DNA of 64,000 nt. Origin: Klebsormidium nitens. Taxonomy: Eukaryota; Plantae; Klebsormidiophyceae. How positions within the stretch are numbered: the first letter of the stretch is position 1; each line of letters begins with the position of its first letter. Below the pieces are notes generated by a model that did no database searches, was not told the DNA's origin, and saw only the letters and a program-made list of their open reading frames with translations. The stretch lies in the NCBI GenBank assembly GCA_000708835.1, contig DF237179.1:62001-126000 (forward strand), written 5' to 3'. A program made the translations under genes and the position numbers. Of this stretch, positions 1 to 64,000 are shown piece by piece.

Positions 1-2775
1 GACAAGGACGAAGCTCGGTGGCTCAAGAAGCCAGCACTCCGGTACCGTTGCCATCATTTGCCTTTAATCAGGCACAGGCTACGGCGGGCACCCAGCTTCC
101 TTGCCTTTGCAGGAAAAGAGGATTCGCTAGGGCCTACCACCTAGCAAGAACGCTAGCACTGAAAGGCAGACGTGCAGCCAACTCAGCCCCCCTTCGTACA
201 CGATCTTACAACCAACCTCTCAGCAAGACACGAAGGGACGAGAAGAAACCCCGGAACTTTAGGACGACATTCGCACTTTGGATCTTTAGGTTCGTAAAGC
301 ACTCGACCCTCTCGTCGGCGCTTGTCACAGGCGACTCGTTGAGAGGTTCGTAAGCCCTCCAGACCGATTCGACTTGGTAAACTGTCAGTTGCAACGGAGT
401 TACGGGGGATGGGGAACAGAACAGCAGGGTGACTTGAGCAGAGCCTCCAAAGTGGTCCTCGACGGCGACAAAGAAGGGCAGAATCCCCCCGTTAGCGGAT
501 TCAAACCACCAGTATCGGCTTAGAAAGATTATACTCTGAGGCTCCGCACAGAAAACAAATCTCAAAACTGGCGAGTGGTTGGAAAAACTGGACGGAGAAT
601 ATGGTGCATCACAGCAAAGGCCCGCAAAAGCCCCTGCCTCAACATAGAGTATGACAGAAAATGATGTTAGCAAGTAGACTCTCCCTTTCTTAATACATGG
701 ACAGATGCGGGGGAAAATGCTGTTCCGTTTGCGTCAGCTGGACACTAATCGATACCTAGGTCGAAGTGAATAAAATGATCCTTCAAGAGGAGCACTCCTG
801 ACAATCGCTTGGTACAATTGAGCATAGTGACGGTTTTCGACACAGGGAAAAGAGACGCACAGTATCTCCAATACTACTCAGAAGGGAAGGGACTACAATA
901 ACAGCCGGAAACTTCAGTAAACTCCCGTCCCATGTCTGCTGAGTGCTAACCAGCATCAAGAACTTTCAAAGACCGTTGAGCATCGCTCAAAGAGTGGCAA
1001 TCAGGGCCGGTGCCTGTACAAGAGACAGCTGACACACTGAAGAGTACGCAAAATAATGATAAAGGTAAAACGGACCTTGGATCGGTCAGCAGAAGAAATA
1101 GAACCTGGCAAGCCAAGTGGGCTATGAAAGTTCGGACACAGAAGGCCTCCAACGAAAGCTTAAAAGGTCGCAAGGTGAATCGGTTGATCTCTGCGCACTG
1201 GGAAGACGGTTTTGGCCGAAGGCGTCAAACGTGCTGCTGGGACTTGAGGTTGGCTGTGGCAGCGCTAAGTACAAATTCAACTCTGAAGAGACTGCTTTGA
1301 ATACGGACGTGAACGCTCACAGAACACACTGATTCAGAATGAAGAAGGTCGCAATGACGGCATCGGACCACCCATCAATCTTCCGTGAGCCCTGTTCCCA
1401 AGATATACGTCACGTGCCGCACACGATCTACAAACAACGTAACGGGAAAGAGGAGATCCCACACCTCATAAAAGCGAGCTAGCACGAAAAGAAGGTGGTC
1501 ACACGATTGAGCAGTTCTTGGGCAAAGTTGCTGTAGGCGCACTTCTGATCAAGCTGATCCAACTTGCGTCATGTGGGCACATTCAAAAGTAACGGCTCGT
1601 GCTTCCTGTTGTCAAGGAGCACTGCTTAGCGCTGGCGTCAGTGGATCAAAACAGCTTCCGACCACAAAGACGTCAACTCCAGCAAAGCAACATGACGAAA
1701 GACTGAAGCAAATCCATACCGAGACCAACATTCTAAACTTGGCAGAGCGTCGATGGCAGGTGTGAATGGGCCGCTGGTCATATGACAGTGGACTGGGCAA
1801 GCACAGCGATGCGGCCAACTGACCCACATCATCTTCCAATTCCGAAAGCAACGGTCTCAATCCTCTTTTACGGCCCAGTCTGCAAAGAAAGTCCGAAGTT
1901 GCAACTTTACCAACACCTACCCTTTCTAACGGCTCCGAACATGGTCAAGAGACACGATTCGTACTTTGTAGTAGTGCGAGTCGGTCGATCGGCTCAGCCG
2001 TTGAACAGATTGTCAAGAAAGACCTTCATTGCACACGCCAAGCTCGCGACACCACAGACATTCGCAAATCCGCTCGCACTTCGTAGCAGTAGCGCTTAAA
2101 CAACTCAGTAAACATACAAACCGCAAACTCAACCGAAAACCACCGTCGAACACCACTTAGTCAGCAAGAAATCATCGTCCAAAACCACGTACTCACCTGT
2201 TGCATCTGGTGCATGCAAATCTGGCACTACAAGGTTAAAATCCTCCGCAGACTCGTTTCTCACCTTGATACAACACGCGTATATTTCATCGTCCAGCCGG
2301 CAAACCCTTGCAAATTTCTCAACACGCTACTATGCGCCATCAAAGTCTTTGCAAAATATACAGATCCAACCGCAGACTCGATCCCACTTCGCCAAAATTC
2401 CTAAGACTCCAGACTTGTCGCCCAGGTCAGCCTCTAAAGTCGCGCTATCTAAGAAAACACATCCGGTATGCGCCCGAAAGTGGCTCATATGATCTAAACA
2501 ACACCACAGACTCGCTCCTCACGTCGCAGCAGTGTGTATTTTCCAGAATGTCACCCCAGATTAGAACCAAGTCCTTCCAACATTGAAGACATTCAGTTTA
2601 CGCCATCAACTTGAAGATTTGATGAAGACAACCGCAGCCTCGCTCATCACCTCGCAGCAATGCTCAAACTTCAAGAGAATCGGCCTCAAAACCCGGATTC
2701 TCGGGGAAAGGACAACCAGTACACGCCAGCAGTGGTGGGAATTGATCAAAAGCGAACCGCAAACTTGCTCCTAAC

Positions 2776-5700
2776 CTCGCAGCAGTGCGCGTACTCCAGG
2801 TTGGTCAGCCCCGCCCCGCACAGCGGCGAGCCCCGCGGCAGCCCAAGCGTGCGCGCAATAGATTCACCCATCTCGTTTGGCACCCACAGGTTCCACAGGC
2901 CCTGGGCACGTGCCGTCCGCTTGAGCTCCTCTTGCAGCGGGTGGATAGTCCAGCGGACGTCCGACTTGGAGTGCGCGTCCAAAGTGGGCTCCGCCGGGTA
3001 GATGTGCTCCAAAAGGAAAGCCTGGGGAAAAGATTGGGGTCAAAAAGTGTCAGAATTGCACGGAAGCCTTTTGGCTGAACACAGCGAAGATTGTTTGAGC
3101 AGTGGAGCTGAGAAGTGGGCGTCCAAAACGGGAAGATGTGCTCCGAAAGGAAAAAACTGGCAAAAAGGAAGGGGTGAATGAATGGAGACGGCAAAGGAAA
3201 ACTAACTCTAGAAGGCGTGGAGGTTTAAGGTCAAGCACAATGTTCAGGCTACTCGTCACACGCGGGCTCTCCGAGGAGGACGTGATCGAACGGAGTCACC
3301 TGAGGATAGAAATCAGATTATCTGCCCGACATCCAACGTCGGAATGTTGTGGTTACTAGAGATTCAAAAGATGTGCGCATAAAGAACTGGCTCTGCAAAA
3401 CGAAAAGACAACGACGAAGACAAAAGAGTTACAAATGAGGAAGAGATAGAAGAGGTAAAGGTGCCATTGTTGTACAGATAACCTCGACAATAGGGAAGCA
3501 AGCTCGAACACACCAAAAAACCTGCAACTCTGCAGGCGTCCTGAGCATTTTGTCGGGAGAAAAATAACTAGCGCCTAACCTCCAGCTTCTGTTTCAGCGC
3601 CTTCGCTTTTGCACTCGGCTCAAACCCAAGCGACGCCTTCGCGCACCCGCCTTCACAGCAGCACGTCCCCGCCTGGCCGCCACGACTGCTGGTCGGAACC
3701 CCCTGGATCGTGGTCGGTGCGTACCGTTGGGTCGCGTGGCTCTCATCCCGGTTCCCATTCTTCCCCTCAAACCGCCCGGTTGGAACCCCCGGTAGACCAC
3801 CAGGTGAGTACTTCTGCTGGGCGTGGCTCAGATCGCCAGCGGCCTTCTCCGAGTCGTTTTCAGGACCCGAGGACTGCTTGGCATCGCTTGGGGCGTACTT
3901 CTGCTGCGCGTGACTGGCCTCCCCAACCCCATCCGCCTCTCTGCCAAAGTGCCCGATTGGCACCCCTGGTACACTGCCCGGGGCATACTTCTGCTGGGCG
4001 TGGCTCAGATCGTTCGAACCGGTCGCAGAACCGCTTGTTTGTTTCGAGGACCCCTTGACAGCCCCCGGCGCATACTTCTGGAGCGCGTGACTCTCCTTTC
4101 CAGCCCCTTCCGACTCTTTCCCAAAGTGCCCGGTTGCAACCCCAGGGAGGCCCCCCGGGGCATACTTCTGCTGGGCGTGGCTCAGATCGTTCGACCCAGT
4201 CGCCGAACCGCTTTTCTCTTTCGAGGACCCCTTGACACCTCCCGGCGCATACTTCTGGAGCGCATGACTCTCATTCCCAGCCCCTTCCGTCTCTTTCCCA
4301 AAGTGCCCGGTTGGAACACCCGGGAGGCCCCCAGGTGCATATTTCTGCTGAGCATGACTGAGCCCCGCGTCTCCCCCGTCCCGTCCCGGACTTCGACCAA
4401 TGACGTCATGCGCCATGTCAGCGAGCGCCTCCACAAGCACCCCCGCCTTGGACGCGTGCTCCGACGACGCGTTCCCCTGGAGCGCTCGCCGATAGACGCC
4501 GGCAAAGATGGCCGCCGCCCGGAAGAGCGAGACCGCGGTGTAGAAGACGAACTGCTCGGAGGAGGGCGCAGGGAGACCGAGGGAGGAGCTGTACAGTAGG
4601 ACGTACTCGGACTGTTGGGGGATCCCTTCGGGGAGCGGTTTGGGGATGGCGTACAGCTGGCGGTACGTGGTGGGGAAGAGGTAGGGCAGGCAGGCGTAGG
4701 CGAGGTCCGAGCGCTGGTTGCCAAGAGTGGATAGCTCCCAGTCGAGGACCTGTAAGCACGAAAAATGGTCAGTGATGGCCCCCATGTGTCTAGCCTAACC
4801 AGACTGCCCGTGCTTCAAAGTGGAAAGCGCACTCTAGACATATCAGGCTTTGCGACTTGAAACGCTGATCAACGCTTTGAGCCTTCGGTGGACGCTTTCA
4901 ACAATGGAAAGAAAGGAAGACGAGCTCACGTCGGCCTTAGGGAAGACGGAAGAAAATCGATTGAAAACCCCAAGAGATAACCGACAATCCTGTCAGCCGA
5001 AACCATAACAAAGAAGAACCGTGCAGATAAAATTGTGAGAGCATTGCGACCCGATTTGATGAGAAAGATAAGGGATTGAAGGACAGTGTTTGCTGATGAC
5101 ATTCGAAACAATCGCAGCCGGGAATTTAGAATCGTCAACATCTTTTTGAACACAGAGCGGGACGACACTTCAAGTTTAAGGAGCTTCTTCTTGTGAGAGC
5201 TCATACCAAGTGCTTGTCAAACTGTAAACACTGCAATCAAACCGAGTTTGCTGGAAAAGCGCTTCTCACCGCAATGATTCTCGGCTCTGTTGGATGAAAC
5301 ACCAGGTTGTCGAGCCGATAATCCCCATGAACGAGCCCCTTAATCGGACCTGCTGCGCCTGCGTCTTCTTCCGGGACATGCGCTTGCAGCCAATCAATGA
5401 GCGCCAGCATCTTGGGGTCGGGCTTGGCGTCGGGAAAGTTGACTGAGGCAGCATACTGTGCAGCCCAGCGCTCGACCTGACAGAGGAAGTCAGAAGAAGA
5501 GAGCTGAAACCTGAGACTTTGCGTTGCATTGTGTGTATATTTGTAATCCCCCTGTTTATTCGGTCGTAATTCTTAGCCCATTGCGCTAGAGTGGTCAACA
5601 AATTTCAATAAAGTCAACCTAAAGCTATCCTGGGATTAGTGACCTGGCAACTTGCTGTATTAAACGAAATGACAAGAAGCTTCTGAGAACCGAGACTGAG

Positions 5701-7167
5701 ATGATCCACTAACAGTCAAAGTGAACGATAATTTCTCCTTGACCTTCTTGTCTATCACTTCTGAAGCAAGAAAACAATCTGAATCAAAGGTTTGTAGACA
5801 GAGTGCCAGGTACCAGAGTGCCTGAGGCAGAGTCGTTACAACGGCAAGCGTGAGCAGACACATACCAATTCATGCCAAACCGAAAGTCTCGCTCAGACTG
5901 CAATGAACTCAGTAACCTGATAAAGAGGTCGCAGCTCTTTTCAATTGACATGTCACAAATCATAGATAACGCCTTTCCAGCGTCCACAGTCAAGCACCAC
6001 TCTCTCCACAACTTACTCACCTGCCGCTTGCAGTAGTTATCCCGGCGGCCAAACCGGCTCAGCCCGACCTGGTCAACGTCCACAGCATGGATCGCCGCCA
6101 GCGTTTTGGCCATCTCCTCATACATTGTGCGCCGCACTGGCGGCGGCACCTCTGGCAAACCAGGGTCCAGGAAGATGCGGCCCTCCACGTGTTCCATCAC
6201 ATAGAAGTCAGTGCCTATAACCGAGGCGTCAGTGCACAGGCACATGACTTTTGGAACGGGGACTGCGGTCCCATTCAGGGCCTTGAGGACCTGCATAGAA
6301 GGAGTGATGGTGAATAAAGGTGAACAAGGTTGAAAACTTTTGCAAGCTGGCCAGCTGAGATGTTACATGAGAGTCCACGGCCGGTCATGGTTCGTGTCGA
6401 GTCCTTGGAAGGTCATATTTGAAGTAAGCCTTGAGAATTGGTGGTGTGAGCTTCTGATTGAAGGGCTAGACATGCAGGCACGGTCTGGCAGGATTCAGAA
6501 ACTTCAGGAAAGACCATCTTAATGTAATCGCCAGGAGCTATAACTTTTATATGAGTGTCAGAGTGGTAAAGTACCATGATATCGCTCAAAAACAACTTCC
6601 GTCATCAGATTTTTTATGAGATATGACGTCGTCTGACAAAACCCCGAAGGAAAAGTAGAGTTCCATGGCTTTGGGAAATTGCAGCACTTGTCCATTACTT
6701 TAGAAACTTTGCTTCCAATAAGCCTTCACACTGGAACGTTTCTCCGGAGGTTTGACTTTTCGTACACATCCCTTTCAAGGAGTGCTTTGGAGGATTGAAG
6801 TGAACTCTTATTTCAGTTGGGGGACATCCACATGGGCAAAGAAAAAGAGGCACTGGTTGCATGAACAATCTACAATCAAGTTTCTCACCTGATACTCTCT
6901 GTCCACTGCATGCGCAGACTTCAGGAGCTTTCCAGGGGGCTTCTTCCGCAGCACAAAGCGCCCCCCCTCCCCGGCCGGTGACCTTACGTCCAGCAAGAAG
7001 GTGGGGTTTGATTGGCCATGCCCAAACTGACCGACTGTAAGTTTGGTTTCTGGATGCTGAGGGAAGTGAGCCACATTGCTTTGCAGAAATCGAAGGAGCG
7101 CTGACTCATCAAACCGGTGCGCTGCGCGCACAGGTTCAATGTTTCCTGAGATCGAGAGAGGGGCCAT
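2776..7167 (-). CDS. ACAD10/ACAD11 (IBR3-like) APH-kinase + acyl-CoA dehydrogenase; 5 exons found, 3' part missing
   Basis: Exons 7167-6889, 6290-6021, 5476-5270, 4749-3580, 3021-2776, all GT-AG phase 0. Motifs QFGHGQSNPTF, VLRKKPPGKLLKSAHAVDREYQV, HGDYRLDNLVFHP and VLDWELSTLG, then the ACAD N-terminus AFLLEHIYPAE...GLWNLWVP...GAGLTNLEYAHCCE. The expected next exon (APEVFNC.APDTGNME type) was not found in 1-2775. Confidence 0.92.
3715..4362 (-). repeat. Coding higher-order tandem repeat: 177-bp/59-aa unit, about 4 copies, containing 8 SHAxQ[KR]Y[AS]P motifs
   Basis: GGGCATACTTCTGCTGGGCGTGGCTCAGATCGTTCGA occurs at 3981 and 4158 (177-bp period). The translation alternates about 31-aa and 28-aa units. 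Confidence 0.95.
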
Positions 7168-7749
7168 TATAACTTTCTAAGAATCACTGTACTTCTACTG
7201 AGCAAAAGCTGACCCTCCAATCAGTGAACAGGTTAGCTCTGCCTCTTCTGTCCAACTTAGTGAAAGACAGCACCACCGAACAGGTTCAAAAACTAGGCGC
7301 CAATTCAGTGTGTGGCCACTTCATCACTGAGCAAGCAATCAAGGCGCAGCAGACAATACCGCAGAAGGAAGCAGGAGACAAAGACGTAGCCCTGCAGGAA
7401 GAGCACGCCAGCCAGCATTGCAGAGGGAGAGGAAAACTTGTGTCGCAGGTTTCAGAACGCTCCATGCAAGCCTGCTCAGCCGAGCCAAGCCGAGCACAGC
7501 TCAGCATGGAGGCTGCTGCCCGAGGCACGTCGGATTTCCCGAATATTTTTGGAGCTATTGATAGCTGATATCAGCATGGCTGAGCGCTTATGTGAACGCA
7601 TCTAAACGCAAAAACCTTCAATTTCCGTATATTAGAGAAAGGCCATTTGAAATTTACTTGAACGAATCAAAGGTTCGGAGTCTTCAATGTTCACGCAGGG
7701 GTCAGAAGTTAGAACTGAATTCGAAGGCATATTTAATACTACCTACGAT

Positions 7750-8258
7750 CAGTGTTTCCGCTAACTTTTTTAATTGGTGGCCCCCGGGCCCCCTTGGCCC
7801 GTTCTTCGGGGGCCCGGTGGGCCCCCTCAGCCTCTCAATCGGGGGCCCAAAGGCCCCTTCGAGCCACTGATTGGGGGCCCAAAAACTGCGTGAAACTGCC
7901 CCCTTCTAGGTCGCATTAGCGCTTTATCCCAAATTAAAACATGGGCACCCACGGTCAGTCTTCCCACAAAGCCCCCCTAGTAGACGAATTGAGGATATTT
8001 GCATGACTTGTGATACATTTCTACACGCAATATTCATCGAAATTCATATATAAGCGTGATATATTCTGTAATGTTGGGCCCCCTCACACTGAAGTATGGG
8101 GGCAACAGGGCCCCCCATCGTTGCTCTTCGGAGGCCCATCGGGCCCCCTCGACTCAAGCATTGGGGGCCCGTTGGGCCCCCAAGCCCCTCCTATTGGGGG
8201 ACGATATCGGCCATTGGGGGCGATAATGGCTGGTGGCGGGCCCCCAGTGGAAACACTG
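7750..8258. mobile_element. Non-autonomous hAT-type DNA transposon (MITE), 509 bp
   Basis: TIRs CAGTGTTTCC(G)CT at 7750 and AG(T)GGAAACACTG ending at 8258. Perfect 8-bp TSD CCTACGAT at 7742-7749 and 8259-8266. GGGCCC-rich subterminal arrays, no transposase ORF. An 8-bp TSD with CAG-start TIRs fits the hAT superfamily. Confidence 0.9.
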
Positions 8259-8559
8259 CCTACGATACTTACCGTACGCGCGTGTAGGTATAAGCATGTT
8301 CATAAACCGACATTTCTGCCTCCTATGACCCCGATCACGTCCCGCAGATGCTAAACTTCTGATGCAATATCGGAACTTTCAAAACCAGAGGGGCCTGAGT
8401 TGCAAAAGCTGCAGCTGTGATCAGACCTGTTCAGCAGAACATACAGCAAAATGCTGTGGAGCAGCAGGAAGCCATATTGATCTGATGCCTGTTTCAGCTG
8501 GGAATTTCTATCCATGAGGCAAAAGGTAGGAATGTACTAGTAGCCCTTTTCCTTGACAC

Positions 8560-11500
8560 ATGGAGTGCACATTCTACTGCAGCCCCGCTGTTTTGCAAAA
8601 AGAGCTGAGTCGGCGGTTTTCGCAGGATCAGAATTGTTCAGGATGTTTGCTTAGCCCCAAAGCTGCACCACCCTTGCATCAGCATGGCACCTCTTTTCTC
8701 AGACACAAGTTACACAGAAAGCCCTGCTTCAGATTAGTGGGGACTTGTCAGCTCACAGCAAATGGCCAAGGCGCCAGTGAGCAAGTGGAGACACGAGGTC
8801 TGGAGCAAGAAGCACAGAAGGTGAGAGATCATTCCAACTCTTCCACCAGTGTTCTGTCGCATTTGCTCATCTTGCGATCAGCTTCAGCAGTGTTTGCTTG
8901 CTTTTGTTGGTTTAAAGTTCTGTCTCTGAGTCTTGGGTTCCCCCCTACCAGATTGTTTTCCAAAAAAAACTCACCTTGCTGTCTGTCTCTAACATATATT
9001 TTCGCATTCTTTCCACGTTCCTTGCACTCAAGCAGGGCTTCATGGTCAGAAAGGGCTTCAAGCATAAGGATGTGCAAAACGGGCATGATTAATCTTACAT
9101 CACTGTTGTTGACGCTCACAACTCCGTCATGCTTACTGGCTTTTGAGGCTTCTTCAAGCCAATGGTCTCTAGTCCCCATTCTCTCAGAACAACCTTCCAA
9201 TATCTCACTTGCTTCTTGCAGTATGAAAGTCCCTCCTTCCTTCCAAGCCGCCAGCAGCTCAACATGCCCCCCCGTGACGAGCGGGTTTCTTACACCCGCA
9301 TCCAGGGGCTCAGCACGTTCCCCCCCGAACGGCTCTACGACAAAGTCGTGATGGTCCGCTGTGACTGGAACGTAGAGATAGGCGTCCATGAGGTCAAAGG
9401 AAAGGTGTTCCGAGATGATACACGAATGAAAGCTTCGGTGCCAACTCTTCAGTACTTAGCGGGGGCCGGGGCACGGGTGGTTGTTGTTAGCGAGTATGGG
9501 ACTCCGAGCAAGGGGCAAAGGATGCAGCATTCTTTGAAAGTGCTGGCAGGTGAGGCTTTCCAAGACGTGTTGTAAGAAAACCAGAGGCGGTTCACTTGCA
9601 TCAACAATTCAACCAAGCTTCTAGTCATTCATCAAAGAGCTTTGTGAACCTGGTGGGGGGAATAGTGCCAGCTGGATTCATATTGTCCATAGAAAAAGCT
9701 GGGGCCTGTGTCAAAGTCGCAAGCCATCTAGGGCCACATTTAAAAAAGCCGATCATCCACCTTTGAATAAAGTAGCGGCGTCTTAGTGGCGGTCAGCAAC
9801 CTTTCTCTCATGAGTGCCCTTGCAGCGCAAGGTGCACGGCATCGGATGCTAAGTATTGAGCTGTCCCATCTTGCCTTCTGCTTTAGCTGACTTCATGTCG
9901 ACTTTGCCACCTGCGCTACTGAACAGCACGTGTCAATTCACCAGCAAAGGACAGATCTGCCAATGGTGGCCAGTTTGTGGCTGCCCGATCGAGTCGCTCT
10001 GAAGGTGCTACTGGATTCAGCTGTGATCAGCCACATCTTGTGCATCAGTGTCAATTGTCACACAGTTCGTACTGCTGTTTTTCAGAGAGACTGGCGTCGG
10101 ATCTCGGCCAAGAGGTTATGATGGCTGGCGACTGCATCGGCGCTGGGGTCGAGCGGGATATTGACGCGCTCCGGCCTGGACAGATCTTGGTCCTGGAGAA
10201 CGTGCGCTTCTATAAGGTACGATTCGACGAAATGCTGGTGGTGTATGCCATGTTTGCATTACAGTTCAAAGCCACTGCGTAAAACAGGTCTTAGATACGT
10301 CTTTTTGAAGAGTCGCTGGCATCGGTGTACAAAGTGGTCCTCCCTAAGTTGTCTGGTTGGTTCTTACCTACAAATGATTCGTCTAAAATGTCTTAACTTT
10401 TGATTTTACGCCCCAATGCTGGGGGGAGGAGATAGGCATGTATTTATCGGGCTTTGATCTATCATGTCCTGCGAGAGCTATGCTGAGCGCACCTCACTTC
10501 TGCCTGGAACGTTGTCGTTCCGCTCTGGCGGGGCAGAGTGGGTCAGACGATCAGAACCAGAAGCTGCTTTACTCTTACCCCAAATAGAGAGCGCGGAGAG
10601 AGGATTCAAGCGACCCCATTGCCTCTCGTTTACAGTTCTCACTTCCACGCGCTTGCCCATCTGACTTCTCTCCTTCTTACAGGAATAGAAGGCCAACGTT
10701 CTGGTCTTCTCTCAGAACCCACGTTAGAACAAAGGCCAATCGTCGTGCCCCTATTTCTTTCTTTAGCCACCTTCGGCGTTTCTTGTTAACTCTCACTAAA
10801 CCAGTTTGGCAGGTTATAAAGGTCATCAAGCCTTTCGCTCCAGTTCTCATTTCTAAGCTTGCCCATCCCACCTCTCCGTCTTACAGGAGGAGAAGGCCAA
10901 CGATCTCGTCTTCGCTCAAAAGCTCGCCTTTCGAGTCGACGTCTTCGTAAACGACGCCCTGGGGCCTTGTAGCCAGGCGACCGCCTCTGTTTCTGGGGTT
11001 CCCGTCTTCGTGGGGCGGAGAATTGCGGGTCTCCAGCTCGAGAAGGAGCTTCGCTACTTGAACTCACTGACGTCCTCCGCAGCAAGGCCCCTGCTTGCGA
11101 TCGTAAGTGACAACGTTCGTTGCATGGTGTCTTTCGTTCGCCGCATTGTAAACTGCCTCAATCTTTCCAGTTCTTGCACACGTTGATTCCGTTGATTCCA
11201 CCGATCGGGCGGCAGAATCCTGAGAAACATGCTATTGATCATGCGAAGTTGACGTTGGAGACTTTGCAACATGGTTGCGCTCTCCTCGTTTTTTGCAATG
11301 TCGCAGTGCGTGTTCTCTGACCTTGAAACAAAAAGCGCCTGAGCGAATGACGGCTCGAATTACTCGCAAAGACCGCTCTGCTCTGCTTGATATGGTAGCA
11401 CTGGTGTTTCGCTTCAAGTAAGGGTATCCAACGGTTCAAGTGATGCAAAACCTTCCCGTGAATGCTGTTGAATGACAGAAAGCTCAAACCTTTAAAAGTG

Positions 11501-14500
11501 AATCAGAAGATTGACGTCGGACAGATAACCTACACCTCTCGTCTCATCCAGGTTGGTGGAGGCAAGCTGTCGACCCGGTTCCCTCTTCTCAAGTCCCTCA
11601 TCGCCCACCAAAAGTGCGACGCCATACTCCTTGGCTCCGCTCTTTCAGCTCCGTTCCTTCGGGCCCTGGGCTGGAGGACGGGCGGAACCCCAACGGAAGC
11701 GGGCTCAACGGAAAGGGCGACGGAGCTGCTCGAGTTGGCAGAGAAAGAAGGGGTGGAGCTTGTTTTTCCCGACGACGTGGTTTGCGGCGAGGCGCAGGTG
11801 CATAGCGCCAAAGTGAAAATATGCACTGCGCGGCACGTTCTGCACGGTGAGGGCTATGCGTTGTTTGCGCATCTCTCGTGCTTGTTGTGCAATTCCTGTT
11901 TTGTCCTTTCCTCTTTAATTTCGTGCACCTTTCTTCTGAATCATCCCGAATAGCTGGTGCTGAGTGAGCGATCGGTGGCACAGTATAAAAGCGGGGTCTG
12001 CTTGTCCGTCCATTACAGCGTTTGTATTCCCGTGAAAGACGAACGTTTGGTATCGTGCTGTCTTGGCCGTAAATGATCAGCAGGGCCTTTGAACAAAGCA
12101 AGATGGCATAGTGTTGATGTGGAGAGAACTCGCCCATTAGTTGCATATTTCGCAACAGGCGCTCACGCCGCTACTTTCTCTCTCGATCAAGCGTATCGGA
12201 AGCTGAGCTTTGGTGTCGAAGCTGGAACGGCGACCTCGAGCTGAACAAATGCAGCAACGCGTCGCCCTCTCAGCTCCCACTGTCGCGAAACCGTTCTCGT
12301 GCTCCCCACTTGACGGAGATTTTTGTTTTGCCAGCGCAGAGTGGTCAGCTATGGACATCGGCCCTCAGACGATCGACCATTATGCGCGACGTCTACGAAA
12401 AGCGAAAGTAAGCGCTGATCAAGTGAAAGCTCAATGTTATTCTCGAGAATCTGGTCGTAGTACCTGCAATCTGCTCAATGATTTTCCTCGTCCTGCGGAT
12501 CCCTGCTTCTCTGGAGCCTTGAGGGCCCTTTGCACTCGCGTCTTCAAGGTATAACTCCGCAAATTCGGGCTCGTAGAGTTACCACACTCGAAGATTCCCC
12601 GCTGCTTACCTCTAAGGTTTCTTCTGGTTCAGAAAGTTCTCTTTCTTAGGGCTTCAGGGTTCTCTGCGAAGGATTTATCGTGCTGCTCTCCCGCTTTTCT
12701 TTCGGCGTCGCTGTCTTATTGTCGCTCGTGTTCAACCGTACCCCTCATTCCGTTCCTAGTCATTCCGCTCTGCTTTCTCCAGACCGTCTTGTGGGTGGGC
12801 GCCGTCGGCTTCTCCGACCGGAAGTCGTTCGCCAACGGAACGCTGTCGCTGGCAGAAATCGTCTCGGACCTAACTTGGGCGGGGACATGCACCAGCATCG
12901 TGCACGGAAAAGACGTCGAAAAGGCGCTCAAGTCTGTGCGCGGGAAAGTCTCGCACGTGGCCCTGGGGGGGTCTGCTACGGTGACTCTACTGACGGGGGG
13001 AGCGCTTCCTGGATTAGCAGCACTGGACGAGGTGAGGTGCCGGCTGCTTTTGAAAGTCTCAACCTGGAGCATTGTGTTCGAAGCGTTTCTGTAGAGGCCG
13101 AGCTTTTCTAACCTGTCAAATGCTTCACGGTTCCTTCTCTTTGCCTTGCGCAACCAGTGGCATCCGCACAAGGGCACGGCGGAGGACACTGTCGGCACTG
13201 GCAAGGGAGGACACACTCCGCCGACGCAGAGAGAATGAAGCTGTTTTACTCGCCTCAGGCAGTGCTGTCGATTCCGCGCGACTCAACTACTCCCAACTGA
13301 AGCGGTCTGACTTCGGCAACAATCTAAGCTGGCCGCGTTTCTAAAGCCAACTTTCGGTAACATTCCGAGCTGGCCGCATTTTAAAAGCCAACTTCTGGTG
13401 CCTCAGTGGGTCTCATTTAGTTTCACATATTTCGTGGAATAGGATAAGAGTGACGTCATTTTGAGGGACGCGCTCGACGCCTGACGTCAGACTTGTCATG
13501 CAGGAGCCCACGGGCCCACCAGACTGGACAAGCGTCTTCAGGGATCCGACGGCCTCGTTGACCGTCGACGTTGGCTGTGGTAAGACAACACTTTTGAGGC
13601 TCGGCCTTATGCTTCTTGACCCCAGAGGCGTCTCCTTTCTGTTCAGTGCAGTGCGATTTTCCCGCAATGATGCTGACCCGCGATGAGCATCGTTAAACCT
13701 TGAAGGCTCATTCCAGGGTTCTTACGAGATTCGTCTTAACCTTCAGCACTCTTGAAAGAGCGGCTTCTGGACGTCTCAGAACAGCGGTTGTTTCGTGAGA
13801 TTACCCGTCAAGGCTGTAACCCTATCAAGGTCTTCATTTCCATACGAGGACCCAAGAATGTCGACCTTCTTTCCCCAACCAGCTGTTCGGTAGGAATGAG
13901 TAAGGTTGACTCCGTGCTCTAAACGACTATCTGCCATCGTGCTTGGCTTTCCCTCGAGTTCCCAATGTTTCTTTCCACGGCTCTCCCAAGTCAATTCTCC
14001 TGTTTACTTCTTGTATCGCGTTGGTTCTTCAGGAGACGGCGGCTTCTTGCTGGAGCTGTCCGGCAAAGGGTCCGGAAACTTTCTCGGACTGGACCTCTTC
14101 GGACACCTGGTGGACGCCGCAAACGCGCGTGCGCAACGTGAGGGCCGGCAGAACCTGTAAGCGCTCAGTTCCTCCAAGCAAGTACATTCTAAACCAAGAA
14201 GGGACTTGTCCGGCATAGACTTTGTACAATTCCTTGGAGTTTCCCTCTTTGAACACCTGGCAGACGCCGCAAATGGGCGCGCGCAACGTGGGGGCGGCAG
14301 AATTCGTGAGCACCAGAACCCCTTCAATCGAATGAATCTAAAACCAGAAAAGGAGGTGTCGTTAGAGAGTTCGGACCTCTTTGGACACCTGGTAAACGCT
14401 ACGAGTGCGCGCAACGTGAGGGCCGGCAGAACCTGTGAGCACTCGCCCTTGCAACTGTCCTTTCGAGGTAAAGCGGGTGGTAGGGGTGGATCGGGTGCCT

Positions 14501-15526
14501 TGCTTCAGACTCAGACACGTCAGAAAAACACTTCGGAGAGCCGCAGGAATGTTTGATTGATTAGAGGGGAGTCTGTCAATAAGACCCGCTGTGGCGAATC
14601 TGGAGTTCCAGTGTATTCTGTCATTGTGGTTTTGTTTTATATAGATCGTCAGAGAAATGCACGCATGATATGCTTCGCACTTAAATAAAGTTAGTGTAGC
14701 ATTCTTTGGTCCCCTTGGCATCAATCTATCTTTTGGGACCTCAGCCTTCTCGACTCTTATGGACATCTGTGCGCTCAACGTGCTTCGCTTCTTCCGTCCG
14801 GCCCAGTTCACACCCGCACAGCACAACGAGAACGCGCTCATGACCAGCACACGACTCTCAATCGTGACGTCACCGCGGGCCGATACCAACTGTCGTTGCT
14901 GACGTCATCACAGGTACTACGTGGCAGCCAACGCGACGACATCCCTGGGACCCATGCTGAGCACGTATCCCGGCGCCTTACAGCTGGTGACGATCCAATG
15001 TCCCACGCCCCAGTTCGAGGCACGTGGCCTCGGACGATTGGTTCTGCGGCAGCCCCTGGTGGAGGCGATTACTGAAAAATTGGTTACGGGGGGACGGGTG
15101 AGTCCTCTTGTCACGTGCAATGGTTGTCTTACCCGCTTCTTTATCGTGTCCATAACGACTCTGAATGTCTTAACATAAAGAAAGTTTCCTCGATCTGCAG
15201 TCCTCTTCTCATGCGCAAGCTTTAACGATCTGGTTTCAGCGGGTATGAGCACCCAATGTGCAACAATAGTATAATGTGTCCAATCATCCTTGTTGCAGTT
15301 ATTCGTCCAGTCCGACGTCAACGACGTTGCAAGCAGCATGCTAGAAGAGATCCAGAAGCACGGCAGGGGACGCCTTGTTAATGATGAGGGTTTTCAGGGG
15401 CCTGGAAGCAGTCCGTTGACTCTATCCTCGTGGAAGATCAACCCGTTCGGTATACCCACTCAATGGGAGACGCACGCCTTGTCCAAAGGACGCGACATGT
15501 TTCGTCTAATGTATCGGAAACATTGA
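8560..15526 (+). CDS. Phosphoglycerate kinase-like + tRNA m7G46 methyltransferase (TrmB/Methyltransf_4)-like fusion, about 719 aa, possible organelle transit peptide
   Basis: Exons 8560-8820, 9222-9549, 10086-10216, 10887-11102, 11552-11846, 12340-12407, 12783-13031, 13504-13579, 14033-14156, 14914-15097, 15299-15526; phases consistent, 2160 nt. PGK motifs: VMVRCDWNV, DDTRMKASVPTLQYL, LVLENVRFYKEE, DVFVNDA, MDIGPQT, LPGLAALDE. TrmB motifs: DWTSVFRDP..LTVDVGCGDGGFLL, NFLGLDL, YVAANAT, LFVQSDV, NPFGIPTQWE. The first exon is less certain. Confidence 0.88.
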
Positions 15527-16306
15527 CATTGACGTTGACTGTATGAAGGGATGTTTTTGCTCTCACTTCTCGATAACGAGACTCGTCAGGTGCTCCTTAA
15601 GTACAGACGGTCCTTCCAACAGTTGCTCATCTGCTAACTGAATTGACTTTGATCGAAGTTATTCCTGCCATGTCAAAGAAGACTCGGATGATGCCGCTTC
15701 AATCCCTTGCAGCCCAGGGGGTAGTCACGATATAGTCCGCCCATAAGCCTCTACAACAATAGCATGATACGATGTTCACTCGCACTCAAGTTACAACTCG
15801 CATTGTAATTGGAATCCACCATCATTGGTGATTTCAGTCAAGACTCCCAACCGCCCGCGCCCGGCAGACGCGCGGCCGCGGTGCGTGCCCGGTCCATTAC
15901 GGAGGACGCGCACCGCGAGCTACAGACATCCGCGCGACATGTATATACTATATCCAACTGCCCATCATGGCATCAAAGAAGGGGAAGCGAACACCTCAAT
16001 TCAAGATACGTGATGAGAAGAAGTCGAAATTGAACGGATCCTGCAAAGCACACGAGCTGCGTTGCTCAATACGACGGACTGTTATGCTCCCATATGAGTC
16101 CGATCAATTCTTGAGATGCATGAGGTACTCAATAAACGTGCCACTATATGAACGTACTTTGCAGGCCAGAACTCATATGCATGATCGATATAGGTCCGTC
16201 GCTCGATGGTTACACCGTCTTCACCAACCTATAGCCGGTACATTCGTACACCACTGAGTCGAAATTGCTCTGCACAAGAACCTCGTAGCCAGTTTGGGAT
16301 AGGAGT

Positions 16307-19300
16307 CTAAGTCACCACCGGATAGGAGCACTTGGCTAGATCGAAGATGCGCTTGAGCAAATGACCGGGCAGACTCGGAAGCGCGTTCGCGCTGAGGCAA
16401 CCGAGAATCAGTAACTGCCTCTCCTCGACAGCCGCTCGCACAGCCGCGTCATAGTCCGTCAGCGCGCCGTCAACGGCCCCCACATCGAACGGCTGGCATT
16501 TAGTCTTCCGATCGTGCTCCGCCCTCATGCCCGCTTCCACCACCTCTCTGGGCACCCGGAAATCATCCGATGAATCGTAGTTCTCTTTCAAGTTGCACCG
16601 TGTTTCGAAGTCGGCCCCGTGCAAGACCAGCAGGCGGACGTTCTCAAACCGACGCCGATACGCCGCCACGTGTAATGGCGTCATCTCTTGGGTACGCTGG
16701 AAAACCTCCCGCTTCCGCCCGTCCCAGGTGGGTTGTCTTTTCACGTGCACGCTCGCGCCGTGCTTCAACAGGAGCGCCAGAATCGCCGGGTCGTCGTGCG
16801 TCGCGGCTAGCATGATGGGCCAGGACGAATCGACGGGATACCGTTCGTAATCCCCCGAGAACTCGTGACAATTCGGATCCGCCCCAATTTTAAGCAGCCA
16901 CGCAGTCAAGAGGCGGTTCTCGTTGCAGACGGCGACCGTGAGGGGGGTGCTTTCTGTTTGTTCGCCGCGCCCTTCTATGAATCTGTTGAGATGGTCTGGC
17001 GTGGTCCCAGCTGTCTCGAGACGTTCCAAAATCCGGAGCGTCGCTGGGTGGGAAGGGTCGAGGTAGGGCAGGAAATGGAACACGCTTGCACTGTCGAAAG
17101 GTTCGTTGTACCAGCAGGGCTGCAGTTTGAGGCATAGAGACGTCAGAGTTCTTCGCCCAAAGGCGTTTCCGTTGATGCGCTGAGAGAACATGAGATTTCT
17201 GAAGCGAACAGGCAAGCCGCAAAAGAGCATTTAAAGGTCTTCATAACGCTCAATTAGAAGCGCATTCCCATTGATGTGCTGAGAGAACAGAACGAGCTTT
17301 CCAAACCGAAAAGGCAAAACGCAATAGAGCATTGAAAGAGCTCAATGGAAGCCTTATTTAATGGTGATCTTGGGCTCAGGAGCGTTATGTTTGATGCGCC
17401 GACGTTACCAATTGTGCTTTCCAAACCACAAATGCAAGACGAAATATGGAGCAATTGAAATAGCACCATGAAAGCTTCGCTTGATGGTAATAGAGGACTC
17501 ACTGGGGAGCAATCATGATCAAAGACGATGCTCAGAGAACCGGGCGAGCTACTGAATGTGCCGAATACTGGAGTCTAGATGTCTCTACTCACCGTCCCCC
17601 CCCTTCAAACTTTTAACCCCGTCTGTCGCCAGCTCAAAGCACTGTTTTCAGTCGCACCCCGCTCTTCGAGAAACAGCACAGCATTGCTTTCTGAAAGGCA
17701 TCAATATTTGGCAGGGAAGGTCGTTGTTTGGGGCCCAGACGAACCTGCTTGGAGTACTGCGCCTCCAGCTGCCACGTGTCCCCCTGCAATTGGCCTCCGA
17801 GCCAGTCCAGCATGTCGTACGACTGGCACCAGGCTGCCAGCATGAGCGGCGTCCGGCCGAAGTTATCCTTCATCGTCAGCTGCGCGCGCGCGAGCGTTTT
17901 TGCGAGCGCCACGTCATCGCTGGCAGCGGCTCCTAGCATGTTCGGGACCTCGCCCTTGCTGGCGTCTTGCTTCACAACGGACCCGTTAGAGCTAAGAGCC
18001 TCCCCGTGTCCTCCTCGTCTTCGCCTGCGAGAAGGCGTGCATTGAAGTGAGAAAATTGATGCTCGAAATACATGCTCAGAAGAGCAGTTCAACCAAGGAA
18101 AGTGCTCGGGGGGAACCACTGGTTAACACCCGCTCGCACCGCTTTGCAACGGACCCTTTTCAAGAATTACGAACCTCCTCGTGTCTTCCTCGTTCTCGCT
18201 TGCGAGAAGGCGTGCATGGATGCGGAGTTGGGGTCAGAAGAACGGAGCGGATTGCGCAGCTCTAGTTGGGCACAAGACATACTTCTCGAAGTATGTGTCT
18301 AAAAGAGCAGTTCAACTAAAACCAGGGCTCGGTTGCACGAAAAATCTCAAAAACAAACCAATGGTTGACAATCGCTCCGTACCCGCACCCTAACTCCAAA
18401 ACTGGAAAGCATCCTCCGGGAGCTTTACCTGAGTCAACATCAAAACAAGACTTACGTACGAGGCCTAATTGCGCCCAATTTGCTTCATAGAACAAGAGCT
18501 CTGAAATCATTAACACGCGCTTGTCGATGTGGTATGGAATCACAACGAGCACAAAGATCAGAGATGATTGGATGAAGTTGCTGGAAAAACCTGCTTCCAA
18601 TAAGAAGCATGCCTGCTCGGTCCTCACCTTGATACCACACCTCCGCTTCCAGTCTCAATCCCCAACGCTTCAAGATGTTTTCAGCAATCCAGTTGATCCA
18701 AAACGCGTAGTCCCGGAATTCCTCGTTCCGGTCCCACTCGATTCCGGCGGCGTCCACGCTAGGCACCCACTGGCAATTCGACACGTGGCGGAACGGCTCG
18801 GCCATGTCCCAGTTGTCGTGTGCCATTCCGGCGGTGCTTTTCCATGGGTAAATAACGTTGAGCTTCCGTGTTCGCACGAAAGTTTCCTGCAGGGAAGAGA
18901 GACGACAGTGAGCAATCCCTTGCTGAAATTCTAGGCGCCAATCCGGTGGAAGAAGTTTGTTACAAATTACTGTGGCGTCGCTCTGCCTCCTGAATAGTTG
19001 GAGGCTCAGGTTTTGCTGACCTGAGTGGGACTCAAACCTCTGCTAAACAAAATTACGACTCTCTGAAAAGCTAGTGTCCCTATCAACGTCAGCGCAGAAA
19101 CATTTCCAGATTTTCAGGTTTTAGCATGGTTTAAGACATCTTTTCTAATTTGGAGCAAAAGAAGCCTTGTGATGATGATGTGATACCAGAACATAATCAA
19201 GGCATCAGCTCTTCCATTTTTGTTACGTTCTTGCCGGAAAGAAGAATTGTCCTTCTCGGAAGTAAGCTTCCCAGAAAAGCAATCATCGACGCTGCTTTGC

Positions 19301-19671
19301 AAGCTCAAAAGCGTCCCGATGACAGCAGATACATAACAAGAAAAGGCGAGCGCACTGTGATATTTCTGAATCAGCAACTTGTTTCACTGAAACTTGAGAA
19401 GTGCGCGTTAAAGGCTGTTTGCAATTTGGTTCACCTGAAGCTCGGTAGGCAAAGCAAGAAACTCCGCTGAGCTGACAAAGAACGCCCCTTCAGGACCGAG
19501 GGGAAGGCCAACACGGTCCCGAACTGGATCTGTGCATCTTTCCACGCGCATTCCTGTGCGTTTGTACCGACGGACTTTCCAAAACAGCAGCATGGACAGA
19601 TACTGATCCTTGTTGAGCTGTCGACCCTCAGCAAATCTGAAAGTTCCCTGAAGATACGTGTTGTAGCCCAT
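16307..19671 (-). CDS. Unknown prokaryote/phage-type domain followed by ankyrin repeats; 4-exon model with a 1-nt frame discrepancy near 17990
   Basis: Exons 19671-19435 (MGYNTYLQGTF...DPVRDRVGLPLGPEGAFFV), 18886-18628 (CQWVPSVDAAGIEWDRNEEFRDYAFWINWIAENILKRWGLRLEAEVWYQG), 18024-17745 and 17119-16307. Ankyrin motifs GRTPLMLAA, STPLTVAV...GADPN, WPIMLAA..LLLKHGA and TPLHVAA...LVLHGAD. As assembled, the exon-2 frame stops at TGA 17974-17972, and the ankyrin frame is shifted by one base. Confidence 0.72.
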
Positions 19672-22381
19672 GGTGTCTCAGGCTGTGCAGCGACTTCCAC
19701 CCCTAGGGACGCAAGCTTCCTGCATTCAAATGACGAGTGATCTGCAAAGCTTCTGTCCAATTCACGCCTGATGCCTGCAAGCGCCAAAGCGCCGCGCTGC
19801 GCGCGGCCGCACTACGCGGCGCGGGTTTTGGCACCGCCATGACCCGCGGCGCGGCCGCGGCGCCGGCCGGCCGCCGAACTCAGTGCGGTGGCGGCCGGCC
19901 GGCGCAGTGCGGCAATTTACGCCCGCAGAGTTTATCACGGCCGTTCAAGAGACGGGAGATTCGGCACGAGCCTTACTGGTTGACCATTACGATGACGATC
20001 TGTGTAATCAATTCAACCTTTCACTCCAGAGAGCACTAAACTACGCATGGTAGACTCTGGCATCACGCAAATTGGCGGCCGATCCAATGCATTGAATATT
20101 GAGGCGAACCGTGCACGCTAGGTACTAACTAAGCTTGAATAGATGCCACGCAGCACATAACGGTAGGGCTGGCCAGATATGAATTGAATTGATACATTTG
20201 TCGAGAGTGAGTGCTCTCCCGCTAACAGCTTTGGCTATACGAGAACCGTCAACTAATGCGACCATCGTCAATCGTGGTCTTGGTGATCCATCCCGGCTTC
20301 CGTAACCCAAGTCAAGAAGTTCCGGTGGTTCCGCTCATGTTCCGCTGTCGTTCCGTTTGACCGGGAAAAGCTTTCTTCCCCAGGCCCTAGCCTGCTTCGA
20401 CCTTTGCTGATTCCCCGACTGATTTGAGCGACGAAGGAATTCAAAAAATTGCATTTGTTATTTTTGCCAAATGCAGTGCACTTGGATGTGAGGCCAGCAA
20501 TGAGTAGTCAGGAGTCAGGAGTCAGGAGCTCCCAGCCCCGCCCCCGTAGCGCCCACACGAAAATGGCACGCCCAAGCAGATTGAAGGTACTCAAAGAGTC
20601 GGGCTTCATTAGAAACGGTCAAGACTATTATACGCCAACGACACTAAGAAGTGTACTCTGAACACTACCCACGCTGCCCTGACAGGTCGCGTGCTGCTCA
20701 TCGGCCTGCCAAGCTACCATTGACGAGTTGACTGAATATGAGATGGGAGGATTGTATCGGAGAAACAATGTCTACATCATCTCGACTTCTAATAGTTCTC
20801 CTTCGAGATTTGAAGTGAAACAAAAATCTTACTATTACACTCTTGTTATCTTGATCTATCGAGAATGATCAGGCGTTTCTATTCATTTCCCAGACGCGCT
20901 GATCCAAAAATTGGTCCAGCGCCGCCGCCTTCCTGAGGCGATTCAGAGCAATCCTTGGACTCAGGACCGACTTGATTTGACTAAACGTTCGCGGGACCGT
21001 CGGATCGAGAAAGGGTTTGGCTCTTGGGTTTTCTTAGAAGGTTTCCAGAAGGAAGTTGATTGCTCAAAGAGAATGCTATGTATGGCGCTATTCTTTGAAG
21101 TGCGGCGCTTGCCGCACGTCAAACATGTGACCCGGTGTGTAACATTGGAGGCGCTTAGACGCTTACGGTCGACCCACGGATTTGAACTTTGACAGGTGAT
21201 TTGTCATACTCGTCCTCTTACGTTCAGAACTTACGTTCAGAACTTACAAAAAACCCTTGGTTCTTCGGTTTCAATACTGCCATTTATTTCTTGTATTTCT
21301 TGGGTCAGCAAAAAGCCTGGCAGAGTCAAAGGTACTGCAGGGAGAACCAAACTTCCACTCTTGAGTCACTCTCAAGGTGACTAGGATTCTGAAGCCGCAG
21401 GATCCTTAGTTTATTAATTTTTGTTCACGGGAAAACCAACCCGGCAAACCCAAATTTTGAGCTCTTTCCCGGTCCGTGATGTACGTTAACCCAGCTCATG
21501 ATTCCTTTGCCAGCCAGAACTGAGCAATGCTTGAAAGACTGGCTTGCCCGACTTGATCTGACGGTCCGGCACACCCGGGCGCTTAACGTCTTGAACTGTG
21601 CGCGCAACATAGCTGCGCGGCCGCGCTCGGCTGTGCCGCGGACTTAGGGCGCGGCGGCGCGGGGTTTCGGGTTTTTCGAAAGGGGAGAATTCACACTTCA
21701 GATATCCAGCTAGGACGGATCCTCACAAAGCAAGCAGCATGCCTGGATTGCAACTGCGGCGCTGGCAACCCATTCTGGACCAGGCGGGGAGCTTCGAGGG
21801 AGTTTTGGAGGTGTCCTGATTGATGGTGTCGCTGCTCGCGGAGGTAAGGGTCTTCTTTATGATGACTTGGCTCATTTACGAGTCTGGTAGATTATCCTCT
21901 ACAAGCTTCCTGCAAGTTCTTGGTTTAATTTTCAAAGTGCTGCCAATTTCCCTCTCTTGCTAAAAGCATGGGGTGCGTGGGAGTGTTTAGAAAAAAGAGA
22001 TTGTAATTCAACAGTCAAAACTTGACGCGGAGCAGCATTGCCTTTTTACCTTCATATGGACACAAATTTTTCATTTACTTGATTATTTGAGATTAGAGGG
22101 TTCTAAGTAGTACTTCGGAAAGATAAACCTGGTTGTTGTGTAATGCTGCTATAGATCGAACGTGCACGCGGCGCCATCGATAAGTTAATGTACCACCAAG
22201 TGCTTAATGAGTTGACGCTGGCTTTCCACACCTTCCAGTAGCTTCCTGTTGACCACCTTATGATTGAAAGTTGAAAAAAGTTGAAAGGGTCTTTTGACAT
22301 GCCCTTGAGTGTCCTCTGTTGGTCTGCAGCTTTGACCACCACTATAGAAGGCAGACGCGCTTTCGTGGACGGAGGTCCAGA

Positions 22382-25300
22382 ATGGCCCGGTGTTGCCGCC
22401 CCGCTTCTAGATATGGGTGGAGCCTCGAAACACAAGTAGAGGGAGTCTCGCAAAAGGCGGAGACACCAGTTGTTTTACTGCGCGAAGGATGGACCAGAGG
22501 AGCACAACTGCAGCTTCTGCGGTGGTCATGCAAAAGAGGTCTGCAAGTGGGTGCTCTGCGCATGGTGGAACGTGAGGCTTTGGCAAAGCGCAAGGGGTTT
22601 CATGGAACTGTGGGGATGGGAGTTGCCCCTGTCGCTGGCAGTCGTCCGGTTGCTGTTCACAGCCTGTCCGATACTTCCTCTGATGAGGGGTTTCGAGCCG
22701 CTGTACAGGAGCTGTCTAAACCCCCAGCCGGCGCTACCAACGGCGCTCCCAGCCCGTCGTCTCCTGATAGCGCCCCCTCTAGTTTCCCCGACTCAGTTCC
22801 TCTCCACCAAAGTGAGGACGACGCCAGTGTCTCCAGCAGAACGTTCACTGTTGAGAAGGGACAGTCTCGGACCGCCAGACTGAATGGAGCTTCGGACGGT
22901 TCAGATGAGGCGCGATGGCAGTCGTCCCGGGGGGCGTCCAGCAGTGCTCCAAGAGACCCCTCTGAGAGATGGGAGAGGGGCGTCGTACGGCAGCGGCGGA
23001 CAGTGGTCGATCGCTGGGTGTCTAGCGATGATGAAGAGGACTACCTTTCTAGGAGACCGGCACGCTATGAAAAGTGGGACCGCAGTCTTGCCAGCGAGTA
23101 CTCAAACGCGGATCGCACTGATTTCAGGGGGCGTCACAGGCCTTGGGTCCGGGGGGCCCGGGCCCCGGTTTCGGAACCTGCGGAGGTGACAGGTGGCGAA
23201 GAGGGGGATGGACAGGTGGCCACGTTGCAGCGGCGCGTGCCGACAGAACTGTTGGCGATTGTCAGGAAAAGAAGGGCGCTAGAAAAAGCGCAGCAGGAAG
23301 GGTTGGCGAGGGGAAAAGTTTCGGACGTGCTGAAACAAGCGTCCAAATCCTTGGACGAATTAGAAAAGGGAAAGGCGGCACAAACCGGAAGTGTGACGAT
23401 CCAGCTGGAAGGTGATGCATCTGAAGGAGGTGAGGGGGGGATATCGGGAGTGGAGGTGCAATGGGGGAGGCGCTGGCGGAAGGCGCAAGAGCATGGGTTG
23501 CAAAGGTCATTGTCGCGGCAAGTAATAAGACTCGCTCGGCGGAAGCAGCTTGATAAGGTAAGGGGCTTTTCTTGCACCTCCTTTCTTAGACGCGCTTGTC
23601 ATCCAGTGCTTGGTGGTTCCAAGTGACCTTTTAGGCGCTATCTGCAATCACCGGGTGGCTCCTTGTGTTTGTTGGAGTCTGCTATACAGGTTTGTCGCCC
23701 AAGGCAGCTCAGCAGAATGGGTTCATGGCTGGCGCGTTGAACACAGCAGCCTGGGGCACCATTGCTTGGCGTGTTGTTGAGCATCTTTCACCTGCCAGTA
23801 ATGCATATTCGACTGGGTTGGTGCAATCAATGTGACAAGAATCGGCTGTTTCCCACCGTTGAATCGAGCAACTGATGACTGGACCAATGCGTACCACTTG
23901 GCTTTCCGCAGGTCTTTGCAGCAGTTGAAGATGCAAGAACAAAGGGCCTGCAGCCGGATCGCAAGACCCTGAACGCGGTCATCGCGGCGTGCGCGCACTG
24001 CGGCGATCCTGACCGGGCGCGCGACGTGTTTACTGAGATGGTGGCGAAGGGTGGGCCCGGCGTGAACGAAATCGCTTACGGCGCGCTCCTTAGGGTAAGA
24101 ACGTTTCGTTGGAATTTGGGTTTGTTAACGCGTAGAACTAGCATAACTCTGTGGTTTGTATGTTACCGGGCATGCATTGTCTTCACCGAGACGGTTGCAG
24201 AGGGTGGACCTGGCACGAACGAAATCATCTACGGCGCGCTTCTTAGGGTGCGGGTTCCCGAGATTTAACTTCGGGCTTGTTACGCCCACTGAATGGCGAT
24301 TGAGTACTAGGCTCTGGTTCTGTGAATTTGGTTTATTCTATGCTTCGTGGAGTTACGGGGCCCTTTGATAGAGCCTGGCTGCTGCAATGAGACACGTCCT
24401 CAGTGAAATATACTTTCAACCCCGCATATGAGGTCCGTCTCTTGTGCAGGCTCCAAAAGCCTTGCATGTCTTTCAAAAGTCGCTGTGACCGGATGTGACT
24501 TGGCTCCTGTAAGGCCCTGAGTGCCGCTGAGGAAGCCCCGCAGTTGCTCAAGACTGATTCTTCGTCACTGCCCTGGCTCCCTCCATGCACCAGCACGGAA
24601 TTTTCGAAGCTCAGACGAAGTTGCTCAATCGAATTTATTTTAACACTTTTCAGATGCTCAGCAGTAAGGTCTATGGAGTGCCTTTCCCGACAGGCCTTGG
24701 TTACTGCTGGACGCTCAACGCGGCTGCTCAGAAATGCATACCACTACCACAAACGCCCAACGTATTGAAGGAGACCTTTCGAACACTTTCAAGCTGTCAA
24801 TACTAAAAAGGCCAATTTTCTAGATTCTTTTGAGAGTCCTAAGCTCTAGAGCTTTGAAATGTTGTGCAGGCATATGGGGCTGCCGGGCGTGTCGAGGAGG
24901 CCCTCCGATTGCTCTCTCTCATGAGCTCCCCCACCGCCCCCGGCGCGCCCCAGGTTACGGACGTCCATGTGGCGACCGTCCTGAACGCGTGTGCGGACGC
25001 CGGGGACTCGCTGCGCGCGCGGCAGCTGCTCGAGTCGAGGGGGACGCGGACAACGCTCGCGTACAACATGCTGATCAAGGTGTGTGAAAGGCCGGTGCGA
25101 AAAGGCTGTAGAGCTTCAAGGATGGCTAGGACCGTGTGACCTAATTTTACGCGTATAAGCATTTGCGTGTAGCCAAGTCCTGAAGAGGAGGGTTTTAGCA
25201 TGCTGATCAAAGTGGGAATGAGCAACCGGAGATGTCAATACGCCACTCGCCTTTAATCAAGCTCCTGGAATCTGGCAGTGTCGAATGGCTGAATGATGAT

Positions 25301-28300
25301 CAGTTTCTGCCAGGAGCATATGACATGCTGGTCAAGGTGTGTGAATGGACCAGAGCTGTGAAGTTCTGCGAAAGATTCGAATTCGGACCGTGCCCGGGTT
25401 CGCTTAGACGAAATGTCCAGGTCATACGTTTAAAATCAGTTGCATGCAGCGAAGTCTTGAAGCAGGATTTCGCTTCTTAACATGCTGATCAAGGGTGGGA
25501 AAGAGCACCAGAGGTATGAGTACTTCTCGTGGCTCCGATCACGCTTCTTGGATATGGTATCCTCTGAGTGCCTACTCGGTCCTCTTCATAAGTGCAAGGT
25601 CATGTTCTTTTTTGGAACCACTCAAGAACGTCCCGAGAGCAGCGCTCCGCGCTAGCTGTGATCCAACGACGCCAAGCATTCCGTTTGCTTGAGACTTTCT
25701 GGCCTTTTAACATTGCCCGGTGTTTTTCAGGCGCATGCTAAGTCTGCCACTCCTCTGGGAGCGCTGCTGATCGTCGACGAGATGCGTGCGCACGGGCTGG
25801 CCCTGGACCGCAACACCTACAACAGTTTGATTCTGGCCTGTGTGAATGGGGACAACATGCCCAGGGCGTGGGAGTTGCTCAAGGAGATGAAGGTGAGGTT
25901 TCATAACCAGTTCCCGCTTCGGCTTCTAGTTTGGGTACACAACTTTTTGCATTCTGCTTGGGAGCCGGGTTGAAGCATGGAAGCATGCTCGCAAAGGGAA
26001 GTCGCCATATCGTTGTAAGGTCCTTTGAAGAAAATGTTGGAGTCTTTGAGGGATTTGCCTAGATTTGGTGCGTTGGATTTTGAGCGGCCTTGTAACAGGC
26101 CGATCTTGCCGGTCTCATTCCATAGTGTTGGTGGACCTTGTCATCAGGCACTGTACACGAGCTTTCAAAATAAATGGTTGCGAACAGTGGTCCTCAGATG
26201 CTCGGTATGTTTGCTTACAAGTGCGAACTTTAGAATGTCGTCAGTAGCTAACCAACCCGCCCATGTGCACTGAAGAAGTCGAGCATCCGCTTCTGTCTTG
26301 AATCCCCTGCTTCCAAACACCAGTCCGAACCGCGAGTCCCTCATCGCAGTCCGTTCACAGCTTCCAGCGTCCTGAAACGATCACTTCCGCCCCTGAAATT
26401 GCGACAACAGCTTAAAGTAACCATGTCAGCAACACATTCGAAAAGCAGGAACAAAAATTGTAGGGGATTCAGAGCTGAAAATTCTTTTCGCCCGCAGTCC
26501 CGTTCTAAGTTCCTGGAGAGCCTGCAACTAGCCCCCGACGCCGTCACGTATACGACGCTTCTGCGCGGCGTTGCGCGCCCCGGCGCGCTCGCGACCGTCC
26601 TCCGCCTCGCCGAGGAGATGCACACGTCATCGCCCACGTGTCGGTTCGACCGGGTCGCGTACGGCGCGCTCTTGGACGCATGCATTAAATGCGGGTCCCC
26701 CGACACCGCGGAAAGCGTTTTGGCCGAAATGGAGGAACGCGGGCGCGAGGATCCGAAACTGCGCCCGGGACCGTACGCGTTCCTGACGCTGATGCGCGCG
26801 TTTGCGGCGGACGGGGAATTAGAGCGGTGCGAGGAGCTGCGCGAGGCGATGTTCAGCAGCCGGTGCGCCGGGTGGGCGACCGTCGCGCAGCGGCAGGAGG
26901 CGGACGAGCTGTGCCTCGAGGCGGCGGTCGCCTCAGGTTATGTAAGCGCCCCCACTTAGATAGAAACGGGCTCCGGTTCACTTCCTAGCGTTCCGCCGGT
27001 CGAGAATCAAAAGTGTACTTTTGCAGTCTGCCAAAATTTCTGGTTTTGGATTCTTCTTGAACGTGTCGTGCCAAGAGACAATGGTCGCGCAAGGACATGT
27101 GATTACCCTCTCGTTTCCGCACCCTCAAGCGAAAAGACTGCAAGCTTGGAAGGTTCCGTTACTTTCCTCTCTTCGTTCGATCATTCCTGAATCTTCAATC
27201 TGCGAAGGTCGGTGACGCATTGCTATCGTTCCTTTTTATAAAATGATCGGTCTGAAGCGCGTCCCCCGCTTGTGACGGCCCCTCTGCGGCGTATGTTCGC
27301 ATCCTGTCTTTCTTGCATGGCTGTACATACCCTGGTCAGCATGCTCGTTGTTAGTTAAGCGTGCGACTATCCTATTCGCTCCTTCCAGGCTTCTTTCCTG
27401 GCTTGCGCTTCACGAGAATGGTGTGAAAGGGGTACCTCTCACCCTTGACCACATATAACCTTTGCGGAATGCCATTCTTAAAGTTCAGTCACAACTTCTG
27501 CTACTATACGTTCCTAAACCCACCATTTATTTTGTCACAGACCGGCCCCGCCAAGCGCCTGCTGCGCACCATGAAGGCCGTCAAGGAGGGCCGCTCCCTC
27601 TCGCAGCGCGCCACCGCCGCGCTCGTCCGCTTATACGCCTCCGAGGGCTTTCCGGCCCAAGACTCTTTCCGGCTGCAGCCCCTGAAGTTCCGGAAGGACG
27701 CCTCCCCAGCTGCGCGTGTGGTGACGAGAAGCCTTCCGGTTATTCCGGAGCTGATGTTTGTGACGGAAGACAAGGACTTGGGAGAGGTGGCGGTATTGCT
27801 GGAGGAGACGCCGGTGGTGCTGGTGGTTCGTGGGCAACCGGCCGAAGGAGGGACGGAGTTTGTGGGGTATCTGACCAAGGCGGAACTGCGAGGGGTGAGT
27901 TTTGCAATTATTAAGATTTACGTATACTGCCTTTGTCTAGGTTTTGCGTCTCAAATGACTGCAGGTATGCGGACGTCCCTTGGCTTTGCTCGGCGCGGTC
28001 TGGTATCGGCGTCGTTGACGTGTTAGGCCTTCCGGAGGGACTGCGCGTTTGAAAGTGTTTGGAAGCGTGCACCTTCGTGCATCGACCGTACTCTGTCGGA
28101 AAACGCGTGTGCAGCCTCTGATCAGAACGCAGGGAAGTCCAATCAAGTTCGTCTGGTTTCAGAACGTAGGGACCATTAACCAGGTTCGTCTAGTTTCCCG
28201 GTCAGTCACGGCGTGATCAAGTAGAGTCAATTTTGCACCGACTTCGCTTGACGTCGTGCATGCCTGTGGCTTGTCCATGGCTTTTACGACGGAGAGCCAT

Positions 28301-29021
28301 GGTTCTGGCGCTTCAAAACAGTCTACTCTGCTTAACTTCTGAAATACGAGTGTCTTTCCAGGGGGATCGCCAAGTAGCGGAGCTGATGCGGCCGCTGGCC
28401 CCCCCGATTGCGTTCGACGACCCCATCTCTCACGCCGCCACGCTGCTGCTGCAAAGCTCGAGCGAGGTCCTTCTGGTTGTCGAAACGGAGCCCAGAAGCC
28501 GTTCGAGGGGGCAAGAAACGCAGCCAAGCAACCCCCCCGGAGGCAAAGCGCTGGCGACGGTAGTTGGGATTGTGACACGTGGCCAGCTGTTTGAGGGGGT
28601 CTCTGAGGGCGGGGCGTCTTCCGGGTACCAGAGCGACGACGAGTCCGGTCTGGAGATGATCAAACAGGACTTGAGCAAGCGGGGGGCGGTGGTCTCCCCG
28701 CATAATCCGGAAGAGGTTCCGCGTAATCCGGAAGAGGGGCGGGCGTTTCCCTGGAGGTCCCGTCTGGCACAGTTATTCAGAAAGGGAGAATTGAGCGAAC
28801 TAGAAGGGGCGGAAAGCGAGGGGGAGATGGCGGTGGAAGACGATCTAGGGTTGGAAATGATCCGCCAAGACATGATGAAGTTGGACGGCGGTCCGGTCGG
28901 GAAGAAGAGCGGCGCGAAGAAGGACCAAAAGAGCAGGCGGGCGCTATCGCGGCTGGCATATCTGGAAGGACTTGACCTCGACACGGATGATTTGCTCGGG
29001 GCAGACAAGAGGAAAAGCTGA
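22382..29021 (+). CDS. PPR + CBS domain protein (At5g10690/CBSPPR1-like), about 1062 aa
   Basis: Exons 22382-23557, 23912-24094, 24870-25079, 25731-25892, 26498-26941, 27541-27894, 28362-29021, all phase 0. PPR motifs TLNAVIAACAHCGDPDRARDVFTEM, TYNSLILACV and PDAVTYTTLLRG, AYGALLDACIKCG. CBS motifs FVGYLTKAEL, VAELMRP and VVGIVTRGQL. A probable 5' UTR exon ends at the GTAAGG donor near 21844. Confidence 0.9.
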
Positions 29022-29948
29022 TAATAGTCTGTCCTAGGCTGCCTCGTTGTTATGTTGAGATGACTCCTGACTTTCAGTAGACGCGTTGTGCTTGACAGTT
29101 CGAGTCTTGTGAGAAATCTTGATGTGTTATTTCAATCGAGCATGGTGCAACACGTCATCTAACAGGATATCCGATTGTTGAGGCCAGGCTACAAAGGACA
29201 CAAGTAAGTCGCTGCTGAACCTGCACTTGGCATACTCTTGATCTCATCGATTCACTTACTCCATTCACTGGACATTGAATGTTAGTAAGCTTGATGCTTC
29301 TTATGTGTATGGCCGGACTCTCAGATCAATCATGGGCCTGTATCACTGATGATTACGAAAGGGTGTGAGCTTTCAAATGATCAGCAGTGGGGCAAATGAT
29401 ATATTCAGCGCAGGCGAGCCGTGCGCTCGCTGTTGTAGCGTTAGGAGATTGAGCGCGAGCGTTAGCGGCTGCTCGAAGAGCCATACATGGCATACGTAAT
29501 CTACCAAGGCAATCATCATCGGATGTTTACTTCAGCTTTACCTTACCGGCCATAACGTTCGACGAATGTGACTGCAGCATGTAGCGACCTAGACCGTTGA
29601 CCCATGAGCAGGCTACATTCAAAGCTACTCTCCTGGTCGCATGCGTTGGTCTGATGTGCATATGCCGCTTTATGCCGGTGACGCGTCATTAAATCTAAAG
29701 GGGCACTTTGTAGCGCGGCGCCCGCGAGTGATTGCAAAAGAAGGATCATAGATTGACTGTAGCAGCTAATGCGCCGCCTATGGACGTCACATTTCGGGTA
29801 TCATGCCTGCAGGACATTGGAAACAGTTTAACGACGTACTTGAAGCGAAGCGTTGCTTAAGATTTGCTTTTTGGCCGTTGCTTCCTCTTTACCCGGCTCT
29901 GGTTGCTGTACGTGAATAAAACCTGGCTTAGGGGAAATCTATCCTGCT

Positions 29949-30012
29949 GAACATACCCGGACATAACATACCATACCCGGACATAACATACCCGGACATA
30001 CCTGAACATAAC
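29949..30012. repeat. Short degenerate tandem repeat of ACATACCCGG/ACATA units
   Basis: acatacccggacataacataccatacccggacataacatacccggacatacctgaacata read directly. Confidence 0.85.
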
Positions 30013-30955
30013 GTGACCTCGTGCTCTGCACACCGTTGAGGCGGGCTCAGGTGCTGCGGCGCCCGCGGGTCCGGCCGGCTGCATACATACAATTGGACTG
30101 CCTTTTCTAAAATGATCCATTGACGTTCAAAATTAAGCATCAAATTGGCCCCAACATTGGGGCCACTCCGCACCTCTCTTGTTGGGCGATAGGATTCTCA
30201 GTAAGCAACCGCCGCGCGTCAGTAACGGGGAAGCTCCGACATCAGAAGTGTTGAGAACGGACAGCGTATCATTGCTGTTAGCTCGGCACGTGTGGCATCA
30301 GAACAAATTGAAGAGGGGCGTTCACCAGGCGCCGGGCAGGCGCCGCTATTTTTCAGTTCCGTTCCTATAATCTTGAACTTTGAGGCAACGCCTTTTAGCC
30401 GGGTAGAAGAACTTACATAAGAATCATTACGTCCTTCGATTGGTTTTTATGATTCCGAGCGGTCGTGAGCATCTGCACTAGAAAGGAGGCCTCGAATTCC
30501 GGACACCACCTTGCAGAAGCCGACTACGACGAGCCCGCACCAAGAACAACATTATGCAATATCAAACATCAGGCCCCAGCAATGTTAGCTGGCAACCTTA
30601 GAGTCCATCCAAAACTTTCTGGCCCTAAAGGTTACCCGGCAAACTTGTTCACTCTTGACTCTTTTTTGTGGATTAGACGGTTAAAAAATTCAAAAGCAGC
30701 GAAGAGTATATAGTTGCAGACGAACAAGTCCTACCAAGTTACTAGTACAAGTTGCATTCTGCTCATATCATCTATGGTTGCCAATGCCAAGCTGCTGATA
30801 CCGAAAATACATGAGAGACACCGCTGATTGATATCAACCTGGCTCAGTGTGGCTGAAACATAATTATATTAGATTCTGCAAGCTCATCTGTGCAAGGCGA
30901 GTGGCGCTGAATCACTGAGTCAAGCAGAGATTGAATCAGAGACTAGCAAACAAGG

Positions 30956-31258
30956 TCAGCGCATGCAGAAAAGGGCACGATCATGGTTACTACCCTTCAA
31001 CAAGTCGAGAAGCATTTCAGCTTCGTTTTGAAGGAGCACTTGCATCTGGTGCTGGTGTAATATCCGCTCTTGGACGAGGTCGAGCTCCCACACTATCATG
31101 TCCACCATGTCTGGTTTCTTCAAGACAGACTTCTTTCTGGCTTCTTCTTCGAGCTCCTTCTCCCTCTTTTGCCATTTCAGAATCTTCTCCTCGTCTCGTA
31201 GAAGCCGTTCTCCAAGCTCTACGAGTTCTTTTTCAATGAATTCAAGGGACAACGACAT
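30956..31258 (-). CDS. Small coiled-coil hypothetical protein (100 aa)
   Basis: ATG-started ORF rich in E/K/L with heptad character (LEFIEKELVELGERLLRDEEKILKWQKREKELEEE). A GC-rich island lies about 130 bp upstream. No recognised homolog. Confidence 0.5.
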   Translation of the reverse strand: MSLSLEFIEKELVELGERLLRDEEKILKWQKREKELEEEARKKSVLKKPDMVDMIVWELDLVQERILHQHQMQVLLQNEAEMLLDLLKGSNHDRALFCMR

Positions 31259-32708
31259 GGTGTGAATCTGAGCTGTCTTTAGCCTTCAGTAACCTGCTTT
31301 GCACCTTCGCCCGTCTGAGCTGTTGCCAAGATTGAGGCGATGAAGCGACGCTGCCTGTTTGCACAAGGGCCTTTCACGATTCTGTGTGCGCGCCTGTGCG
31401 CGCCGCGCGCGGTATTTGATTGATGACTCTGGAAAGTTGCACCGGGGGCGGCCGCGGCTGGAGGTTTAGGCGAGGTCAAAGATTTTGAGGGCGGCTTCGA
31501 CTATCTGCACCGTTCGATGCAGCTGCTGCGTACGATCGCACGGCAGCTGTGCTGCCGCTCAGGGTTTGCTCTTTGATTTGCTGCCGCACTCTGCCGCGGC
31601 TGTTCATCCGTCGACAGTGTGAACACTGAAATCTTCTGAGTGCTTGGTCACGTAGCTTGACTGATCGTGAGATCGTCAAAACTTCTCATATCTTGGGGGC
31701 CGCTTCGCGACTGCACAGCTGACAGAATGCTGTCAGCAACTTTGCACAACAAGGTGCAGATACGCAAGCTTGAAACAAATGACTTTGAACAAACCAAATT
31801 CTGCTGGTTTGCGGTCTATGTCAAATTTGACTGCTCGTGTTTCTTCATTGCCGTTAGGTGCATCTGCAAAAGCCTTTAGGAGTAGTCCCATGCGGTTCTG
31901 CGAAAACGAGCTGTGGAATGAGCAGAAAATTAAGGCTCCAAGCTATCAAGCTAATCCCAGAATGTTACAGACATGAGTTGCGATGTAATTCCAGGGACAA
32001 AAGGAAGATTTCAACGCCTATTCACGGGCCGGGTGCTCCTTCAAAGAGGAGAACCATCGACTGCGTCGAGCAGGTCCGTCAAGGAAGTAATAGAAAAAGT
32101 TCTCTGGAGGCTAAGTCAACAAGAGGAAGTCAACAAGAATTCAACGAGAGGAAGTCAACAAGAATTCAAAAAGAAGAGTCGACAAGAAGTCAACAAGAGG
32201 TCACGAGAAGGTCAACAACAGGAGAGCAGGAGCAGCCCCGATGACGAAGTGGGTGAGCTTTGGAAGAGCTCGCTTCAGCGTGGCGGCAGAAGCTGATCAA
32301 TCAATCAAGAGTCACACGGTGCTCAATCTGTTGGAGTGGATTTGGTTCAGAAGCATGCACGAGATTGCAAGAAACGATGGTGAAATTTTGGAAGCATCAG
32401 CCAGGGCTTTGGGCAGGTTGCAGTGGTTTGTGAACAGATTATTGCAAGAAATCGTTAGATTAGAGTGGTAGAGCAGGTGGTCAGCAGGTATGCACATAGC
32501 TATAGCAAGGATTGCGGTTCTAGTTCATTCCCTGTGTCCATCGTTTGTTCATCGATAGAATGCCCCTGCGCTTTGCCGTGCAGAAACGACACACTTTCTT
32601 CGTCCAACCGGGTCATTGTCCAACAACATCAGGCGGATCGGGTGGATCGCGAAAAGCTGGCTTCATCGATAGCGGTCGCAGAAGTTGGCCCAAGAACTAG
32701 AGGTGAGT

Positions 32709-32915
32709 GAAGTGGTGTCTCAGATGCTGCCCTTCTTGCTGTCTGGCGCCCGGCGCCTCCGGGCGTCTGGCGCCTCCGGGCGTCGGCAGCTCAGGCTGTC
32801 GGCGGCTCCGGGCGTCGGCAGCTCCGGCTGTCGGTGGCTCCGGCCGCTTACGTCTGCGGACGGAGGGCTTAAATTTGCCCGACAGCAAGGGGGGCAGCAT
32901 CTGAGACACCACTTC
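32709..32915. repeat. Foldback / MITE-like element: about 39-bp inverted repeat around a GC-rich minisatellite
   Basis: The left arm is GAAGTGGTGTCTCAGATGCTGCCCTTCTTGCTGTCTGGC. The reverse complement of the right arm is GAAGTGGTGTCTCAGATGCTGCCCCCCTTGCTGTCGGGC. Internal 16-bp units are of GGCGCCTCCGGGCGTC/GGCAGCTCCGGCTGTC type. No TSD found. Confidence 0.8.
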
Positions 32916-34205
32916 CATATCTTTCTGGGCTTGACTTGTCGCTGTAGTGTTATGATTGAAGTGTGGTTCTTGAGAGTGCTGCTTTTCGGAGGTTGATGAG
33001 GTGAATGAAGCTGCTGCTTTTCCAAAGCTTCGTGTCAAATGCTTGCGGATTAGTCTTAGCTTGCGGTCTTGGCTTGGCTTGGAGAGGACGTTCTCGTGCT
33101 CAATGTATTGAAATGGGTTTTGATCAGCAACGTGCAGTCCTCGGACAGTTGATGTTGCAGTGTTGGTAGCAGCAGCTAGGCTTTGATAGGTTTTCGTGAT
33201 TTTGAAACTCGGCTCGTCATAGCATGATATTCATGTAAATAAGCTAAGGATAGGATTCAGACTTGGACCATGTGCAGCTTTTCAAATGCATGAACGAACT
33301 TCATTGAGAGGGGCAGATCGGCTTTGGATTCAATCAGACGGCTACGCTGGAACTTAGCTTTCTGGACCATTCGAGCTAGACGAGCATGGGTCGTCGAACC
33401 ACGGAACTTGATTTTGTTGCACCAAGGAACTAGCCTAAGCGCCATGTTCGGACAGCGCATGATAACAGCATGTCATGCAATCATTTGTCATGACGCAAAA
33501 TTAAATGTTCTACTCCAAAGATAGAGTGTCTGATACTCCGGTTCGGTCGCGGGCCCCATGGAGGTAAAGCTCAATTGAAAGCATTCCCCGTTGCATGTGT
33601 ACCAACCAGGGTGCCCTCTCTTCTTTGCACCCCGGCAGTCTGCAGTCACCTGTGCTTTTAGTTCACGCCTTGTATAACAAATTCTACACAAAAGACGGTC
33701 ACACATGTGACCTTCCATATGCTGCGATGGGAATTTCGATATACATCAGGTCGAGTCTCCGATCGAGTTGATTATCAGCTCACCGCTTAATCATGCATGC
33801 GCCCATGTGTGTCCTAGATAAAAGCTCATGCGTTGAGTAACTTACGATAAGAGTACGTTTGGCGCTTCTGGCCACGAATACACCGTGCCACAATCAGGTC
33901 CATTCATATTCGAGCTGTCACGCGTGGGTCCGAAGACTGGTCAAGGTTGCGGGCCGACTCTAGCGAGTCATCAGTTGGCTCATGTCGGATGATCTCATTC
34001 ATCGGTGTGCAAAAGACGGCCACTTTGGATTGTGTACAAGCGAGCATCTAGAAGTCTCTTGGGCCAGAGGAGAAATTGCATTTGGCATGCGCACATGAGC
34101 AACGTTAGTGGTCGTTATGTTAACCTACGGTCACGGTGTTAGTATAGACGATAAGCATCAGCAGCGAAGAGTCCTAAAAGCTGAGCTGAAGTACAACTGA
34201 GTCAG

Positions 34206-36709
34206 CTAATCCTTCATCATGAGGCTCTTGCTTTGATCTCTTCGAATCAGCAACGCAACCAGCGGTAGCAATTCCGGAACAAGCCGGCGTGCACCCGTCA
34301 CAGGAAAGCGCCCCCTCCGTCGAGATAGTGGCCCGACCGCGTTCCGACCCGACCGCCTAAACCCCAAAACCCTCCGCTGTCTCGTTGGGCTCAACATCGC
34401 CTCGAAGAGCGCGTCCATCCGAACCTGCTTCCTGAGGCAACCCACAACTCTCCTCCGTTGCACCGTGTCACTAACGTGCCCCTCCCTGCGAACGGCTGAC
34501 CCTGTTTCTGCTTCAGGGCCGCCTCCGCGCCGACACGTGTCGCAACCTCTTTGGCTCTCCTCAGCCGCAAGCTCCTCTTCCGCACTTGTGCCTGAGCAAC
34601 GGCTGAGACTCTTGAACGCGGCACCGCTCTCCAGCGGTCCGCTTAAGTTCAACGGGCCTGAAAACGGCCCGAATCCTTTCTGCGGCTCCGCACACGCCAC
34701 GGAACCGAAAGCCGTCACTGCAAGCTGGTTGGTATAATCTAGGTTAATCCCCTCTTCTCCGGCCCCAACATCCTTCTTAATAGCCGGTCTCCGAGCCACC
34801 AGAACCTTCCTCCGGTTGCCGAGCGGATTTCTCTCGACTCCCGGGGCGGAATCTCCGGTGCCCAATTCAAAAGCCGGGACGGCTGTCTTCTGCGCCGGTT
34901 GTTCAGCGAAAAAGCTCGGTCCTCCTTTAGTTGCTTCGAACTTGACGGACGTATTCACACCAGGCCGCTCCGAACTCGTTGCATTGCTTCTTGCTACCGG
35001 GTGCGCTGAGTCGGCCCTCCTCATCCTCGGATCCGTTTCCGCTTGGCAACCACCGGAACCCGGCGCTCCCAGAACCGCTGACGTCACGCCCGCCTCCGGT
35101 GACGTTTGCCCTGCTGCCCGGCCAAACCCTCCGAAACCCGCAGCTCCCGTCGCCCTCAACCGCCGCACTTCGTCCTCCAGCTCAGACACCCGTTCTTTGT
35201 ACGCCTTTTCGGCCGCCTCCTGGTGCCTTTTCACACCCGCCAAAACCTCCAAACCCTCCGCGAGCTCCCGCTGCAAACCCGCGCGCGCCCTCTGGGACTC
35301 GACGAGCCGCGACAGCGCCGACTCCAGATCTTTCCGCGCGCGCGCCCGCGCACTTTCCGCCTTCTCCGCCTCCGCAGCCGCCTTCTCCCTTGCCACTTTG
35401 TCCCACTCGTATTCTTGCCGCCAGAGCCTCACCTCTCTTTGGAGCCTCTCGTTCAGTTTCCGGACTTTCTCGTTCTCCGTTCCAACATCTTCATTCTCTT
35501 TACGGACGCTCTCGTTCTCTTTTTGGACGTTATCCTTCTCTTTCCGGACGCTTTCGAGGTCCATACGGCAGGCCGCCAGCCGCGATTCGGACGCCCGTAA
35601 CCCCTCCGCTTTCTCCTTCATCGTTTTCTTCACGTTCAGCTGCGCGTTTGCTAGGTCCGCTTTCAGCCCCCTCGCCTCAGCCAGCGCATCATCGCGCGCC
35701 TTCCGTAAACCCTCCAAACCCCGCACCTCCTTTTGTAGCTGATCCCGCTTTCTTTCCAGACCCTCACACCCCTTGCGGGCGCTCTCCATGGCGACTCTCA
35801 GGCTCTGGACTTCGGCGAGGGCGTCGCCCTTTTCTTTAGCCAGGGCTTCTTCCTTGTCGACGTGTTCTTCCTTCTCGGACGCATGCTTTTGAACCAGGCC
35901 CGCCAGCTGGGCTTCGTGCTCCTTGGCGCGGCTGTCGAGCAGCGCAGTGAGGGCCTTGTTCTCATGTGAGAGGCCAAGCATTTCTGACTTCAGCTTCGCA
36001 ACCTGCGGATAAGACACGAGAGTCAGTTCTGGTTGCTTCCTTACACAGAGTTGAGCTGGGACGCCTACTGATTGGTCAGAAGGAAAAGGTGATACCTGCA
36101 AAGCGGGACCAGATTATTGAGCTTGATCGTAGTACCAACGAGAAAGAACGGAAAGTTAATTGGTCTTGGTCGAATCACATTGCCACCTTCTTTGTTCTTG
36201 GAGTGTGTGTGCACCACGCACTTCCATAGAACCCACCCGAACCAAACGGGAATGGGTCGTAAATGTCAAAGGCTCTTTGTATACAGCTATCCACGACAAA
36301 TGGCAGGAAGATCTGATACCAAGTAGCTATCTGTCTGTAACAAAAGTAACCGAATCGAAGAGAATAATCGACAAGAAGACGATTATACAATCCGAATCGG
36401 GAGTGAATTTGAAAAGCAGGGATAGCACAGGGGCCAGACTCAAAAACACGAGCGCGGCCCCACCTCTCCTTGGTACGTGCTGTGCTCCGCATGTCTGCAT
36501 TCCGCGACATACGCCAGCTTTCCCTGCAGCTGTGCCACCTGTCCCTCCACATGCGCGGCGTGCGCACGCGCGCTTTCCAGCTGGGCGCGCGCCCCCTCCA
36601 GCAGCGCGACCTGCTGATCCTGGGCCGTCTCCAGCGCCCACTGGAGGCACTCAAGGCGACGCTCCCGCGATCTCGTCGTTTTGGGAGTCTTGAGAGGCTT
36701 AGGGCTTGC
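34206..36709 (-). CDS. Long coiled-coil protein with low-complexity C-terminal tail; 5' exons unresolved
   Basis: Exons 36709-36464 and 36002-34206 join in phase 0 (GAG|GTGGGG ... CCGCAG|GTT). About 330 aa of E/K/R/L/A heptads. Upstream exons probably lie in 36750-40060 but could not be assembled. Confidence 0.65.
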
Positions 36710-39700
36710 CTGGACATCCAAAGCTTTGGGGTGTCAGAATCTTTGGAGACATACAGTGAGCAAGAGGAAGTGGGGCAAATGACGAGCTTGACTTGGCTTC
36801 TGTGGAGCAGCTTGAATCTGCTGAGAGAGACTCGGAGGTATCACCACTGGAAAGGCACAAAGGTTTCATTTCTGAGTTGACGGCTTAGGAGCTTTGACCA
36901 TGATAACATGGGAAGTGTAAGCTGGAACACAAGCACCAGGAGGAGCCAAAGTCCCAGAGTACCACAAGAACGGATCCAGAATACTATCATAGAGCACAGG
37001 CGAGCACGCCTGAAATCGAAATTCATTCTTCAGCTGGCAATAAACAGAGTCGAAGGAGCCGACTCTGCTTATGAGGTCAAACACTAACGGGGGGTGCGGT
37101 GTTGTCTAGCTATGTGTGTACTGTACACAGATCCTGAGCAACAGCCATTCTGGTCTTAAAGAATGGGCGTACATGACAGCACCTCGTAACGACTTCAGCA
37201 CCCTGTTCTTTGAAATTTTTGAAAACGCATGAGGCCGGTGCTCAAGATCCAGGTGTATGTATTCTCAGAATCTTACAAAGCGCACGAGTTGAAAGACGGC
37301 CGTCGTCACAGCTGTCACACAGGTCATGCATGTTGACAGGTGGCAACCAGGCTTCAATTCTGAAGTCCCGCCAGCTGTGAAACCTGAGAAACCCACAACT
37401 CTACTTTCACTCTGACTCTCATTGACAGCCTTCCTGAGCGACATTGCATATACAAAACCTAGCCAGGCCTGGGGGCTAGTAGGATCACTCAGGCTACGGA
37501 GCATGCAAAGTTCTTGATCAGCTTGGAGAGAGAATGCCAATCTATAAGGCAAGGACTGGTCCTTCAATCTCAGGTTCTCACCATGATAAGCGCCCCATCT
37601 CTACCAGGGCTCCTGTTCTCTTTCAGGTCATAGAAAGGGTCTTCTGGCAATGCGATCTGGAGCCTAGCCTTGGCCATGCTGACATGCGGGCCCCACAAAA
37701 ACCTGCAAAGCACAGTAACAAAGCAATGTTGTAGACCGGTTTGTGTATCTATCTTCCACAGAGGGTCAACCTATCATCTGCAAAAGGTGCCCTTATGGGT
37801 TTGACTCTAGTTATAAGGGGTTTGCGATAGCATTTTAGCCAGCAATGCAGCATGCATTATACAGCCCTCATGGTCAAGAATGTTCAACTTTGTCCCAGTT
37901 TGCTTGCTAAAAGCCAGCCTCTATCTTCCTAGAAAGAAGGGGCAGTCTGAATGGCGTTTGTTGCATCTCGTCTTGCTCATGAGAAAGGCGCGTGACATGC
38001 ATCTCCGGAAGTCAAACACTTCTTGAAACACACATGATCTATGCTGATTTCCAGTTGAAGCACACTAGAGGGAAGGTAGTGAAGCAGCCTACCTTGTTCA
38101 ATGGATGCTATGATCCTTGTGTGCAATCTGATCAGAAGAAAGCCTGGGTGTTGGCTCAAAACTGTTTTGGTCAATCTTGTGCTTTCCTGATCCTCTTACA
38201 ATCCAGTGAGATCCCTTGCAGCTAGAAAGAACAAAGGTTCCAAGATACTCCAATAAACAACATGCTGCAACAAAACTGATTCATCCTTCATTAGTACAGG
38301 CTTCATGAGGGAAACTGGATGTCAATTCTGGCGAGGAGATAAGTGAGGCCCTTGCGGCAAATGAGGAGGAAGCATTCCGCAGTGGTCTTTTCAATTGAGC
38401 TGTGCTTTGAACGGTAGGTACTGCATGATTCCATCATGCATTGAAATTATCACCATGGGCTGCTCTTTCCAGAATCCATCTTTCCAAGCCATGCAATTTG
38501 GGCAGCGGTTTGCAACAGCCATCGCCCTGGCAGCACCATCGTTCTTTCTTAGGCACCAGTAGACTCTCCCGAGCCCTCAATTGGCCCTGCGTGCTTGGTC
38601 GGCAAGGGTGCTCCAGGGACCACGCAACGTACCGACCACTCTCTCCCTCCAGCGCCAAAACATTCGCAAACCCTAATTTTCACAAGCTTGCTCGTCTTCA
38701 TGCAGGCGGGGTACTGATCTTCAAATTTTCTATGGCGCATCCTCCGTTTGTCCTGGAAAAATTTCGACGCTAATGCTAGAGCATGGCTATGATTCAGAGT
38801 GTGACTTTATTTCAAAGTTTGTTTGTTATAGTATAGCACAATATAGGCTAGCCTGAGATTGAGTTCTAGGGGGCTTGAAGTTGGGGGACGGGTTAGCTGG
38901 TTCTTTTTTTTGGCGACGTTCTTTTCTGCACCAGCATGCAAATTAGGATGCGCCTTTTGGAGCCCACACATTCTGACTTTCTCTTCGTGCTCTTCACGAC
39001 GTAGAGAGTACATACTGCTGATTGTAACCCTTTTTACACGCCACACTACTTACATTGACCTGATAAGAGACAGCATTGCATCCTTGAAGCTGAAGCATGG
39101 CCCAAGAAACCACAATGGCCCCAGGAGAGATCCCTACATAACACACAATGCTGCAAACTGGCTTAACCTACAAAGATTGACAAGGTGAAGCTTTGATACT
39201 TTGAGCTTTGGGCATGCGCTTTGAGATGGGGCCAGAGCTAAAGGCGGGTGGGAAGAACATAACTGTGTAGATGAGTAGGAAGTTCGGGCCACAGAATGAA
39301 CGTGAGGGAACTATGGCAAGTTGGGCGGGTTGCAATGGCTCCTGGAGGCCGTTCACACTTTGAGGGCAGGAGGTGACAGCAGCGGCCCTTTTCCTTCCTG
39401 GTAAGGAGCAAGAAGCAAAGTCCGACAAGCATCTCCCAAAGGGCAATGGTTCTGAATTGGTGCTTTGAAGCAGGTTTGCAACCTCAAAGGATGGCTTCCA
39501 GCTTTGTTTAGCGTGAAGTGGGGTGAGAATGGCGTGGGAAGTGCGGCACGATTTCATCAACTTCTTATGGGTGTGGGGGTTGCGTCAAACTTTTCCACGG
39601 GCGCTCAGGCCATGTATTTCAGGCGCCTGTGATTCCCGATAGCAATTGCCCAGCTATAGTCGAGCCACCTGCCCTTGGTACACTTCAAGGTTCGATGATT

Positions 39701-40332
39701 AGGCAAACAGATAGCAATATTGCTAAATGAGTCCGGTGCTTAAAGGGGTATCTTTGTTCTCGTGAAGCTCTTCATACTTTTGAGACCTTGTCCCCAAGCG
39801 CACAGTTTTTCCTGATTGGGGGCGCACCTCTCCAAGACGCCGAAAGGCAATGCTCGCTCTCCTTATAACAGAGACTGCTTTCATCACCTTTGACTGCATC
39901 GTTTCCACCACTGTCCTAATACACCAACTTTCGATTCAGCATGTGGAGCAGATCTCTGCAGCAAATTGCATCAGCGTGCCCAAAGTCCAGATTCAAACTA
40001 GCCTCCTTGAAGTCTCACCAAAAGTCGGCCCCATCCCTTGCTGACGCTTCCAAATCCTCGCCGAACCTCATGTAACCATTAATCAGTCTCAGCTAACCCC
40101 CACCCGAACCTCGTGTTAACCGTCGTTAAATCTCCATCAAAGCCCTGCTAAACCCCTCAGATCCACAGACAATCGAGAGCTGACCCCTAAAACGCCTCTG
40201 GCGTGCCTCCCCTACAGTCCCACCAAACGTCGGCTCAATTTCCGCCAAAGCTCCAAAGCCCCCACCAAACCTCACGTAAACCGTCGGTAGACCTCAGCTA
40301 AACCCCTGCCAAACCTCCGCTTCCCGCAGCCA

Positions 40333-41526
40333 ATGGAGGGTTATCCCCAAGAGCGCCTCTGGCGATGCCTCCCCGTACGGCCTGCCCCCGAGCACGAGGC
40401 AGTGGCCGTGTTTGGGAGCCTCATCGCGTGCGTAAGCCAGGCCAAAGGGAGCGTACGGCGCAACAACGGCGAGGCGCTCGCTATTTCGGACGCTTTCGAG
40501 GAGGAACAATTGCGGAGGTTGCGACAGCTTAGGAAGCAGGTGGGACTGGCTGGAATGTTGCATGCGGGGTCGCATCAAGACCGGATGTTATTTTCAGCTA
40601 TTTTGGATGTCTGAAATTGCGGTTGGCCGGAATCAATGAAGGAGAAGATCCTTCAGTATTTACAAAGTATGTGATGTACTGTGGCTTTCAGAAATGAAGA
40701 CCGCCTTGACGCTATATGATCATCACCCTATTGTTTTGGCATTATTCTTCTACTGACATTCCGCTCAACAGTTGCTGAACCTGGGTCACGTGTCCGTAGC
40801 AATATGCGATTGGGAGTCAGCCGAGAATACTCGCAAATGCTTTCCCATAGACCGCAATGATCGAACGTTTTGCCAGACGCACGTCTCGACTGTGCGATCA
40901 AGCGTCTCCTTCATCCTCGGACGAACGTTCACTTCTCGAGACACGTTTTTCGAATGTCGTGATTATTCAAGCTTGCTTTCATAAACCAAAGCGCTTAATC
41001 TCTCTCCTGCAGCTCCATACGCTATGCACACGGGACGCGGACGCGGCAGTGGCAACGGCCCGTTACGCAGGCCGACTCTCTCCGGCCACGCTCCAGGAAG
41101 TTCTCATCGTGCTGGTACGCTAAAACCCAACCCGCCCAGTACCGCCCCTTCTTCATCTTGGAAGGGTGTGTCGAGTAATCGTAACGTCTGACCCAATTGG
41201 GGCCGTTCATTATTGCGACAGCTTTGGAATGCTGCCGTGCTACATGTACACCAAGGTAAGACAAAGGACTATTCGCAGCAGTCAGAATACACGTTATTCT
41301 GCTCGGGTTGTCGTCGTAACGTGGTTACTCGCTGTTTACGCTCTTGATAGCCGTCCTTAACCTTCCACAAAGCATAAGGGTTGGGAGAAGTCTGCACTGC
41401 TGGTCCTTGTTCCGCTACGACCGTTCTGTCAGCCTTGAAGGAATCTCGGCGGAACTGCTGCTACAAGAAGCTCTTGCCGGCTCTAAACACGTCGCTTGGA
41501 GGGGAAAACAAAGTCGGGACCTCTGA
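40333..41526 (+). CDS. Hypothetical protein, about 172 aa, 4 exons
   Basis: Exons 40333-40539, 41013-41114, 41222-41255, 41351-41526 with canonical GT-AG sites and consistent phases (0,0,1). No family recognised. Confidence 0.65.
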
Positions 41527-42129
41527 GATTCTGAATGCTTAAGAGTCCAGAAGTTTCGAAGAGCCGAAACCGATAAGGGGGCGTCCGTTTAGGTCTAGGA
41601 GCTCGTCGAGTCTGCGCAGCGCCTTCGAGGCAGCGTGCCAGCTACAAAGAGTTTTTGTCGATTCGCATTATAGTACGCGTTTATTTACAGCTTTTGTTGT
41701 AAGAAGTTATTACTTCATACTCTTGGAAGCAAACAAATCCTTTTTTCTTCATTTCAATTCCCTTTTGGGGCAACGACATCGTTCCTTAGGGGATTGGAAC
41801 GAAATGTAATGGAACAACATCGCTGCAACTTCTTCTGAACCTTCGTGTTGCAAAACAGGACCAACTGTATCCAAGCTGTTGTCCTCCTATTCCCCAAACG
41901 CACCATGAAAGGAAAAGCGCGCCTGACGCCAGAGGCTTTCTTCGAGTACCATTCTTTCCTCTTTCTCCTTGTTCTCTGTTATCGACTTTTTGATATTGTC
42001 TAACAAGCATCAGTGGAAGAACATTCAGCCGTACCCTTCACGCCCTCAACCTTCCCGCCCCAATATCGATTGACAAACCTTCTCTTTGATTAAGGCTGCT
42101 GAACCGTCGACTTCTCGCAGGACCTTCTG

Positions 42130-45100
42130 ATGGACTACCCGCTGAGCGATTTCATCCGTCAGATGGCGTCAGCGGAGGCCGCCAAAGCGCCAAGGTCGCC
42201 GAGGCTGACGCGCACTCCCGCTCAACCAAGGAAACCCCGAGACCTCAAACGCAACCCAAACCCTGGCCCTAAGCCTGGCCCACAATCCGCGACCGCGGCC
42301 TCTCCCCGGTTGGTGATAGACACAATTTTGGAGGGCGATGAGAATGCGTCCCTTTTGAGAGTTGAGCTACCGGTTCTGAGCAGAAACCGCTCGGATCTGC
42401 ACAATTCCGGCTCGCCCAACGTTCCGCCCAGCGGAAGCAGCCCTGCCGGCGGAACCAAGATGAGCAAGAGCGCCTCGGTCCGGCGCGCGCAACTAGACGT
42501 GCGGTCGTTCAAACTGAGCTTGAAGCAGCGCGAGGAGGAGTTCACACCGGAACCCTGGGAGGACGTGTACGAGAACGGAACGGAAGAGCCGGAATTCAAC
42601 GGACTAGACTGGGATCTCGGCGAAGGGATGGAAGGGGTTCGGGAGGAGAACCCCACGCAGACGCGCGGCCGCGGCCGCGGGCGAAAGGCGCACACTGGCA
42701 AGGTCTTGGGCGCGGGCGCAATGGGCTGGAATCGTGGCAGCTCGAGGATGAGCCACGTGGCGTTTCCAGAAGGGCGCCGTGAGTCCGAACGGCGGTCACG
42801 GGCGTCCGGCTCTCTCCGGGAGTCGCGGGTGTCCGAATCGACGCCTTACAGGCGTTCTGAAGAGGAGGACACGTCGAGGTTGTCCGACTCTCAAAAGCAA
42901 GCAAAGACAGTGGATTCTGGTTCCGGTAAGGCTGTTCCGGCGGAAATAGGGCACGTATCACAGGAGAAGCGGTTGGATTTGTTGCGGCCGATAGGAGAGG
43001 AGGAGGAACGTCCCGAAAGCTCGCCGAGGCAGGCCTTGAATGGTGTGAACAGGCGTCTGATTCCGGACGGAACGGAAGCGGAACCGCTCGGCCGGAACGA
43101 GAGCGGGGTTGAACACTTAGAAGGGCGACCCGGGTCGAGGGACGCAGAGGAACGGATCGCCACCGCGATGCTCCTGGCGGATCTGCTAGGGCGCAGGTCG
43201 AACTTCTGCGAGCCTGCGCTGATACGTGGCAGCCGCTCGGGGAGCACACGTGGCAGCCGCCCAGCGAGCACAAACCCCGGGAAGAAGATCGACGTCGTCC
43301 CCCCAGTTCTCAAACGCGTTCTGAGCGCGCACGTCCTGAGAACTTTGACAACAGATTTGGCGACCGTGGAGACCAATCATACTAGAAGTGGGTCGCTGGG
43401 CGCGAGAAGGGTTCCCGGGGCAGTTCATTTACCGAAGCTCGTCAAGAAAACGACGAGAAAACTTGTTTCCCCTCGTTTGACAGCTAAGCGGCCGGGAACC
43501 GCACTGGCGGCCTCATTGCCGGCGACCACGGAGCTTGGTGTCGCAAGTAAAAGGCGGCCGGCGACGGCGCTCGAGCTACGGCGAAGAACGGCTTCCGAGG
43601 ACTCAGTTCCGGCTTTCATGCATTCCGTCCGGAAAAGTTTGGGCGGCGACTCCCAAGACGCAGCGGCGCACGCGGCATTCGTGGAGGGTTTGGAGAGGGG
43701 TTTGGGTGGCGATATACTCGGGGGTTTGGAGCAAACCGGGCATAGGTTAACGGATGAGACGACAAGCCTGACTAACGAAAGCCCAACGGCCTCGGAAGGC
43801 GCCGTTCCGTTCCTTCCGGCGAGCGGCGACTCACCGGAACCTCCCTTGGAAACGGTCCCGGAGAACGGAAGGCCGAAAGTGCTAGTTCCTCCGCTGGACC
43901 TGCGCGCGCACATGGCCCGCCATGTGGCGTCTCCTCGATCCAGGAGCGCGCGCGCGCAGACGACCAGGCGCGAGTCGCGGCTCCGCCACTGCATCGTGCG
44001 GCGAAGCCGCAGCTTCTCCGAACTCAAATCCAACTCCCGGGCAGACGTGTATATTCACGTCTCCCCGCAAACTAGAGAAGCGGGAAAAGTCGCTGACCAA
44101 AGTCAGCCCCGCTCCCCTGGCCGGGCGCCCGCGCCGTCCATTCCTTCGTCGGCCCGCGGCCGCGCGCCCAAACCCTTGCTCACACGCGCGCACTCTTCAT
44201 TGGCGCGGCCTTCCGGTGATCCGGCCTCTCCCCGCCCGCAACCCCCCAGGCGCCATCACAGCTTCTCGCACGTCGAAACGCGCAAAACTCCCAAACCCCT
44301 AGCGTCGCCCCGCGGGCCGCACACGACGCGTGCGGACTGGCGGCTTCGTGACCATAACGGGCTTGTCAACTCCCATCCCTTAAACCTAAACCCGGCGCTA
44401 AACCCTTCATCGAACCCTCCTTCAAGCCCTGGGCTTAGCCCCCGCGCCGCGAATGCGGATCGCGGGAAAAAAGAGCCCCCTGCTGACGTCAGCAGGCCGC
44501 CACCTGCATCCGCCCACCCAACGCCACGTGGCGTTGCGGACGCTCGCAGCTCAGAGACGTCCACATCGCGGACGCCCAGACAGAAGGAGGGTGTTTACAA
44601 GCGGAGCCTCAGCAATAACGTGCAGAAAGTAATGAAACCCGTACAACCGCAGAAGCGACCTACGAGCCACGTGCCCAGGTCGAGTCGGCCCGTACGGGGA
44701 CCGCCGTCTGCCAGGGACCTTCGCAGGTGAAATCTTTGGCCTACCCGTTGAAAAAAGAGGAGACTCTTCCAAATGAAAAACTTTGATGCGGGTGAAATAT
44801 GGATGCGAAACGTGCCAGGCACAGATGGTGCGTCTGTCTTTCGAAGATGTACCAGTTGAATCTTAGAATCCAGGTAGTTACTGCATCTGAAAGCGGGAAG
44901 CCGCTGAGGGGAGTTTGACCACGCTTGAAGTACTTGGTGTTGCGGAACCAATCATCGTGTGGTCTCGTGGATCGAAGGACAGCGTTCACTTGCATCTCTT
45001 GAGAATCAAGCGCTCTCTAAAACGTCTCACTCCTTGATTGGACCATCTATAAAGATAACATCGGGAAGGATGAAGCAATCATCTGCAATCTTAAAAGTGT

Positions 45101-48100
45101 ACTGCTACTGCTCGAGTTCTTGCGACTCGCACCCCGATAGCGACTCCGCTCTTCGCTGCAGAAACACGTCGATGGGTTTCCGGCCCCCTGCGCCGTCGAA
45201 CTCCAGCAGTCCTTCTCCACCGGCTTGCGCTTTCGACGCTAAACATTCAGCCGCCCCCAGCCCCTTGCCGCGCCCACTCCCCGAAACGTTCGAACCAGAG
45301 GCGGCGAGCGCGCCGCCCACCGGACGCTGGACCCCGTCCGAATCGGACGCCGCCAGCTGTGTGGACCTGGACGCGACACGTGGCCCCGACCCGGCGAAGA
45401 GCTACGCGCTCGCGTGTGACGTCATCAGGGTCCCGCAGTCGTTTGCGGTGCTGCGGCAGCTGGGGCTGGTGCGGATGGAGGTGAGGACACGTGGCGGGTT
45501 ATTTTTAGCCGATTTTCTGTAGAGTGCTACTGTCAAAGTCTGGCTCTTGAAGAGGGTTGTTATGAAAGGTATGAGCTAAGAAGGGCTGCTGTCTGACGCA
45601 TTGATTGAATCTTTCTATATACAGACTTGTCCAGAACCGCAGCTCGTAGAGGCTGCTGCGAGTCCAGGTAGTATCGTTTGGGGAGACTCCTCAGGTCGAG
45701 ACAACACCGAATGAAGGCCTCAGGACGAGATTCTGAGAGAATCGCAACGATAAAGCAGAAGTTGTGGGAAAGGTCCCCGTCAAAAGAAAAATTTCACTTG
45801 TTTTCATTACATTACTATACCATGATTCCCTCATCCTGCAATTATTGATACCGAAGCTCTCTTCTCTCTCGTGCCAGAGAGCACTGAAGCTTATCTTTTG
45901 AAGTCCGCCATAAAGAACCGTCTTCCTCCTCTTACTTCTCGAATCCCTGTCAATAGTGCGTTTACTCTTAGATTCGCAATCAATATACCTCTCCTCATCC
46001 GCCGCCCCTCTTTTTCGCGCAGCTCGCGCACTGCGGTCTGAGTCGAAGGGGCCTGGAAGCATTCCTGCGCGCCGTTCCGGCTTGCCCGCAGCTCCGTGCG
46101 CTGAATCTGGCCGGAAACCAGATCGACGGAACGGGCTGCAAGCTCCTGTCGGAAGGGCTGCGCGAGCACGCGCCGGGGCTGCAAGACCTCGACCTAAGTA
46201 GCAACCGGTGGGTCTTGCTCTGCTTCTTTAAATCTTGCTTTGTCTCTCTTTTGCTCCCAGAATCCTTCGTGAGCCTGTTCTGCTCGTCGGAGCTCTGCCT
46301 GATTTTGGTCTTGATGCTCCCGGGGGAAGCGGGCACGTAAGAAGGGCCGAGAAAAGCCACTTACAAGGAATCTGGGGACTCCGATCCCCGAGGTATAATT
46401 TTGAGGAGACCACGAATCTTTTATGTGACAGGTTTATTGAAGTTTGGGTTCTTGGTCTAGCCACTGAATCTGATCAGACCCCTCGAGCTGAACAGGTCGC
46501 CGCTAATGGTTATATACGGAGAACCCACTTGACTTTGTGGAGTTTCATCCATTCCGGTACACACCAATTGAGAGTAATAATGTAACATCTTCATAGAAGC
46601 GACATTGTTCTGCGAAAATGCTACATGCGGATGAAATGTCACCTTGTACGTATGTGAATTGTTGAGAAAGCAGATCGGATCTCTTACTTCCAGGGGAGAA
46701 TGGCTATTATTTCCATTATGGTGTACAGGGTCTCCTTGGCGGGTGTCCAAGCGCTGACATCACCCAGCGTCACTACCGGCAGCGTCCTGGCCCGCCTGCA
46801 GACGCTGAGCCTCCGGGCAAACAGCCTCCCGGACACCGCCACGTGTCTCCTCGTGACGTCACTGCAGAACGGCTGCCAGATGCAGGTGATCGCGCACACA
46901 TCTACTTTGGTTCGTTATGCTATATGCCTCGGTTTTGAAATGAGTTCTCCACTTTTTCACGTCATCAGACCATTCCTCTTCCTTCTTTGTCCGGAATATC
47001 CAAAATGATCCTCACGGATATCAATACAAGCTCGAAACGTCTTGATTTCGGTCGTCTCGTTTTGAGTGGACACAAGACAAATTCAAACCAAAGGTCCGAG
47101 CGACTGCCGCTGAATCCCCAAGAAACGGCAACTCCCCTCGCGTCCTGCAGGGTTTGGACCTGGCTGACAACGGCGCGGCCGGACGGACCGCGGCCGCGCT
47201 CGCGGTTCTGCTAGGGGTTAACTCGACCCTGCGAACCCTGGACCTCTCGTGGAACCATCTGCCGGGAAACACCGCCGCAGTGTTGGCGGAGGCACTGGCG
47301 GGCAACAAAACTCTTGACGTGGTGAGTTGGGAAGAGTAAGAGCGGAACGGGAAACGGACGAGGAAAGGTGGAGCTGTACGGAGGAAGCGCAGGTCACGGA
47401 TCCTTGCGACCGGTTGTCTGTTCTTGCCCTCGTCGCTCTTCTTCAAAGCATTTTTGACATTGGGCGTGCCCGGAATATCAATTATCGGGAGCCCAAATTT
47501 TCGTATTACTTCGACGCAAAGCCAGCAGGGTCACCGTCAAAGTTCCTTGACTTGTACCAATGGACCTCAACGCAGAACCTCCAGTCAGTTCCTTGACTTG
47601 TACCAATGGACCTCAACGCAGAACCTCCAGTCAGTTCCTTGACTTGTACCAATGGACCTCAACGCAGAACCTCCAGTCAACACCGTCGTCGTGTCAAAAA
47701 GTCTTGTCCTCACTGCGCGATTTAAAAGTCGCATACGCGATGGTACGCGCGATTGCACAAGTGGCGCAGTTCGGGATGTAGGGAGCAAATCAGGGGTCCC
47801 GCATTTGCATAGCGTCTTCCGGCTGAAAGTTCTGCACGGTTACGTAACAGGCTCGAGCAACCCGTGACGTTGAAAACGACGGCCGTCAGATTTCTGTGAG
47901 AATCTTAGCGAGTTAAGTTCCCACCTTGTTCCTCCATTCTGTTCCTCGCAGTTGAAAGTGGCTCATAACAGCATGGGTGCGGCTGGCGACGTCGCCATGA
48001 AAGAGTTGCTGGATAGACGCCGGCGGACTTCGCTTCCGGCGGATCAAGCACCGCGGCATGACGAAGCAAAAGAGATAGTTGAAAGCGGAAAACCGTTATC

Positions 48101-48137
48101 AGGCGGAACGGCGCAAGAGCCAGCTGTCGCTTCCTAG
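42130..48137 (+). CDS. Large protein: about 900-aa disordered R/S/P-rich N-terminus plus C-terminal RNase-inhibitor-type LRRs (LRRC74-like), about 1204 aa
   Basis: Exons 42130-44726, 45162-45480, 46023-46207, 46729-46885, 47151-47321, 47952-48137 with consistent phases. LRRs LRALNLAGNQI, LQDLDLSSN, LQTLSLRANSL, LDLADN and LRTLDLSWNHL, preceded by a YALAC..VP...VLRQL cap. Confidence 0.85.
47541..47678. repeat. Three perfect 46-bp tandem copies in the last intron of the LRR gene
   Basis: AGTTCCTTGACTTGTACCAATGGACCTCAACGCAGAACCTCCAGTC at 47541, 47587 and 47633, with no spacers. Confidence 0.97.
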
Positions 48138-49719
48138 TTTTTTCTGTCGTCTAGTACTTTGAGTATCCAGCAGCGAGATCGGCGATGTAACGGTTGGTGT
48201 CCGGCAGGTACAAGATGCAAATAATATGAGTCAAAGAATAAAAAAGAGTCAACTCCACGATTGGCAAAAAGTCTGCACCAGTCGTGGTGCACGTATCGAG
48301 CCATCTTGTGACATCTTTGGAGGTTGATTGAAATGTCGCAAAAATATCCGGAAAATCGAAGCAGTCCGGAGAGTGCTCGCTATGCTGATGCACCTAGGAC
48401 CAGTTGCTGAGGCCAATCGAAGCTCTGCTGCTGACGCCAGTCTAGCGTGCGTGCCTAAATATGTATTTCTGGGGAACTTCGGTTCAAAAATCCGGCCATA
48501 CGTCTCGACTCTCGACGAAGGGGAATGCAGACTTCCTCGAGATGAAATATTTCAGTGTACTTTATGGAGCACGCTCGGAGCAGGCCATGAGCTAGTCCAA
48601 AACGGCATCATGTAGTGCCCGCCTGCCTCTGTGACACTACAACAAAAAACTTAGATACTGGATGTTTCGTTCGAAGTGACTATCGATAAGCTGCGAGCCA
48701 AGGCCTGATGTGCCTGAAAAGGACCAGAACCGTAAGGCGAGTGCGTATAAAACGGTTTTCAAGGCCTCAGCGCCAGCTATGCGTGTTTACCAAGCTTTCA
48801 GAAAACCTCTCCTTCTTGCTGTCTGATGATGTATACACCCAAGGACCAACCGTTGGTCCTTCAAGTTGAACGGAAGGCCGCTCTATAGTGCTCTACACAA
48901 GGCGCAAGGACTCAATCTATACAAGACAGCTGTGTCGTACTGTCGAACCTCTCATTTTCAGTTAAGAGTTCATGGGATCAAGCTTGCGCCAGTGCTTTCT
49001 GCAAGATCGAGCGTAGTATTCCCGATAAGGCCTAAAAACGATGCTCATTTGGACAAAGTCAATCGGCACGGTGTAATCAAGGCTATTCGCCACTTAAGAC
49101 GGTTAGCTTCTTTCGACAGCGAGCCTAATCTGCCTCTGCGCTAAGTCAACAGGGGATGTTCCAATAGCATTTGCTTTAAGGCTCGGCCGCAAGAGCTAGA
49201 GAGCCGTCGCGCGCCGCGCCCGCGTCTGACATATGCTTCGGCCAGGCCGGGCGGCAGCCGAAGTCGATTCGCGGCCGGCCTGCCGCTTGCATGGACCCTG
49301 CGCGATCATCGCGCCGTCCAGACGTGGTGTTGACAATAAATGTAAATCTCGCAAGAGAAAGACGAACTTCAATTTAAATGTCTGAATCTTAGGAGTACTT
49401 GGATGCAGCTGGGTGCAGCTGCAGAAGTCAGGAAGCAAGCGCACAGGTCTGGCTTTGCGCTTGTGGCGCTGCACAAATGGTGCGCTTCAACCAGCTTGCA
49501 AACGATGGCACACTCTGCAGCTTGATCAAAGGAGGGCGGGCGCTCTGGAGCATTTGATTTGTCACTCTTTCAGTCACGTCAGGATTTAAGAAGTGGACAA
49601 AGCCTTGAAGGCCTCGAGCTTCGAAAGTTTCTGTGACCTTGGACTAAATTTACTTTGTCAATTGCAGCCTAGTCAGTCAGCCCTCAGTGGGTGCATCTGC
49701 ACAGCCATCAGTTTTTCAG

Positions 49720-51632
49720 ATGGACGAAGACTTGGACAAGTTCGTGGAACAATATGCTGCCATGCTTAAATCAGGTCAAGATGAAACGATTGTAGAAGTG
49801 CACCAAGCGCTGGGGGAAGTGTACTTCTCAGGGGAGAAAGGGAGAGAGACATTCTCCAAGATTGCTCAAGGGCTTGCAGCGTATCAGAATGGCGCTTTTC
49901 TGAAGCCCCTCCTGTCTGGAGCTCTCTTTATGTCTGAAAGCGACGACCTGGACGCAAAGGTCTCTCACTACAGGGCCTGCTGCTTGGCGGTCACCATTTT
50001 GACATCAAGCGAAGTTGTAGTCAAGAAGTTTCTGATGGGAACAGGCCGGATCGAAGATAAGCAAACTGCGTGCCTTATTTACCGGAATCTAACCACCAAC
50101 GCGTTGATCAGGGCACAAGCTCTGGAAAAAGGACAAGATAGTGCTGCAGTCCTCTGGGTTGTCTTGCCTCTAGAGTGCTTGGCCAAGTTTATCCGAGGTT
50201 CTAGAGTTTTCCGGGACGCCATGAAGGACATCTCAGAGGAGCGGAACATCTTTGAGACACTTGGATATTTCCTGTCCGCAGAGTTCCTCACCAAGGCTGG
50301 TCAGGAGAATGCCGCTGCAATTAGAGGCTGGCTGTCAGAGATGGCGGCCTCGCTTGCTTTCTCAAAAGATAGCCAGCTTTGGGTGCTAGACATGGGGCTT
50401 CTCAAGTTGATGGCAGCTATCTACGACAGCACACAGTTGCAGAACCTCTTAGACCACATGAAGCAGACCGACTCTCCAGTCTTTCGCTGCAACGCGATCC
50501 TCATCCGTTTGCTAGAGAAGGAGGCCACGTTAGAGAAGCTGCGAGCTCACAATGCTCTGGCAGGTTTCAGGCCCCACAAACGGAAGATCAACAGTGCGGA
50601 TCCGCAATACCGGCCGTGGAGCTACTTCGAAGCAAGACTCTCAGGACGGCCTATCAATATGGACCAGATGCGAGCAGAGGATCCAAGCTGGAGACCTGCC
50701 TATGATGTCTGGGAGCTTATGCACCAGCCGAGTCGGGGAAACTGGGCTCCGGCCGTCTGCTCATGGAAGCTGTGCACGGCAGGCGCCGAGCCGGAAGGTG
50801 ACGGGAAGAAGTACGGAAAGTGCGCTGGCTGTCAAGTTGCCCGCTACTGCAGGTGATCCCCGAGTATCTCATGCCACTTAGACGATTTCTTTTTTTCAAC
50901 GCACAGTGACTCTGTCGGCTTCTCCTCTAAAGCCACGTGCTCTCTTTAAGCATCTTCGCATTCCAGGTCGCTCGCCATTTGAAATTCTTCGCTAGGACTG
51001 ATGGGGAAAAAGGTGCTGCAATTCAAAAGTTTTCTGGCCCTTCGATCCGGATTCTCCGCATTTTCGCTACATCCATGAAATTGAGATTCTGAGATTCTGA
51101 GATTTTGGGTTGTCATCTCCTCTATCCGTCTGTGTTCAGCATATTGGATCCAGTAGATCAGTTGGCCCGGTAAGCCGCTGCGATCGGACACTCTCTCAGC
51201 AGAAAGTGTGCCGGGCTCTGCTTGCTCGAGGTTGCTCGGTCCTTTTTGCTGCTTTCCTTCAACTTGCTTAGGTTGTTGTATCACCTTTCATCACATAGGA
51301 GCTCTAACAGCCCTTGAATGTTCTGTGATATCTTTGGACTCTACTGACCCTTTCATATGTTGCATCGTCGGTTGGAAGTGTGATGTCAAAGGTAAATGAG
51401 CCGTTCACATCAAGCCTGCATTCGTCGGAAGTTCTGGTATCTCAGGTCTGAATTCAAAGAACATCTGAACCTCAAGTAAAGCAGACAGTCCGCACTCTTA
51501 TGCAGCAAGGAGCACCAGAACCTGCACTGGCGAACCCACAAGATCCACTGCCAGGCGGGACGGGCAGCAATTGCGGGTCCGGAAGAGGAAAAACAAAAGG
51601 AACTGAGGGATCCGACAAGCAAGGCGCGATAG
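49720..51632 (+). CDS. MYND zinc-finger protein with about 330-aa helical N-terminal domain; paralog 1, intact, about 419 aa
   Basis: Exons 49720-50852 and 51506-51632 (phase 2). They give CSWKLC...KCAGCQVARYC|SKEHQNLHWRTHKIHC. Confidence 0.88.
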
Positions 51633-52637
51633 TACTGTTCATGCTTTCGGCCAAGTAGAACGCCCCGTTCCTGCACCCGTTCCTGTTTTGCAGGAGAGGA
51701 GAATCAGAGGGAGCAGTTAGAGGGGAATTGTTCTGACAGCGCACTCGGTAGCGCAAAGGGGGCCCGTATAGAGGGGGTGAAATGATGACTACGTAATTCT
51801 CGAAGTCGAAGATGCCCGAATGCGTGCCAGATCGGGCATCTTCGTAAGAGTTTATCTCCTAAACTGAACCCCCATGAGCCCATTCAATCCAGAAGAAAAA
51901 CTTTTGCACTCCGGTCAATCTTGAATGCTGGCCACGCGCGCATGAGACCTTGCTTTCAACAGGGCTTTAGAATGCGGCTTACACGAGCTCAATGACGCTG
52001 GCTTCGATCCAATTTTGTGAGCACGGTAAAGGTCTCAACTAAAAGTTCTCAAACACGTCGTTCCTATTTCGAAGATTATCATGATACCTTATGCTACCGA
52101 TTGAACGACAGCTCACCTCGAAGAGTATTTACGAACGTGCACATGCTGCAACTTTCGCATCCATTATCATTCGATCGAAGTTCTGCGCACTCTCTCGTAA
52201 ACGACGGGACGCAGCAAGAAGAGCTGCTTCTTTATGCGCGTGAGTAATCCCGTAAGTCGTGCCAACGATTACAATGGAGCTGAGGCGATTATCCTTGTTT
52301 TACACCTCACGTAGTAGAATTGGTTGCATACGCTTTTTATGCCGAAATCTCGGGGGCACTACTGTAGATGCAAATCAGATCGTTTAGGACGTCGTCAACA
52401 AAATGCCACCTGGTTGCTCCTGCTTCGTGGCAGAATATCTCATTGGGTCAGCACTCCCTGGAAGCAATCTGGCGCCTGTCGTTACCGGCTCAATCTTGTA
52501 CATTAACCAAAAGTTAAACAAGATCTGGACCGTGCGTAAGACTGACTACATCTGACCTTGATTATAACAATCCCTTGCTGATCCAATCTTCCTTTCTAGA
52601 TCTACCTAGGAGACTCGGGTATCCAAGTCTCCGTATA

Positions 52638-54336
52638 TCATTTTCGACTCGCCTGGCAGTGCTTTTTGTGGGTTGCCCAGTGCAGACGATGATGCTCCTT
52701 GCTGCACAAAAGAAAGGACAAGGGAGAACCTTCTGCTCAAAGCGCTCTCAGTCTAACCATGACACAGACGCCCGAAACCATGGAAAAGGGAATAAAACGT
52801 GCATCGGGGTACAGAGCCTATACGTACAGCACCTTGAACAAGTCCTTCGCCGTCACGTTTCAAAGTTCTGACGAGAGAGTGACGTTTGAACCATTCAGCT
52901 ACTACGAAGCGTCGTCAGCTTTACTCAAACAGCAAATATGTAGACTGCTTCATGAGATTTGCTGTTCACCGTTTGAGCAAGAAGCTCATCGTAGTGGAGT
53001 CAAGATGCCTTTTCACACCGTCTGACCCTCAGCGTCGTGCTCGGATATCAAACGCGAGGTGACGATGCAGGGAAACGATCAACTCCTTCCCTCCAGAACT
53101 AACTTTTTGTCCACAGTCCGAAGGCGATACGAACGAAATCAAACGGTGCAAAAAGATTGAACGAATTAGCGAAAACAATACCATCGAATGCTGCAAGGGC
53201 CTGTAACGAAGATGTCGTAGTCATTACCTGCAGTAGCGGGCAATTTTGCAGACGGAACACTTGGCGAACTTCTTCTCGGCGAGGGGTTCCGGGCCTGCCG
53301 TACGCTGCTTCCACGAGCAGACGACCGGAACGGAGCTTTTACCCCAATGCCGATTTGACCTTCCACTTCTGGCCAGTGCGTGGGTCTTTCAGACTTCCCG
53401 GAACGCCCATCAACCTCCGTTCGAAGTAAGTCCAAATGTCAAAGCCCGGGCACGCACTTCTAATCTTATCTCTGTGGGCCCGAAAACCGGAGAGGGCGTT
53501 GTGCGCGCGCAGCTTTTCCAATGTGTCACTGGACTCGAGCAAGCGGAGGAGAACCAAATTGCAGCGGAACACCGGAAGTTCGTCCCTGAGCTCATTGTCC
53601 AAAAGCTGGTCTGTAGGCGATTGTTCGTAGATAGCTGCTAGGAATCTGAGTAGACCGTTGTCCAAAGACCAGAGGTAACTGTTAGAAGATAAAGCAAGCG
53701 TCTTCGCTAGCCTGGACAAGATAAGTCGAATCCTGTAGGCATTGGAGTCGGACAGCTTGTTGAGGAACTCAGCAGACACGAAGTATCCAAGCTGCTCGAA
53801 CAGGGTGTTGACTTTCAGGCTAGCCTGCATGCTATCTCGAAAGACTCTTGATCCTTGTGCAAAGTTGGCCAGGCAATCCAAAGGCGCAACGACCAACAAT
53901 CTGCCAGCCCTGCTGTCACGGTCATCTCTGCGCTTCAGCTCCTGCGCGCGCTGCATTGCGTCGCGCAATATTGTCTCGTAGATTTGTTGCGCGCGCTGTC
54001 TTTCTTCTCCCTCCGTTCTTAAGAGGCGCTCTATGACGACCTTGTTTGACGTTAGAAGGGCAGAAACCATGCAGCAGGCGCCACAATGTTCGTTTGCTTT
54101 GACTGCATCTGAGTTTGGTGGCATCCTAGCGCCCCTGCAAAAATGCCGTCCACCACCGCTCCCCCGTTGCATGCCGCAAGCTCTTGAGCAAGTCTAGCAA
54201 ACCTCTCATTCCATTCGCTTCCTGGCTGCTGGAAGGCTCTCTCTAGCTGATCAAAGCCTTTTGACATGTCATCTGGCTCATTTGATGTCAGCAAAGCGGC
54301 AAAAACTTCGACCACCTCGTCCAAATCCTCGTCCAT
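52638..54336 (-). pseudogene. MYND paralog 2, inverted and probably pseudogenised
   Basis: Starts MDEDLDEVVEVF at 54336. One frameshift lies near 54135-54095, and a second at the GGGG run near 53343 gives TAA at 53341-53339. The second Zn-ligand Cys is replaced (CSWKQR). Exon 2 is 52701-52638 (SKEHHRLHWATHKKHC). Confidence 0.8.
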
Positions 54337-55171
54337 TTTCACGGAGACTCAGGGCGCACGCACGCACAAGCAACCAGCCGGACTCAAAGGCTTCCCCCTG
54401 ATTGCCCTTTTCGCTTCAAGAGGGAGATGCAAGCCAGGTGCTTTCAGTCCCCTTGTCATACTTGTGTCCTCTCAGGGGCCGCACAAAATCTTCCCATGGC
54501 ACACTTGTGCTGAAAGAGCAGATTGAGTTGAAGGCAGGGATTGCAAGGCTCGGCTCATCAGTACAGATTTGGAGTAGATGGCAGTCGGTGTTCTGCAGAA
54601 GTGTGTACTTTTTAGCGCGCGTACTTTGACGATGCAGTGTCCACACTTTAGCTGCAAGTGCAAGTATGCGCCAAGCAGTGCCAAGCAACATTCGCCGAGA
54701 TTGACAGACGTCTACAAATTAGGTAATCAAAGGAGCATGAGAAGCGTCTGTTGATGGACTCCGCTTTGGGGCCACATGCAGCATGCACACAGGACGCCCA
54801 GCCTGCGCCAGCGTCCGCACAGCTAACCGCACTCCTGCAAATTACGTGAGGGTCACACCAGATGTTAGCCCTCAGTCGCTGTTGGAAAAGAAATGCTGAG
54901 GTCAGCAGCAAGGCTTTGCGGCCCTGGTACGGCCTCATGGTGGTTTCTTTCAGGGCTTTGATCAGCGCATGCACCAATCTAAACCTTCAGTAAGATCAGA
55001 GAGAAGGATCACTTTAGAAGCTAGGAGAAGCGCCCTCTGAAGGGTTGGGACGCATAGACCAGGGGCGGAATCAGCTGAGGCTCCAGGCTTTGCCATTGAG
55101 GGACTCCAATTGTGCTTTGAGCCTGGTGTGCATGAATCACTAGCACAAATGCAATAACCCCGCTAGTGAAG

Positions 55172-56798
55172 ATGGAAGAGGATCTCGACCAGACTGTGGC
55201 GAGGATTGCTGACATGCTAAAGTCCCTACATGTTTCTAAAGAAGTTTGGAAGGTTTGCGACCTGCTACGAGACGTGTCTCTCACAGGTACTAAAGGGAAG
55301 GAGCATTGTATAAGAATAATCCAGGAGCTCGCAGCCTACAAAGGGGGCGCCGGTTTTGAGAGGATCTTAACGGGAGTCCTTTGGGAAGTGCAGCTGGAAG
55401 GGGACTCGAGCGAGGATTACGTCAAAACACTCATTGAGTACAACATGAGCTGCCAGGCCCTAGCATCTTTGACCGAGAGCAACGTGGCGGTGGAGCGCTG
55501 CTTGAAAGCGCTTGCAAAAAACAAAAGGCAGGTAGCCCAGCACATTTACAAGAGGCTCTCTGAAAATGCTTTGAAGGCGGCACGCGGTTACAAGAGAGGA
55601 TCAGAAGATGGCCCTTCCTTCGAGATGATGGTTGTTGCACCTCTGGAGTGCCTGACCAACTTCGTACGAGTTTCCAGGAGTTTCCGGGACGCCATAGAAA
55701 ACAGCCTGGCGGAAATTAGTATGCCAGAATCCCTAGGGTTCTTCTTGTCCGCTGAATTCCTTGACGCTTTGTCGAAGAAGGATGCATTCGCTGTTCAGTA
55801 TCTCTTTTCCAGCATAGCAGCGTCTCTTGCGCTCTACCCTGACAGCCAAATTTGGGCCCTCGATAAGGGCCTTCTCAAGATGCTAGCAGCAGCTGTGGGA
55901 TGAAACCAAGAGGAACGACTCTCCTGTGTTCCGCTGCACCGGAATCCTGCTCCGCTTGCTAGAAACGGAGGCCACAGCGGAACAGTTGCGCGCTCACAAC
56001 GCTCTCGCGGAGTTCTTGCCTCACAAACAGAAGATCAACGGAGCGTACCCGGAATGGAAACCTTGGAGCTATATGAGAACGCGCTTGGAAGGTCGGCCGG
56101 GAAGTACGAAATGGAAGATACAAGGCAAGGTCAGGGGAAACTACGCTAGCATCGTATGCTCGTGGAAGCAGTGCACGGCAGGCCGCGAGCCATCTTCCGG
56201 AAAAAGGTTTGGAAAGTGCGGGGGGTGTCAAGTCGCTCGCTACTGCAGGTAAGCCTGCAACTACAGGAATTGAGCCCGAACTTGATGCGGTTTTGATGCG
56301 ACATCCTAGGCAGATTCATCCTCAGAAAAGTCAAAGTAGGTCTGCTCGACGTCACCTGTAAACGAAATTGTCAAAGAAGGTTGAGGTCAGAGGGTGTTGA
56401 GCGGACTTAAGTTTCGCAATTCCTTAGGCTGCATCCTTAAGTACAAGAAAAGGTGAGGACATCAACAAGCGTCAATAGGCGTTCAGAAAGTACCAAGTTT
56501 GTTCAGCGTTTGCCGATTGAAACGGCTCTCGACAATTGTTCAACATCCCACCTCAGGAATTGAGTTTGGGGTTTTAACGAGAATGCACGAACCCTCCACT
56601 TTCTTCCTCTTCCTAATTCAGAAAACTATGATACGAGCGCGAGGGCTTACACCTGAACATCAGATTCACCTCGCCTAGATTTCTGGGTATGCCTCAAAGT
56701 CTCGTCTGTCTTTCTGCAGCAAGGAGCATCAGAATCTACACTGGCCAACCCACAAGATCCACTGCCGGGCCGGTCAAGCAAAGGGTCCGAGTTCGTAG
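55172..56798 (+). pseudogene. MYND paralog 3, frameshifted by a small deletion near 55885-55895
   Basis: Exon 1 (55172-56248) reads MLAAAVG* in frame. The homologous frame (LWDETKRNDSPVFRC) resumes after about 8 missing codons relative to paralogs 1 and 4. Exon 2 is 56720-56798 (SKEHQNLHWPTHKIHC). Confidence 0.8.
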
Positions 56799-58403
56799 GG
56801 ACGAGAATCGAATAGCAGCGGGTAGTGATGTTTCTTACGGAGTGGTTCTCCGCCATTTGGTGTTTGTATTATGCCAGCAGCACGTCGAGGCCTTTGAATC
56901 CTTATCAAGAAGGTTGATTTCTTAAGCAAGAGTCTGCTCGTGAAGCATTCTCGCGTTCGAGGTGGCCTGCCGCTGCCGCTTGCGCCCCAGGGGACAGCGT
57001 TCTGAACGGCGCGAGCTGTAAGATTGCAATGTGTGAATGATTGGAATCTTGTGAGCAGAATGTTACCGTATGGCAAGTGTATTCGTCAAGGACTTCAGAT
57101 CCGAATTCACAAATGCAATTCTCATGCTTTAAAATTGATAGCTCTATACATGATATACATGAAGACCTGCGGAACTGAAATTTGGGTTAAATCGAGACGG
57201 GGGCATGTTCCGACTTGCATGTGGCGCTGTATCGGGTCGTGTCCGCGATGCCTCTATCAAGATCAGGCAACTTTGAGTGCAGCAAAGAATCGGGTGCTGA
57301 TTTTGCCAGCGCAACCTCGTGACAAGAATGTAGCAAATTTGACATACATACAATAGAGACACATCAAAATTATGCGCTTAACGCTCTCGGCTATGATGGT
57401 GGCCATAGCGCTTGCGTCGTCTTGAACTACTATAGCCTATTCACGTCGTAGGCAGACGTTTTGAAAGCGGCGCTCACAGACAGGAGGAACTCCATGTCAG
57501 ATATAGTCACTGATTCTACAGTAACAGCAAAACATGCGTGCTTTTGCAAAGGTACTTGGTCGGATTATTCAACATGTATTCTGCTTTGCCACATGCCCGC
57601 CACACATGCGAACGGGATGCGAACACGCTTGCAGCCCCGTGCTTTCACCCTCCATGTTAACGTCCTTTCACTAGGGGTCTCACGAGCCTTCCTATTCCGG
57701 ACCTGGGAGCGCAGATTGACATTGATGACAGGGGTCGAACATAAGTCTCAAGTCGGCTTATCAGCTTAATGGCAGCTCTGGTGTGACTGTGGATGGCAGC
57801 AAGTGTTTTAAAGCAATTTAAAAGAACAACGTTGTCCAACATATGCGCGCGCACATGCTCTGATGATGCAGTGTCAAGTTGTGCAGACGTCGAGTCTAAG
57901 ACTGAGTCAAGCACTGTGCGAAACAAGTCTTGCCTAGCCTGGTCGACAAAACCGCCAATCAAGCGCCTGCAGAGGGGCCTGGCTTCGGTCCCGGAACGCA
58001 CGCTTACATGCAGCATGCTCAGGTGCCCAGCCTCCGCAGCTGACCGCACTATCCTGCAAACCCCTGAAGCTAAGGGCGGGCAGAACATAACAGTCAGGAG
58101 TCCTCCAGTAGTTAGCTTGGGTCAGCAGCGACTCTCTGCGGCCGCTTGATGGGCCTTCACTGCCTTGATCAGCGCATGCACCAATCTGTCAGACCCTTGG
58201 TAGAATTATGTAGCGCAGATCTTATCATTAGCGCAGAGGGGCCGCTCAACAGCGCCACTAAAAGCCTTCTGGCTCAAATATGAAGGGAGAATTCTCGAAT
58301 TCAAGAGGGTCGAGGCTTTTGCTTTGCATGAGAGGTATGCAATCATGCCGTAAACTTGGCGTGCTCGGAAGATCAGCATAAGCGCAATCCTCCGTAGCGA
58401 AGC

Positions 58404-60083
58404 ATGGACGAGGATCTGGAGCAAACCGTGGAGAGGTGTGCTAAGATGTTCAAGTCAGTGCATGTTCCCGAAGAGATCCGAAAAGTCTGCAACGTGCTAC
58501 AAGATCTGTCTCGTAGAAGTTCTGAAGGCAAGAAGCATTGCACAAGGATAGTCCAAGAAGTCGCGGCCTACGAAGGGGGCGCCATTTTGAAGCGGCTTTT
58601 AAAGAGATCTCTTTGGGAAGTGCAATTTAAGCGGAGTGGCATCGTTGACGAATCTTACGCGAGAACACTGACCGAGTACAACATGAGCTGCCAGGCCCTA
58701 GCAACTCTGACCGGAAGCAAGGTAGTGGCAGAGCGCTGCTTGACTGTCCTTCTAAACAACGAACGGCAGATAGCCCAGCAGATCTACAAGAGGCTGTCTG
58801 AAAATGCTCTGAAGGTGGCACAAGAGGTGAAGCGAGGAGACCACGGCGCATTCATCGAGATAATGATTGCTTCACCTCTGGAATGCCTGGCCAACTTTGT
58901 GAGAGGTTCAAGAATCTTTCGGGACGAGCTCAGAGATAGCCTAGAAGGAAGTAGTATCTTTGAAGCGGTAATGTATTTCTCGTCCGCTGCCTTCCTCAAC
59001 AAGGTGTCTGCAGAGAATGCATCCCTTGTTCAGCATTTCTTGACTGATATAGCAGCTTCTCTTGTGCTCTATTCCGACAGCCGGATGTGGGCCACTGATA
59101 AGGGCCTCCTCAAGATGCTAGCAGCGATCCTTGGAGCTTCACCCATTCAGAAGCTTCGGACAGATGCCAAAAGGAAAAAGTCTCCTATATTCGGCTGCAC
59201 TGGAGTCCTGCTCCGCTTGCTGGAAACGGAGGCTACCGCAGAAAGCTGCGCGCTCAAAACGCTCTTACGGATTTGCGGCCCCATCAACGGAAGATCGACG
59301 CAGTCTACCCAGACTGGAAACCTTGGAGCTATATCAATGCGCGCTTGGAAGGTCGGCCGGGAGATGAGGAGTATAAGATGCGAGCCGCGATCGAGGGAAC
59401 ATACGCTGAGGTCGTATGTTCATGGAAGCATTGCACGGCAGGCTGCGAGCCATCTTCCGGAAAGAGGTTCGGAAAGTGCGACGGGTGTCAGGTCGCTCGC
59501 TACTGCAGGTAAGGTTGGGATTGTTAAATGCAGGTCGCTGCACGCCTGGTCTTGTTGCGGTCTTATGCATCTCCATAGAACATTCGTCGAATTGCCTTAA
59601 GGTTGAATTTCAGACAATCTGATCAATAAAACTTGAAGCCACAGGGAATCGACCGGCCTCTAGGTTTTGCGGATATCTTGCCCTGCGTCTTTGGAACTGC
59701 CGACAGTCGGAAATACTCAGAACCTTCGAATGCTTCTCCACTCGTAACTGACGGCGATCCAGATTCGTTCACCTTTTGACAATTGAAAACGGCTCACAGA
59801 CGTAATTGATCCGTGTTCGACCTTGAAAGTTGAGTCTTGAGGCTATTTCAGAATGCTCAAAACGCTCCGCTTTCCTCCCCGCGACGTAGTCAAGAATACC
59901 TGTACGAGCGCGAGGCTATAACATCGGATCAGAACTACGTAGCTAGCATTGGTCTGGACTAGTTTTCTGAATGTCTTACAGACACGTATGTGCTTCTGCA
60001 GCAAGGAGCATCAGAAACTGCACTGGCCAACCCACAAGATCCACTGCCGGCCGGCCAGTCGAGCAAAGAGTCCGAGTTTGTAG
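58404..60083 (+). CDS. MYND paralog 4; single 1-nt frameshift at the A-run 59242-59244 (real lesion or homopolymer error)
   Basis: Exons 58404-59508 and 60002-60083. GCAGAAAGCTGCGC needs one more A to restore E-K-L-R-A-Q-N-A-L; all MYND ligands are intact. Confidence 0.75.
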
Positions 60084-61149
60084 GAGACGAGATAACACAG
60101 CAGCGGGTGATGCCGTTTCTCAGAGAACGGTTCGAATTCTTCGTGCTTGGAGCTTGGACCAGACCAGGAGCAATCGAAGGTTTCCAATTCTTATTAAGAA
60201 GGTCGACTTCTTTGGCAAGACTCGGTATCTCGTTCAGGATCTTCACACTAAAAGTGGCTTGCCGCTTGCGGCCCAAAGGACAGCGTGTCGCGCGGCGCGA
60301 GCTGTCAATTTTTTATGGTATTCAAATAGGTTGAGCACTTTTGAACTCTTGTAAGCAGAGGGTTCACCGTTTGGCATAGCGGATCCGGCCTTCGGATGCT
60401 TCAAATGTTTAAGTGCAGTCTCTCATGCTTCCATGCTGCGTAGCACCTCTGACTTACCGGGGACTTACCTTGTAACCTTAGGTGTTTTGTCGAGACTAGA
60501 AACCCTCAGACCTCACAGACATCTGCTGTAAGACGGAACGAGCAAAAAGTATGTCCCAACCTGCATTGGGGCTGAACCGGCTCATGTCAACATGTACGCG
60601 ATGCATCTTCCGAGCCAAGGCGATTCGGAGTACAGGAAAGAAAGGGATGCAGATCTTGGCACATAAGCGTCCTAAAATATTGCAGCGAAACGATTGCTCT
60701 GATACTCGAGCCACATGGCATATCTTCTCCTACTTGTCTCGGCTATGGTGGTCCATATAAGTGCATGCTTCACCGCACTCCAACCGCACTACAGCTAGAT
60801 TCGTTTAACGAGTCTGCCTGCATGAAAAGGCTCACGAAGTGACGAAGGGAATAAACATTTATGCCAAGTGCAGCCGCGATCTGGCAGGATCAATTGTAAG
60901 TGCATGGGCTCAGGCCAGGCGGAAGGTGCGCAACAGCGCGGCCGCCCGGCCTGTCGCATTAGGCGGCCGCGCTGCGCGGCGCGCCATACGCAACCCAGCC
61001 TCACAGATTTTATGAGGAATCTCTCATACCGTACAAATTGCAATATTTCGGCACGCCGAATACTTTGGGCAATTGGGTTCCACCTTTCGGCATAATGCCA
61101 GCCAATATATTTAAGGCAAGGGTTTCCACCCATGATTTCGGCAGAAAAT

Positions 61150-61523
61150 NNNNNNNNNNNNNNNNNNNNNNNNNNNNNNNNNNNNNNNNNNNNNNNNNNN
61201 NNNNNNNNNNNNNNNNNNNNNNNNNNNNNNNNNNNNNNNNNNNNNNNNNNNNNNNNNNNNNNNNNNNNNNNNNNNNNNNNNNNNNNNNNNNNNNNNNNNN
61301 NNNNNNNNNNNNNNNNNNNNNNNNNNNNNNNNNNNNNNNNNNNNNNNNNNNNNNNNNNNNNNNNNNNNNNNNNNNNNNNNNNNNNNNNNNNNNNNNNNNN
61401 NNNNNNNNNNNNNNNNNNNNNNNNNNNNNNNNNNNNNNNNNNNNNNNNNNNNNNNNNNNNNNNNNNNNNNNNNNNNNNNNNNNNNNNNNNNNNNNNNNNN
61501 NNNNNNNNNNNNNNNNNNNNNNN
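61150..61523. other. Assembly gap (N run)
   Basis: 374 consecutive N bases. Confidence 1.
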
Positions 61524-61714
61524 GTTCGAGGAGATCAGGCTCATGGACAAGGAGGGCGTCCAGCGTTGGAGGGGAGCAGATCCAAGAGATTGTCAATGTT
61601 GGGCTTTCGCAGAAGCGTTTTGGAATGCGGCCCAGGTCGTTCGAAAACCACGTGATAGGTACGCCATCTCTCTAATCCATTGCAAGTCCTTGAGTAGCGC
61701 CGCTTTGTCCACTG

Positions 61715-63794
61715 ATGGCGGAGCGCCGGTCCAAGCGTGCGCGGGTGGTCGATTACGCTGCGCTTGATTCTGGCGAATTCATTGAGGGCGTTGATGAGGT
61801 GTTGCCCAAACCCTCAACTGGTACCAACGCAGAGTCTGTAGATTATAAGAAGCTGTCGAAGTTGATTCTGAAGGGGGAGTATGGGGATAAAACAAAGGTG
61901 CTGTTTGCAAAGCCGGAAGAACTAGAGGAAGTGGTGCGGGGCTCAGGGTTTCAAAGTCCAATTGTGGTCAAAGATGCGGGGGAAGAGGGATTGCGGAAGC
62001 TTGGAATCAGGTAAGCGAGGCTGCTTTGTCCCGCTTCGTGGACATTTTCTGGAGACAATAATACTGTCCTTTGCACCTCAAGGACAAACTTTTCTCATGC
62101 CCCTGCTCTAATGAAGATGGCGCCTGCATCAGGACCTTAGCTGTGCTTGACCACCAGGAATCTGCACTTTTTTCGACACTTGTTGAGGAAACCGGAGGCT
62201 GTGGTCTGGGATATATTATTTAGCTCGGGTGTCTGGCAGAGTCTCTGGATGCATTGTCATTAACTTTTTTGATCTGGGTCGTCACCTGGGCGCAAAGTTT
62301 TGAAGTCACCTCATGTGATCTTTGGCATCCTTGATCCTTCGTTTTTTCATGAAATGATGAGCGGTTTCCAGAAACATTGATTCCACTTTCCTGAGCACAC
62401 ATGAATCGGTGGTGTGACCATGCCTTGCTCCAGTTTCCTAAATGCATCTTCCGTTGAAATTTTCGCACGGGGCTGCTCTTAAAAGCCCTGATTTCAATCC
62501 TCAGCACGGTGCTTTGCTCTTTCCACGGCAAGGCTCGGCCCAGTGCCTCAGATCACTCAGATGCGACAAGTATGTCCGGTGGATCCATACTTGCTTGCAA
62601 GTGTCAGAATGGTAGTTTGTTCCAGAAGCCAGCTGATTGATAGCAAGGCCTTGCTAATCAATATCTTTGATCAAGCGTCCCGACTGACCTGGTCATGCTT
62701 TACTTGCCATAGAGTGCCCTTAATCTGTCTCTTGACTGCTGCTGGCATGATAAGCTGCGAGTCCGCTTGTTTGTTAACCAAGTGGTATGACGAAGCGGCA
62801 GAAAGTGGGGACCAACGGGGTTCATATCTTCTGCCACTTTCCTTCTCCCCCTCGTTTGCTCCTTGAAGTCCAGCTACTCTGCTTAGGCATCTGGGGGCTG
62901 ACAGGCTGACGCTGGGGTGGCACAGGTCATGCTCCTTTTGAATCCTGCCTATCCTTAAACTGAAGGGTCCACTAGCGGCTTGCCTGTTTCTGAGAGCAAT
63001 TGTTTCATGCTTGAGCGGGGTTAAAATGTGGGGATACTGTCAACTTATCTCGTGTTGAAGGGTCCTATGCATCAAAGCCTCACAAGCAGGGAGTTACGTT
63101 GGTTTCTTTAAGAATAGGAGATAAGTGTTTGACTCACAGTATGGAGGACGGACTGAGGACAATTGGATCTGCAAGAGTTCCAAGGCCTTCTGGATATGAA
63201 ACGCTGTTTTGAGATCTCTTGATGGTTCTTTACTCTGCTTCAATCTGGTCATAGAAAGACATCAGCCTTACTAAGGACCGAGGCACCTTACGCACAAAGA
63301 CACCCGCGGGCCATGGATGGGTTTCTGAGGTCTTTATTATCAGCTAATCTGTTCCATCAAGATGTACGCTTCAAGAGGCTCCTTTCATGGCGACCTTTCA
63401 CTATCTAATGACCCGCAGACTTTTTCCTGGCAAGAAGAAGAAGAACAAATCAAGGATCAATCTCCCCCCGGATCAGGACAGATACATCCTCTGTTCTATC
63501 GCTTTCTATGTGCCCGCCCTTTGCCTTCATTTTGTTTCTTCTTGTTCTCAACCATCGTTCCTGTGCTTCTCCTGTCGTGCCAGGCTCCCTGACGGCGAGC
63601 TTACTGTAGACCTCATAGCGCGGCTGGTCGGGCCGCAGCACGCGATCCCGACCATCGATGTGGCGACGCAGGCGGAGGGGCCCAAATGGACCATGGAGCA
63701 GTGGCGCTACTACTGGAACATGCCGCCCTCCTCGCGCAAGAAGCTGCTCAACGTCGTTTCTCTCGGCCTGTTTGGGACAGGCATGGAGTCGCAG
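61715..63794 (+). CDS. KDM2/KDM7 (Jhd1/PHF8-type) JmjC histone demethylase-like protein, 5' part only
   Basis: Exons 61715-62010 and 63584-63794 (phase 2). They give GFQSPIVVKD..GLRKLGIRLPDGELTVDLIARLVGPQHAIPTIDVATQAEGPKWTMEQWRYYWNMPPSSRKKLLNVVSL, matching the pre-JmjC segment of the KDM2/7 family (F..P.v...GLG...P...tV.dV...vG....vdV.dV.tQ...M..w..Yy....R....NVISLEFS). The catalytic JmjC core lies beyond the window. Confidence 0.75.
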
Positions 63795-64000
63795 GTAAGG
63801 CCGGCCGAAGAAAAGGTCTATACTTTAGCCAGGGTTACTGCCTTAGCCGATGTCTGAAGGACTAGCGTTGAAAAGTAACTACGAAGAGTAGAGGGCAATT
63901 GGACAGCGTTTCGAGGATGACTCATGGGTGCCTGCTGAGAACTTTGCCCGTGATACGGAGTATGGGAGAGTCCATGGCGTCAAAGGAGGGCAAAGTTTCC

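Follow-up and report, generated by a model that had tools for sequence, protein, structure and literature searches.

The window analysed here, a 64,000 nucleotide stretch of Klebsormidium nitens contig DF237179.1, was found to encode on its + strand (8560-15526) a gene modelled with 11 exons, 719 codons and a single terminal stop. All of the introns were of the GT..AG type and their phases were consistent across the gene model; an in-frame TGA at 8554-8556 immediately preceded the start ATG at 8560. The predicted protein was made up of an N-terminal extension of ~120 residues, a two-lobed phosphoglycerate kinase (PGK)-like domain and, joined to it without a linker, a TrmB-like class I methyltransferase domain. 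The features of the locus are given below, with the evidence for each in brackets; L003 and L001 are sequences from related organisms.

8422..8559, + strand: 5′ UTR, with upstream ORFs (n=4) from 8451, 8485, 8514 and 8532 (5′ limit approximate, from transcript contigs)
8560..8820, + strand: exon 1, start codon and 87-codon N-terminal extension (gene model; joint 8820|9222 in 4 runs)
9222..9549, + strand: exon 2, remaining N-terminal extension followed by the start of the PGK-like domain with DWN, the Arg38 equivalent and SEYGTP (PF00162, 2.3e-11; solved-PGK alignment; joints; 66% identity with L003)
10086..10216, + strand: exon 3, PGK-like, LENVRFYK with the Arg122 equivalent (Pfam, gene model, L003 comparison, transcript joints)
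10668..10717, + strand: decayed copy of the exon 4 acceptor region, within intron 3 (repeat family D3)
10887..11102, + strand: exon 4, PGK-like, NDALGPCSQATAS replacing NDAFGTAHRAHAS (Pfam, solved-PGK alignment, L003 comparison, joints)
11552..11846, + strand: exon 5, beginning of the PGK-like C-lobe, GGGK with Lys215, and Lys219 replaced by Arg (Pfam, solved PGKs, L003 comparison, joints)
12340..12407, + strand: exon 6, PGK-like, MDIGPQTID (transcript joints)
12783..13031, + strand: exon 7, end of the PGK-like domain with WVGA, HGKDV and LPGLAALDE (Pfam, solved PGKs, protein search, L003 comparison, joints)
13032..13503, + strand: intron 7, spliced out to create the fusion, with in-frame stops including 13092-13094 (joint in 4/4 runs)
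13504..13579, + strand: exon 8, start of the TrmB-like domain through SAM motif I, DVGCG (gene model, L003 comparison, transcript joints)
14033..14156, + strand: exon 9, end of TrmB-like motif I and motif II, GDGGF... and LGLDL (PF02390; joint 13579|14033; 64% identity with L003)
14202..14444, + strand: two decayed copies of the 3′ part of exon 9, within intron 9 (repeat families D1, D2, D4)
14914..15097, + strand: exon 10, TrmB-like motif III (ANA) and the remodelled motif CPTPQFEARGLGRL (PF02390; E. coli TrmB alignment; 82% identity with L003, motif identical)
15299..15526, + strand: exon 11, TrmB-like C-terminus with LFVQSD... and TQWE..., stop at 15524-15526 (gene model; 61% identity with L003, C-terminal residues the same)

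Transcript contigs from four runs, representing four studies, joined exons 1-9 with eight GT..AG introns removed at the predicted sites. One contig per run spanned these nine exons and continued into exon 10, the loose end of the contigs at 14159 running on into that exon, and at the other end the contigs reached 103-118 nt upstream of 8540. The X10 contig extended 509 nt past exon 9, a length that would fit exons 10 and 11 plus ~97 nt of UTR. The joint that creates the fusion, 13031|13504, which skips 472 nt between GT and AG, was present in all four runs and linked LPGLAALDE to EPTGPPDW exactly where an earlier sequence-only reading of this DNA had placed it. That reading would have been overturned by two separate genes; the transcript contigs revealed a single gene with a single mRNA, and transcription and splicing of the fusion follow the prediction.

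An alternative acceptor for exon 6 was found at 12335, 5 nt upstream of 12340. The joint 11845->12334 was used in X2 and X10 (two of the four runs) and 11845->12339 in X1 and X8. Use of the 12335 acceptor shifts the frame such that a stop is reached at 12871. The sequence CAGCGCAG was conserved at exon 6.

Alignment with the relatives showed that exons 2-11 were collinear in L003 and exons 5-8 in L001, so that two related organisms keep an identical exon order. Nucleotide similarity to the relatives ended at the exon borders and the splice sites were all conserved. The dN/dS against L003 was 0.145 (PGK part) and 0.207 (TrmB part), at a dS of ~0.9-1.3; both halves are under purifying selection.

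When single exons were scanned against Pfam, PF00162 (PGK) matched exons 2-7 collinearly, between positions 6 and 378 of the 379 position profile, and solved PGKs were the top matches of the PGK-like exons. Changes in motifs were judged against these solved PGKs for the PGK half and against E. coli TrmB for the TrmB half, and the changes listed by the sequence-only reading were all found in both. In the PGK half, SHLGRP was replaced by SEYGTP, which by position changes His62 to Glu and Arg65 to Thr, and FGTAHRAHAS by LGPCSQATAS (His169 to Ser, Arg170 to Gln and His172 to Thr). WNGP was replaced by WVGA (Asn336 to Val) and GGGD(S/T) by HGKDV (Thr375 to Val), while Lys219 was Arg and Glu343 was Asp, the latter being Asn in L003. 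The equivalents of Lys215 (GGAK) and Asp374 were retained, as were those of Asp23, Asn25 and Arg38; Arg122 was read from LENVRFYK. The earlier claim that Asp23, Asn25, Arg38, Arg122 and Lys215 remain thus holds for the window, but it does not fully extend to L003, where Arg38 is Cys and Arg122 is Gln; neither position is conserved within the clade. Lys215, the GKD loop and MDIGP of the C-lobe were conserved in L003. Compared with canonical PGK (closest solved structure PDB 7zy7; also human PGK1), the PGK-like half therefore shares the full-length collinear fold signature, the Asp23, Asn25, Lys215 and Asp374 equivalents and the C-terminal LPG.AALD, whereas it is without the equivalents of His62, Arg65, His169, Arg170, Asn336 and Thr375 and has HGKD in place of GGGD. 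Neither the basic patch for 3-phosphoglycerate (Arg38, His62, Arg65, Arg122, Arg170) nor the nucleotide and transfer-site set (Lys215, Lys219, Asn336, Glu343, GGGD-Thr375) was that of a PGK (EC 2.7.2.3).

The matches of the TrmB-like half to PF02390 (Methyltransf_4) were weak and collinear, covering profile positions 10-53 in exon 9 (E 0.084) and 59-113 in exon 10 (E 0.028); because the queries were single exons, neither reached the gathering score. Exon 10 aligned with E. coli TrmB over 40-41 ungapped columns (hhalign, E 0.005), and searches of solved structures with exons 9, 10 and 11 returned no significant match. The E. coli motif PDPWHKARHNKRR corresponded to PTPQFEARGLGRL in the window, with the substitutions D144T, W146Q, H147F, K148E, H151G, K153G and R155L and with R150 and R154 retained. 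SAM motif I (DVGCGDGG), which the sequence-only reading had described as kept, was indeed intact, as was the acidic motif II (LGLDL), and both recur in L001 and L003. The domain had no counterpart of the N-terminal arm found in bacterial TrmB (R26 region). Relative to TrmB/Trm8 (E. coli b2960), the domain shares the class I methyltransferase core, the TrmB-type motif order and spacing, GxGxG, the acidic motif II and R150/R154, but lacks this arm and most of the other basic residues of PDPWHKARHNKRR. E. coli TrmB depends for its activity on R26, D144, H151, R154, R155, D180, T217 and E220; this set was not preserved, although R154 was retained. Equivalents of D180, T217 and E220 (QSD, TQWE) were assigned by eye only, the pairwise alignment of exon 11 with the E. 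coli TrmB C-terminus not being significant (z 1.2). Alanine at R26, D144, H151 or R155 of E. coli TrmB leaves <10% activity, and in B. subtilis TrmB the D144-equivalent aspartate hydrogen-bonds the SAM adenine (PMC10130221). Thr at the D144 position could weaken SAM binding.

The window and L003 have DVGCG/DIGCG, LGLDL and ANATT in common, as well as 26 identical residues surrounding the changed TrmB motif. Nowhere else is the protein as well conserved as in what was once the catalytic loop of the TrmB-like domain. Such conservation of the loop together with the SAM motifs is typical of a working pocket. As L003, at a dS of ~0.9-1.3, has the same or almost the same remodelled motif and recognisable SAM motifs, a changed but working pocket is favoured at least equally with a dead one.

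The fusion architecture is already known. Foflonker and Blaby-Haas (Mol Biol Evol 2021, PMC7826186) named the fusion of PGK (PF00162) with a TrmB-like domain (PF02390) PGK4B, reported it in early streptophytes, e.g. Klebsormidium nitens, and in land plants other than Arabidopsis, represented it by rice LOC_Os10g30550 and gave its function as unknown. This bears out the mention, in the sequence-only reading, of PGK+Methyltransf_4 proteins in land plants. The window gene is probably the very gene of that study or a strain copy of it: it encodes an N-terminal PF00162 and a C-terminal PF02390 in a single polypeptide (spliced junction, open frame, no conserved internal start) of a streptophyte, with no demonstrable difference from PGK4B. 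Orthology to LOC_Os10g30550 rests on architecture, lineage and the statement in PMC7826186. The same paper is silent on the splice isoform and on catalytic residues ('catalytic' and 'active site' occur 0 times). An exhaustive protein search with exon 7 gave canonical PGKs as its best 150 matches except for two close-relative fragments; these were ORF fragments from the unspliced DNA of relatives, and no full-length fusion was among the best 150. A word search with exon 10, limited to a length window below that of full-length proteins, gave no candidate. No relatives emerged from two metagenome scans that used profiles of exons 10 and 7, scores in the ESM Atlas with exon 10 (<=0.81) were noise, and a literature search combining Methyltransf_4 and PGK gave no match.

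Two other types of fusion or subfamily are comparable. In bacterial PGK-triosephosphate isomerase fusions (e.g. P0070) the second domain also directly follows the PGK C-terminus, but both partners look like glycolytic enzymes of standard catalysis, whereas in the window the partner is a relative of an RNA methyltransferase and both active sites are remodelled. PGK3 and PGK4A are, like the window gene, non-canonical PGK-like subfamilies of the green lineage; they have been tied to neighbourhoods of ArsJ and GAPDH3, and a PGK3 mutant of Chlamydomonas is sensitive to arsenate (PMC7826186). In contrast to these stand-alone proteins with arsenic-related neighbourhoods, the window gene encodes a fused methyltransferase-like domain and is adjoined by an APH-family gene and an ankyrin gene, with no ArsJ or GAPDH gene adjoining.

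The reading we prefer, at a probability of roughly 0.55, is that the locus represents one promoter, one spliced mRNA and one 719-residue PGK4B-type fusion protein of a streptophyte alga. Since the required residues are replaced in both halves, it is very unlikely, judging from the sequence, that either half retains its classical PGK or TrmB activity. A mechanism can be proposed tentatively, and on its own it falls somewhat short of an even chance, SAM binding and any activity being read from motifs. The TrmB-derived domain would be the working end, still binding S-adenosylmethionine, as motifs I-III are kept, and its invariant remodelled pocket CPTPQFEARGLGRL would act on some substrate that is not tRNA G46. 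The PGK-like domain would no longer phosphorylate 3-phosphoglycerate, because the basic patch is gone and drifts between relatives; it may instead be a ligand- or nucleotide-binding, substrate-presenting or regulatory module, and would occupy the former place of the N-terminal tRNA-binding arm of TrmB. Half of the run contigs carried the frameshifting splice form, and this was counted against the preferred reading.

The main competitor, which we consider possible but rather unlikely, is that the protein is a true double pseudoenzyme in which neither domain is catalytic and which serves as a ligand sensor or scaffold, as the sequence-only reading had inferred. In that reading the protein could sense metabolites or SAM or be an RNA-binding scaffold that couples glycolysis or Calvin-cycle status to tRNA or translation, and it might be organelle-targeted. 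Several essential residues of each classical reaction are replaced, the basic-patch positions of the PGK half drift between relatives, and purifying selection indicates that some function is kept, all of which it would explain. It sits poorly with the former TrmB catalytic loop being best conserved, with SAM motifs that are all intact and with the conservation of Lys215, the GKD loop and MDIGP in the PGK C-lobe. That inference stands in so far as both domains are without the residues that the classical activities require, but its claim of inactivity is not borne out, as with conserved SAM motifs and a remodelled pocket a changed activity is as likely as none. Alternatively, the PGK-like domain might be a kinase or phosphotransferase for another acid in an arsenate-detoxification route, as proposed for PGK3 and PGK4A on account of their ArsJ and GAPDH3 ties and the arsenate-sensitive Chlamydomonas mutant (PMC7826186). 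The retained Lys215 and Asp374 equivalents agree with this; we regard it as improbable, as the phosphate-binding arginines, needed also for 1-arseno-3-phosphoglycerate, are lost together with the Asn336 and Thr375 equivalents, and the neighbouring APH-family and ankyrin genes include no ArsJ or GAPDH.

A reading of the locus as two adjacent genes or an assembly artefact, with a TrmB-like protein starting from an ATG at 13498, could draw on that in-frame ATG lying 6 nt upstream of exon 8 and on the two TGACGTCA sites upstream of this exon. It is very improbable and was largely refuted by the spliced GT..AG joint 13031|13504 in four independent runs, by the identical exon order in two other organisms and by the ATG not being conserved: it is absent in L003 and in L001, where GTG stands in its place and an in-frame TAA lies 15 nt upstream. 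Ahead of exon 8, contig depth also did not rise above the weak intron signal. Scarcely credible is a decaying but still transcribed pseudogene, which the degenerate motifs, the decayed exon copies in introns and the frameshifting form in two of four runs might suggest; the open 719-codon frame, the conserved splice sites and a dN/dS of 0.15-0.2 in both halves at a dS of ~0.9-1.3 refuted it.

One further reading can be put forward as a long shot. A conserved cysteine lies in motif I (GCG) and a second at the TrmB Phe position (QCPTP vs FFPDP). PGK4B might in this reading be a new enzyme whose two-cysteine pocket methylates something other than RNA, with the PGK-like domain holding or delivering the substrate, maybe a thiophilic metalloid (e.g. 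arsenite) or a small acid. If true, this non-RNA methylation would link the fusion to the arsenic connection of PGK3 and PGK4A.

The fusion persists from streptophyte algae through to crop plants, and expression studies label the rice member "phosphoglycerate kinase" or "tRNA methyltransferase". The residue changes indicate that, as descriptions of activity, both are very probably mistaken, at any rate in Klebsormidium-type members. As purifying selection is nevertheless clear, the gene is a well-defined target for a new function, which might be SAM-dependent chemistry with a novel substrate or regulation through nucleotide/SAM binding. Pathway reconstructions in which it figures as a Calvin-cycle or glycolytic PGK should be viewed with caution.

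Exon 1, for which tblastn gave no convincing counterpart in L003, was basic in composition with few acidic residues. Intron 7 was found to hold a 41-nt tandem repeat and the two palindromic TGACGTCA sites, the latter located 15-53 nt upstream of exon 8.

The PGK4B-type gene was modelled with 11 exons from the window sequence, in a eukaryotic genome of ~52% G+C, and the model was then checked by script. This revealed 720 codons with a single stop, at the end, and a TGA in frame immediately 5′ of the ATG at 8560. All 10 introns had GT..AG borders, with pyrimidine-rich acceptors and compatible phases. The exons were as follows:

8560-8820, + strand, exon 1
9222-9549, + strand, exon 2, matching PF00162
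10086-10216, + strand, exon 3, matching PF00162
10887-11102, + strand, exon 4, matching PF00162
11552-11846, + strand, exon 5, matching PF00162
12340-12407, + strand, exon 6, matching PF00162
12783-13031, + strand, exon 7, matching PF00162, the last PGK exon
13504-13579, + strand, exon 8, the first TrmB-like exon
14033-14156, + strand, exon 9, matching PF02390
14914-15097, + strand, exon 10, matching PF02390
15299-15526, + strand, exon 11

An exon-by-exon scan aligned exons 2-7 in collinear order with positions 6-378 of the 379 in the Pfam PGK profile (PF00162). Exons 9 and 10 aligned, also collinearly, with positions 10-53 and 59-113 of Methyltransf_4 (PF02390); both matches were weak because the fragments alone were scanned. 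The first 60 residues were basic in composition (13 Arg, Lys and His versus 3 Asp and Glu), and no recognisable counterpart of exon 1 was found in L003, a 43.5-kb JGI metagenome contig carrying a related gene.

Logan contigs from four runs, each belonging to a different study, were compared with the window between 8540 and 14539. In each run one contig (1768-1937 nt) consisted of joined exons, with every intron removed exactly at the predicted GT..AG borders, and went on to include the beginning of exon 10. As such joints cannot come from DNA, the runs are in practice RNA, which their record gives as a guess. Splicing at the fusion junction itself (13031|13504), for which the sequence-only reading had asked for an RNA check, was as predicted in all four, with removal of the 472-nt intron that separates PGK-like exon 7 from TrmB-like exon 8. 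The fusion is thus borne out as one spliced transcript; it is real, one mRNA and one conserved protein. Upstream of 8540 the contigs had a further 103-118 nt, so that the 5′ end falls near 8422-8437. In X10 the contig ran 509 nt past exon 9; judged from length, with 30 letters visible, this would match exons 10 and 11 together with ~97 nt.

Four uORFs of 2-10 codons were present in the contig-covered 5′ UTR (8451-8540), before the main ATG. A tandem acceptor, CAGCGCAG, lies 5′ of exon 6 (12332-12339) and is common to the window, L003 (approximately 9122-9129) and L001, a related Logan contig (approximately 638-645). Its upstream AG was used in two of the four runs, such that exon 6 began at 12335; the additional 5 nt shift the frame to a stop at 12871, giving a 464-residue product that lacks the PGK C-terminus and the TrmB-like domain. 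This may represent regulated unproductive splicing.

An exhaustive protein search with exon 7 returned only two close relatives among the best 150 matches, both of them ORF fragments called on unspliced DNA; the contigs behind them were L001 and L002, from two Logan runs, and L003. (Another match, P0003, of 797 residues, was a tandem pair of complete PGK units, canonical in appearance.) L003 contained exons 2-11 in the order and strand of the window (61-82% amino acid identity) and L001 contained exons 5-8 (73-83% identity). Splice sites were kept at every border compared in these two contigs, nucleotide similarity ended at the exon edges to within a few bases, and the introns could not be aligned. 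With codon counts summed across exons, Nei-Gojobori comparison with L003 gave dN/dS of 0.145 over the 427 codons of the PGK-like exons and 0.207 over the 121 codons of TrmB-like exons 8-10; the value against L001 was 0.18. Purifying selection thus acts on both halves and the gene is not in decay, which, together with the open frame, effectively refutes a pseudogene. Two separate genes, the second starting at the in-frame ATG at 13498, are effectively refuted by the splicing of 13031|13504 in four runs and by the absence of this ATG from the relatives: L001 has GTG, preceded at 15 nt by a TAA in frame, and the ATG is missing from L003.

Alignment to solved PGKs (human PGK1 numbering) upheld the substitutions proposed for the PGK-like half. 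SHLGRP reads SEYGTP (His62 to Glu, Arg65 to Thr), FGTAHRAHAS reads LGPCSQATAS (His169 to Ser, Arg170 to Gln and, additionally, His172 to Thr), WNGP reads WVGA (Asn336 to Val) and GGGD(S/T) reads HGKDV (Thr375 to Val). Glu343 is Asp, and GGAK...DK is GGGK...TR, in which Lys219 has become Arg and the Lys215 equivalent is retained within GGGK. The motif changes were common to the relatives (SQFGTP, LGPCSQAFAS, WVGG/WIGA and QGKDL/HGKDV). The Arg38 and Arg122 equivalents, said to remain, are indeed kept in the window but have been replaced in L003, by Cys and Gln respectively; in this clade, therefore, no part of the basic patch for 3-phosphoglycerate is constrained.

On the TrmB side, exon 10 aligned without gaps to E. 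coli TrmB over 40-41 columns (hhalign E 0.005). The catalytic motif was degenerate, as had been noticed, with D144T, W146Q, H147F, K148E, H151G, K153G and R155L; R150 and R154 were retained. The domain begins at a position matching approximately residue 56 of the E. coli protein and therefore lacks the N-terminal arm with R26. In E. coli TrmB, Ala at R26, D144, H151, R154, R155, D180, T217 or E220 reduces activity to <10%, and changes at D144, R154 and R155 abolish it (PMC10130221). As essential residues are replaced or missing, classical m7G46 activity would be very unlikely. Exon 11 gave no significant alignment to TrmB, so QSD and TQWE are by-eye, plausible equivalents of D180, T217 and E220, assigned by order and spacing. 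The SAM motif DVGCG is retained, as reported, and L003 matches the window residue for residue in DVGCG(D)GG, LGLDL, ANATT and a run of 26 residues surrounding the changed motif.

Judged from these alignments, neither classical active site is intact in the conserved fusion protein, and to that extent the proposal of a double pseudoenzyme stood; the invariant, remodelled pocket and the kept SAM motifs speak against it in its pure form, which we consider a serious, if less likely, rival. We favour a TrmB-derived domain that would still bind SAM and carry the remodelled pocket, with a changed substrate for methyl transfer judged slightly likelier than ligand binding alone. The PGK-like domain would have lost its anionic substrate site and retained Lys215, MDIGP and the GKD loop, and may still bind an adenine nucleotide. 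It appears to sit where the tRNA-binding N-terminal arm of TrmB would be, which would make it the obvious candidate to present the substrate or to have a regulatory role.

The PGK plus Methyltransf_4 architecture, which the sequence-only reading placed in land plants, is already published as PGK4B. Foflonker & Blaby-Haas (PMC7826186) divided green-lineage PGK-like proteins into subfamilies and placed PGK4B in early-diverging streptophytes, naming K. nitens, and in land plants except Arabidopsis; the representative is rice LOC_Os10g30550, with function given as unknown, and catalytic residues are not mentioned. Expression papers label the rice gene "phosphoglycerate kinase" or "tRNA methyltransferase, putative". 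Two organism labels among the runs yielded identical sequence, which would be consistent with the K. flaccidum/K. nitens renaming. Most probably the gene described here is the K. nitens PGK4B already published, or a strain copy of that gene. What is added to PGK4B, namely the degeneracy of single residues and its conservation, the dN/dS estimates and proof from RNA in K. nitens, is useful and does not make it a new kind of system. The cousins PGK3 and PGK4A adjoin ArsJ and GAPDH3, a possible arsenic link (PMC7826186), whereas the neighbours of the window gene are one gene of the APH family and one ankyrin gene, not ArsJ or GAPDH.

The upstream neighbour, divergent in orientation, matched Pfam APH (phosphotransferase enzyme family) on two ORF pieces (5787-7167, - strand) that are probably exons of one gene. 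Downstream, L003 has a glutathione-peroxidase gene (PF00255; 14527-15419, - strand) in contrast to the ankyrin gene of the window, so this neighbourhood is not conserved. Decayed exon duplicates were found in adjacent introns: one of the exon 4 acceptor region (10668-10717), two of the 3′ part of exon 9 (14202-14295 and 14373-14444) and, in L003 (7300-7374), one of the exon 5 start, with a stop. Small tandem duplications seem to be common in the introns of this gene. Intron 7 contains a 41-nt unit in two tandem copies, 83% alike (13312-13393). The palindrome TGACGTCA occurred nine times in the window, versus 1.03 expected by chance; four of the nine form two intronic pairs just upstream of exons 8 and 10:

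13451-13458 and 13482-13489, pair before exon 8
14865-14872 and 14900-14907, pair before exon 10

It was absent from the 30 nt viewed in L003, and L001 carries it with one mismatch before exon 8.
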